DNA of 57,980 nucleotides, counting the filler, from Dirinaria sp. TL-2023a (lineage: Eukaryota): NCBI GenBank assembly GCA_051941275.1. It is 5 parts of 5 records of this genome, joined end to end, with 100 filler letters (N's around TTAATTAATTAA, not from the genome) between each part and the next. Parts side by side here need not be neighbours in the genome. Positions count along the whole stretch, not along the records: positions 11,630 to 23,153 come from JAVEBF010000838.1; 4 more parts are not named here. One strand, written 5' to 3'. This document shows positions 1 to 57,980 of the stretch, one piece after another; the stretch's first letter is position 1, and every line of letters begins with the position of its first letter. The notes beneath the pieces were generated by a model. That model was not told the DNA's origin. It saw nothing but the letters and a program-made list of their open reading frames with translations, and searched no databases. The position numbers were made by a program, and so were the translations under genes.

Positions 1-442
1 CTACAGTCTTTAAGAAAAAAATTTTTTTTTTCTTTTGGAGGACAATAATGGAAGATTAGGGTATGATAATCCATGGGTGTTAGACATTTAATACCCTATA
101 GATCCATGCACCTTCTCCTCTCCGCCTACCTCTTTCCGCAATCTCTATCTCCTACAGATCAAGATTCCGCATCGAACAACCCTTTCCTTTCAAAGAACCA
201 CCAGCTCGTCACCGCCTCCGCCGCCCGCCACGAGCGCGCACTTGACTCGCCGAATCATTTGGCCACACCGTAGAACGCATACTAAAGCATCTCATCAGCC
301 CTCTCTCCATAACCACCAAATCTAATAATTAAAAGTGGGTTCTTACAGTACTGCTTACCCCTGCCGCGGGGAACGATGGGGGAAGGCGCCGTATCTGCTG
401 AAGGTTTAGTATTCTGTATATTGTGAAGCGCTTGAAGTGGGC

Positions 443-1171
443 TTACGGGTAATGGTGTGTAGGTGGGGGGGCACGAATGGTGCGCTGGCTGGAGCTGGAA
501 ATCTGGGTTTGTGGGGCTAGGAACTGGGTGGTGCTGGATTGGGGTTGGTGAGGGTGTGCTCTATGGTGACCGGTGTGAGAGCTGGATTGAGGATGCGGTC
601 TGCCTTGTGCGGCTAGGAAACGGGAAACGTTTGATTGTGGGCGCTGAGTATGGGTCGCCGAACGGCTGAACTGCCTAGATGGCCTGCCCATCCTCGAAAC
701 TTGGCCAGATTGCGCTTCGAGGTACCGCTGTACGTTCGAGGTAGGAGGAAGAGCGCCCGCCGACGGTACTCCAGATCGACGACTAACCTGCGACGCCGGC
801 TTCGGGGCATCGATCATGAGCGGTTCTGCAGCACTCGTGACAGGGGCAACGCCACCGTTCCGCTCGATCTGTCGACCGAGTTCGATTGATTGCTGTTGCA
901 GTTGTTGAAGGTCTGCGGCTTCCTGAATACCTGCCTTCTTGCCCTCTTCGAAGCCTTCGGCTCTGGCCTCCTTAGCCACGCGAGCTTTGGCAGCGCGAAG
1001 GACTCGCTTTGAATGTTGAGCCTGCGCATAGTTTCGCCCTCGTTCATGGTAGAGAGCTTCGGATAGGTGGCAGTTCTCCATTTGAGTCTGCATGTCGTTG
1101 TACGAGTATGAGGTGATGGGGTAGTCGTAGTAGGGGCGGATAGTGACGTTGGTTGTTTTGTTGAATACCAT
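443..1171 (-). CDS. Hypothetical low-complexity protein (242 aa; Q/S/R/P/H-rich with a short coiled-coil)
   Basis: Intronless ATG-TAA ORF with an A/C-rich leader typical of fungal 5' UTRs. Contains a helical segment (AKARVAKEARAEGFEEGKKAGIQE). No family recognised. Confidence 0.5.
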   Translation of the reverse strand: MVFNKTTNVTIRPYYDYPITSYSYNDMQTQMENCHLSEALYHERGRNYAQAQHSKRVLRAAKARVAKEARAEGFEEGKKAGIQEAADLQQLQQQSIELGRQIERNGGVAPVTSAAEPLMIDAPKPASQVSRRSGVPSAGALPPTSNVQRYLEAQSGQVSRMGRPSRQFSRSATHTQRPQSNVSRFLAAQGRPHPQSSSHTGHHRAHPHQPQSSTTQFLAPQTQISSSSQRTIRAPPPTHHYP

Positions 1172-2753
1172 TTTGGGTATTTTGAGAGTGGTGATGGATT
1201 AGGTTGGTAGATGAAGATCTTGGAATGAAGTTCCGGTATTTTGAAGTTTTTTGTGAGGGTATTCGAGAGTGTGAAAGAATTAATGGAGTTAGGGAAAGAA
1301 GCAGAAGGAAGGAGGAGTAACGAAATAAATAGGGACCTTTGACCAATGTTTGAACTCGCTTGAGTTAATCCAAGTGATATAAAATGAGGGGGGCGCTGGT
1401 TTTGCTGATCTCGACACTGGAGTGATAAGCAGAAAAGTGTTCGCAAAATTTGAGAATATTTAGTATACGTCTTGTGTTGCTCGATATCAGCACACGAGTG
1501 CCAGGAATAATACCGCAAAGACTCTGCAGCGTCATTGCCAAGCGTCTCATCTTTTCAAAGAAATCCATGAACATTCAGTAATGCCGTCTCCCCGCTTCAT
1601 CAAGAAGAGATATGAGCAATTCTAGTAATCTAGCATTTAATAGATATGTGGAATTAGAGATCGAAGTGTGATTGGTGAAATTATGCTGTGGAAGTTTTCG
1701 ACTTGCCGGAGCCAGCTGTCATACAAGCTTTCGACGCATCTAAATGCTGAGAATGGCGTCTATGTCCATTTCATATCGAGGCGCGGAGATGATGCCTCCC
1801 CAAAAAGGTCGTAGCTCCACCATCAGCTACACTAGACTCTTCCGAACTAATAATATGGGAGAAAAGCAATAAGTATAGGCTGTGGATCAGGGGAAACGAC
1901 CAATAATCAAGAATGCACCCTTTCAAACTCATCTGGAATAGTAGGACGAAGAATGTGGGCCCAAAAGAAATTCGTGCAGATATGGACCATGGAGCAGCCC
2001 AGTAGAGAAGCCAAAGTCATACTGTGAACTCAAATCGCAGCGGCTTTGTACTGTTCCACATACTTGAAACCTCGGTCACCCACATGCAGCGGATCGCCGA
2101 CTGCAAGTTAAGAGATGAGGTTCAAATTCGCGTACAGCAGCACGCTGATGCAATAAGGGGATGAAATATATCTAGGTCATAAGTCAGATATATATAGGCA
2201 GGCATCTGGTGTTTGCCTACATGACTGCCGTACTAGCAAACATGATGAAAGAAATCAAAAGAACCTACGAAATGGCATCATAGTGGTAAGCATCATGAGC
2301 CGGACATACCATGGAGTTATCCTGGCTGTCTCATAAACTGGTGTAAGTCGTAGCACCGGCCTCCCAAAACGCCCTATGTTTTTGCACCTTGGTGCTTCAA
2401 TTATAATTTGCATCGAAATCACATACAAAGATACTTGAGCAGTTTCGACTTGGCCTCTTTATTGTCTTGCCTCGAGTATACATCTCGGAAGACCGACCAG
2501 CCATTCTTAGCCGAGCAATCCGATACGGACACTGATCATCTCCACAAAGGTAATGAAGATACTTATTGAAAGTCTTTGCAAATATTGAGAGAGCGTCGAT
2601 CGCTTGAATCACAATCCGTAGCGAAAACACAAATCAGAATTCATTCCCGAGCCAAATCGGAGATTGCGCAATAAGATGATACTTTTATTCATAGTTCCGA
2701 AGAATGTGCCAAGATACCGTGAGCTTGTCCACAAAAAAGGGTTAAATGTAACC

Positions 2754-4089
2754 TTAGTACGGTGCCTGCTTTGGGGGCGAATCGATAAGGGCAGCCATTT
2801 GATATTGCTGATTATTCTTCGCCGTTAGACCCAGATGATAAGGCTGATCCCCTCTGAAGTTGAACAAAAAGTCCATAGGAAACTGAGGATCCAGTGGGCA
2901 TGCTTCATGAATCGCCCTGATATCTTCTAAAGATAGTTTCAGTCTCAATGACTCTGGCATGGCTTTAACGTGTTCAACATTTTGGACGCCAACGATCGGT
3001 ACTACATACGGAGATTGGGAGAAGAGGTAGGCAAGGGCCTGTTTTCAGTCAGCAAGCCGTAAATTTGTAAAGTAAATCATTTTGTGCGCGGGTAACTTGC
3101 TATAGCTTGTAATGTTGTATGCTTTTCCTTTGCAATCTCTTCGAGAACTACTGAGACACGAATTTGATGTTCGCTGATCGCTTTGCTTCTTGACGCAGCT
3201 TTAGGGTCGTCAAGCTTCTTTCGTTGTTCAGCCGAAAGAAGCTGACCGCCACCCAAAGCGGCCCAAGGCACGATAGCCATGCCTTGATCCTGGCACATAG
3301 GTATGATTTCCGCTTCCATATCGCGATAGGCAGCGTTCCATTTGCCTTGATAAATGGAAAACTGCGTCAAACCATTGGCTGCTGCGACTGCGTGACTGTC
3401 AGTGGCTCTGACGAAATAAGGAATATGCTATCATTCAACTGTATATCACGTACATGCATTTGCCTTGACAACGACCCAGGCCGGCGTATTCGAGACTCCG
3501 AGATAAAGCACATGTCTTGCCATTACCAAAGCGTGAAGATGATGCATGACTTCTTCGACGGATGTCCCAAAATCCCACCTAAAGGATTGCGGCTCAGTAC
3601 ACGCCCAAGCGCTCTCTCAATTATGGGTAGAGGAGATTACCAGTGCACATAAAGTATGTCAATGTAGTCAGTCCGCAGTTTTTTCAAGCTATCCCTTACA
3701 GATATGTGCATGCTCTTTGCCGAATTCCCGGTATAATTGCTCTGAAAAGGCAGTGATTTTTCGTCATAATACTTGTAGCCTGCGGTGTATTTCGTTGCTA
3801 GGACCATTTGATCTCGGACACCTCTTTTTTCCATCCATTCTCCTATCAGCCGTTCCGAATCTTCGGAGTTGTAGGTGTTGCTCGTGTCAATGAAATTACC
3901 TCCTAACTCAATGTACGTGTCAAGAAGGGAGAAAGGAGACTCGTTCTGGCCAAAAATGGCTTCCCAGGAGCTGCCAATACTGATGCCACCGAGACATATC
4001 GGAGACACTTTGACAGAAGCTTTGGGGGAGAGGATGCGATGAAGGCCTAAAGGTGTCTTTGGGGATGATGCCGGCCCAAAAAAAGCCAT
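2754..4089 (-). CDS. Aldo-keto reductase, aryl-alcohol dehydrogenase / norsolorinic acid reductase-like (4 exons)
   Basis: Motifs [55 protein letters not shown] and [10 protein letters not shown], joined across three introns. The last intron (3039-3100) is GC-AG and keeps the frame. Confidence 0.92.
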
Positions 4090-5021
4090 TGCGAACGTGG
4101 CTGAGGAGGTAATGTTGTCAAGGCTTCTCGACCAGTAAAGACAGTCAATAATAAAGTCTTTCTTAAGTTGACTGATCACTGCGTCAAAGGATGCAAGAGT
4201 CTATTAGTATGGCATTTTATTTGCGAAGAAAATAAATTGTCGCACTAAAATTCGGTTTTTATTTAGCCGCCAACTAACTGCTCCCTCTTGAAGGCCGACT
4301 ACCTACTTACAAGAAATTTCTGGTTCGTTCCACTCACTGCAACCACTTAAAAACTGCATGGTAATTACATGACAGATAGTTGCGCATGTTGGGATAATTT
4401 CAAGTTCTGAAGCCTTGTCCCAAAGTCGCCAGAATTTTTCAAAAGAAGGGTAATTTTCAATGTGACAACTCATTCTTACCCCGCCTCACCTGCGAAGGAG
4501 AGTTAAAGATTCGGCGTTTCTTCGGATCTGTTTGCTTTGACTGACCCCGAGGTAAAGCCGTATATAAGTGCTAATCAAATATGAAAGTGCGCCGCAGTAG
4601 TGTATCGTTCTCTCAGGTATTTAATGTCATCATTTTCAACGTTCTCATCGTCGTCATAAATCGACAACGACGACGTCAGATGCTGCTACTTCTTCTGCTA
4701 ATGCTTCTACATCCACGATTTAGAAAACGCCTCTCAGGGTTTACCAATAGCCCTCGGATAATGTGAGCTCGATTGAGCTAAAAGATCAGCCCTGAAGATA
4801 TCGAGCTGCTTCATATTATTCCAAGCTAATTTTAATCTAATCGAGTTCTTTCTACCTTCTATATTAGATTCTAGGCGTTTAAGACGTTCTAGATATTTAG
4901 TCTAGCTTGAGTGACTTAATCGCAGTGATTGCACGAAAAGTTTAATGAATTTCGAGATAAGCGAGGGTGAACCCGCAATACAATTCTCCCAAAGCCAACC
5001 AGATGATGAATCCTTCTATGT

Positions 5022-5845
5022 CTATTTTCCAATAGTCAAAAACAACCTGTCCCCCACATCTCCAATCCCTGGCTTAATCATCCCCCGATCATTGACCTCC
5101 TCATCAATGCCCCCCACCCAGATCTCCACGACCTGTTCTCCATCACCTCTTTCCGCCGCTGCCCTCAGCAGCCCTGGTCTACTGCCCAGCACCGCAATCA
5201 ACAGTACCTTCTTCACGCCCCATTCAAATAGTGTCTGTATCGCCGCTACTGACGTGCCACCAGTGGCAATAAGTGGGTCGACCAGGATCGCCAGCTCAGG
5301 CACAGAGGAGAGTTGGTTGGGGCGGTGGTAGGGCAGGTTGTTATAGTACTCGACTGGCTGGAGGGAGACGGGTTCGCGGAAGAGACCGAGGTGGTGGACG
5401 GGAACGGAAGAGGGAAGGATGGTTTGGAGCGCTAGATCAGGGAATTCAGCTCATGCCTCCACTGTTGGACAGGAAGATCATTTACCTTCAACCATGGCCA
5501 ACCCAGAGCGTAGGATCGGCACGAGGGCGATCCGCGGACTTATTCTTTCCACGGCGTAAGTGTACCCTATTGGAGTCTCATCCTAAAAGCAAGCATCCTT
5601 CTTAGCATTTTGCTCTACTTTTAAATGGGATTGGCGAACATGCTTTATGAGAGGCTCACTGTACCGCTTGATGTAGTTTGCAGGCTAGAAGCTAGGGCTT
5701 CGCATCCGATGATGAGCGCGATCTCATGTACCAAAGCTTTCGTCTCCCGTGCATTGGTTGTTTTGGAGCGAATTTGTGAAAGCTTCGCTCGTAGACAGGG
5801 ATGAGTTGAGGCATGGATATTGGACGGAAGAGTTGTAGTGGACAT
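5022..5845 (-). CDS. FUR1: Uracil phosphoribosyltransferase (3 exons)
   Basis: HPCLRAKLSQIR, VPILRSGLAMVE, HHLGLFRE, PRPP-binding ILVDPLIATGGT and C-terminal IKPGIGDVGDRLF. Two GT-AG introns. Confidence 0.93.
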
Positions 5846-7042
5846 GCTGCGCAGCTTCCGGCTCGTGGATAGGAAGGTTATTTTTGCACTCGAGAGACTG
5901 CCCTGATATCTGTGACATTGCAGAATCGGTGGTGTTTGATTTTCATTGTGAGATCGGACAGTAATTGCTCGCCGAACCCGGTTAGTGCCGCTAATCCGCC
6001 GGGGCTCGGTAGGGCTGACAGGTCTTGGCCCAGCTTTTCATTTCTACGTAAGGTATCTTCCCCCTGTACGAGTGGTCACAGCTACTTTGCGCCACAGTCC
6101 TCATCGTTCAGTGGTCTGTATAGCCATCGTGAGTTCGTCTGTCCATCTGCGTCATTATGGATGTTTTGATAATACCACATCAATCTGCTTCGACAGCAGT
6201 CATCATCCACAATCCTGCATCTCATCTACAACTTCCGCTGAAATTGAAGTGCTACTAACGTTTCAAAAGGACATGATGCATGTCTATATGTCTACCTTAT
6301 GGGTCTCATCGACTCTGGGCCTCAATTCGTCAGCATTTAAAAGCCCCTCTACATACATATAAGTAAGACATCGAGGTCACATATTCCAGAGCTATCTATA
6401 CCGCTATTTACATCTCGTGCCTTGACGGCAGGGACAGTGAGCATCATGGAGGTCGAAAAGTTGAGCTGCAAAGTGAAACAGACGGGATCATCAAGCAGAC
6501 CAAAGAAGCCGATAAGGGTTTTCTTGTATCCCTCCAGTTGCCACCGCAAGAAATACCAGTTAGCAACCGAATCCTAATCCGAATCAGTTGGGATATATTA
6601 CTACAAGGACCATGACGTCTAACTCATTTAGCTGAAACTGCGGTCATGAGAGACATTGTTCATTCCTTGGCATCCAGACCTTCCTTGATGGCCGACCATC
6701 CCATATGCAAGCCGCCGAACACACAGCAAACTTCTTCTGCTTTTCCGACGGCCTCGTAATTTGATTTGCGGATTCATGCATCGACACTCGATTCGATAGG
6801 CTAGATGTCATAGTAATCTCGTCGGTTATTGCCTACACGGTCCATTCGTGTAGCACCGTACTTCATGCGGTAGGCAAGCATGCTCAGCAATGTTGAGGGC
6901 GGGGAATCAATATAGTTAGATTATCTAGTACAGGACTTTCTAGTCTGCTCCAATTCTCCTTTTCTCTTTGAGGTTATCTTCGTTCTGTCTAGATTATCTG
7001 TTTCCTTGATAGTGAGATTATTCGCTCTACTACGCTTTCACA

Positions 7043-8435
7043 ATGTCGACTCTTAGACATCTGCTCGCTTCATTCACCGTATTCTTAAGTTTTGCCGGGT
7101 TCTGCTCCGCGCAGCCTGCCTTGACGACGACTCTCACGCCAACTAGTTTCTCCTTCTCCTCTTTCCAGAGCACAACCAGTAATGAGATACAGACGCATAC
7201 GATCAATGTTGGAAAGGTAGCTGTTCCTATCACAGTATATATACATAAGGCCAAGGGGACTGACTAGACTTTCCTGGACTAGGAAAGTTATCAGTACTCG
7301 CCGGACACTGTTTCTGCAGCTGTTGGGGATGTCATTGGTACAGCTCGCCGTGGAGAACAACAACAAATTACATACCTAATTGAACTTCTACACAGAGTTC
7401 CAATTTTTTCCTCCGAATCATTCCGTCGCCCGTGCCCAATACGGGTACCCTTGCGTACCATACGAGAGCACAGGGACCGATAAGGTCGGCTTTTACTCCG
7501 GCTTTTACTCTGTGACTGAAAACCTAGACAATGTAAGTCGTGAAAGATGTATACAAGATACAGTACTGATAATTTTTTGACAGCCCCCCCGGTGGAATCT
7601 TACGATCAACGATACGAATCCCATTTTCTTCTATTGTGCACTCAAAACCTCATGCATCGATAATGCCATGGTCGGCGTCATCAACCCGGTACATAATACC
7701 GCCACAATTGGAGAACTATTTGCTTACTCTACGCAGAATAGCTCGGAATCACTACTGAATCAGCAGGAGGAAGCGCGCAAAGCTAGTTTTGTAGTAGTCC
7801 CCGGCGGGAGATTCCCAACAGGCGAAACGCCAGCCTCCATTCCTGCAATGGCGACTGGAAATACGAATTCGTTCACTTCGTTCACTTCTATCACCTCACC
7901 ACCGTCGTCGTCGGACACTGCTACTGCATCATATTATCCCCCAAGGTCTTCGTCGGGCCAAGGACTTTCGGATGGGGCAATAGCAGGTATTGTCATCGGT
8001 GGCGTGGTCGGACTAAGCCTTGTTGGTGTTCTCATCTTCTGTCTCGGCCGCAACAGAACAGAGCTCAAGTTCTTACGACGTGATCTTCACACTCGGAATC
8101 GTCGGATTGCGCCCCCAAATATGACCGTTCAATTCGACAACCTGCCTCCCACGAGTCCGAGTATGCGTTACGACCCAGATGATCCTAGATTCGGCGAACA
8201 CCAATCTGACTATGTTCCACCGTACGTCAAATATCCAGATTCTCCAACACCACAGACTCCGGAGCTAGCGTCAACCGAAGTGGTAAACTCGAGACCACGC
8301 AGCCCTCGGAATCATGGCGGTGAGAAAAAGCGGGATACCGCTTCGCCCCGGCCAATGGAGCTCATGGAGAGTATAGCGCCAGAAGTTGGGTACGACAACC
8401 TCTCAGGCAACGAAGTTCCTGGAAGATCGGGATGA
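7043..8435 (+). CDS. Type-I membrane/extracellular Ser/Thr-rich protein with cupredoxin-like N-terminal domain (multi-exon)
   Basis: Signal peptide, then THTINVGK, FQFFPPNHSVARA, YGYPCVPYE and PIFFYC...SCIDNAMVGVINP across short introns. An S/T-rich stalk leads to TM helix GAIAGIVIGGVVGLSLVGVLIFCL and a Pro-rich cytoplasmic tail. Confidence 0.8.
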
Positions 8436-9982
8436 GAAGGGAGCCAGGCTTGATCGGTACGATGGCGTAAAGCGCACTTGTTTGATCACTCATCATTTGT
8501 CGCCGGGCAATCAAACTCGTTGCAATCCCCGCTTTTACATTCTACCTCATCATCGATGTTGCCGATGATTTCAATCGATTCTATCATCGGAATTGCATTA
8601 ATATCTAATATGGTAATATGTATGATCGTTAGCTCTGAAAGCTTGTTGCTGGGGTCACTGGTTTCATTTGGTTTCCCAGAATGCAGAACATTCCCGTTTA
8701 GATGTCTTTATTCAATCATAAATCAATGCGTCAAGTCTGTTTCAAGATTCAGTTGCGTTAGCCTGAATGCCAACTTGTATCTAAACGAGCAGTAAACCCT
8801 CAGTGCACCTCGCTCAAGACCAAAAGGTAAGGTTCTCTACCTCTCTTTCCAGTCACGACCCCAAATCAGCTCCACTCCTCTACCTCACTGAAGGTACCGA
8901 TCCCCCTGAGTACCATCTCTATGCTTCCGATAAAGTCCATTCCGATCCTAAGGTATCCTTTACGCATCTCTCGTCTCCACCCATCCATAGCTTGGTGATC
9001 TTGGAATAGTCATCGCTTTCCGCATAGTCCTAGTTATAAAATCTTGGCGCTGCTTCTCCAATATACTTTAGATGCAGGTTCCCTTTCTCATCATCCTGGT
9101 AATGATGCGGTTCGTCTTACTGGAGCCCGTAATCGTACGGATTCACCTTGGGGCGTTAGTCTTGAGAGTGGGCGAGCCATTTGCAAGGGGAGTGGTTCGG
9201 GCGAGACTGAGCGAGCGCAACCCATTATCAGATGAAGAGATGGGGGATTGCTTACTGAGGCTCTCATCACTCATGACTCGCACAGCAGGCTCATCACGTG
9301 GAGGGATAGACACTCTAAGGCGGTGATAGATATGACTGGGCCGTACGATCACTTGTGGGACGGACAAAGAAAACACAAAGCCATTTTTTAGCACGATGGC
9401 TTTGTTTGAGAAAGGGTCCACACCTGAAAGTGAAAGGGGTAGTAGGAGCGGTATTGAGGGACAGGAATCAATTCTTGTTTCGCCACTTCATTCTCGTTCC
9501 AGTCTTTAAAGGAGGCTGATATCTAGTAATGCTTGCTATGTCAGAGAAAAAGTTCGTGCACAGCCATCTTCGTTCTCGACGATTGAGGGACCCCGCTGGA
9601 GATTGTAAAGCCATATTTCTCTGGGCCATGTTGAACACAACCTTCTGTCCCTAAAAGTGCCGATTGTCTCAGCTCGATCTATCCATCAGCCAGTACCTTT
9701 ATCCAAAGCGTTTGAATGTATCGTCAATCTGAGAACTATTCGAGGCTTTGATGAGATACATAGACGTTCAAATGCCTTACTAGAGCATTCGATGACTTAC
9801 GATCCATTTACTCGAACATCCCACAAGTACCATGTCCGCACGTGACTGTTCAATTAGGGTTAACGTCCTAGGGCTGTCGTGGAAGTCAACCTCAATCTTC
9901 AGACGAGGCACACATCATTCTTTCTTTTCACTGGAGTAAGGACCTACCGCCTCTGTCATTTCCACTTCTTCAGAAGCTCAAT

Positions 9983-10939
9983 ATGCCTCACAAGCACACC
10001 CGTCGCGGTAAAGACCCTTCTACGTACGACCTGCCACCCACAGCCCACGCTCGGCCTCTTCCAACGTACAAAGCCAAACCCAAATCCACGACCCGAATAT
10101 CTAAATCCTCTTCTAAAGCTTCCAAAGCTTCGATATCTCCCCACACTCGTTCTGTAGAACCCACATACCTTTTGAACGACACGCCTCGCGCATTCGCCCG
10201 TCTCCTACGTCCACCTCCGCCTCCACGAGCAGGGCTCGATGATGGCGCTTCTCGCGCACGCAAAAAACGCAAAGCCAACCCGCCAGAGTCCGCTTCTCAT
10301 AGCACAGCCACGCGTCCTTCTACCGCAGGAACTCAGGCGACGGCGCCACAAATTCAGCCCGGAGAGTCTCTTTCCAACTTCTCAGCGCGCGTAGATGCTT
10401 CGTTGCCTGTTTCTGGTCTCGCCGCTAAGGGGAAACGGATAAAAGGAGCTGTTGAGAGGCAGACAAAGACAGAACGCAAGATGCAGCGCATGGTACGGGA
10501 ATGGCGGGCTGAGGAGGAGAAACGGCGGCAACGGAGACAGGAGGCGGTTGAAGAGCAGGAAGATTACGAAAGCGAAAACGAGGACGGGCATGCAGAAGCC
10601 GCAAATGGGAAGAAGAAGGGGAAGAAGAGGAGGATCAGAAAAGGAGCCAGTGATGAGGATATATGGGCGCATATTGCACCCAAACATTCGTCGGCCGATC
10701 GAGATGGAGGGAAGGAGGTAGGGGCAGGGTTGGTGGGGTTGCATGATGTAGTTGAAGCGCCTCCGAGATTTGCGAAGGCGCCAAGGGAAAAATTTCGGGT
10801 GTCATTTGAGGGGGGACCGAAGAAGGGAGGCATAGGGCTGAAGCGACAGGCCGAACTAGGAGAGGCGAGGAGAGAGGTCATTGGTGCTTATAGGGCTTTG
10901 ATGAAAGAGAAAGGGAGGACTGAAAAGAGTGTTGGTTGA
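9983..10939 (+). CDS. Conserved basic fungal protein of unknown function (MPHKH-start family, possibly CCDC137-like)
   Basis: Intronless 318-aa ORF with family-like motifs MPHKH, DTPRAFARL, IQPGESLSNFSARVD, LHDVVEAPP and RREVIGAYRALM. K/R-rich NLS-like stretches. Confidence 0.8.
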   Translation: MPHKHTRRGKDPSTYDLPPTAHARPLPTYKAKPKSTTRISKSSSKASKASISPHTRSVEPTYLLNDTPRAFARLLRPPPPPRAGLDDGASRARKKRKANPPESASHSTATRPSTAGTQATAPQIQPGESLSNFSARVDASLPVSGLAAKGKRIKGAVERQTKTERKMQRMVREWRAEEEKRRQRRQEAVEEQEDYESENEDGHAEAANGKKKGKKRRIRKGASDEDIWAHIAPKHSSADRDGGKEVGAGLVGLHDVVEAPPRFAKAPREKFRVSFEGGPKKGGIGLKRQAELGEARREVIGAYRALMKEKGRTEKSVG

Positions 10940-11529
10940 ATGGTTGAATTGAGCAGCTTGTATCAGTGGACGACTCATACTGAAGTTATTAACTAAGTGC
11001 AGCGTTTTAAGTGAGCTCGAGACGGCACTTCCGCCAGAAACCTACATTCATTTGGGAATCAGGACAACGAAGGTTTTTTATTTCCAGACGGTGGAGGAAT
11101 TTGAAGATCCGATTATTTGGGCTCGACAATTCGTGAGCCCTCCTAGTGATTCGACAACGCCCGGCTTCTAAAAATTCGTTCACCCAAGTGTCATGGAGCC
11201 ATGGAGTCTGCACGTCTTGTTTGGCTTCAACTTCTCCTGACTTCTACTCAGCGCTGTTGGGTGAGTCGAAGCACAGCATTCACTCAGAGAAATGCGAAGG
11301 CATCTTCACGAAGAAACCGTTTAACGGTGTGACAAAAACGTATGACTGGGTATAGCTTTGGTGATGCAAAGACATATCCTAAAGAGCCTGGAGTATACCA
11401 TCGCTGATTCTATGAATGTAAGTTAAAGCCCCCTATTCGTTGGATCTATGCGTGAGGATTATCGCTTTTCCACAGTCTGCTTTCATTTTCTCCACAAAAA
11501 GCAGAAATAGTAGTGAAATATCCCTATTC

Positions 11530-11629
11530 NNNNNNNNNNNNNNNNNNNNNNNNNNNNNNNNNNNNNNNNNNNNTTAATTAATTAANNNNNNNNNNNNNNN
11601 NNNNNNNNNNNNNNNNNNNNNNNNNNNNN
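11530..11629. other. Assembly gap (100-nt N spacer with TTAATTAATTAA six-frame-stop linker)
   Basis: N run with central TTAATTAATTAA. The same design occurs at four places in the window. Confidence 0.98.
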
Positions 11630-14059
11630 GCCCATTCAGGCAACGCAAAAGGCTGGCTTCGAAGCACAAGGGTCATCAGAGGATGTATGCGTACAGAATG
11701 ATCGTGGTCGTTTGCATTCCCCAAAGATTTGCGGAAGAACCCTTTCTCCTCACATAATTGAAAAGCCTGCTCCAGAGAGCGCAAAGTGGAGAATTTGATC
11801 GCTGGAAATTCCCGGCCTTTGGCAGCAACGTCAAATTCTCCCTCGGAGAACATTTCAAGCAATGCTTTAATCCAAGAATTTGGTAGGTTGAAAAATTTGC
11901 TGTCAAATGTGACTCGTGCTTGAGCAAGCTGAAAGAATATACGATAGTAGGCCAGGTTGGAAGGGAATAATCTCCAGAAAGGCGCGAGGAGTCTGAAGTC
12001 ATCATCATGGATAGCTGAAGCTGCAGCTCTAGAAGCCCCTACATGCAATCGGACGAGATAACGTGCATCGATCAAGCTCCGATGACCGTCTTCTTCACAA
12101 TTGTTCTCGCCGTATCCGCTCAGAACTGATCCATTAGTTAACTTGTGATAAAGCAGCTTAAATGAGTTGCAGGATGTCTTATACACTCTCATCAATAGTG
12201 AGATCGCCAATGCATTTCCATCCACAAGACTCATACACTGCTCAAGAAACCTCAAATCAAGCTTGTCACCAGTGCGAATGTCACATGACATCCTTGTCGC
12301 TTCCTGGGCAGCGAACTGTAAGCTCGCTTTCATGTCAAGATTGTTGAGAATGTAAGTGTCTTTGGCGACGGTCTGAACCCATCGCTCCTCGGATCGTGAA
12401 AGCAAAAGCACGATACTATATTTGATACCACGTAGAAAGCGGCGTAAAGCGCGTTGCGATGAGGAAGACTCCCGGCCTATCTGTATAGCTTCTAGGCTGT
12501 CTATGACGATGAGGTATTTGTGCTTATTGAGATGTTTCACAGCATCATTGGAACCTTGCGTCGAGGTCATACCAAGCGCAGCATCTATCTTCTCTCGAAT
12601 GTGGTGGACTTCCAGCCCGCCTGGCACTGCGCAATCGATTTGAACAAAGTCTTCGACGTATCCGAGAGCTTTCCACCACCAGCAGAGATGCCGAGCCAGA
12701 AAAGTCTTACCTGCCCCGGCAGAAGCTCTGATGAGGAGTGTGTTCGAGATAGCTGTTTTGCGTTCCAAGGCTAAGATATTACCCTCTCGTCCGCATATCT
12801 TCACTGGCTCTTCGCAGACAAACTCCGAGGTGGAGCCTTCATCGTCCAAGCGTAGATCGCCGATATCTATGTCTGTGCTTACAGCCACAATAGGTGTAAT
12901 ATAGTCCATCACTTGCACCTCTGAATTGAACTTGGTCCGTCGATTTGGCTGTTTTTGCAGCGCAAGTCGGCTAATGTGAGCTGCACTAATAAATCTCGCA
13001 CCATTTTTAATGTACGAGTAGTAGAAATTTCTTGCAAATACGTCGACCGCTGAGTCAAGAATTTGATATCTCATTCCAATAGCCAGAAGTAATCCTTGCT
13101 GGATCATTGTCCGTGCAGCACTTGATGATAACCCCTCTTCCGAGCCAGATTGACAAGCATTCATAACGGCATAGCGCACCCCACGTTTCGCCAGGAGCTT
13201 GGCCACATCCATTACTGGAATATCGTCCTCCCCTGTTAGATCGTCATTGGCGGGAATAAACCTCAGAAAAGCTCTATATGATGACTCAGTCTACGGCGAC
13301 GATCCTTTTGAGAGGGCAAGAACCTATGGTAACTCACTGTCCATCGCGCACAAGGCCATGCACATCTAAATGTACAACATCGAAATGGCCGAACTCGTGT
13401 TTGTCGAGGCTGCTCGATAGAGCTTTGAATGTTCCGGGATGAACAGTTTGAAGGGATGATGGGCATTGACCCGGCACGCTGTGCTCCTGGACAATGCCCA
13501 AGATCGAGCGCGTCACGAGTCTATGGGGTATATCATTCGCTTGACCCGGTCTAGCCGTGATTGCAAGGATGTTGTGCTGAGAAAAACCCCCTTCTACGCT
13601 AAAGTTAGTGCTTAGCGTGTCCTGCTCGATAGTTGGCTTCGTCCTTCGAACGACGGAAACAATGCTCGGCCGTCGTTCCTCTGGCCAGAGCTCGACATTT
13701 TCCAGAACTTCCCAATGAATTCGGGCCATCCGAGGTGTGAATCCGCCTTCATACTCGATTAAGATCAGCAAGCTTGAATCCTTGAGACCTTGAAGCGTAG
13801 CATCTGAATAAGATATCTCCAAAGCAAGTGAAATGCCATGAGATCTTAATGAGCGTTGGACACGCTGCGCTCTGGCGAAGGAGAATGGGTCTCGCGTGGC
13901 ATAGTCCTCGAGGTACCATCTGATCTCCTCCCATACATTGTCCGCAGGGTCTGGCATTGCTGGAAGAAAGATGTGGAACGCTGCATTCAAGACCGAGGTG
14001 GTCATAGAAGCTTCAAGCGAAACTTGCCCAACAATTTCACGAATGCTGAGACGTGCCAT
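11630..14059 (-). CDS. CHAT (caspase-like) protease domain + STAND/NB-ARC-like NTPase, NLR-like protein; 3' end lost in assembly gap
   Basis: Exon 1 (14059-13338) has RWYLEDYATRDPF, IHWEVLE, ILAITARP and FDVVHLDVHG (catalytic His). A 64-nt GTGAGT...TAG intron (13274-13337) splices in frame to exon 2. Exon 2 has AVMNACQSG (catalytic Cys), AIGMRYQI, GREGNI, Walker A ASAGAGKT, Walker B YLIVIDSLE, LLLSR and a GxP-like DGNALAI. Confidence 0.85.
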
Positions 14060-14829
14060 GATGCGGGATACGACTATTCGTCGATCTCAACCGTTGTCTG
14101 AGCGTTCGTCAACCCGAATTCTTACTCTGGTTGTTACCGGGAACATCGGTACAGCCATTCGACGAATGCACTCTACTCCGCACGTGTAATCTGTTGAGCT
14201 GATTGTCCTGAAGGGTCGTCCAGTTTCCTAGGTTACTACTTTGCTCATTGCAACTTTTGCTATTGACGATAGGCCCATACATATTCTTGAATATTTACCA
14301 TTCAGGTAGAGAGTTTTGTCAATATAGAGTCTATGCTGAAATCGGTTAGAAAGCCGTCGCCACCCGGCTCTCCCGAGGGTCCCCGAGAAGAACCGCGGGT
14401 ATGCGAATGAAACGGTTGATCTAGCTCGAGAGAACTAACCGAGGTAACTCCGTACACTTGGCTAGCAGGCTCGGCGATTTCTCGGCTGCATATCTCTTAC
14501 GAACGCTTGGCGTCATTCTTCGAACAACCATCACATCACCTCTACTCCGTATTATGAATCATTACTGAAGCTTCGAAGATGAACGTCAGTTGTCACCAAT
14601 CTGTGAGACTTGCTAAAAGTTTATGCTTATAACTCTCCACAAGGATCGATTTGAGCAATCGGACTGAATAAATCGCGAGGTAACGATGACGAATGTTTGC
14701 ATTTTCGTTCATCGCGCTAAAGGCGGGGGCGATGGGAGAGACGCGCAACGGCCGAGTTGTCTTCCAGAATTGGCCAGGGGAACGAGGAGATTGTCCATGG
14801 TCACATTATTGCCTTAGTCGAAAGAGACC

Positions 14830-15696
14830 ATGACGGATTCAGAACGGACTTTTTACCTCCTAGAGCCCTTCAAAACCATTCCTGTCGGTGAAGATCTCCA
14901 GGAATGGCTTGGTCGCATCGTTCCAGACTACCGACATCCGTCAGCCAACTTCAGGCCCGCGAAATCCAACACTGCCATGCGCAAGAAAGATATCCTCGAC
15001 GATCCTGGGTGGAAGGATGTGGAGGAGGTCATCAGTCGCGCCAAGACAAGCACATTAAAATTGGCCATGGCCAGCATGTTGCGTGCAAGTCACGAGAACG
15101 AACAGAGCCACGCCCCTACCTTCAGCGCTCCCAGAGTTCATCGAATCCAATTGATGCAGGAAGATGACTATCTCCAGCGCGTTCTGGGTCTGGACGAGGT
15201 GGGAAGCAAATTGAGGGATTGGCATCATCGCGATCGGCCGGTGTACATGATCGTCACCCTCCTCATCGCCGATGCAGTGAGGTACGCGGAAGAAGACAGA
15301 GATAAGAGGACTACAGAGCTGGAAGTGAAAGCACCTGCTGAGCTCGCACCTCTGGCGGCGGCATCGGGTCTACCCATTCCCGGTCCTGACAGCGTCAACG
15401 CGGCCGCATCCCTCTCCACGGAGCGACGGGTAGAAGCAAAGCTTACGGGCGTCGGCAAGAGGATCTTCGCGATCGAATACAGACCCCTGACGAAGCGTTT
15501 TTTCAGCTTTTCCGGCAAAGTGGATCTGCGCCCTGGAGGCGTCCGGGGAGACCGGATGTTCGGGCACGTCGAAGCCTCGATGACGACGCCCGAGCCGGAA
15601 GAGCAGCAGTCGGATATCATCGCTGACTATGATCCCTTACCGGATGTTGTGGACGAAGCCGAAGCTGATGAGTATTGCTTCACTTTCGACGATTGA
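14830..15696 (+). CDS. Gasdermin-like (RCD-1/HET-Q1-like) pore-forming protein, putative
   Basis: Intronless 288-aa ORF whose motif order resembles fungal gasdermins: N-terminal FYL...LGRIVPDYRHP, central PVYMIVTLLIA, late RIFAIEY. Ends in a ~45-aa acidic tail. Divergently adjacent to a CHAT protease gene. Confidence 0.72.
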   Translation: MTDSERTFYLLEPFKTIPVGEDLQEWLGRIVPDYRHPSANFRPAKSNTAMRKKDILDDPGWKDVEEVISRAKTSTLKLAMASMLRASHENEQSHAPTFSAPRVHRIQLMQEDDYLQRVLGLDEVGSKLRDWHHRDRPVYMIVTLLIADAVRYAEEDRDKRTTELEVKAPAELAPLAAASGLPIPGPDSVNAAASLSTERRVEAKLTGVGKRIFAIEYRPLTKRFFSFSGKVDLRPGGVRGDRMFGHVEASMTTPEPEEQQSDIIADYDPLPDVVDEAEADEYCFTFDD

Positions 15697-16408
15697 TCGA
15701 TCAGACGCTCGAGTGCAGGCACGTGATGCTCTTGGAGATACTGAGCCTATCACCTTTGCAAGGCCTAAAAAAAGTCGAATGTTGGTTGGAGTACTTAAAG
15801 GGTGCAGAAAATTTGTTGATATGACGACCTGGACAGTGGGAATGCGAAGACGACGTGGCCTTTTAATTGCACAAAATAATGCCGCGAATGGATGATGGTA
15901 TGATACCCTGGTTTGGCTACTTACCTTGCCATTCCTACTTTAACCGTTTCGGGAAAGCTCTCGCACAGCGTTTAGCGAGATAGGTAAATGTGTTGATCGA
16001 GGCTTCATAATACGGCTTTTGGTTCTAATAAAAGATCCTGGTGCACTTGGTGGGTGTTATCATACATTCAAGTACCTTGTGTACATTGTGCTAAGTTATG
16101 CTTGTGGAGCGGACTCTTGTGTGTTTGGGTTAGAGCAGAGTGATGGCCATGATTCCATGAGAGAACCTTGAAGGGGTGGAAAAAAAAGAGAGAAAATAAA
16201 AGAAAAGCAGGGTGTGCCTAGGCATGCTGAGTATCTTTATAATTGATTATAGGTAAGCATGCCCATGTTCTCGACTGTCAGACATACCCTCGTGAAGCAA
16301 TGCGATCTTCCCATATGTGATAAAATCTACACTAATGACGCAGCCACAAGCCAAGCAAGAGCTGTGAGCTTAATGTCACTAAAATACCTTGGAGCAGTTG
16401 GGAGGGGT

Positions 16409-18214
16409 TCAAAGCTTCGCGCTCATCTCCTTCTTCGCCCACTCTCTCAGCACCCGTTTCAAGATCTTCCCACTCGCGTTCCTTGGGATCGCATCTACAA
16501 ATCGGACGCCTCCCTCCAAGTGCTTGATCTTCGTCAATTTTCCCGCCAGATACCGCTTCACTTCTTCTTCCATCAAATGATCGCCCTCCCTCCCAGCTCT
16601 CTTGACTACATAAGCCCGAGGCAGCTGACCGCCATCCTCTCTCGCTTGACCATCCGGGATGCCAATCACAGCCGCATCCACGATCTGAGGGTGGCCGAGT
16701 AAGACAGCTTCGAGCTCTGGCGGCGCGACTTGGAATGCCCGCACTTTGATCAGCTCTTTTTTGCGGTCGACAATATACCACAGCTTCGTCTGCCCGTCAC
16801 AGTAGGCGATGTCCCCGGTGTGGTAGAAGCCGTCGGAGTCGAAGGCTTGATCGGCGGCAGGGTTGTTATAGTAGCCTGATACAATTATAGGTCCTCGGAC
16901 ACACAACTCGCCCTGGGTGTCGTAGGCTGTGATGTCGTTGCCGTCCCCGTCGACGAGTCTGCAGAGAAGGTCAATGTTGAAGGAGGTTTGGAAGACTTGA
17001 GAAGTTGACTTACTTAGTGTCCATGTTCGGCAGTGGCCGTCCAACACTGCCAGTGAAATCGCGCTGGGGCCAAGGAATATTCATGGCGACGCAGGTGGTT
17101 TCGGTCATGCCTGCTCCTTTTTAGCGATTTGCCTCTGTCGACTAGATTGTAAACTCCTCACCCCAGACTTGAGTGCAAGGGGCACCATCAGCTAATAAAT
17201 CCTGCAACCTCTTCTGCGGTCCTTTGCCCAGAGGCGCCGCACCGCAGGAGGCCTGTCTCACACTTTTCAGGCTATAATTCTCCGTCAAGTCCGACATGAC
17301 GATTGCGAGTATCATTGGAGGAACGGTGCCCATGTCCGTGATCTGATACTTTTCGATGTTGGCAAGGTAACCTTCGAGTTCGAATCTGCGCATTACGTAT
17401 GAAAGCTGGCCGTCCTTGAGACTCGTCGTATGAGCGACGGGGAACACAGCAGCGTGGAACATGGGTAAGCAATTCAGTCGTTTGATTCGATACTCTTTTG
17501 CGCGAACATCAGGATCATAGATCAAGTGGTGCTCGGCTACGAGGTTGTAGTGGCTCGTCATGGTCGCTTTAGGCAAACCCGTAGTGCCGCTGCTGAATAG
17601 CCTCACCGCTTCCGTGGCTTTGGCAGTCTGCAAGTCATCGAAACGCACCCAGTCCTCCTCGCCACAGTCGAGCAGTGTTTCGTAAGTACTGAACCCTTCA
17701 GGGATTGCTTGCCCTTGAACATCAAATATTAGGATCCTCGAATTCGGTATATTGCATTCCTTGGCCGCTTCCAAAATCGGCTGCAGCATTTCGGGTTCAG
17801 TAATCAGGTACTTGACGTCTGCAGTCTTGATATGGTGGACCAGCTCGTAAGGCGTGTAGCTCGGGTTGGTCGCTGCAAAGATACCTCCTGCACCGACCAC
17901 GCCGAGAAAGAGGACGGAATACATGATGTCGTTGAAGGAGTGCAGACAGACCACATTCTTCTTCCCAGCACGCACACCCCATTTTCTGAAGCCGGCGACG
18001 AGTTTTCTGACGATATTTTTCGCCTGGTTGTTGCTGATGGAGCGTTCCGGCCTCGCTGTGTCAATGATTATCTGAATAATCGATTGAGCGGATGCGAAAA
18101 CAGTCACGCCATGACACTTACTGGTTCATCTCTATCGTATGGAACATTGTCAAAGGTCCATGATAGGATGTCCTTGGTCGGGATTGGGATATGCTGCTCG
18201 GCCAAGAACACCAT
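16409..18214 (-). CDS. Peroxisomal 4-coumarate/phenylacetate-CoA ligase-like AMP-binding enzyme (4 exons)
   Basis: FSSGTTGLPK, LPMFHA, CGAAPL, QVWGMTET, GELCVRGP, FYHTGD, IVDRKKELIK and IPRNASGKILKR. C-terminal AKL is a PTS1 signal. ATG at 18214 (MVFLAE). Confidence 0.93.
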
Positions 18215-20505
18215 GACTACGAGTCGTGGTGGGAATTGGAAAGAACAAGGTCGGGTATTCACTGAGCGTAATTGAATAGCGGGAAAACTTTAACATTGCC
18301 TATGGCAAAACTAGGTACTTAATCCCCCTTGGGGGTTTTTATTCGAGAGCAGCAGCTTTCGGAGTTCATGAGATGGGCATTTCCGTCTGATATTGGGGTA
18401 CCTACCTAGCCCGTTCGTCATTGGATGATTGCCGACATGACCCCGCTACAAGGTCAGTAGTACGGGAATGACGTCTGAAGGTCAGGTACTCCGTAACGGT
18501 AACGGAATTAAGGTACTTCTACATCACATCTGTTACAGAAAAGCCAGCAATCGATTCGAAGCAGTGAATAGGAGCTGTATTGACAGCCTATCATTGTTTT
18601 GGCGAGCCTCATTGAGGTTTGCATCATCGAACAGCAAGCCAGCAGCAAGTGACGTACTGTAAGATCCGCCCTTACCTACCTTAACGCCGAAGACCTGTGG
18701 TGTCTTATCAGTGGTTGCCTCGGCTCACGTATGCACCTTTTGGGTTCAGGGGAATGCGCCTTGCAAAGGTTCTGTACTCCTATACTGTGAACCAGCTTGT
18801 AGTGTTTGTGCGCTTCGAAAGGGATGAGTTGTCCTCATGCTCTACAGCGCATCAATATTGTCGCCAGTAAAACAAGGTTCACGTAAAATGAGAGCCGAGC
18901 TGACTTGGGCTGACGTGCAGGAAACCTTCCACGGCGCCGGCCAGAGCACTAACGGGGCTGCGGGACAGGTCCCGTCCGAGGTGCCGAGGGTGTAGGTTCG
19001 GCCGGCCCCGAGCCTCGAACCCTGAGCCATGGCTCGTGCCCTAGCCAAGCAATCTCTACTAGGCTCGAGGCGCGCTACTCTAATCTCAACGACGTCGCAT
19101 CGTATGCCATATGATGATCACGCTTTCTCATAAATCTTTGAATGACTGAATCCACTTGTGAAGATCTCAATTCAGGATTGATTATGACTGATGGTTGCAC
19201 AGCTTTTAAAGCATATGTCGCCAGTCCTTGGCCCTCGCCAAGGAAAGTGCAGTCGACATTGTGGGATGCATTACAAGGCCAGCCAGTATGACAGCTGCTC
19301 GATCATTCTTTTACAGCCCCACTTACTTCTGTGCCAATGATAATAATAGGGAGAGTGTACATTCGAAGTAGTATCAGCATGGCTTTCACTCATTAGGGAG
19401 TTCTGCTTTATCGATATAGCAAGCGTATTGCGCTCCCTAGCAAGAATAGGTGATTGTGTCTTCTAGCCTGCCTATCAGTAGCTTGGACTTACTTTCTTTG
19501 ATCATTTGGATACTTTTTATTGTGGTATTAATCAACTTTAATGATTATGTTTATTTGACCATGGCTCGTGAATGATGGGCCAACCCGTCGAGATCCCAGT
19601 CATACGTTTCTGTCATGAGTCATCTATATGCGTGGACAAGCACCTTGTCAGAGCATGGGGAAATCATCCATGGCCTGAAAAGTGTCAGATCCTGCTGCAA
19701 ATAGAAAAGAGTTGCAAACCTGTTGTAGACAGCGAAGGCTGAATATCTTGGGCCCACCAAAAGTCGCAGCAGTGAATTATTCATTGAGAAAAGTGAATTC
19801 GATACAGGGCAAATTATCAGATATCAGAGCCACCAATATCCAATACACCTCAGAAGGACTTGTCTTGACTGGCTGAGGCAATGTATCGACAATGTCACAG
19901 CGAAGGCGCCACCATCAAGGATCGATTGCTACTGTGCTATCATTACGGGATATTCGCGATCATCACACCCGTGATAGACACTCCGGCTGTTGCCTAAGAT
20001 TACTCTTCTCTCACTATGAAACTCGCTCGCTAAGGTGTTGATCGTGCGGTAAGCTGGATCCTGATTGGAAGCAGATCACAAAGGCTTTGTCTGTGTCCCC
20101 TTATCACCATCAAAGTGAGTTGTTGCCATTGTGTTGTTATTTCCACCGGACAAAAGCGGGTCCCAACTAAGCGAAGATCAAAACAAAGGGCTTTGTCTGT
20201 TCTCTGCCGCCCATCAACATCGGCTGACACTATTGTGTGTTGACAAACCAAGAAAAGTGGGTCCAGGCGCGAAGAACAATGGCAAAGTGATCACATTGCC
20301 TCTGCTAAGCGAGATTGCCCTTTTCCCGCCACCCACAAAGGCTTTCCCTCCTCTCACTTTCTCTTCCTTCTCCTGCACCTTCTGCTTCCTCCCCATCTTC
20401 AGCTTTTTGAATCGTGCTTCGTACCCAAAGAACGCTCGATTTCGCTGGCTGCTACAGAAAACACTGCTTGTGTTCGTCAGAAGCTTTGCTTTTGAAAAGC
20501 TTCAT

Positions 20506-21200
20506 TTCAACCCCGCTCCACCTGTGCTTCAAAGGTCTCGCTTTTGAGGCGCGTCAACTCACCACCGCTCTGCGTGTGACTTAAAGGACTTTCTTTCGGA
20601 GAGACAACCTACCTCTGCTCAGTGCGTTTCTCCCAAAGCTTGCTTTTGGTGAGAGTCAACTACCTCCGCTCTGCGCGTTCCCCAGAAGGTCTCCTTCGGA
20701 GAGCGTCAACTTACCATTGCTCCGCGTGTCCCAACAAAGATTTGCTTCGGAGAGAGTCAACTTACCCTTGCTCCGTGTGGACCTAAGAGCCTTGCTTTCG
20801 GAGAGAGTCAACCTACCTCTGCTTCGCGCGTTCGACCAAGGCTTTCTCTCGAAGAGAGTCAACTTACCTCTGCTCTGCGCGTTCGACCAAGGCTTTCTTT
20901 AGGAGAGTCAACTTACCTCGCTCTGCGTGTTGGACCAAGGACTTTCTTTCGGAGAGTCAACCTACCTCAGCTCTGCGTGTACCACAAAGAACTTGCTTTC
21001 GAAAAGCGTCGACAATCTATCTCCGCTCCGTGTGTTTCACCAAAAGCAAGCTTTTGGTGAGAGTCAACTATCTCTGCTCTGCGTGGTGTTCACAAGGTCT
21101 CCTTCGAAGAGCGTCAACTTACCATTGCTCGGCGTGTTTCACTAAGGCTTTCTTTTGAAAAGTCAACCTATCGCTGCTCCGCGTCGATTTCCTCCGGCTT
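20506..21200. repeat. Degenerate tandem repeat array, 13-14 units of ~49-55 bp
   Basis: GTCAAC-like anchors at 20553, 20603, 20655, 20705, 20756, 20807, 20858, 20907, 20956, 21008, 21063, 21113 and 21162, plus a weak one at 20506. Approximate consensus GTCAACTTACCTCTGCTCTGCGTGTT..CCAAGGCTTTCTTTCGGAGAGA. Confidence 0.95.
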
Positions 21201-21361
21201 CTCTCTTAGGCACCACCGACATTTGGTTTCGACCTTAGAGCTAGACGACTTATCATATTGCTCTCGCCGTCAGAGGAAGACCATCTCGTGTTCATAAAGC
21301 CTCGGCATATTCCTAGTCCTCTTTCAAGCATCACGACTCCCGGAACTCTGCTTCGTGGAAA

Positions 21362-23153
21362 ATGGCGCCACCCTTTACGAGCTTGCTTTATGTGGTAGTT
21401 TCAAGTCTGCTGCAGAACTACATCGACTTGAACACTATGTATCACCACTGCTGGGGAGAGGTAAGTCTACAGAGCATCATTTGACGCGTATCATTCACGA
21501 AGGGAAATGCTAATTCTTCCGTGTCATTATAGCTCCCAACTCCATGCCGCCCTGACCTCCGATTCTACAACGCGAAAGGTGCCGCGCGCAAGGCGGCAGC
21601 CGTTTCAAGATACGAGTATGGCTACCTCACGCTGCCTGCTCCAACGGCTCCGCCGAGGATGGAAATCACCGTAGCTCCGAATCTGGTCCCGGTTTCCCAC
21701 AAAGGCACCGCTGCTTTCGGTAAGTGATATATCTTCGTTCTCGATTTTGCCAAAGCTAATGTTCTGTAGATTTCGCCCCTGCTTTGTCCCCCGCTTCGGT
21801 CTTCGGCTCTGTAAATCACTTTATCACGACGCTCATCGCGATCTTGTGCTTTGTAGCTCTGTACGCCGTCTACAGCACTGTCCTCGTGCCTCTTATCGAG
21901 GACAAAATGGGCCGCTTGACCCTCAATGTTCACCAAGCGGACCCGTTTAAGACCATGGCCGTGTCAGTAATGAGTGTCAAGACCACACTGGAGCGCCGAA
22001 TCAGACAATTGCACAAGCAGATCGACCGTTTGACAAACAAAGGGACCCAAGCGAATCGGTTCAAGGAGCTTGCAGTGGCGCTGATGGTCGAGAAAGTCTC
22101 GCTGCAGAACAAGGTCGCAGAACTCTCGCAGGAAATCATCCGGCTCACCATTCCACGGGACAAGTTCAAAGGTCTTTGCATATCGTTAATGCGGGAAAAA
22201 GTTTTCCTGCAAGATCGAGTAACATACCTCGAAGAGCAGCTCGACAAGCTGCGTCGAGAGAAGACCCCGGCTGCCGGTGCCCCATCGACCCAAGCGGGCC
22301 CATTCAACGTGCCGTCCGCCTCCTTCGGTTTTGCCGCGCCCGCTTTCACGCCGCTGCCCTCGCTGCACAACGTGTTTCCAAGCATCCTGACAAACCCCAG
22401 CCCGATCTTTGGTCCTCCCATGACCGAAGAGGAAGCAGCAGCAGCACGGGCACGGATACAATCAAGGGTGATCCTGCCAGCACGATCCATCTTCCCAATG
22501 CTGGAACAGAAGGACGACGACAAGGAAACGCCGGCAAAAGCGGAAGAAGACTCTGCCCAAGACAAAGCTCCAGAGCCAGCAATCACCGAGCCAGCAGCAC
22601 CCGAGATAACAGTAACCGAGCCAGCAGCCGCCGATAACGCCGAACGCCCAAAGACCCGCGCCGAGCGGGGACTCTGCAAGAACAAGTCCCCCAGCCAACG
22701 GAGAGCGGCCAAGAAGGCCAAAGAAGCGGCGGCGGCTGCGGCGGAGGCAGAGGCGGCAGCAAAAGAAGCCGCGGACGAAGAAGAAGCCCAAAAGAAGGGC
22801 AATGAAGAAGAAGAAGGGCCCAAAGAGCCCGAGAAGAAGGATGGTGCGTCTCCGTCTCAGACGGATGACCCTGTCAAGGCCAATGAAGGCCAAGAAGAAG
22901 AAGAAGAGAAGAAGGAGGAGGATAACGCCGCAGAAGCCAGCACTACTGGCGGGCAAGAAGAGCCGGCTGCGGTGGAGGAGGGAGGAGAGCAGGAGAAGCC
23001 GAAGGCGAAGAAGAAGCCGAGGCGGCAGAAGAGGAAGAACCAGAGGATCAGAGAGGCCGCCGAGCGAGAAGCTGCTGCTGCTGCTGCTGCTGCCGAGGCT
23101 GCGAAGGAGGCTGCGAAGGAGGCGGAGGAGGCGGAGGAGGCGGAGGAGGCGGA
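21362..23153 (+). CDS. Orphan protein with a TM helix, duplicated coiled-coil and long E/K/A-rich disordered tail (3 exons; 3' end lost in gap)
   Basis: ATG at 21362. GTAAGT...AG introns 21461-21532 and 21720-21769 (both with a GCTAAT branch point) join in frame with ORF 21784. TM segment FITTLIAILCFVALYAVYSTVLVPLI. Confidence 0.75.
23071..23153 (+). repeat. Coding microsatellites: (GCT)7 and GGAGGCGGA 9-mers at the contig end
   Basis: Encode poly-Ala and AEE repeats that run into the gap. Confidence 0.85.
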
Positions 23154-23253
23154 NNNNNNNNNNNNNNNNNNNNNNNNNNNNNNNNNNNNNNNNNNNNTTA
23201 ATTAATTAANNNNNNNNNNNNNNNNNNNNNNNNNNNNNNNNNNNNNNNNNNNN
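23154..23253. other. Assembly gap (N spacer with TTAATTAATTAA)
   Basis: N run with linker. Truncates the two converging genes. Confidence 0.98.
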
Positions 23254-26200
23254 TGTGGCGGGCTGAGAGGCGGAGATCAGAGTGGGGTCAAGGGCCATGT
23301 TGTCTTTCATGTCTGGTGGGGTGGTGGCGACGGTGTGAGCTGTGGTATCTTCCTGTGGGACGGCTGGCGCTGGGGCTTGAGGAGGAGTGCCGGAGCGGAC
23401 TGCTGGTGTAGGTGAATTTCGATCGGCCTGTTCTTCGGCTGCGAGATCTGAGAAAGAACCTGTTGCATCTGGACTGCCTTCCTGCGCTGCCGCGGCTTGT
23501 ATTTGATCAATCGCAGACGGCATATACTGCTGCTGATGCGAATTCTCAGAGTCTGGCCCCGACGGCATCATTGGAGCTGTGGGCGCTTGCTGCGACATTG
23601 GTGCAACAGGCGCATTGCTCTCATAGGGTAGTTGACTTGGGACTTGCGTGGCTGATCCTGCTGACCGTCGAAGTTTCTTGGCCGATGGGATCTCGTTGCC
23701 TTCGCTATCGACTTTCCTCCGCTTTGCAGCTGCAGGCCTAGGGATGGCCGATTCACGAGCTTTGACAGGGTCCTCATTTCCATATTCGTCATGGATGCAT
23801 CGTCGCTGCTCGAGAAGTAAGCATTGTTTTGTAGATTCATCAAGAATATGAGTGCCTACCTTGCTCTTACGGCAGTCGTTACAAGCTTTTGTCCTCCCCC
23901 TACTATGAGGTGCGTTAAGCGACAGCACAGACAATCCATTGACAGGACCGCCGGCTATCCTGTGTTCTAAGCGTTGAAGGCCGGCGCCGGATAAGTGCGT
24001 AAGCATCTTCGGCGTGCTGGCAATCTCATCCGGGTGTTTCAGCAAATAGTCCATTTCTGCATCCAACGTTTCCTGGTCAGGATCCAGAGCTCCATTGGGT
24101 GACAAGCCCGCCGCTTGTGGTGTGGAACCGATCGGATCATGGCTTTCCTGTATATCTGTCTCTCCAGCGGCGTCGATGCCGTGGCTTACACTGTTGGCGA
24201 GGACGTTCTCTGGTACGGTTTCCCCCGCTTGGGCAACACTGATCGCCATGGCTGGCATATGAGAGTTAGAGTGTGGTGGAGAAACGACTTGCTTGTGCTT
24301 GCATGCCCGGCGCCGTTTCCTGCACGATTCACAAGCGACCTTTCGATGTGGATTTGCAATAGTGCCCGATGCTGTTCGGCGTCTTTTCAAAGTGGGAGAG
24401 TCGTGCGTATCCGGCTTTCGATAAGGGTCGCTATCAGACAATTTCCGCTTGATCTGTGTCTGCGGACTGCTGTCGTTGTTGGACGTGCCACCCTGCTGAC
24501 CGAGGATGGTGTCCTTTGAACTCTGCAATGGCACGTCAAAAGGTGGAACTGCTGACTCCGATGGTTGCTGTTGCTGTTGCTGGGACTGCATACGTGCTGA
24601 TTGCCTTCGAGGAGCTTGCAGAGCAGCCTCTCGATCAAGTTTCTTCTGAGCTGCGGCGCTCAATTTGGCAGCGGACTCTGGTTCAGGTACAGCATCTGGA
24701 TACGCCCATGATGGTATCGTTTCATTGCCACGTTTCCAAGCGCACCACGCAGCAAATGTTTTTAAAACGTCTAGCGGTTCACCGTGAGACCTCGGTATCG
24801 ATCGCTTGACAGCATTACGGGCCTCAGCCGTAATGCCATCAGTGATGCTGCCCACATCGATGAGAGCTGTTCTCAACAGATAGCGTAGAAGCTCAGGTAA
24901 GCCCTCAAGCTCTGCTTGCGAGTAGTACCTCGCATGGTAGTTTTCAGGACCAGATCTGGAGTTCTCACCCCAATCATTGAAATCATGATGAGCAGGACGT
25001 TCGCGGTGGAAGACGCCACCATGTTGTATCAGTGTTTTGACATCTTGTGGAAGGGGATCCTCTTCAATGTAGCGAAAAGCTGTATACCAATGGATCTTTT
25101 GAAAGTGTGGGTACCTAAACTTCCTCGCGACTCCAGTGGCCTTCTCGATCTGAGCGATCCGGAATTGCATACCGTAGTTGAGTCTCGTGAGAAAATTACC
25201 CCCAATGACAAGGCTATCCTCAGGAGTCCAGACGGCATGTACCCAGCCAGCAGGGATGAACATGGTATCTCCTTCCGAGAGGTCGACACGATAGCATTCT
25301 TTGGTTTGGTCACCCAGGAAGGTCCAATTCTGGGCTGGAGACAGGCACCATTCCTCGTATTTCTTCAAGTTTTTTTCTTTGGGCGGAATGAAGAAAAAGG
25401 TTTTCTTGCCTTTCAAAATATGGTAGAACACTGAAGAGCCGCCAAAGTCGATGTGGAAGTCCGTGAAGCAATCTGCGACTGACATTAGGCAGTAAAACTG
25501 GACTCGCGGAATTTCGCCTTTGGCTTGCAGCTCAAGGGGCCAGACAGAGTCTTGCAGGTCAAGATCTCGGACAATTTGTGGTCTCCTTATCAAACGGCCT
25601 AGCTTACTCTGGGAGACCTCTAGGCTGATGACATTCCGTACTATCTTATCTCCCTTGCTTTCGTAGTAATCAGCCCACCGTCGCATATTCCATTTCTTGC
25701 CCTCCCCGTTTTGTGACTTCACATCGATCACTTCGACCTTTTCTTCAGGACCGTAGAGCTCAGCGACAGTCCTGACCGTCAAGCCATGGGGCATGACCAT
25801 GTCCAAGGCATCTTGTCCGTGATCGGGGGCGTACTGATAATCAGGATCATCCGCTAACCATCCATCGGGATCTGAGCCTTCGTAGTCGGCGGCATGAGAT
25901 TCGTCTACCCCCGAGCCGAAGATTTCAGGCGTTGTGCCATGGAGAGGTTGCGGGTTGAAGGCAGCAGGAACGACAATGGGTTCTTTCCAAGCTTGTAACT
26001 TTTCAAAGTATTCAGCAGTGACCAATTCTGGTCGCATCCGCGCGAAGGTCTCTGGCTGGAATGAGAGGGTACCCTCTTTTATAGGCTTGATGTAATGATG
26101 TTCAGGTGTATCGTCCGAGGTTTTAATCACACCCTGATGTAATCCAGCATAATCAATCGAACTGTGTGCGCGCGACGATTTTCTAACATACGTCGTAGCC

Positions 26201-27669
26201 CCGTGAACCGGTCTACATGTACGACAGCGGTATTTGTCGACACCTCTCACTTCCCGCTCGTTCTTGAAGCCCGCACAGGCAAAGTGATACCAGGACTTGC
26301 AAGCATCGCAGCTGATCCACGAAGTTGCACTAGGATCGACTTCGCCATTGATTATGTTCCTGGTGAATTTACATCCTGCGCATACCGCTGGAGCAGCAGC
26401 ATCGTTCGCTTCGGTGGTAGTGCCCTCGTTCTGTATTGCTGCCGAGTCCACTCCCATATCTGTTAATCTAGGAGCAACTGATCCATCCAAGCGCGGTACA
26501 CCAGATCCGCCCAGCAGGTTATCTGAAAATTGGTTTGATCTAGTTTGAGGGAGGTCTCCCTGGATTCCGTCGGCTCTAATTTCTCCTTGTTCCTGCCGAT
26601 CATTTTGTGCGAGTTTTGGAAGTATGTTCGCGGTTATTCCAAGGTTGCAATTTTTGATGTGATTTTCGCTATCGGAAGTGTGAAGCTCCTCCGGCTGCTG
26701 TATGAACTCAGTGTGACCAGATAATCCGGCGCTGTTCTTTGTGAGAATCTCTGCAACCGTTGTACCTTCAGCGGAATTCTTGCCGAAAGACTCCTCTCCC
26801 ACTTTGACATCAACCTTGTGTCCAGGGGTCAGCTCTTGATCATGTGTAAGGGCATTGCCGGTAACTGATGGAGTGATCTGAGAAGCGGGCTGAGCGATGG
26901 ACGTCGGCCCAAGTAACGTTTTGCCATATGCCTTTTCCTCGGGTTTATTAAGTGGCTCATCAGCAGCACTTGCGTTATCCTCCCCTACTGTTTTCACGCG
27001 TTTTGGGGCACTTGAAACATGCTCGTTATGCTCCCAATGCTTCTCTTCATTCGCCACCGGTTGTAAGTCTAACTTTCCAAGTATTGAGGGATGGGTAGAT
27101 TGTTTCGGAGACGCTTCGCTTGCACTCTGGATTGGTAGTTGTGGTGGAACGGAAAATCTAGCCTCTTGTGCGAAGTTCAGTAGTAGCTCTGCCTCCAAAA
27201 ATCTGCTATCCGATGACTGGTGGTAGCTTGTGGCTGGTCTCGTATCGCTATCAAAGGCGCTTCCTCGGGTATCAGGTGAAGGAAGCTTCTCCGATCTTGC
27301 ACGTTTTGTTGGACGTTCCGCTTGATTGCCGAGCGCTAGATTTGTAGGGCGAAGAGGTGTATCTTGATGACTCGATCGGCGGGGCGCTCCGTTAGAGCCT
27401 GTTGCCAGCGCAATCGATGCAAAGGCGTCCATTGCTCCTTGACGTTCGATTGCTCTGCTATGGCCAGCATTCGATCGTAGCTGAGGTAGTGGACCGCTCG
27501 AGGCACGGTTGTGATAGCTTCTTTTGTTGGGCCATCGCATTTCGCCATCTTCAGTAGGTAGATCGGCGACTAATGGAGAGACCGGCTCCACGGCATGCCT
27601 TGGAGGAGATGGAGTTCGGTATCTAAGAGGTCGAGGGCCAGCATCTTTCTTAAAGGAAGTGGCAGTCAT
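23254..27669 (-). CDS. JHD1: PHD + JmjC histone H3K36 demethylase (JHDM1/Jhd1); 3' end lost in gap
   Basis: PHD finger WISCDACKSWYHFAC...YRCRTC. JmjC core RNVISLEVS, VQFYCLMSVADCFTDFHIDFGGSSVFYH, TMFIPAGWVHAVWTPEDSLVIGGNFL. Probable in-frame 54-nt intron at 23806-23859. Confidence 0.93.
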
Positions 27670-29613
27670 TGTGTCTCCAGTCGAAGCAGAAGTACGCGGC
27701 GGGGAGGGAGCTAGAGCGTGAAGTTGCAGGAGGGCAAGCTCAGCGCAAGCCGGCGTGGAATCATGGAGGGTTGTCGCTCATTGATAAGAAGCATATGATG
27801 AAAATCTGAATGTCGATATCGTTACAGAGGTTTCAATTAGCATAGACGCGGTGAGGTGGTGGTGAGCTGGTGTAGGAGGGAGGGAGGGGGTTAGGTTGCG
27901 GTCCCAACTCTCGCCGTAAACGTCGGGCGTACAGCGGAATTGCCTTCAAACCCGCGTATCGCCCGCACGAAATCACGAAATATCGTTTTACGGATTTATA
28001 GGGACATTTGGCACGCAAATCATGCCTGTATAGCTCTATAGCTAGAATTCTACATACAGTACGTTAAGCTAGCAAGCCCGTACACCTGTTTAAACGTCCC
28101 TGATGTCGCCGGCGAATGTGCATGAAATGTGGACTCGGAAGTCAACGACATTTGCACGCACTTCCTCAAGCTATTCCCAGTTCTCCCCATGTTGATTTTG
28201 TATCTTTTTCAAGGTCTGCTCGAAGCCACTGAAAGTTTCTGTTCGACTGTGGAGAAAGAATTCTACCAGCAACAGCGCCTCGTCTGGATGCCGACCAGAG
28301 GCGACTTCACACTGGTCTGACGACTTTAATTTGTACTCGAACTCGCTATCAATATCGACATCGTGATCGCAATTGCTGCTGACGCGAAGCGCCTCCATAG
28401 CAGCCACTTGCATACTATGATCTTGATCTACTCCATCCCACAGCTATAGATCTTAGCCTCCGCCGCGTTTACAACCACGACGGCAGCAATTCCCGCCCCG
28501 TTCATAGAGAAATTCTCATGGAGACTCCGCCTAGTGTAACTCCCACCTCTTTCTCTGCCTCGTGCAGCTTGACACTCGCACCAGAATTGTAGGTATGTTT
28601 TGAGCGTGCTTTGACAATGTCAGGTATCCCGGACAAGTATCTGGCACGCGCGCATGTCCTTCTGGTGATGTGTGAGCTTGCATTGCTTCAATGAAAAGAT
28701 GAAGCGTAGGTTGCTTCTGCGTGTATCAGTGTTGTGATGCAAAGAAATGGTTGATATGCGGCGGTGTAAATCATGTAGTGATGAAGTGGAATTCTTGTCA
28801 GTGCCGCAACGAACCATCCCAACGTCACGTAGGTACCTTAACCATGACTTAACCCTAGAACCCTTAACCTAAGCAGGGGCAGGGAGTGAGCCAATGGGGC
28901 GGTTGAACTTTGCTTTTCGCCATAATGCTGACACGCTGACTTTCAGCTTTAAGTACATGTAGACAACTACGAATTTTACACCTCACAGAATCTCCTAGCG
29001 AGCGATCTGCAATCAAGGCAACTGAATACCATGTGTCAAGAAAGAGATGTGCAGCCGTTACGCGCAAAGCAAGGCCGCCTCTGAAACGGGCCCGATGACA
29101 CTGTTGAGGCTCATTTGTGTTGTTATGGCGGCTGAACACGACGAAACAAGATTCCTGAAAACACTTCCGAGTCCTTCCTTACACCTGAGCATTTTGCTAT
29201 CCCGATCTACGAGCCGATATTCTAGTATTCACCTTCAAGGGCCTTATCACAACATCAATCAGGTCATAATTAAGACAATCCACCTATGATCATCATATGG
29301 CGACCCCTTAAGAGAGCTAATTTGTCTCGAGAAAATACCCAATACTTTCCCGAGAGTGTCCCTGGTCATAAGCTAAACTGGAACGGATACTTAACACGCC
29401 TCCGCTTGAACATCAGTTGAGCATCAGGTAATCTTAGTTTAATGAAATGTGTTGGATGTGGTGCCTATCGACCTGAAGAGAGAATCGCGTGGCATGCGTC
29501 TAATCTGCTGATATTCTACAGGAGAGTAAAGATGTCGAATTATATATACACAAATTGTCATGGATGATATCAAATATATACCTGGAGAGGGGAGTACTTA
29601 TTAAAACAAGCTG

Positions 29614-31695
29614 TTAACGGTCCTTTTGCGCTTTGATGCTCCTCCATTCCAACGATAACGAGGCGATGATTGTCAAGCATGCCAACGCCAGCGCGACATC
29701 GAAGACATTCACTACCGCATGGTTGTAGACATGCTTTACAAACCCCAAATTCTGCGAACCCACAACGGATTTGATGTCCGTGGCTCCGGTATTGACAACA
29801 GTGGCAGGGTTAAAGTTCGGAAGGCTTGAAAGGCCAGACACTAAGCGATTGACAAGAACGTTCTGTGCAATGGAGATGAAGATAGTGCCTCCAAGCTGCT
29901 GCGCGAAAAAGTTTAATGATACTCCAGTCGCGACATCTTTCTTCTCCAAAACGGTCTGCGCCGCTAAGCTGATTTGCTGCATCCCTAGACCAAGGCCAAA
30001 TCCAAATAGAACTTGGTAGCCGATCCACTTGGCGTGTCCGGTTTCCGGGGTAAACGTCGTGAACAACCCAACTCCGATCGGCATGATGGCTGAAGACGCA
30101 ATCAGTAAAGGAGTATAGTAGCCAATTCTCTTCACAAGAATTCCTGAGCAGATACTCGCTACAACGAGAGAAAGCAATGCCGGCAGCATCATAAGCCCTG
30201 AGTGAACCGGATCCGCGTCTTTTATCGCTTGGAACCAGATTGGCAGATAGTAGATTACTATCATTAATGTTCCGCCATTGCAGATCGAATACCAAAAGGC
30301 GGCAGCTATACTCCGTTGTTTAATAATGTGCGGAGGTACCGTTGCCAGGTCACCTTTCCACGCTTGCACGGCAATGAAGGCGCAGAGACAGATCCCAAAA
30401 ATCACGAGCAGTGCGATAATGCGGCCATTGTTCCAGGCATACGTTGAACCGCCCCACTGTAGCGCGAGTAATAGACAAATGATCCCAGGAAAGAAGAATG
30501 CAGTGCCGATGGGGTCGAGCTGGGAGATCTGCTCCCTTAGAGACTTGTGGGTCTTGTTGCCTGGCACCTTGAGAACCAGCGCCACGATCGCTATAGCAAT
30601 GGCACCAATTGGAAGGTTGATGTAGAAACACCAGCGCCACGAAACCTGTTTGCACCGTCAACCTTATGTCTTGGAGTAAGATGGTAATAACCACTTGCCT
30701 TCTGGGTCAGGGCACCACCTAGCAGAGGCCCGAGGATGGAGGAGATGCCGAAGACAGCACCAAAACCTGCCATATACGTTGGTCGCTTAGCGAGAGGGAG
30801 TATGTGAAACATGATGACGATAGCCCCATTCATCATGCCCGCTGCACCCAGGCCTGAAATAGCGCGGCCAACGATAAACGCTCGTGATGAGGGCGCGGCG
30901 CCGCAGACAGCTGATCCGAGTTCAAATAGGGCGATAACACTTAGGAAAACCCATTTCGGAGAATAGAAAGTGTAGACACGGCCAAGCAGGAGCATGAAAG
31001 CACAAAAGGTGAGCATATACGCACTTCCATACCTGGAACCTCTTAGCGCATTTGTGTATTCTGAAAATGCACAATTACTCACCAGCCTACATCTCCGAAA
31101 GAGTGGAAATCATTGGTCATGTATGGAATTGCAGTCGAGATAATTGTTCGGTCCTGCGAAAAGCAATCAGTGAGTGCTAAACTATTGATTGGAAACACTG
31201 TATGCATAGGTACGATAGCATGCATTCAGCGCTGCTCGTCAAGAATCATCGATCGGAATAGGGCGATCATACGACCGTGACTTTGCCATACACGTCTTGA
31301 TCAACATCAGATGACTAGGTTCTGATTCGAGTTTCGCCAAATACAGCCACTCTCAGATCAAAGGAAAAAAAGATGGGAAAAGAAAAAGAAAAATTGCATG
31401 TGATTTCTCTTTTGTGACTCGCAGAACTTACAAGGGCTTGAAGGAACATCGCTAGGTAAAGTGCCGGCATTATGATGATGACCTCTCGCGTTGGAGGGTA
31501 TGCTGGTCCATCCTCGGACCTGTTAGGTTCTGAGACCACCTCCGTGGACTTTGACGGCTGCTTTTCCAGATCTTTTTCGACGGATTCGTGGAGTGATTGA
31601 TCGTCAGCTGGCGTTGGTACCTCATTCGGTTTTTTTTCAACTGGAATCTCCGGCGGCTTTACAGTTGGATCATAGGCTGAAGCAGGAGAAGCCAT
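29614..31695 (-). CDS. MFS drug:H+ antiporter, 14-TM DHA2/AflT-like toxin exporter (4 exons)
   Basis: [69 protein letters not shown] and WIGYQVLFGFGLG. Includes GC-AG intron 30646-30698. Confidence 0.93.
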
Positions 31696-32166
31696 GGCTC
31701 ACTGCTATCTTGAGATCTTTTGGATGTAAAAGCTTCGGCCAATATTTGATGTCTACAAATTTTCTTCCCGTTGTCTCCCAGGGCGAATGGTTGATGGAAC
31801 ACTACTTCCTTTGAGATTTTGTATGATGGCGGTCAAGGCATTACAGATATATAAGTACTATGTACACCCATAGTTGAACACTCCTTTGTGCACAGAAGCG
31901 TCCGAGGTCACGCCCAATGGGGCCTCGGATGGGCCGAAGGCAGAAAGGAAACAATACCGCGTTTCATCGGTTGTCGGGCGTCTTCGGACCCGGTTTGTAC
32001 GGGAGCTCCGGTTCATACTAAAGCCTAATGTAACCCTAATATGTGTAAAGTGTTTTGAAGGAGATTCAAGTGCCTAACCTTTTCTCGGCTAGCGTAATTA
32101 TCCATCCTCGGAAGGTACCTGATTTCGCCGCATCTTGAAGCCTCGAAGAACATCTACTCACTCCCA

Positions 32167-33226
32167 ATGGCTTCCAAAATATTACCACGGCTAAGAGGCC
32201 GTGCACTCCAATCCCCTGTGATAAGACCAGTACCACAATGTCGAAGCTTAACATCGACTGCCTGCGTGGCAAGCGAGGCCCTTCAAGTCGTATGTTCTGG
32301 CCTGAGCCCAATATGTATCTCTAAAACCAAGTTGACATTGATTGTGTAGCACCGTGACTCGCCTAATAACAATCCATCCATCCCCTTTTCATTCAACGAA
32401 ATCAATCAGAAGCTCATACAAGAAATCCTTAAACGCTACCCGCCTCAGTACAAGAAAGCCGCCGTTATGCCCCTTCTGGATCTGGGTCAACGACAGCATG
32501 GGTTCACGAGCATCAGTGTTATGAATGAGGTCGCGAAGATCCTCGAGATGCCGCCTATGCGGGTTTATGAGGTTGCCACATTCTACACAATGTACAATCG
32601 AGATCCTGTGGGAAGGTTTCACGTCCAAGCCTGTACGACGGTACGTCACTTTGTAGAACTGGCATTTATCAACAACCATCTGGCTTGTTGTTCTGGTCAA
32701 AAATGCTAAAGAAATTTTTGCTTAGACTCCTTGCCAACTTGGAGGTTGCGGCTCAGACAAGATTATGGAGGCTATCGAATCACACCTCGGGATACACCCT
32801 GGACAAACTACACCTGACGGGCTTTTCACGTTCTCGGAAGTTGAATGCCTTGGTGCTTGCGTCAATGCGCCAATGGTGCAAATTAACGATGACTATTATG
32901 AGGACCTCACACCAGAATCGACCGTAACGCTGTTGAAAGCATTACAAGCGAGCGCTGAACAAACCGGAGCAGCTGGGGGAACGGCAGGTGTTGTGGGAGA
33001 CTCAACAGCGGGAATGGGAAGTACAGAGGGCGACAGTCGAGGCCAAGGAGCTGGAAGCAACGTAGAAGACCAAGCGGCAAGAGGCTACAGCGGCGCAAAG
33101 GGTGTGAAGCTGCCGAGCCCAGGCCCCATGAGTGGACGGAGGACCTGCGAACCAATGAAGGGCTTGACGTCCTTGACATCGGAACCGTGGGGTAATGAAA
33201 AGTTAAGAACGGACGGCGCACTGTAA
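32167..33226 (+). CDS. nuo-24: NADH:ubiquinone oxidoreductase 24-kDa subunit (NDUFV2/NuoE), 3 exons
   Basis: Mitochondrial presequence, [36 protein letters not shown], and 2Fe-2S ligands CTTTPC and [10 protein letters not shown]. Confidence 0.96.
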
Positions 33227-33908
33227 ACTTCGTAACTATCGAAAGTGAAGGGCATTGCTGACGCACTTTGGACACGGGTTGCTACCAGCAATACCATGTG
33301 CGCCTGAAATTCGACTGGGCTCGATTTTCTTGATTGCCAATTTCCCACAATGCATTTCTTGGTTGGTATATTGTTTTCCTTACTTTCTCTCGATCTGATC
33401 TTCCCGTTTCAATGTCGTGGCAGCATCTGGCATTTACTGTGCCGAGTAGCAAGTTTTAGCGCTTCATGCACGTCGAGCACGAGCCCTTATCGGTATTGAC
33501 ATCGACAGTCCACAATGCTACAAGGACGTGAAAAATATTAGCATTCAAGGCAAATCTTCAGCGCTACGGTGTTTACGAAATAGGCGCATCAAATAACGAG
33601 CCATTTGGATTCTCCCATATTTCGGCTACAGAGGGAAGTTCTACGACGCACGACGGCTATGCTTATGGCCATGCGCTTCACGGCGGATGCTTAGATCAAA
33701 GCGCCGAACTCTTCTCGACGATTGCAAAAAGCCGATAGCCGCTGCTGGAAAAGCTAGACGGTGACCAAACGCTACAATAATGATGGTGTTTTAGCAGTCT
33801 CGTCACCTTTACTTTCGTCACTGTGAATTCAATTGATGCAGATAAACCCAAGCATCGACCGAGGCGGACAGATGTTCTTGTGGAAGGGACATTGAAGCGA
33901 TTTACATT

Positions 33909-34496
33909 ATGTGCCGCCTCCGCTTACCGTTCTGGGTTGCGGTTTGGACTCTGTTTTTATTCTGCATATCTAGTCCCAGTGCTTCAACTCCAGTCGTCAC
34001 GAGGGATCTGACATCAACCTCCGGGAACAGCGATGTCTCTTTATCCCCCAGTAGCACCCGCAACAAACCGCTGGACACGCATGGAGTTGCGAAACGCATG
34101 CCCGAATTATGGCACTCCCCCATCGGCGGCCTGTGGCACAACTTCTTCGAAATCTACGAGCCCATCGTGCCTTCCCTCCCAGCCTCACTCTGGTTCGCGC
34201 AGCTCTACAGCGCGATCCTGGAGAACGCGTCGCCGGGCGGGGTGTGGACCAACATCCCGCAAAAGCCGTCGTTCACCATCTTCTTCGGCCAGATCCTCAT
34301 CCACTTCTACAGCGACATCGGCCCGATACCCTGGGAGGTGGTGGCCGATTGGGCCCGATTCATGACCGTGACGAGCCAGCGCGGGTTCGCGGGCAGGTTC
34401 GCGTTCCGGTATTGGCATGCGGGGACGGGGCGTTCGGTGACGATCTGGTTGAGTATCGGGCTGCCCATGTGGTTCATGTCCTTTCCTCGGTCATGA
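33909..34496 (+). CDS. Small secreted protein (195 aa), effector-like, unknown family
   Basis: Signal peptide (FWVAVWTLFLFCISSPSAS), an S/T-rich propeptide ending in a Kex2-like KR, then an aromatic-rich mature domain (…GPIPWEVVADWA…) with strong C/G third-position bias. Confidence 0.7.
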   Translation: MCRLRLPFWVAVWTLFLFCISSPSASTPVVTRDLTSTSGNSDVSLSPSSTRNKPLDTHGVAKRMPELWHSPIGGLWHNFFEIYEPIVPSLPASLWFAQLYSAILENASPGGVWTNIPQKPSFTIFFGQILIHFYSDIGPIPWEVVADWARFMTVTSQRGFAGRFAFRYWHAGTGRSVTIWLSIGLPMWFMSFPRS

Positions 34497-34771
34497 GACT
34501 TTTGAACACGTTAATATTTGGATTTGAAACAATAGCATCTCTCGCGCGCTAGGTTATACACGGTTGCGGAGCATTATATCACATAAAAAGCGATTCTAGG
34601 TATTCATTGAAAGCTGGGTACTCGTACGCAGCGATGGTACGAGTACCCCTTATGCATTGATTAGCAGGACGAAGCAAACCAGCTCGTTCGAAAAAAAGCC
34701 CTACGAAATCATAGTAAACGCTTCTTCGAAGAAAAAGAAGAAGTTGACAATCCACCCCATCCCCCCAACCC

Positions 34772-34871
34772 NNNNNNNNNNNNNNNNNNNNNNNNNNNNN
34801 NNNNNNNNNNNNNNNTTAATTAATTAANNNNNNNNNNNNNNNNNNNNNNNNNNNNNNNNNNNNNNNNNNNN
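34772..34871. other. Assembly gap (N spacer with TTAATTAATTAA)
   Basis: N run with linker. Confidence 0.98.
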
Positions 34872-34878
34872 GTTGCTA

Positions 34879-37800
34879 TCACAGTTTCACCAACCTCAGC
34901 AGAAACGTCGCCTTCTGCACTTCCTGCTCCTCTTCGGCAATGACCACGTCTACCATCCCATTCGGCACCTCGCCGGCGAATTCCGTCACGACATGCTTAT
35001 CCAGAGGACGTCTCAGCGCCTTTTCGAACGTCTTTCCATGCTGCGCAAAAACCTCCGCAAGTCCAACCTCCTCAGGGTCAGACAGAACTTTGTATTCCAT
35101 CTTTACGTCATCCGTGGGCACGAGTTTCGCTTTTTTGCGGAGTTGCTGGACGCGGTTGACGATTTCGCGGGCCATGCCTTCCCTGGCCAGCTCTGGATAG
35201 AGTTTGGTGTCGAGGATGGTAAGAATGTCATTGTCAGTATTCGTCTCGAGGTCCTTCGAAGTCTCGTCTTCTTTAAGGCCGCGCTTGACGATAAGGTCTT
35301 CCTCACCAAGCTCAATCCCGTCGACGGTCATGGCCTTGGTCTCGACAAATTGCCTCACGTCTTCGCTTGTGAGGTTGGGTAAGGCTTTCTTGACTTTCTG
35401 GGCATCTTTTTTCAATTTCTTGCCAAGGCTAGGCCAGTCTGCTGTGACACTGTATTGGACGTTGTACTTATCTTCATCCGAGGAGAGGATCAGCGAATGG
35501 ATGTTGAGTTCTTCGGTGATGTATTCTTCCAAGGATCGAACATCGGCCAGGTATGATTTATCAGGATGGATAACAATAAGGGTTTTGAGAGGTTGCTTCA
35601 GGCCAATGGTACGTCGTTCCCGCGATACCCGGCCGAGCTCAATGACGCGCTGCATGCGGCCTACTTGTCGTTCTATCCCTTCGTCGAAGAGCTCTTCGCG
35701 AACTTCGGGGAAAAGAAGGAAATGCACACTCCGAGGATCTTGTCCTTGCAGTGACTGCGGAATATGCGGGAGGAGTCGTTGGTAGATGTTGTCGGTGATA
35801 AAGGGCGTAAAAGGTGCAAGACCGCGTGTCAAGATATAGAGGACTTCGAAAAGCGTGTTGAGAGCTCGCTGGGTATCGTCGATCCCGAATTCGCCTTTCA
35901 GCCTTCGGCGGTTGAAGCGAATATACCAGTTCGTCGTATTGTCGATGAGCTCGAGTAATTTTGGGACGACGGTGTACAGTCTATATGAAGCCATCTCCTT
36001 ATTGGTAAATTTGAGCAGGCTTTGGCAGCTTGCTAATATCCACCGATCCATCACGTTCTCATTGCTCGATTCTGCTTTGGGATCAAATGTGAAATCTATA
36101 TTTTCAACCTTCTTCAGTAATAGTACCTGATCCTGAAAAAACCTGTATGAATTCCATAGAGGCAAAAGAACTTTAGCGACAATTTCCTTAACGCCAGACT
36201 CTTTGAAGCGAAGGGTTTCGGCGCGGACGACAGGCGAATTGATCATGTACAGGCGAAGGGCATCCGCACCATATTTGTCGATCACCAGACTAGGATCTGG
36301 GTAATTCTTCAGCCGTTTCGACATTTTCTTACCATCCTCAGCAAGTACGATTCCATTTACAATACAATTCTTAAATGGCAATGTGCCAAAGAGATGGGTA
36401 CCAAGGACAGTCAAGGTATAGAACCAGCCTCGGGTCTGATCGAGGCCTTCAGCGATGAAGTCTCCTGGGAACGAGGCTTTGAATTCATTTTGGTGTTCGA
36501 ATGGATAGTGGGATGAGGCGTAGGGCATGCTACCCGACTCAAACCAACAGTCAAAAACCTCTTCAATACGCCGTAGCTGACCTTTGCCCTGCCTGCTCGG
36601 AATCGTGATTTTGTCAACCTTATCGCGGTGCAGATCAGAGATCTCGCCTTCGTAGCCACTCAGTTTCTTCAGCTCCTCCACGCTCCCGACGCAGATCATT
36701 TCTTTGTAGTCTTCACTGGCCCAAATAGGCATAGGGGTTCCCCAGTACCGGTTCCGCGAAACATTCCAATCTCTGGAATTGGCGATCCAGTTGCCGAAAC
36801 GGTTATCCTTGACAAAGCCAGGTACCCAGAGAGTCTTCTTAAGTTCCCCTAGCATTTGGGGGATTATGTCAGGAATTTTGACAAACCAAGCTGGAACAGC
36901 GCGATATATAAGTGGGGTGTCTGACCGCCAACAGAAGGGATAGCTGTGAGTGATTACACTGTCCACGATCACACGTCCAGTACCTTTCAGATGCTTGATG
37001 ATCGCTCGGTCAGCCGTCTTTACATGCTGACCCGTAAAGTCTCGGACCTCTGCTGTGAAGTGGCCTTTCTCATCCACTGGGTTTGGCGGTAGTCGTTTAT
37101 CGCTAATCACGCCCGCCTCGAAAGCAGCCTTGTAATCTTCTTCACCGAACGCCGGCGACTGATGCACAATACCCGTACCGCTGTCAGCTGTCACGTAAGT
37201 AGCGTTAATCACTTTAAAGCCAAAGTCCTTGAAATCGGCATAGAAGTAGTCGAATAGAGGTTCATACTGCCAGCCCAGCATGTCACTGCCCTTTAGACGT
37301 CCGATGATCTTAAACTTAGCTTTTTTGGGGTCTTTGTACAGAGCTTTCAGCAGCGGCTCCAGAAGGATATAGTTTTTCCCGGACGGTTCGTCGGCAATCT
37401 TAATATACTCAAAATCAGGATGGGCGCAAAGCGCAACATTTGATGGCAATGTCCACGGCGTAGTGGTCCAAGCAAGCAATTGTGTTTGAGGATCATTAAG
37501 GAGAGGGAATGCCACAACGACGGCAGGATCTTGGGTATCTTTGTAATTTTGTTGCGCTTCGAAATTGCTCAGAGGAGTATTGAGGGCTGTTGAATAGGGC
37601 ATGACGCGGTAACCTCGATAGACGGCGTCCATCTCGAATAATTGCTTGAAGACCCACCAGACTGACTCCATGAACGTTGGATCCATCGTCTGCCATTGGC
37701 GGTCAGTGTACCGCTCTTGAGATTGAATGTTGGAGCCTCCATGCCTTGTAGTCGTTGTCGAAGTCAATCCACCTCCCCAGCCTCTCGATCGTCTGCCTCC

Positions 37801-38173
37801 ACTCGCTAGAGAATCTCATCACAATGGCGCGACATTCCGCATTGTAATTGTCTAAACCCATTTTCATGACCGCATCTTTCCCTGAGAGCCCCAGCTTTTT
37901 ATCGATTTCATACTCGATCGGCAGTCCATGCGTATCCCAGCCAAACCGTCTCTCCACATAGTACCCTTTCATTGACCAGTACCGAGGGATAATGTCTTTT
38001 ATGGTAGAGGAAAGCAAGTGCCCATAATGAGGTAATCCTGTCGCGAAGGGTGGCCCATCATAGAAAGTGTATTCTTTGCGGCCTCGAGAGAGCTCAACTT
38101 GTCGTTCGAAAGCTTTGATGTCTCTCCACCTTTCCAGGACGGCTTCCTCTTCTTTGGGAAAATCAATCGACAT
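34879..38173 (-). CDS. ILS1: Cytoplasmic isoleucyl-tRNA synthetase (2 exons)
   Basis: FYDGPPFATGLPHYGH (HIGH-like), WTTTPWTLP, EGLDQTRGWFY and KMSKR. A single 55-nt GC-AG intron (37690-37744) gives DNDYK|TMDP. Confidence 0.97.
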
Positions 38174-38505
38174 TTCGTATGCTATTGAGGGTATTCATAA
38201 AGATACAGTATGTGTTGATTTGTGGGAAGCGTAAGTGGTCGGCTTCAGCGTGCGAAACAGTGAGTCAGACACGCCAGGAAGCCTAGACAACTTTTGATAC
38301 GCAGGCTTTACAAGTTTTAAGTCATCTAAACTTTCCAGAACTTAGCTCCATCTCCTCTGCCTAAACAATTTCAACACTGATGAAATCAATGGATCTCGAG
38401 CAAGCGGACTTTGAATACTCAATTTATAGCATTTCAAACGGCCTATCTACACACAAAATATAACAAAAGTGGAACCGAGCTTCTGCTAGTCATCGCTCAA
38501 GGTTC

Positions 38506-41500
38506 TTAACTCGCTTTGTCTGTGCTTTCACCATCCTCCTCTTCTCCTTCTACGTCGCCTTCGTCGTCTGAAACCAACTCACCATGCGCTCGTAGTCGCT
38601 CCTGCAAAAGTTAGACTAGGGTGCGGTATGAGATTTGGTGCAGAGTAGACGTACCTTGTCCTTTACCCTTTTCTCCTCAAGGTCTCCAAGGACGATGAAA
38701 AGATCATCAAGCTCACTTTGGGCTGTCTTTCGGGCGTCCTCTTTTGAGTCAAGGTCATCCTGAAGACTGGCCGATCTCGCCTCCGCGTCAGCGGCCTTAT
38801 CTTCCGCTCGTTTTAGGCGACCCTCCAGGCTGTCTAACTTTGTAGTATAGTCTTCATGTGCTGTCTGAAGATCCTGCACGTGTTCTTTACTCGACTTCTC
38901 AAGCTGGCTCTCCAGCCGGCTGATGGTGGACTTCAGATCCTTCACTTCCTCTTCGTTCCTTTGGTGGACCCTTGTGGCAGAATTTGCACTGTCCTCCTTT
39001 AACTTGCGCATCTCAGCTTTTACAGCATGAATAGCTTCCTCAGAAGCCCTCTCTTGATCCGCCTGCACCAGCTGATGATCCTTAGCAACCCTTTCTAATT
39101 CCTCAGCATGATTACGCTGAAGAGCTTCATTGATGCTCCTTATTCTATTGACTTCGACGGTTGCGGATTCCTTCGCTTTGCGATGGTCTGCCTGCTCCTG
39201 GCCAAGCCTACGCTCGAAGGTCACTATCTCAGACTCAAGCTTCTGAATCCGCTGATTCGCATCATCGAGTTGCGCTTTGAGAGAATCAACCAGTTCGCGG
39301 GAGATACCTTTCTGAACACCATTTGCAACGACAGGAACCTCGATATTAGGCGAACGGTCGATGGCTCGCAAAACCCTACTAAAGTTGTCCTTCAGGAAAT
39401 CTATGAATGTCTTATCAAAGAAGACATCAGGAAGGCTACCGAAGTGGCTTGACGCAAGTCCCTGCGGTAGGACTTCATAGTCACGAATCATGGGATGCTC
39501 GCGCAACTTAGTGATCTTGTCCACATACTGTTCCCGCGTCAACTGAGTGATCAGGATTTGGTGGAGCGTTGCTCGCGTTATCGGAGAGTCTTTAGTCGAG
39601 AATTCATAAATAACCCCGAGTAGGAAAGCGCATAGTCCCGAAACTAGAGGTCGAGGTTGGCTGCTTTGAGTTATGAGCTGCACAATGCTCTGGACACTGC
39701 TCCCTTCACCGAGGAAGTCGTTTACTGCATCGTGATCTTCATATAACCACCCAGATAAGACCATCAGATAGCCAATGGATACCCTCTCATCTTCTACCTT
39801 CTGCTCTGCAGTGATCAAGCTCCCCGTGAGGCTTTGAATGCAAGTCACTACCTCTTCTCCTGTACTAGCATCGCCTTCCGCAACGGCCATTGCAATATTC
39901 TTTGCCTCGAAATCCTCGTACAATAAATGAAAGAGGAGCACAGCAGCGATCCAGCAGCGATACGGATCCGATCCACGCCCAGAATTGGGATCTTCAACGA
40001 GAATTGAGATAATATTATCGGTTTCGTGGCGATTATGACCCTCGATCGCTCTGTTGAGGAAAAATAGTCGTATTGGTGCATGACCCCAGAAGTACGCTTT
40101 TAAACATTCACATGCCCCCAGTCGAACATCAAACGCATCAAGTGATGACGCTGCAAGAGCGAGATCTAATAGTGCTGATATAACATTGTCTCTTGGCTCA
40201 GGACGCTTGCCTTGCGTGTGTCCATTGACTTGTGGTGATATTTCAGTCTGGGTTGAGCGAACGTCCAGCTGCGCGAATGCTTCCTGCAAAGCGCTATTGC
40301 CCCTAATTATATCGGCAGTTGTTGCCAATGCCTAAATATGAGTATGGTCAGTACATATCTACGCGCACGTTACGGAGGTAACGCACTTCAGCCCGTATCA
40401 CCATATCGATAGACTGATGGAATGCTATCTCAAGCACTTGGACCAAAACACCGCTTTGCCACAATGAATTCTGATTCGCTTGGGTGCCAACGCTTCCTTT
40501 CACTAAAAACAGTCTGATGACAGCAAGTAGTCCCCATAGATTCTTATCCCGTTGCGGCGTGGCCCAATCGGCGACTCCATCATGAGAATCTTGTTCACGT
40601 ATTGAATGTAGCAGCAGCGTCGCGAGCTTCTTTACCCATCCAGTTTCACGAAAGTACGACTGGTTTGAAGCATTGAGGCGCAAAAGATTCGCCAGTAGAG
40701 ATAGGCAATCTTGGACAATAACCCCACCATGTGTGAGTGAGCCTTCTGTATCTACGATTTCGAAAATACGGTCAAATGCACTTTCAAATGCCACGAGCTT
40801 TTGCAGATCCGGGGACGATGGAGTGAGTGCGGTGAGCAGAAGTAGCCCCTCTGTATGGTCGCCTGATGTTAGCTACGAGTAGGTCGCACTCGTGCTGTGG
40901 AACCCTACCGCTACGCACAGCCTCTCTTCTGTCCTCCAATACGGCTACCAATCTGGAGACGCCCAGTGGCGCAACGTAAACGCATTCTTGAGTACGCTCG
41001 GGTCTGGCAGAGGAGATGGCGGAAATCAACTGTAAAGAGTACAGTCGGGAGAAGAAATCCGGAGCAGCTAGCAAGTCCAAAAGCGCTGTAATGTTCTCTT
41101 GTCGCTGTGGTACAAATCAGGACGTGGCATAAATGAGTAGCTGTATCAACGTACTCACTTGGGTAAATTCATCAGCGAGCCAAAGGGCTATGTCGTCTGA
41201 AGCTTCCGGCTTGCCATTGTCAGGTAATATTTCGACCATGGGACAAGCATTCTTACGCTTGCTTCGTTTGGATTGAAGAGCATCAACAAGGTTTCCAGCG
41301 TGACCTTGGTGGAATCCACATCTTCGACATCTTTATTCAAGCCTCCAATAAGACTTCGAAGAGCCCCTGAGGCGACGGAGGCCGGATACTCTTTGGCAAA
41401 GCTTCGAAGCCCCAATATCGCGGCTCTGCGGTCCTCGAGAAGCGTAGCACTTTGCAAACGGCCGCTCAAGGTAGCTATAGTATCTGTCGCAGTCTGTTTG

Positions 41501-41532
41501 GCGGGTGCTTGGGATTCGAGAATGCGGAACAT
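38506..41532 (-). CDS. USO1: Uso1/p115 ER-Golgi vesicle tethering protein (multi-exon)
   Basis: LQSATLLEDRRAAILGLRSF, SRLYSLQL, VAFESAFDRIF and VQDCLSLLANLL head motifs, a long coiled-coil, and an acidic last exon (…DDEGDVEGEEEDGES…) ending TAA at 38506. Confidence 0.93.
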
Positions 41533-42213
41533 GGTGCTAAGGTGGATGTTTCATTGCTGGTAGCGCAACGTCTTGCACACAACTGCAGACGCGGGAAGCT
41601 ATCGTTAGTTTGCTGATGCCAGCATAGTCGTGCTGGCCATATGGTATGGCAGGTTCACAAACACAAGGTAAGAACCTACATTAGGTGCCCTTCAACTTGC
41701 ACTTGGCGTACCGTATTTCGCGAATCCTAGTCTCGGTTAGAGAGTCCCGGATTCGGTCTTGGCGGCAGTCCATTCTCGGTTAGCTTTGCATGGGGCAGAC
41801 TCAATGAGGTACGAGTACCCTCGGTAGCTTACGGTCCTTAGTAGTAGTGTGCGGAATACAATTTATACTTCTACCATACCACGATCTTACATGAACGATC
41901 CAAACCGTTCTGATCACTTCGTACCGCGGATAGAATCGTCTCGCCTGATAAACGGACTGGGACCTCTCATTCAGCAAAGAAGCATAAGCACGGTCGTGGT
42001 GTACGATCTTCCAAAAGTTGATGAAGCCGTCATTCCCTCATTCGAATACCTTGCTGCTGTTTAGAATCGTCTGGAGTCCACTGGCTGGCCCCGAATCGTT
42101 TGGTAAAAGGATTTCATAAGAGGAAGAATATCTCTGGAAACGTCGGCTGGGTTCCAACGCAAAAGATTTGTGGCCTACAAAGGTCCTGGTGATCTACAGT
42201 ATTACGAGTCACT

Positions 42214-45200
42214 ATGGGTGTCCCAGCTTTATTCCGATGGCTCTCACAGAAGTACCCAAAGATTATCTCCGCCGTCATTGAAGAACAGCCCTCGGAGGTA
42301 GATGGCCAGGAAATACCCGTCAACACCGCGCTCCCAAATCCAAATGGCGAAGAATTTGACAATTTGTATCTTGACATGAACGGCATTGTGCATCCATGTT
42401 CTCACCCGGAAGATCGACCTCCGCCAGCGACGGAGGGTGAGATGATGAAGGCTATATTTGAGTACACAGACCGAGTGTGCAACATGGTCCGGCCTAGGAA
42501 GCTTTTGCTCATTGCTGTTGGTATGTCTGAGGAGTGGACTGCACGGAATTTGAATGGGCCTTGTGTTCCCTTGCGGACGGCTGCCTTATCTGTTGAGATG
42601 CTGAAGTCGCCTAAGGGGGGTTACATTTCTATTTACGAACTTGACGCGCTAGGATATCATGCTGATGATCGTTGATTTGTGCAGACGGGGTAGCTCCTCG
42701 AGCCAAGATGAATCAACAACGATCACGCCGATTTCGATCCGCTCAAGAAGCCAAGCAGAAGGATGAGGAAAATGCCGAATTCGCAAAAATGCTCAAATCC
42801 CAAAATGGAGGCGTTCATGAGCTTGCAGATAGTATGGCTCAGAAGAAAACTTGGGATAGTAACGCTATCACGCCTGGAACACCATTCATGGGTATACTCG
42901 CGGCATCCCTGAGATATTGGGCTGCTTACAAAGTGAATACTGATCCTGCATGGGAGAAAGTTTGTACTCCGCTACGTCTGCACAAGAACACCTTGCTGAT
43001 GATTCAGGTAAAAATAATCATCTCCGATGCCACCGTACCCGGCGAGGGTGAGCACAAAATCATGGAATTTATTCGCTCGCAGAGATCATCTCCTGAACAT
43101 GATCCCAATACACGTCACGTTTTATATGGCCTTGTAAGTTGACCCGGTACCATTGTTAGCCACAGACTGCTAATGATTGATTTAGGATGCCGATCTGATC
43201 ATGCTTGGGCTTGCCGCTCATGAACCGCATTTCCGAGTGCTTCGCGAAGATGTCTTCTTCCAAGAGTCTAAAGCTCGACATTGCAAATTATGTGGCCAAA
43301 AAGGCCACGTTGCTGAAGCTTGCAGAGGCGAGGCCAAAACCAAAGATGGCGAATTCGACGAAAAGGACAAGGCCGTACCATTGAAACCCTTTATATGGCT
43401 CCATGTACCTGTACTGCGCGAATATCTGGAGGCTGAGCTTTATGTACCTCACCAGCCCTTCAAATTTGACCTAGAAAGGGCGCTTGACGACTGGGTTTTC
43501 ATGTGCTTCTTTGTTGGCAATGACTTTCTGCCGCATCTTCCAAGTCTTGACATCCGAGAAGATGGCATTGACACTTTAATAGCAATATGGCGGGATAATA
43601 TACCTCTGATGGGCGGATACGTGACCAAAGATGGGGAAGTCGACCTTGCCCGAGCACAATTCATTCTAGATGGTTTGGCCAAACAGGAGGATGCTATTTT
43701 CAAAAGACGTAGACAAACAGAGGAGCGGAGAGAAGCCAACGCGAAGCGCCGAAAGCTTGAACAAGAAAATCGCAACAATAGTCGTCGCCGGAATGGAGGA
43801 TCCACCAATACACCAGAAGGACGCCGTGGCTCTCCGGATTACAGCACGCCAACCCAAATGCGCACCGGTCGAGCTAAAGACGGTGTCGTAGCTCCCTCAG
43901 ACTTGCCTCTTTTCGAACCGAGCAAAGGCCTTTCGAAGGAACAGAAGACATTGACACATGACCTAGTAGTCAATCGAGGTGCTGTGTACAAAGCTAATCA
44001 GGCCAACAAGAGCGCTGCTGCAGCTTTGAAAAGTCAGCTTCTCAACGGCAACCAAGAACATAGCAGCCCTGAAACTTCCAAAGCCCAAATTGGCGATCAA
44101 GCTGCCTATGACGGTATAGAACACGACAATCCGGGCTCTGCAGATACCTTAAACACTCCAGTCTCTGTCTTAGGGAAAAGGAAGGCGGAGCTCATTGAAG
44201 AAGATCAAAACAGTACTCCTGGTGCAAATACGCCTGAAAGCGCCTCTAAAGCAATTGATCCGGATGATCCACCCCCAGATCATGTCCGACTCTGGGAAGA
44301 TGGCTATGCAGACCGATATTATGAGCAGAAATTCAAGGCGGAGCCCACAGACATCGCCTTTCGAAACAAGGTCGCGAGTTCCTACGTTGAAGGGCTTGCA
44401 TGGGTCTTGTAAGCTTCATCTCTCACCTTGCAGTTCTGAATTAACATAGCTAGGCTATATTACTTCCAGGGATGCCCGTCGTGGACATGGTACTATCCAT
44501 ACCACTACGCACCTTTTGCTGCCGACTTCGTGGAACTTGAAAAGATGAATCTCAATTTCAGCAAAGGACGCATATTCAAGCCATTCGAACAATTAATGGG
44601 CGTTATGCCATCAGCCTCAGATCATACCCTACCCGAGGTATTCCGGCCACTGATGAGTGACGAAGACAGCCCGATTATTGATTTCTACCCACAAGAATTC
44701 CCTATCGACCTGAACGGCAAAAAATTCGCTTGGCAAGGAGTGGCTATTCTCCCTTTCATTGATGAGACGAGACTATTAGATGCTATGGCAACAAAATACC
44801 CCTTGCTCTCCGCTGAAGATGTTGCCCGGAACGAGCCTGGCAATGATGCACTCATAATATCCGACCGCCACCCTCTATTCGAGGAAGTTGTTTCGAAGTT
44901 CTACTCCAAGCGGCAAAGTCAGCCGAACTTCAAACTAGACCCTAGAATCAGCGGTGGACTTGCAGGGACTGTCGAAAAGAACGAAGACTATCTACCGGAG
45001 AGCTCGCTTTACTACTCTATTGATCAGATTGAGATGCCATCTCTCGACGAGGACCATAGCATAAGGTAGGAAAGTACAACACAAGTACATCGAGTTCCAT
45101 TAACATTCGCTAGTGTCAATTTCGAAATACCGAAAACCAACTATGTTCATAAGTCGATGTTACTTCGCGGTCTCAAATTACCTACACCGGTACTTGACCG

Positions 45201-45702
45201 GTCAGACATTGAGGCTACGAAGTCGCGCGCCAACCACAGTGGGAGGTCTTTCGGTGGTGCTCCATTGCGTGGCGGCAACGGTCGTGGCCGTGGTGGGAAG
45301 ATAAACTACGCAGACTCACGGCCCAATCCATTCGCGGAGCATCTGAATCCCGATTTCGGGCCTCCTGGCAAGGGATACAGAGGTCCACCGCCATCGGCAG
45401 ACAATACCTACAATCGTGGAGCACCGGCCCCAGGCGCTGGATATGGTCCTATTCCACCGCCACGTAATGATTACTACAATGCGCCCGCACCTCCTCCCAA
45501 TGGGTATTACGCCGGTGCGCCTCCCTCCGACTATCGGAATCAGCGCGGACCCCCTCCACCTCCATACGGGCAATATGGAGGGCCTCCTCCGCCGCCATCG
45601 AACGGCTACTACCCACCGAGACCGCCGCCTGATAACTACAACGGATCCAATTATAACTCTTACGGGCAATCTCGAGACGGATATTACGGAGCCAGAAGGT
45701 AG
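42214..45702 (+). CDS. RAT1: 5'-3' exoribonuclease 2 (Rat1/Xrn2/Dhp1), multi-exon
   Basis: [58 protein letters not shown] knuckle and [10 protein letters not shown]-terminal P/G/Y/N-rich tail. Confidence 0.97.
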
Positions 45703-46380
45703 CCAAGATATAGCTAGCCATGGAAGCCGAGAAGAAGGAAAGGCATTTTGCTCTCTATGTTATTAGCTTCTTCATTGTCAAATAAGTTGCCTGAGATGGC
45801 TGCTGTTGCTGCAGATACAGAATCGAAACAAACGCTTCACAAATAGCAAGCAAATGGCTTCGCCTATTTTTTTTCATATGGCTTTCAGAACCGCGTCATA
45901 TGAGACCATCATCATCGCATTTCTCTCCCACCCGCCCACATATGAATAGCATCATGATCATCATCTTCTTCAAACCAACCAACCTAATAGAGTTTGTATC
46001 ATTACTTTTTTCACAAATCATCCCATCCAATCCCATTTCATGTCATGCGTCTATATCTCAATCCCATTTTTCCCGTTTTGTTCTTCTTCCTTCGGCTAGC
46101 AGAATCAAAGATGTTCTTTCTTCTCCCCCGCCCCCAAATCCGAACCCGAAGAGTAATTGATAAATAAATAAGACAGTACTCTACAAATCCTTTTCCCCCT
46201 TTCCTCTCTTTCCTCTCTTCCCAAAATAAAAACCAAGAGAAAAAAAAAGAGGAAAGGTTGGTTGGTTGGTTGGTGTCTATTTATCCACATGTAGGTATAT
46301 ACGGTTATATATTTCCTCGTCTCGTTTACTTTTCTGAATGAATTTTTTTCGGGGGGGTTATTGGAAGAGTTGGGGAAAGG

Positions 46381-46480
46381 NNNNNNNNNNNNNNNNNNNN
46401 NNNNNNNNNNNNNNNNNNNNNNNNTTAATTAATTAANNNNNNNNNNNNNNNNNNNNNNNNNNNNNNNNNNNNNNNNNNNN
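46381..46480. other. Assembly gap (N spacer with TTAATTAATTAA), flanked by homopolymer-rich sequence
   Basis: N run with linker. A long poly-T run starts at about 46509. Confidence 0.98.
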
Positions 46481-46507
46481 GGTTTTTTCACGAGGGCCGT
46501 ATAGTTT

Positions 46508-46540
<33 letters not shown>

Positions 46541-46849
46541 GGAAGGAATTTATATACACAAGACGACAGCTCAATCGCAAATAATGATCCTGGTTCGCCA
46601 TGTGGAAAGACGGGTTTTGACTCTTACAACGGAATTTCTCCCACCAATTGTTGTACACGATGACCTTTGAATTACCGGTTTTTTCTAATGTACAGCCCAC
46701 GGATTCTGCTCGTTGCGCTTTTTTTTTTTAACGCCGATTCCTGCTCAATGGTTGGTGTCAGGGAACTCCGTCGCTTGCTTTCAGATTAAAATCGTCTTCC
46801 AAATCCTTTTTTTTTTTTTCGTTTCTTTGTTTTTTCTTTTCCTTTTTTT

Positions 46850-47977
46850 TTAAACCTCATGTCGCTCGAGAAGTTCATATTCCTTTTGATTAGACGTCTT
46901 TCTCCAGAGTGTGGGGACCTGCCTCCAGCTGCTCTTGGCGCCTTTCCTTTGTCCCAGAAGTAGCACCCTTCCGTATATCCACCAGAGACCCATGCCAACA
47001 ATGCCGGCTGTCAAAAACCCCAGCGCCGTCAGCAGCATCCAATTACGACCCATCCAGAAAATCAACCTTGCGTCCTTCCCGTGCCAGCTGTTCCCGACAT
47101 GATGGCTGAAGAAACTCCACGCGTGGCGGTTGTACTCGTCCTGCATCAGTATGCGGACTCTACCACCTGCTGGACCATCGCCAGTGTCGGCGCCGGACGC
47201 CATATATCTTTTCCAGATAACAGACAGGAAGAGGGGGCCGGTACTGTACATGACCGTTATGTAAGGGAGCGCCCAATCACGATTGTAGCTGCGGAGGGAT
47301 TCGATGACCATGAGAAAAAAAGGGTGGCCTTGGACAGCGCCCATAGCGTCATTAGAGATGCCTGTTGGCGCGGTCTTGCGGACCCAAGAAGGGTATGAAA
47401 GGAGGGGATCGAGGCGACGGTTGCAGCCCTAACAATGTATCACATTAGCTAAATTTCCATGGCTCAGATGAGGCGGCTTACATCATCAAGATCTATGTAT
47501 ATGCCGCCGTAATGTGCAAGGACGAAGTATCGGATAGCGTCTGCGCGTTGTATAGGATGTGTGTAATTGTCAAAGGTATTCAGAAACCAAGGATACTCTG
47601 TAGCGATGAGCTCGCGTGACTTGGCATCCGTCCACAGCTGCGATAGGAAATTAGTCCTGCGACCAAGGCGGCTGTTGAGGTATTGCCAGCGACCATACCT
47701 TGTATTCGTAGTCTTCATGCAAATCCACGCAGCTTTTCTGCGCCTCCCTCCAATGCTCGGGGACACTCTCATTAATGTAGGTCTGATGTATTATCTTGGG
47801 TATTAATTGGGGCCGGCTGTCAATGTTGGGAGAATTGGGAGCGGGGATTTCTGCACTGTGGATGGCGTCGGCAGAACCGTCTTCGATGAGGAGGGTGAGG
47901 AGGGTAAAGACGCTGTGAACGAGGAAGGTGACGATGAGGGCGTTGATGAAGATGAAGACGGCGACACCGCGACGCAT
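46850..47977 (-). CDS. SUR1: Mannosylinositol phosphorylceramide synthase catalytic subunit (GT32, Sur1/Csh1-like), 3 exons
   Basis: N-terminal anchor, IPKIIHQTY, IQRADAIRYFVLAHYGGIYIDLDD (DxD), MYSTGPLFLS and a C-terminal TM segment. Confidence 0.92.
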
Positions 47978-49549
47978 GGCTGTAGGATTCCGAGAAAAGG
48001 GGCTCAGTACAGGCGGAGGGGTGAATATTATGGACGTCGTTTCTTGAGGCCGCTCGAGAGTACGAGGAAATTTCGAGGAGCTTCGTGATGTAGAGGAGAG
48101 GCCACGAGGCACACCAAGTAGACCAGCTATTCTTACTAGCAGATTAGCGGGATGTGCATTATTGTCCTTGCTAGAGACAACGGCGGCTTGGTGAACGGTT
48201 GCTGAATGAAGCGTATGGTCTCGCGATCAAAGTTGATGGGTAGAACTGGGTAATGGTTGCAGTATCAATTGAATAGAATAGTCCTGGGACAATGAATGTA
48301 CAGAAGGCAATTAATGAAAATGCAGCCGTTTGATGAAGACGGAATTGAAGGAGAGAATATTATTATGTGAAGAAAGAGTGTGTAAGTAGTAGTTAGGAAG
48401 AGGCCGCGTAGTGCGTCGCCCGCAGCCTGGTGCGAGATTAAAGCGAATGCAGCGGTGTCCAGTAGTTGGTGTCCAGTAGGCCGTAGGGTAATAAATGCGC
48501 AGCACAGCTTCCTGCGAAGTGCGAGCCTGCCAATAATTGTGCCAAAACCCCACAGCCCAGGTCTGGTTTCAGCAGTGTCAACACCCCGAGCACCCCTAAG
48601 TGCCCTAACTAACTAACAGACGAGAGTGGCTCAGTTCAGGAGGTCGGCAGCTTGGCGGGCTAGGCGGGCTCGGCGGGCTTGGCAAGCTAGATACATAACA
48701 AGATAGGCTCGGTAGTCGGTAGGCTCAATGGAAGGCTGAGATAGGCTGGAAAAGGCCTCCAGAGAAGACCAGAACTCGCGGAGATCGTTCGACTAAGGTA
48801 CGGGTACTCGTACACTACTGAATTAGTAGTAATACTGGCGGGGCTAAACTGGTTGACGCTTAGTCGCATACTGATTCACTGATACCAGCCAATCGACTCT
48901 GGCCCCCGACGACCAGGCACAGCCCGATGGACTGCGTCTCATCTGCAGCCTCCCCCATGTCGGTCGAGGACCCCGAAAATAGTCTCCTTTTCTTTTTCCG
49001 ATCGTGAAAAGCTGCCCGCTGCAAACGGGAAAAGATGCGACTGGACGGCAACAGCGCAGGTTATGCCGAATGCAGTCAGGCATGATTCCGGTCCAAAGGT
49101 CAGGGAACTCGTGGTCCTTTTCCTTTTTGGTCTTGAAGACTACCTTGACGTTTTGTTCCATGATAATAATGATAATGATAATGTATACACCTGAGACTAC
49201 CACTGCGATGCCCATCCAGCACCCTCATACCGCATAGAGTGATGCCTATGTCCCCTCTACGGAAAATAAATGTTCTATGTACGTACACGACTGTAACAAG
49301 AGCATCTTCGATCCTCGAGCCCGCGGAGCTATCTTATGCATCGCTCATGCAGGTCGCTTGTGCCTCTTCCTCGGCCTCGCGCACCCATCACCTCCTTTCA
49401 GCGGCATTACCATTATTACTGTGTTGCTGATGCCGCTATGCTGCTTCTAAACAATATGAAAAAAGGAACACGATTAGACAAGTGCTGATGAAATGCCCAA
49501 GCCTGCTTGGCATCTATCATGCTTAGTAAGTCGGCCAACCACACAGCTG

Positions 49550-52500
49550 TCAAATATGCAACTTCTCCCCCATCATGAGGGCCCCCTCGACGTCGTCGGC
49601 GTCATCAGCGATATCTGATGAAGACTCGTCCTCGGGTTCAGACGCGAAACTGGGTCCTTCCTGTGCTTCGGCATCCGGTGCCGTCATTGACTCGCCCAAT
49701 CGCAAATCCGCTTCACAAGTCGGGGTGGCTTGCATGCTGGTTGTCGGCACGGCAGTGATTGACGTGTCTGCAGTTGTAGGCCGGTCCACGTCTTCGTCGT
49801 CGCAATCCTTTGGAGAAGTTTTCGTCCCTTCAGGAGGCAGGTCATGAGCTATGTCATAATTCCGCAAGAGATAGTCCTGTAATCGAGACACTTCACGATC
49901 CCAATTCGCTTCCAGCATACTCACCGCCGCCTGTGCGTCCTTCGTTGCAAGCGACGGCATAGGCGCGACCCTGGGTCTTGCTATAGTTCGATTTGATGAC
50001 CTCTGGCTAGTCATCACGGCGCCCATAGTTCTCTTCACTGTAGCTTTGCCAGGGATAGCTAAGTTCATGATGGAGTTGGCCTCTCTCGCGCTGTCGACTT
50101 CTCGGATGACTTTGTAAAGAGACTTGCTTCGGTCGTCCACCATCTCGGGTAAATAAAGCAACGTGAAATTCTGCTCGAGGCTTCGAACAAGCACGGTAAA
50201 GGCTTGAAGGCTGATATCATTATTGTCACAATGCACCTCCTGAAGCCCTCGATTCTCTTCGAGTACGGACGCTAAAGTATTAGCACCTTGCAGTCCAAGC
50301 CCTTGGTTTTCGATCCGCAAGACTCTGAGAGACTCGTTCTGCTTGAGACCCAGTAGCGCACGATTTAACCCGATGCCTAGGCTGGCAACTTCTAGGTGAG
50401 CCTGCTCACCGGAGATGTCCAGCTCTTCCAAAGTACGATTTTGCGCAAACATGGCCTGCAAAGCCGCACAAGAATCCTCGTCAGCGTCATATGGTAGTGA
50501 AGCTTTAGATATGTCCAAGTATCGCAGAGAAGTGTTATTTGTTAAAGCAATGATGAAATTTTGGAAGTTCTGCTCTCTCTTATATTCGAGCATTTGCATA
50601 GTTATGCCACATGGGGTCACTGAGCGGCTCACGGCTGCAACAAAGCGATCATGCGATTCTTCCAGCTTGTTTTTGGTGATGTGGAGATGGATTGGGCGAA
50701 CGTTGGCCACACCTCTGTACATCGAGTGTAGCAGATCAGCTACACCCCCTCCGGTCAAATTGCACTGGTTGAGACCAAGCAGCCGCAGCGTCTCAGATTG
50801 CGAGCTTTTCAAATATGCCGATAGTACTTTGAGGTCTGCTTCATTTAGGGCAATGTTATCCAAGCGTAGCTCTTCTAACTTCCATGCAAGCAGAACATTG
50901 CCAGTCAGTAGAGGCTCTGTTCCCGACTTTCGATTAACATTGGACAGATTCAATTTGCGTATAAAGTCAAAAGCGCTAAGTTGACTCTGCAAGAACTCAG
51001 GGTCAAGCCTTGCCGGATTATTAGACAGATCGATTGACTCCATAGTCGAATCCTGATGCGACATCGCATGAAGGCTAGTCTGAAGGCTCCTATCTCCCAA
51101 TCCACAATTGCCCAGTTCGAGCGCACGAAAGTGACACAGCTTGTCAATTGCAGCTGCATATAAATAATCGATGTCGGCATCAGCAAGAGTAATACCGTTT
51201 AAGGTAATCCAGTCGACATTCGTAAGCTGTCTAGCACAGAGCGGGAACAGCGCTTCACAAATGCCACATCCGACATCGCGGACATCGTCACCGTCAACAG
51301 GCTTCCTCGTCACGCAGTTGGTGAAATCCATGCGGCGTAGCTTCTTGCTCTTCAACGCTAGCATCTGAATTTCCTGGACCAGGAGCCACGAATCTTTAGG
51401 ATGCGGCATTTTCAAAGGCTCGCCAGATTTACTTGTCCACACAACATGGTCTGCACCGAAAAAATCGCTTAGCCCGTGCATGGCGTCAAGACTGATATTT
51501 CGGAACGATACGGAGTGGAATGACTCATTGTAGCGTAGAGATCGGATGACCGCCAGAAGCTCCAACACGTTGTACTTAACACTCTTTGGATCCGCTGCTG
51601 GTAACAGTTCGAAACCCGGCGCGTCCTCGCATTGGTAGTTCACAGTATAGCGAATGTTCGACGTATCCAGCCCGTATGCCGCGCAGTAGGCTGTTAAGGT
51701 TCGGTCGAAACATCTATGGTCTTCATTTTCTGATGAGACCGGGAACATCTCATCATCTACAGTTGGAGGAACGTCCCATGTGAATGATTGCTCAAGCCAC
51801 TCCGGTCTGAGATAGTCAGCGGTATTCCGAATCCATATTGCAACTTCGGTGGCTGCGGAAGACGCCAAGAACAGGGAAGTCTGCTGGCGGAGTGGCATTC
51901 GAAAATGGAGCTGAATTGTATCGTCGAATGTTTGAATGGACAGCGAAGTAAGCGTCACAACGCCAAACGAGCATCCAAGCATGTCTATCAACGATGCGTT
52001 CGACGCAGTCCGTGTGGATTTCGGGTATGGTATAAGGTGAACTTTGTACATACCAACAGCAAGGACACAGATATTCGTGGTTAATTTGGCCAGATCATCC
52101 GAAGAGGAACGGCTGCCAGATTTGGATCCTCGCTGCACTACCCTAAACATGTGGAAATGTTGTGGATCATAGTCCCGTTCTTGCTCCAATGCACGAGCAG
52201 TGTACTCAATCAACTTCGGGCTGAATGGTAGGGGATCGCTCACGCGTACTTTCTCCGTCGCGCTACGAAGACAAGAAAGCCACAGCTCAGATTCTTGAGG
52301 ATCTGCTATCTGTAACGTCATCGCCGCTGGGTGATCATCCTCCAGAAAGGCCACCTCGATGCTAAAGTATGGGCGGCCATCATCCAGCTTATACACTGCA
52401 ACAATGTGGTTGAGGGGCAAAGAATGAAAACTTTCCGCCGACGATGTGGGGTGCAACTCGTGGAGAGAACCACTCGAACTCATTCGCGAATGACGCATAG

Positions 52501-53053
52501 CATCTTTGCGAGACAGAGAACTAGGTATGCTTGGAAACACTTCCGAGGCTCTAGTGCGACTCTTGAACCTGACGAGATGCTGGCCTGTCAAAACCAGGTA
52601 TTGGCTCTTCTTACGGAACATGCCACCCGCCATCTGCACGTCGCCATGATGTATGACACTGCTTTCCGTTATATCGTATTCGGCTATGCCATCTGAGTGT
52701 AAAGAGGTCGGTGTGGATGGGATGTTCGTAGCATTGTTTTCATCCTCGCTCTGCAAGGAGTGTAGAGACCTGAACGAGCCGAAGATGCTAGAGGGACGAG
52801 ATTTCTGGAGGCTTCGAGGGCGCGATTTGCCAAGCAGGCTGGTCCTCGAGCTGGTTCGCTCGAGCTTCGTTGTTGAGCTTGCCGAGGGACTCGGTGATGG
52901 TGGGTCCGGCGTAGTGGCAGTTTCTGTACGACGTTTTTTCAGAAGAGTGGCCGGGGCGCTGTCGGGAGAGTTCTGAGAGTCGTGTATAGGTGTCAGGCCT
53001 GTCAGTGTCGGTCTGAAGATACTTAAGCTCTTCCGTCGACGTCGATCAGCCAT
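49550..53053 (-). CDS. PH-like domain + RI-like leucine-rich-repeat protein (CARMIL-like architecture)
   Basis: Intronless ORF of about 1170 aa. PH-like YLVLTGQHLVRFKS…ESELWLSCL and LRRs LELGNCGL, IDLSNN, LRYLDISK, LEELDISG, LRVLRIENQGLG. First ATG at 53053. Confidence 0.82.
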   Translation of the reverse strand: MADRRRRKSLSIFRPTLTGLTPIHDSQNSPDSAPATLLKKRRTETATTPDPPSPSPSASSTTKLERTSSRTSLLGKSRPRSLQKSRPSSIFGSFRSLHSLQSEDENNATNIPSTPTSLHSDGIAEYDITESSVIHHGDVQMAGGMFRKKSQYLVLTGQHLVRFKSRTRASEVFPSIPSSLSRKDAMRHSRMSSSGSLHELHPTSSAESFHSLPLNHIVAVYKLDDGRPYFSIEVAFLEDDHPAAMTLQIADPQESELWLSCLRSATEKVRVSDPLPFSPKLIEYTARALEQERDYDPQHFHMFRVVQRGSKSGSRSSSDDLAKLTTNICVLAVGMYKVHLIPYPKSTRTASNASLIDMLGCSFGVVTLTSLSIQTFDDTIQLHFRMPLRQQTSLFLASSAATEVAIWIRNTADYLRPEWLEQSFTWDVPPTVDDEMFPVSSENEDHRCFDRTLTAYCAAYGLDTSNIRYTVNYQCEDAPGFELLPAADPKSVKYNVLELLAVIRSLRYNESFHSVSFRNISLDAMHGLSDFFGADHVVWTSKSGEPLKMPHPKDSWLLVQEIQMLALKSKKLRRMDFTNCVTRKPVDGDDVRDVGCGICEALFPLCARQLTNVDWITLNGITLADADIDYLYAAAIDKLCHFRALELGNCGLGDRSLQTSLHAMSHQDSTMESIDLSNNPARLDPEFLQSQLSAFDFIRKLNLSNVNRKSGTEPLLTGNVLLAWKLEELRLDNIALNEADLKVLSAYLKSSQSETLRLLGLNQCNLTGGGVADLLHSMYRGVANVRPIHLHITKNKLEESHDRFVAAVSRSVTPCGITMQMLEYKREQNFQNFIIALTNNTSLRYLDISKASLPYDADEDSCAALQAMFAQNRTLEELDISGEQAHLEVASLGIGLNRALLGLKQNESLRVLRIENQGLGLQGANTLASVLEENRGLQEVHCDNNDISLQAFTVLVRSLEQNFTLLYLPEMVDDRSKSLYKVIREVDSAREANSIMNLAIPGKATVKRTMGAVMTSQRSSNRTIARPRVAPMPSLATKDAQAAVSMLEANWDREVSRLQDYLLRNYDIAHDLPPEGTKTSPKDCDDEDVDRPTTADTSITAVPTTSMQATPTCEADLRLGESMTAPDAEAQEGPSFASEPEDESSSDIADDADDVEGALMMGEKLHI

Positions 53054-53617
53054 TGTGTCATCCCCAGGAGCAGCAACCTCCACCGGGTATATTCTTTAAA
53101 GCTTATTGTGAAGCATGTCAACAATGTGCGTTCTGGAACTAGGAAAATGCAGTGCTGAATCAGGTCCATCCACCAGCCGGATGCCAGGCAATATTAGGCT
53201 TGTTGTGCATATTGAAGTAGTGCACGCTCGGGCGAATTTATGTACATGTGGGAGCTTATTAGCTTAATGTATTGAACGACGATTGCCGGGTGACGCCATC
53301 AAACGGAAACGCAAACGAGAAGACCGTCGTGAATTGTCAATAGACAAGCTTCCGCCAAGCAAACTTATCTCGGATCCTTGCGAAGATCGTGAAATCGATC
53401 TTACACTAGGGGAGTAGGGCTTAGGAGCGAGATCGTCCCTCCTATCTGACATAAGACTGCAAGATGCACCAGCGAATCTCTGCCGGCTGGTTTTCTGGGA
53501 AAGCAAACGCCGGGTGCGTTTTCACAAATTGCTTTCTAGTACCTTGGGTAATCAGGCACCATTTAGGTATACTAGGGAGATAAGACATTCCCTGCTCATA
53601 AACAAAATGATATAATA

Positions 53618-54250
53618 TTATGCTTGATCCTTTGGTTCAGCTTCATTTTGACGCGAGTCGTTTTCAATATCTTCCTCTCCGATACTAGTCTCTTCCTCCT
53701 CTTCCGCCTCGTCTTCGCCATGCGCTTGATGATCTTTGACACCTGATCCACCAACACTGCCGTATTTTCGTTTGGCCTTTCTACGCTTGTTTGCTTTTTT
53801 CTTTGCCTTTGCGCTGATTTTGATTGCTATTCTGCTTTCTGCGCCTTTCTCCATGAACTCAAGCTTCTCTGCCAGCTGCGTTCTTGCCATTTTACGGTTC
53901 TGGGTTCGAGAGCGAGTGGCTTGACATTTCACAACGATCCCCGTAGGGATGTGCTTTAGCTGAACTGCGCAGGAAGTTTTGTTCTGATGCACAGGCTACA
54001 TTAGAAAAGGCGGATTGCACGAGGGTTCCACACCCACAATCTTCTGGCCTCCGGGACCGCTACCTTTGATGAAGGCTTCTGTAATGTCTGCTTCAACGAT
54101 TTTCGGGCGTGGTGGCATTTGCTTCGATATGCGTGGCATGGTATTGAACGTTTTGAAAGTCCATCGCATTGACCAGAATACTGCCATGGAAGGCCACTTG
54201 TAGAGGTGGTAATGAAGCATCTTTCTAAGATGTTTGTTGTCGCTGGGCAT
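53618..54250 (-). CDS. Mitochondrial RF-1-domain peptidyl-tRNA hydrolase / ribosome rescue factor (C12orf65/Rso55-like), 2 exons
   Basis: [44 protein letters not shown] (GGQ motif) and a basic C-terminal helix. Exact start codon uncertain. Confidence 0.88.
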
Positions 54251-54533
54251 TCCGAGGCCGACTCATCGTGCCTTAGATCTCAAAAATGAGCCACGGACTC
54301 CAGGTGTCTCATTGTCACAAAGAATCCGATATTTCTAGAATCATTAATTAAACATTAAAAACAAATATTGTTAGTGCCATCATTGGGGAGTGGAAGAATC
54401 TATCCAGGTGCTAGATAGACGGGAGGCCAAGGCGGCATTATTCCGCTCTGGATTACCCCTGTGCGAGCAGCGAACTCAATCATCATCATTACTTATGTCT
54501 GCTACCAAACAATGATTTGACCATTGCACAGCA

Positions 54534-54932
54534 ATGCTCTATACCTCCACACTTCTGCGCTGGCTACAGCGTAAGCGATATCAGTATGAAGTCACTTTCT
54601 CCCTATACATGCTCACGCCGACGGAGAAGTTTATCTTCAGTACGTTCTTCTGCCCCCTATTTAGTTAAACATTCTCTACAATGCATTGCGTTCGCCTGTT
54701 CCTTGGTCCTAAGATGTCTTTAATCTGTCCTCTCAGCTGACATGTACTTTTGAACGTAGATTCCTTCCTATTCCTTTTCCTCTCGATGATCATAATCGCG
54801 GCGTCGCTATACCTTCCCGAACATATCGCAAATATTGCTGGCAGAGCTTGGTTCTACTATGCCGGGGACGAGACAACTACTTCGCTCCCAGATACTACTT
54901 CAGCAAAGGAATTGGGAATTGGCGTCGGTTAG
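54534..54932 (+). CDS. Serine palmitoyltransferase small regulatory subunit (DUF3317/ssSPT-like), 92 aa, 2 exons
   Basis: Exon 1 (54534-54639) MLYTSTLLRWLQRKRYQYEVTFSLYMLTPTEKFIF. Intron 54640-54759 (GTACGT…CTGAC…TAG). Exon 2 NSFLFLFLSMIIIAASLYLPEH. Only partly captured by the ORF track. Confidence 0.85.
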
Positions 54933-55643
54933 AGAGCGAACGTAAGGTGGCGACGTGATTAGCGTGCTGAGGAGTCTGTGGACAGGGGCTACCAAGATAG
55001 GGCTTGGTAGAGACCACCGCTCTGAGGCTTGGAGTTATAGAGGTAGGCCGTTGTTTGAAGATCTAAATGGAGCTCCTCCTCCATTTTTCCTCGACCGCCG
55101 ATATTGATAGAAATGCAGGTTGATTCCAGCTTTGCCTATCCTTCGAGAGTTCTCAATTGCTCGAGATTAGAAATAGATTACATTAGCAATTAGGGACACG
55201 CGAAGAACACGGGTACTGGCCCTTGATATTCTCATTTTTGCTATTCGTGACTATGAAAACATAGCTCAAACTGTTGTTGCAGTACTTATAAAAGCTGACT
55301 GGAAGACTAGATGCGAACACGCCCTAGAATCCACCAAGAACGCTTGCATCTATGAAAAATTCGAGTAAATATTGGACTGCGCGAACAGATCCGGGATACG
55401 TAGCATGCATTGTTTATCGAACATAGTAGCACAAGGCATTATAAAGTACCACAGGATAGGGTTCGTGCTATACTAGTAGCACGAGCTACGCCCGGGAGAG
55501 ACGAAATCAAGATCAAGTTCAATGCCAACATGACAGTGGCAGGATCACGAAACAGCATCCATAATTGCTCCTCACAAGGTCGTTGATATTTTTACCCTAC
55601 CACTACTTCTTGTTCTCGAGTCCTCGCTTCTAAGCCGTCTCAA

Positions 55644-56168
55644 TTACTCCTGGATCTTCTGCTTATGGAAGATTTCTGGCACCTCCGGCATCCACTTCTC
55701 GCGGTTGATGCACCAGAACTCGCCTTTCGGAGGTAACTCGCCCGGCTTGTCCAACGTGCCAGTCATCACGTATCGAAAATGGTCTTTGGCACCTTCTCCG
55801 AACTCCAAGATCCCGCTTCCGCAAGTTGGGCAGAACTCGCGATGCAGTAGTGAGCCGCTGCCATTGTCGGCTTCGTGAATAGTAGGCTTGGTAGTTGAAG
55901 CAGAGGTGTAGGAAAAGGATTTCACAGGGATCTTGGTTGTCAAGCCAAACGCTGTGCCGAAGAATTTCTAGCACAACGCAGTGAGTAGGGATAAACGAAG
56001 CACTGAAATGAAGTGCGAGGAATCTCCCGAGTGGTTTCGAACATGGGCAAAATGTAGATTTACCTTACAGTTCTTGCAATGGCACAACGACGTGCGTGCA
56101 TCATCCTTCGAGGGGATATCGATTTCATACTTCAGCCCACCACAATAGCAGCCACCTTTGTAGACCAT
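55644..56168 (-). CDS. GFA/Mss4-like (DUF636) zinc-binding protein, 2 exons
   Basis: GGCYCG, CHCKNCK|KFFG and REFCPTCGS motifs. Intron 55968-56063. Confidence 0.9.
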
Positions 56169-56559
56169 GTTGGTTTTTGTTGAACTGAATTGACAGATGA
56201 GACTGCGCCTGTATGTAACTTTCTTGGTCTTTGACAGACTTCGAGCGAGTGGAAGTCGATTCATTCGGGCTCGTCAAGAAGAAAAGGTAAGTCACTGAGC
56301 AAGGCCAGACCCACAAAAACTTCCGCTCTACAGCTTCCGACGTCATCGGCTCATTGAGATGCGCCAAAACATGTTTATTTACGTAACAGGCTCTAGGAGC
56401 TTTATTCCTCTTCAATCATGAACGAAATCATATCGTGCCTTGTAGGCCGAGGTTCCTCCTGTTTGCCGTCACTCAATTTGATATTGTCCAACCCAAGCTG
56501 ATGCCACCGCGCATAGCCGAGCTCATTGATCACTCCTATTTGACCCGACTCTCACGTAC

Positions 56560-57371
56560 ATGGCTTCTGCCCAACTATCCCGGCGGACAGCTTCTATCAA
56601 TCGCAACACGAACGAGACGAAAATACAACTTTCGCTGTCTCTCGATGGCGGGCCGCTTGAATTCCTGAGCCCAACTGAGGAATTTCCTCCCGACAATTCT
56701 GATGACGCTCTGCACCCGCCACAAACCGAGAAGACGCATGCCTCACAGGCCGCCGGATCGCAGCACATATGGATCTGGACAGGAGTAGGGTTTCTCGATC
56801 ACATGTTGCATGCATGGGCAAAGCACGCAGGCTGGAGTCTACGGATAAGGTGCAAGGGGGACCTGATCAGTCTGTGCCCTCTCTCCCTCTCTTTCACACA
56901 CACACACACACACACACATATGAGTCATTGGACTTCATCAACTGACAACTCTCTCTCCCCACAGTCGATGACCACCATACTACCGAAGATACCTTCCTCG
57001 CTCTCGGCACAGCCTTCACCAAAGCGCTTGGCGCGCGCACGGGAATCGCCCGTTTCGGCCACGCCTACGCACCCCTAGACGAAGCTCTCTCGCGCGCTGT
57101 GATAGATATCTCTTCGCGCCCGTTCTTTGTCGGCGACTTTGGTTTCCAGGGGCCCATGATGGGGACACTGAATACGCAGATGATCCATCATGGATTAGGC
57201 AGCTGGGCGCAGGCCGCAGGCGTGACTTTGCACATGGACGTGTTAAAAGGGCAAAATGACCACCATCGGGCTGAGAGCGCTTTCAAGGCTTTGGCTGTCG
57301 CGTGTCGGCAGGCCTGCGAGAGAGTGAAGGGGAAAGAAGGCGAGGTAGTCAGTACGAAGGGGGTTCTCTGA
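56560..57371 (+). CDS. HIS3: Imidazoleglycerol-phosphate dehydratase, 2 exons
   Basis: RNTNETKI, TGVGFLDHMLHA, DDHHTTED, APLDEAL and NDHHRAESAFKA. One intron at about 56870-56964. Confidence 0.97.
56896..56918 (+). repeat. (CA)n microsatellite in the HIS3 intron
   Basis: About 11 CA units inside the intron. Confidence 0.9.
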
Positions 57372-57980
57372 AGACTCCACGGTCGGCTTCATAATTGCCA
57401 GTCCGAAACATGCTCGAAGCGTGAAGGCAGATAAATGAGCCAAAGGCCAGTAAAATATGAATCGTTCGCGATCTCAATCTCGAGACTCTTGAGCATGATC
57501 GGGAGCGATTATGACCGATGAGCGGGGAAGATGCAGCAACGAGCCGCATCGCCGGAATAGTCAATATTGCGGTTGGATAATATTATTGGGTGGTTTGCCG
57601 CACGATTCACAGCATACGAACCATACCTTACTTACCTTATATGACTGATCCACCTTCCAGAACAGCCGTGACACTGTCTAGACTCAATTCCAAGATCTAG
57701 ACTGATAAGATAAAAGATTATCTAATGATATAAAACAATCCAGGCAGGGCGGGCCGCCTTGCTCCACCTTTTTTTCCTCTCGCATCATCATCTAGAACCG
57801 CCCAATTCATATTGCCGATCTCAGCAATCTTCAGCTCACCTGCACAATTCAAATTTTTTTCTAAACAATCTCTTCAGACCTCGATAATCATCCAAAAACC
57901 CAAGAAGCGAGTTACAAGAAAATCAGAAACCTCTTCACACCACCCTCATTGCTTACCCCACCGCTCCCACGTCCCACTCT

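Follow-up and report, generated by a model that had tools for sequence, protein, structure and literature searches.

The window, that is the whole stretch of DNA analyzed (57,980 nucleotides from Dirinaria sp. TL-2023a), consists of five stretches of ~11.5 kb each, joined at four places by 100-base linkers of the form N...TTAATTAATTAA...N. Positions 11630-23153 represent one 11,524-bp contig, which carries a protease gene on the minus strand and a gasdermin gene on the plus strand; both window proteins are recorded on a contig of 11,524 bp. The start codons of the two genes bound a 770-bp spacer (14060-14829), and the genes run away from each other on either side of it. The sequence-only reading had described a head-to-head pair 770 bp apart on one contig, and this arrangement was recovered in place, together with all other features named there. 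The spacer presumably contains the 5′ UTR of each gene and a bidirectional promoter that serves the two. RNA contigs extend into it as far as 14253 on the protease flank and 14622 on the gasdermin flank. The linker at 11530-11629 (44 N, TTAATTAATTAA, 44 N) is an artificial contig joint of the kind found four times in the window; it has no biological meaning and marks the point at which the protease gene is cut.

The CHAT-NLR protease gene

Exon 1 of the protease gene (13338-14059, minus strand) is an ORF open from 14059 to 13338 and codes for an N-terminal region together with the N-terminal half of a CHAT domain. Taken alone, this exon has no match in Pfam; it aligns with the N-terminal CHAT half of CHAT-NACHT-TPR proteins (P0014-P0017), and an RNA contig spans 13610-14253. 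A 64-nt phase 2 intron (13274-13337, minus strand; GTGAGT...TATAG) was predicted to separate the His half of the CHAT domain from its Cys half and coincides with a joint in an RNA contig. Exon 2 (11630-13273, minus strand) supplies this HET-Q2-like protein with the C-terminal half of its CHAT domain, with a STAND/NACHT-like NTPase and with a middle region that is helical. It was delineated from the open frame, Pfam matches, alignment and partial RNA cover.

Exon 2 matched the CHAT family (PF12770) at 27.1 bits, above the cut-off of 24 (E 3.5e-6, profile positions 179-274). Alignment columns identified the predicted catalytic residues as His234 (motif HLDVHG, residues 230-235; codon at 13358-13360, minus strand) and Cys281 (motif NACQSG, residues 279-284; codon at 13153-13155, minus strand). 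Both sit in conserved columns of annotated relatives, within VHG and NACQS respectively, and Cys281 is kept in 9 out of 9 aligned sequences that cover its column. The catalytic dyad is intact, as the sequence-only reading had claimed.

Further along the same reading frame, alignment located a Walker A motif (ASAGAGKT, residues 424-431; 12703-12726, minus strand) and a Walker B motif (LIVIDSLE, residues 495-502; 12490-12513, minus strand), which bears out the proposed fusion of the protease to a STAND NTPase. In the alignment the GAGKT and LIVIDS stretches fall on the NACHT segments of P0014-P0017, and orthologues conserve them. The columns of His, Cys, Walker A and Walker B are all common to the window protein and to Pfam-annotated CHAT-NACHT-TPR proteins. 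A comparison with the Pfam families CHAT and NB-ARC had been suggested for this protein: CHAT exceeded its cut-off as described above, but the window NTPase remained below the cut-offs both for nSTAND3 (23.6 bits vs 27.2) and for NACHT (16 vs 26.7). Relatives with 44% identity exceed the cut-offs, with 33.2 and 37.6 bits for NACHT and 24.8 bits vs 23.5 for NB-ARC. Judged from its sequence, the minus-strand gene is assigned as a CHAT protease joined to a NACHT-like P-loop NTPase.

Over 788 codons the protease frame stays open to the contig end, and no stop codon precedes the assembly break. Orthologues go on in the same frame for ~380 C-terminal residues beyond the point where the window gene is cut, and it is from orthologues only that this domain is known. 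Pfam detected no repeats (TPR, ANK, WD40, LRR) in the ~380 residues of the orthologues, and a profile of the domain gave chance matches only when compared with the PDB. The Atlas offered a TPR lead at 0.90-0.91, which is weak given the low number of shared features (145-162). Comparison of the orthologue domain with the TPR region of bacterial relatives using hhalign aligned one 43-residue unit with an E value of 0.073.

The gasdermin gene and its acidic tail

The plus-strand gene (14830-15696) is intronless and consists of a 288-codon ORF and a stop codon. The sequence-only reading had noted gasdermin-like motifs in its product. Family models did not recognize them: Pfam gave no gasdermin family match for the 288-residue protein or for any of the 103 members of its family, PADLOC gave no match for the protein, and the names of 10 family clusters were uninformative. 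The assignment was upheld by a profile of the 103 family members and by the fold. Compared with PDB sequences, this profile matched RCD-1-1 (8jyz_A) with an E value of 4.5e-9, the HET-Q1 pore (9uv9_A) with 6.1e-5 and RCD-1-2 with 0.016. Searches of the same sequences by phmmer with the single gasdermin protein, or with a profile of 10 sequences, gave chance matches only (E >0.3); the relation to RCD-1 and HET-Q1 emerged only with the 103-sequence profile.

The AlphaFold model of the gasdermin (pLDDT 81.8, pTM 0.74) is extended and pore-like, has low confidence in the tail and does not represent the autoinhibited state. A Foldseek search with this model returned gasdermins at all of ranks 1-11, headed by the RCD-1 pore with an E value of 6e-10, in line with the gasdermin nature proposed for this protein. 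The clusters that the Atlas places nearest consist of unnamed ascomycete proteins (0.97-0.98), and Bact_GSDM accounts for 10 out of 30 matches, at 0.96. A gasdermin N-terminal pore-forming fold and a detectable sequence relation to characterized fungal gasdermins were both found. Together, the profile and the predicted fold place the plus-strand product among the fungal gasdermins, in the HET-Q1/RCD-1 branch.

Family conservation suggests a position at which the protein may be cut. Among the 103 family members, the column of F244 contains F in 75, Y in 14 and L in 5, and that of G245 contains G in 68, A in 14 and S in 11. Cleavage by the protease is predicted between these two residues (codons at 15559-15564, plus strand), by analogy with HET-Q1 and with a Runella gasdermin. 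In HET-Q1 the cut falls between F238 and A239-G240, likewise near the C-terminus and between an aromatic and a small residue; in the available part of the report by Johnson et al. (bioRxiv 10.1101/2021.06.07.447441) a CHAT protease cuts the Runella gasdermin at L247|G. The 44 residues that follow F244 (15562-15693, plus strand) would form the inhibitory C-terminal peptide. They include 15 D/E and zero K/R, in agreement with the acidic tail reported earlier, contain the conserved LDxD and CFxF motifs and fall in the low-confidence part of the model.

RNA evidence and conserved linkage

RNA evidence was taken from assembled contigs of a lichen metatranscriptome, all from one sample of one study. 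Contigs of the RNA library that are 95-99% alike to the window cover both genes. One of them (run X2) passes from 13273 straight on to 13338, matching over 354 bases on one flank and 101 on the other, and skips the 64-nt intron exactly. The protease mRNA is spliced at this intron. A competing splice model, which placed the donor after HGL and treated TESSYR as coding, was dropped, as the RNA contig shows the 64-nt GT..AG joint. One RNA contig has a non-canonical joint, which would leave an in-frame TGA.

Further RNA contigs lie over parts of exon 2, and contigs of 1,457-1,559 nt span 14622-15696, including the whole gasdermin gene, with no joint. The contig cover has gaps, for example at 14351-14486 and, in some runs, in parts of exon 2; these were not counted as evidence. 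Contig depth is 10-13 on the gasdermin gene and 3-5 on the protease gene, figures that cannot rank expression. In the RNA sample the gasdermin stretch has 50-51 differences from the window in 1,075 positions, and the pieces of protease exon 2 differ by ~2-3%. The gene pair is probably transcribed, with the qualification that RNA of the intronless gasdermin gene is indistinguishable from carried-over DNA.

Linkage of the two genes was inferred from the equal length in bp of the recorded contigs and not from reading the contigs themselves. On this basis, and with regard to the co-occurrence of orthologues that was to be checked, 8 out of the 12 non-self homologues of the gasdermin have a contig equal in bp to one with a homologue of the protease gene. 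An equal-bp partner was absent from the homologue lists for 4 out of 12 gasdermin homologues and for 9 out of 17 protease-gene homologues. In Ramalina farinacea the locus tags of the gasdermin and the protease gene are two apart, in the region OHK93_004692-004694. A metagenome scan for related loci yielded one contig of 1,567 bp, which is too short to show neighbours. Overall, the pairing of these genes in relatives is more than chance. The distance of 770 bp between the start codons in the window also falls within the criterion of Clavé et al., under which a HET-Q2-like gene lies <10 kb from a gasdermin gene.

Proposed mechanism and known systems

We consider it quite probable that the locus is a two-gene module for regulated cell death, of the fungal gasdermin/HET-Q2-like class, in which the CHAT-NLR protein cleaves the gasdermin. 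The minus-strand product would be a single-chain receptor-protease with an N-terminal CHAT domain, a NACHT-like STAND NTPase and the C-terminal domain of ~380 residues, and the 288-residue gasdermin would be kept inactive by its 44-residue acidic tail. Some cue would act on the C-terminal domain of the protease-NLR. Nucleotide-dependent oligomerization of the NTPase would then bring the CHAT domains together and activate them, and the active protease would cleave the gasdermin within a loop, where Phe244-Gly245 is conserved. The freed residues 1-244 could oligomerize into a β-barrel membrane pore and kill the hypha, in a role that may be defence or allorecognition. A chain of sensor, caspase and gasdermin had been proposed from the sequence; the CHAT domain, the ATP switch and the linkage all argue for it, and we infer it on these grounds.

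Three other explanations were considered. The gasdermin could be RCD-1-like, activated without cleavage by an incompatible allelic partner, in which case the protease-NLR would have other substrates. RCD-1-1 and RCD-1-2 of Neurospora are the closest solved structures and sequences to the window gasdermin, and RCD-1 chains give its best profile and fold matches. In the accessible portion of the report on RCD-1 (PMC13475620), activation is by allelic heterodimerization and independent of cleavage, and no protease partner is described. The divergence of the gasdermin RNA, when set against that of protease exon 2, could hint at allelic diversity. However, the acidic tail of the window protein comes after a Phe-Gly that the family conserves, a layout like that of HET-Q1, which is cleaved, and the linkage of the gasdermin to the protease gene is conserved. 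Moreover, the HET-Q1 pore chain is missing from both fold-search lists, perhaps since the structure library ends at April 2026 releases, and the higher fold rank of RCD-1 therefore says little. We regard activation without cleavage as very unlikely.

The two genes could also be neighbours whose products are not enzyme and substrate, with another protease cutting the gasdermin and the CHAT-NLR processing itself or other targets. The available sections of Clavé et al. (PMC8851545) state that clades at times pair anew with a different type of protease and that a protease neighbour is absent for 20% of gasdermin genes. Yet the divergent pair with its 770-bp spacer is kept together in eight relatives, as judged by equal bp of contigs. 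In both Podospora pairs tested, according to the same sections, the cognate protease cleaved its gasdermin (HET-Q2/HET-Q1 and Q2L-6/Q1-6), and non-cognate HET-Q2 cleaved neither Q1-6 nor Q1-5. An unrelated pair of neighbours is in our view highly improbable. That the module is decaying or inactive, with a truncated or pseudogenic protease gene, is hardly credible: the gene does reach the contig edge without a stop and one RNA contig carries the non-canonical joint mentioned above, but the frame is open up to an assembly break and not a mutation, orthologues continue in it, catalytic and P-loop residues alike are preserved and RNA shows the canonical splice.

Within the cleavage model, the locus might belong to a CHAT-NLR/gasdermin branch that is confined to lichen-forming fungi. 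Such a branch would have a conserved non-repeat C-terminal sensor of ~380 residues instead of a variable TPR/ANK/WD array, would be transcribed in intact thalli and would monitor a cue of thallus life (partner, parasite or virus) instead of conspecific allorecognition, as a compact single-chain "inflammasome". We consider this unlikely; if true, oligomerization-driven activation of a caspase-like protease could be reconstituted with two proteins. No paper dealing with gasdermins of lichen-forming fungi came up in a search of the literature. In the available portion of Dataset S3 of Clavé et al. (PMC8851545), a term search found two genomes of Lecanoromycetes, both Lasallia, with zero gasdermins counted. 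The CHAT-NACHT protein of ~1,170 residues and its predicted substrate of 288 residues would make a tractable two-protein system, in which it could be tested whether NLR oligomerization directly activates a fused caspase-like protease.

The proposed pathway resembles the mammalian route from NLR through caspase-1 to GSDMD, in that a sensor acts on a caspase-clan protease and the latter on a gasdermin pore. In the window, however, sensor and protease are in one polypeptide, and the predicted inhibitory part has 44 residues as compared with a domain of >200. For the Runella bGSDM with its Roc-COR-CHAT protein and for other bacterial gasdermin operons, in the available part of the report (bioRxiv 10.1101/2021.06.07.447441), a CHAT protease with NTPase or repeat modules is encoded beside a gasdermin inhibited by a short peptide. 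Cleavage as described there by Johnson et al. has a hydrophobic residue at P1 and Gly at P1′. Among fungi, HET-Q1 is likewise a gasdermin of ~280 residues, activated by the loss of a C-terminal peptide of ~40 residues through a cut between an aromatic and a small residue. HET-Q2 differs in being a subtilisin-like S8 protease without an NLR part, and het-Q1 and its counterpart het-Q2 form idiomorphic alleles, whereas the genes described here are neighbours.

Pairs with CHAT-type proteases have been described by Clavé et al. (2022, PMC8851545), and we refer here to the available parts of that work. Of 1,884 fungal gasdermin genes, 353 (19%) adjoin CHAT-type het-Q2-like genes, some with NLR architecture, and rows of Dataset S2 list proteins with CHAT and P-loop_NTPase annotation encoded beside gasdermin genes. 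Those from Fusarium spp. have, like the window protein, a short N-terminus and a CHAT domain, followed by a C-terminal part of ~680 residues annotated only as P-loop_NTPase. Motifs that they have in common with it include a WW(K) stretch following Walker A and, at Walker B, HKxLIVID, as judged by eye on unaligned sequences. They differ in coming from another fungal class and, in the first rows, in a Cys motif of APC compared with NAC here.

The sequence-only reading had mentioned little experimental work on CHAT-type fungal pairs. This was overstated: in Podospora anserina, as given in PMC8851545, the gasdermin gene for Q1-6 adjoins a CHAT-protease gene, and the TPR-CHAT protein Q2L-6 processes Q1-6 and causes a cell-death barrage. 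It is the one experimentally tested member of the CHAT-type class in the available text and is not an NLR. The window protein in turn has CHAT, then a NACHT-like NTPase and then the unannotated C-terminal domain, and its pair is known from sequence and models. The picture of fungal cell death is unchanged by this pair, and the additions made here are modest: a clade of lichen fungi, RNA evidence and an unannotated C-terminal domain. The chain model is that of Clavé et al. 2022, and the locus is a further example of the pair type that they described, a clean and probably transcribed case of a fungal gasdermin/CHAT-protease cluster from a lichen-type ascomycete.

Gene layout and transcript evidence

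The window is composed of five stretches of about 11.5 kb and is not one molecule. Four linkers (TTAATTAATTAA with 44 N on either side, 100 bases in total) divide it at 11530-11629, at 23154-23253, around 34816 and around 46425, so there is no physical linkage between features that lie on different stretches. The whole finding lies on the second stretch (11630-23153, 11,524 bp). The genes on the others are ordinary fungal ones, encoding a JmjC/PHD protein, a class I tRNA synthetase, Uso1/p115, an Xrn1-type protein and an MFS transporter.

The sequence-only reading had described two genes head-to-head on one contig, and this arrangement was found as described: the genes are divergent and their start codons are 770 bp apart. 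The protease-NLR gene is formed by two minus-strand open frames, 14059..13338 and 13273..11630, separated by a 64-nt intron (GTGAGT...TATAG). Its spliced product has 788 open codons and then reaches the contig end without a stop, so the gene is incomplete in the window, a point that the sequence-only reading had not mentioned. All four motifs named earlier are present in this product: HLDVHG (residues 230-235), NACQSG (279-284), ASAGAGKT (424-431) and LIVIDSLE (495-502).

On its other side the gasdermin gene (14830..15696, plus strand) adjoins a convergent minus-strand gene for an AMP-binding enzyme of the acyl-CoA synthetase type (16409-18125), which is split into two ORFs, presumably by an intron, and shows no obvious connection with the protease-gasdermin pair. 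Further along are an imperfect 51-bp tandem repeat at 20553-21184 (about 12 copies, 69-72% matches), a probable non-coding minisatellite in which several frames are open, and a long plus-strand ORF that reaches the contig end (21760-23153), is Ala/Glu/Lys-rich with low-complexity and coiled-coil character, and matches no Pfam family.

Near-identical sequence was found in public runs only in RNA libraries labelled lichen metagenome, namely four runs from one sample of one study that contain 7-25% of the sampled words. Together with a relative from the lichen fungus Ramalina farinacea and the fungal genes of the other stretches, this makes a lichen-forming ascomycete the most likely source of the window. 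RNA contigs placed on 11631-15696 are 95-99% alike and therefore derive from a related strain, not the same one. A contig from run X2 links 13273 to 13338, omitting 64 nt with GT..AG ends on the minus strand and 354 and 101 matching bases at the flanks; the intron is thereby confirmed, and the contig must derive from processed RNA. A contig from run X1 has a second, non-canonical joint from 13275 to 13327, skipping 51 nt, adding one extra letter and keeping 11 bases of the intron. With this joint, exon 1 would be followed by an in-frame TGA; mis-splicing, a difference between strains or an artefact of assembly could account for the joint. Contigs of 1,457-1,559 nt span 14622-15696 and further with no joint, which makes the gasdermin gene intronless over that interval; for such a gene RNA-library cover is formally indistinguishable from DNA carry-over. 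Of the 1,075 bases in 14622-15696, UTR included, 50-51 (about 4.7%) are different in the RNA, against about 2-3% in pieces of protease exon 2 within 11646-13273. For one sample and with UTR counted, this is a possible hint that the gasdermin gene is the more diverse of the two.

The protease-NLR and its missing C-terminal part

Analysis with Pfam bore out the proposed CHAT domain: exon 2 scores 27.1 bits for CHAT against a cut-off of 24 (E 3.5e-6). It stays under the cut-offs for the NTPase families nSTAND3 (23.6 vs 27.2) and NACHT (16 vs 26.7). Exon 1 alone has no Pfam match. A search for proteins of similar length returned 17 non-self homologues, including eight at 67-75% identity, seven at 38-45% and one at 32%. 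Homologues at 44% identity exceed the NACHT cut-off (33.2 and 37.6 bits), and one exceeds that of NB-ARC. In the orthologue alignment Cys occupies the catalytic position in all nine sequences covering the column. The Walker A of one orthologue (P0168) reads GTDKT, against GTGKT in the others; either a variant P-loop or an error in the sequence could explain this.

A search restricted to longer proteins gave four (P0014-P0017; 1,161-1,308 residues, 25-28% identity) with which the spliced product aligns end to end, the VHG His, the NACQS Cys, Walker A and Walker B being conserved columns. CHAT, NACHT and TPR were found in both of the members scanned with Pfam. The composition of these four proteins looks bacterial (Ala/Arg-rich, long TPR_12 arrays); that the nearest full-length relatives look so may only mean that fungal genes with introns are poorly called in the collection searched.

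Orthologues extend about 380 residues past the contig end, which would bring the full protein to about 1,170 residues. The C-terminal part has no Pfam repeat in the orthologues, and its profile has no match among PDB sequences. It lies near TPR clusters in the Atlas, a protein cluster atlas (similarity 0.90-0.91, a lead only, given low shared-feature counts), and hhalign against the TPR region of P0014-P0017 aligned one 43-residue unit only (E 0.073). Mean identity in the close orthologue group is 65-68% in this part vs 70-75% elsewhere, and conservation so little below that of other regions shows that this part is no hypervariable repeat array.

The gasdermin and its predicted cleavage site

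The plus-strand ORF at 14830-15696 comprises 288 codons. Its product has no Pfam or PADLOC match, Pfam likewise matches no protein among 103 family members, and PDB sequence searches with the single sequence or a 10-sequence profile found no match. Searched by profile, 1.84 billion representatives yielded 470 relatives at E <=0.001, mostly of 260-320 residues. A profile of 103 relatives matched, among PDB sequences, Neurospora RCD-1-1 (E 4.5e-9) and the Podospora HET-Q1 pore chain (E 6.1e-5), with RCD-1-2 at E 0.016. The AlphaFold model built on the same alignment (pLDDT 81.8, pTM 0.74) has long beta hairpins, and is therefore drawn pore-like, with a low-confidence tail. In Foldseek gasdermins fill ranks 1-11, the RCD-1 pore being first (E 6e-10), followed by Trichoplax, bacterial and GSDMD/E/B/A3 structures. 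Atlas similarities are 0.97-0.98 to unnamed ascomycete clusters and 0.96 to bacterial gasdermin clusters. Together, these matches make it well supported that the 288-aa protein is a gasdermin by fold and family, as had been suggested from its motifs.

The acidic tail noted earlier is also real: the 44 residues after F244 contain 15 D/E and no K/R. Among the 103 relatives F244 and G245 (codons 15559..15564) are the best-kept C-terminal positions (F75, Y14, L5; G68, A14, S11), followed in order by an acidic run, an LDxD element (265-268) and a hydrophobic CFxF element (283-286). HET-Q1 is reported to be cleaved after F238, ahead of A239-G240, with removal of about 40 residues, and a Runella CHAT protease to cleave its gasdermin at Leu247/Gly (Johnson et al., bioRxiv 10.1101/2021.06.07.447441). 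By analogy with these F/A and Leu/Gly cuts, the conserved Phe/Gly and the acidic tail lead us to predict cleavage at F244/G245.

Linkage in relatives and comparison with known systems

Linkage was inferred from equal recorded contig sizes of homologues, not from the contigs themselves. Both window proteins are recorded on an 11,524-bp contig, the size of 11630-23153, which validates the approach. Eight of 12 non-self gasdermin homologues are on a contig equal in size to that of a protease homologue (12359, 19307, 12004, 40010, 27184, 24073, 30781 and 597070). In Ramalina farinacea, the only named organism among relatives of either protein, the pair has locus tags OHK93_004692 and OHK93_004694. 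The four gasdermins without an equal-size partner are three fragments (P0010-P0012) and a 31% relative on a 4.9-kb contig (P0013); nine of 17 protease homologues (P0173-P0175, P0177-P0182) also have none, in a comparison that covers few distant gasdermins. This is strong circumstantial evidence that gasdermin and protease homologues share contigs.

Full-text literature searches turned up no publication about gasdermins of lichen-forming fungi. Dataset S3 of Clavé et al. 2022 (PMC8851545), searched by terms, counts zero gasdermins in two Lecanoromycetes genomes, both Lasallia, and no bench-tested CHAT-NACHT member was found in the passages and supplement rows consulted. According to the work of Clavé et al., which covers 1,884 fungal gasdermin genes, 63% have an S8 protease gene within 10 kb and 19% (353) have a CHAT protease gene nearby, with NLRs among the encoded proteins, a finding also cited in a 2022 NLR survey; a 2023 review names such pairs "contracted pyroptotic-like pathways". 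In Podospora the TPR-CHAT protein Q2L-6 processes Q1-6, giving a barrage, and the Fig. 6 legend presents a CHAT-bearing NLR-like protein as a hypothesised gasdermin cleaver (PMC8851545). Dataset S2 lists Fusarium proteins with CHAT then P-loop_NTPase and C-terminal parts of 677-681 residues with no repeats (PMC8851545); compared by eye only, they have motifs in common with the window protease-NLR. The observation of a CHAT-NLR and gasdermin pair is thus confirmed and its interpretation supported, and with these published pairs and architectures the kind of module, including CHAT plus NTPase, is already known. Probably transcribed, the two proteins make a candidate system for studying how a caspase-like protease is controlled by the NLR switch fused to it, and they come from a fungal group in which such modules were previously undescribed.
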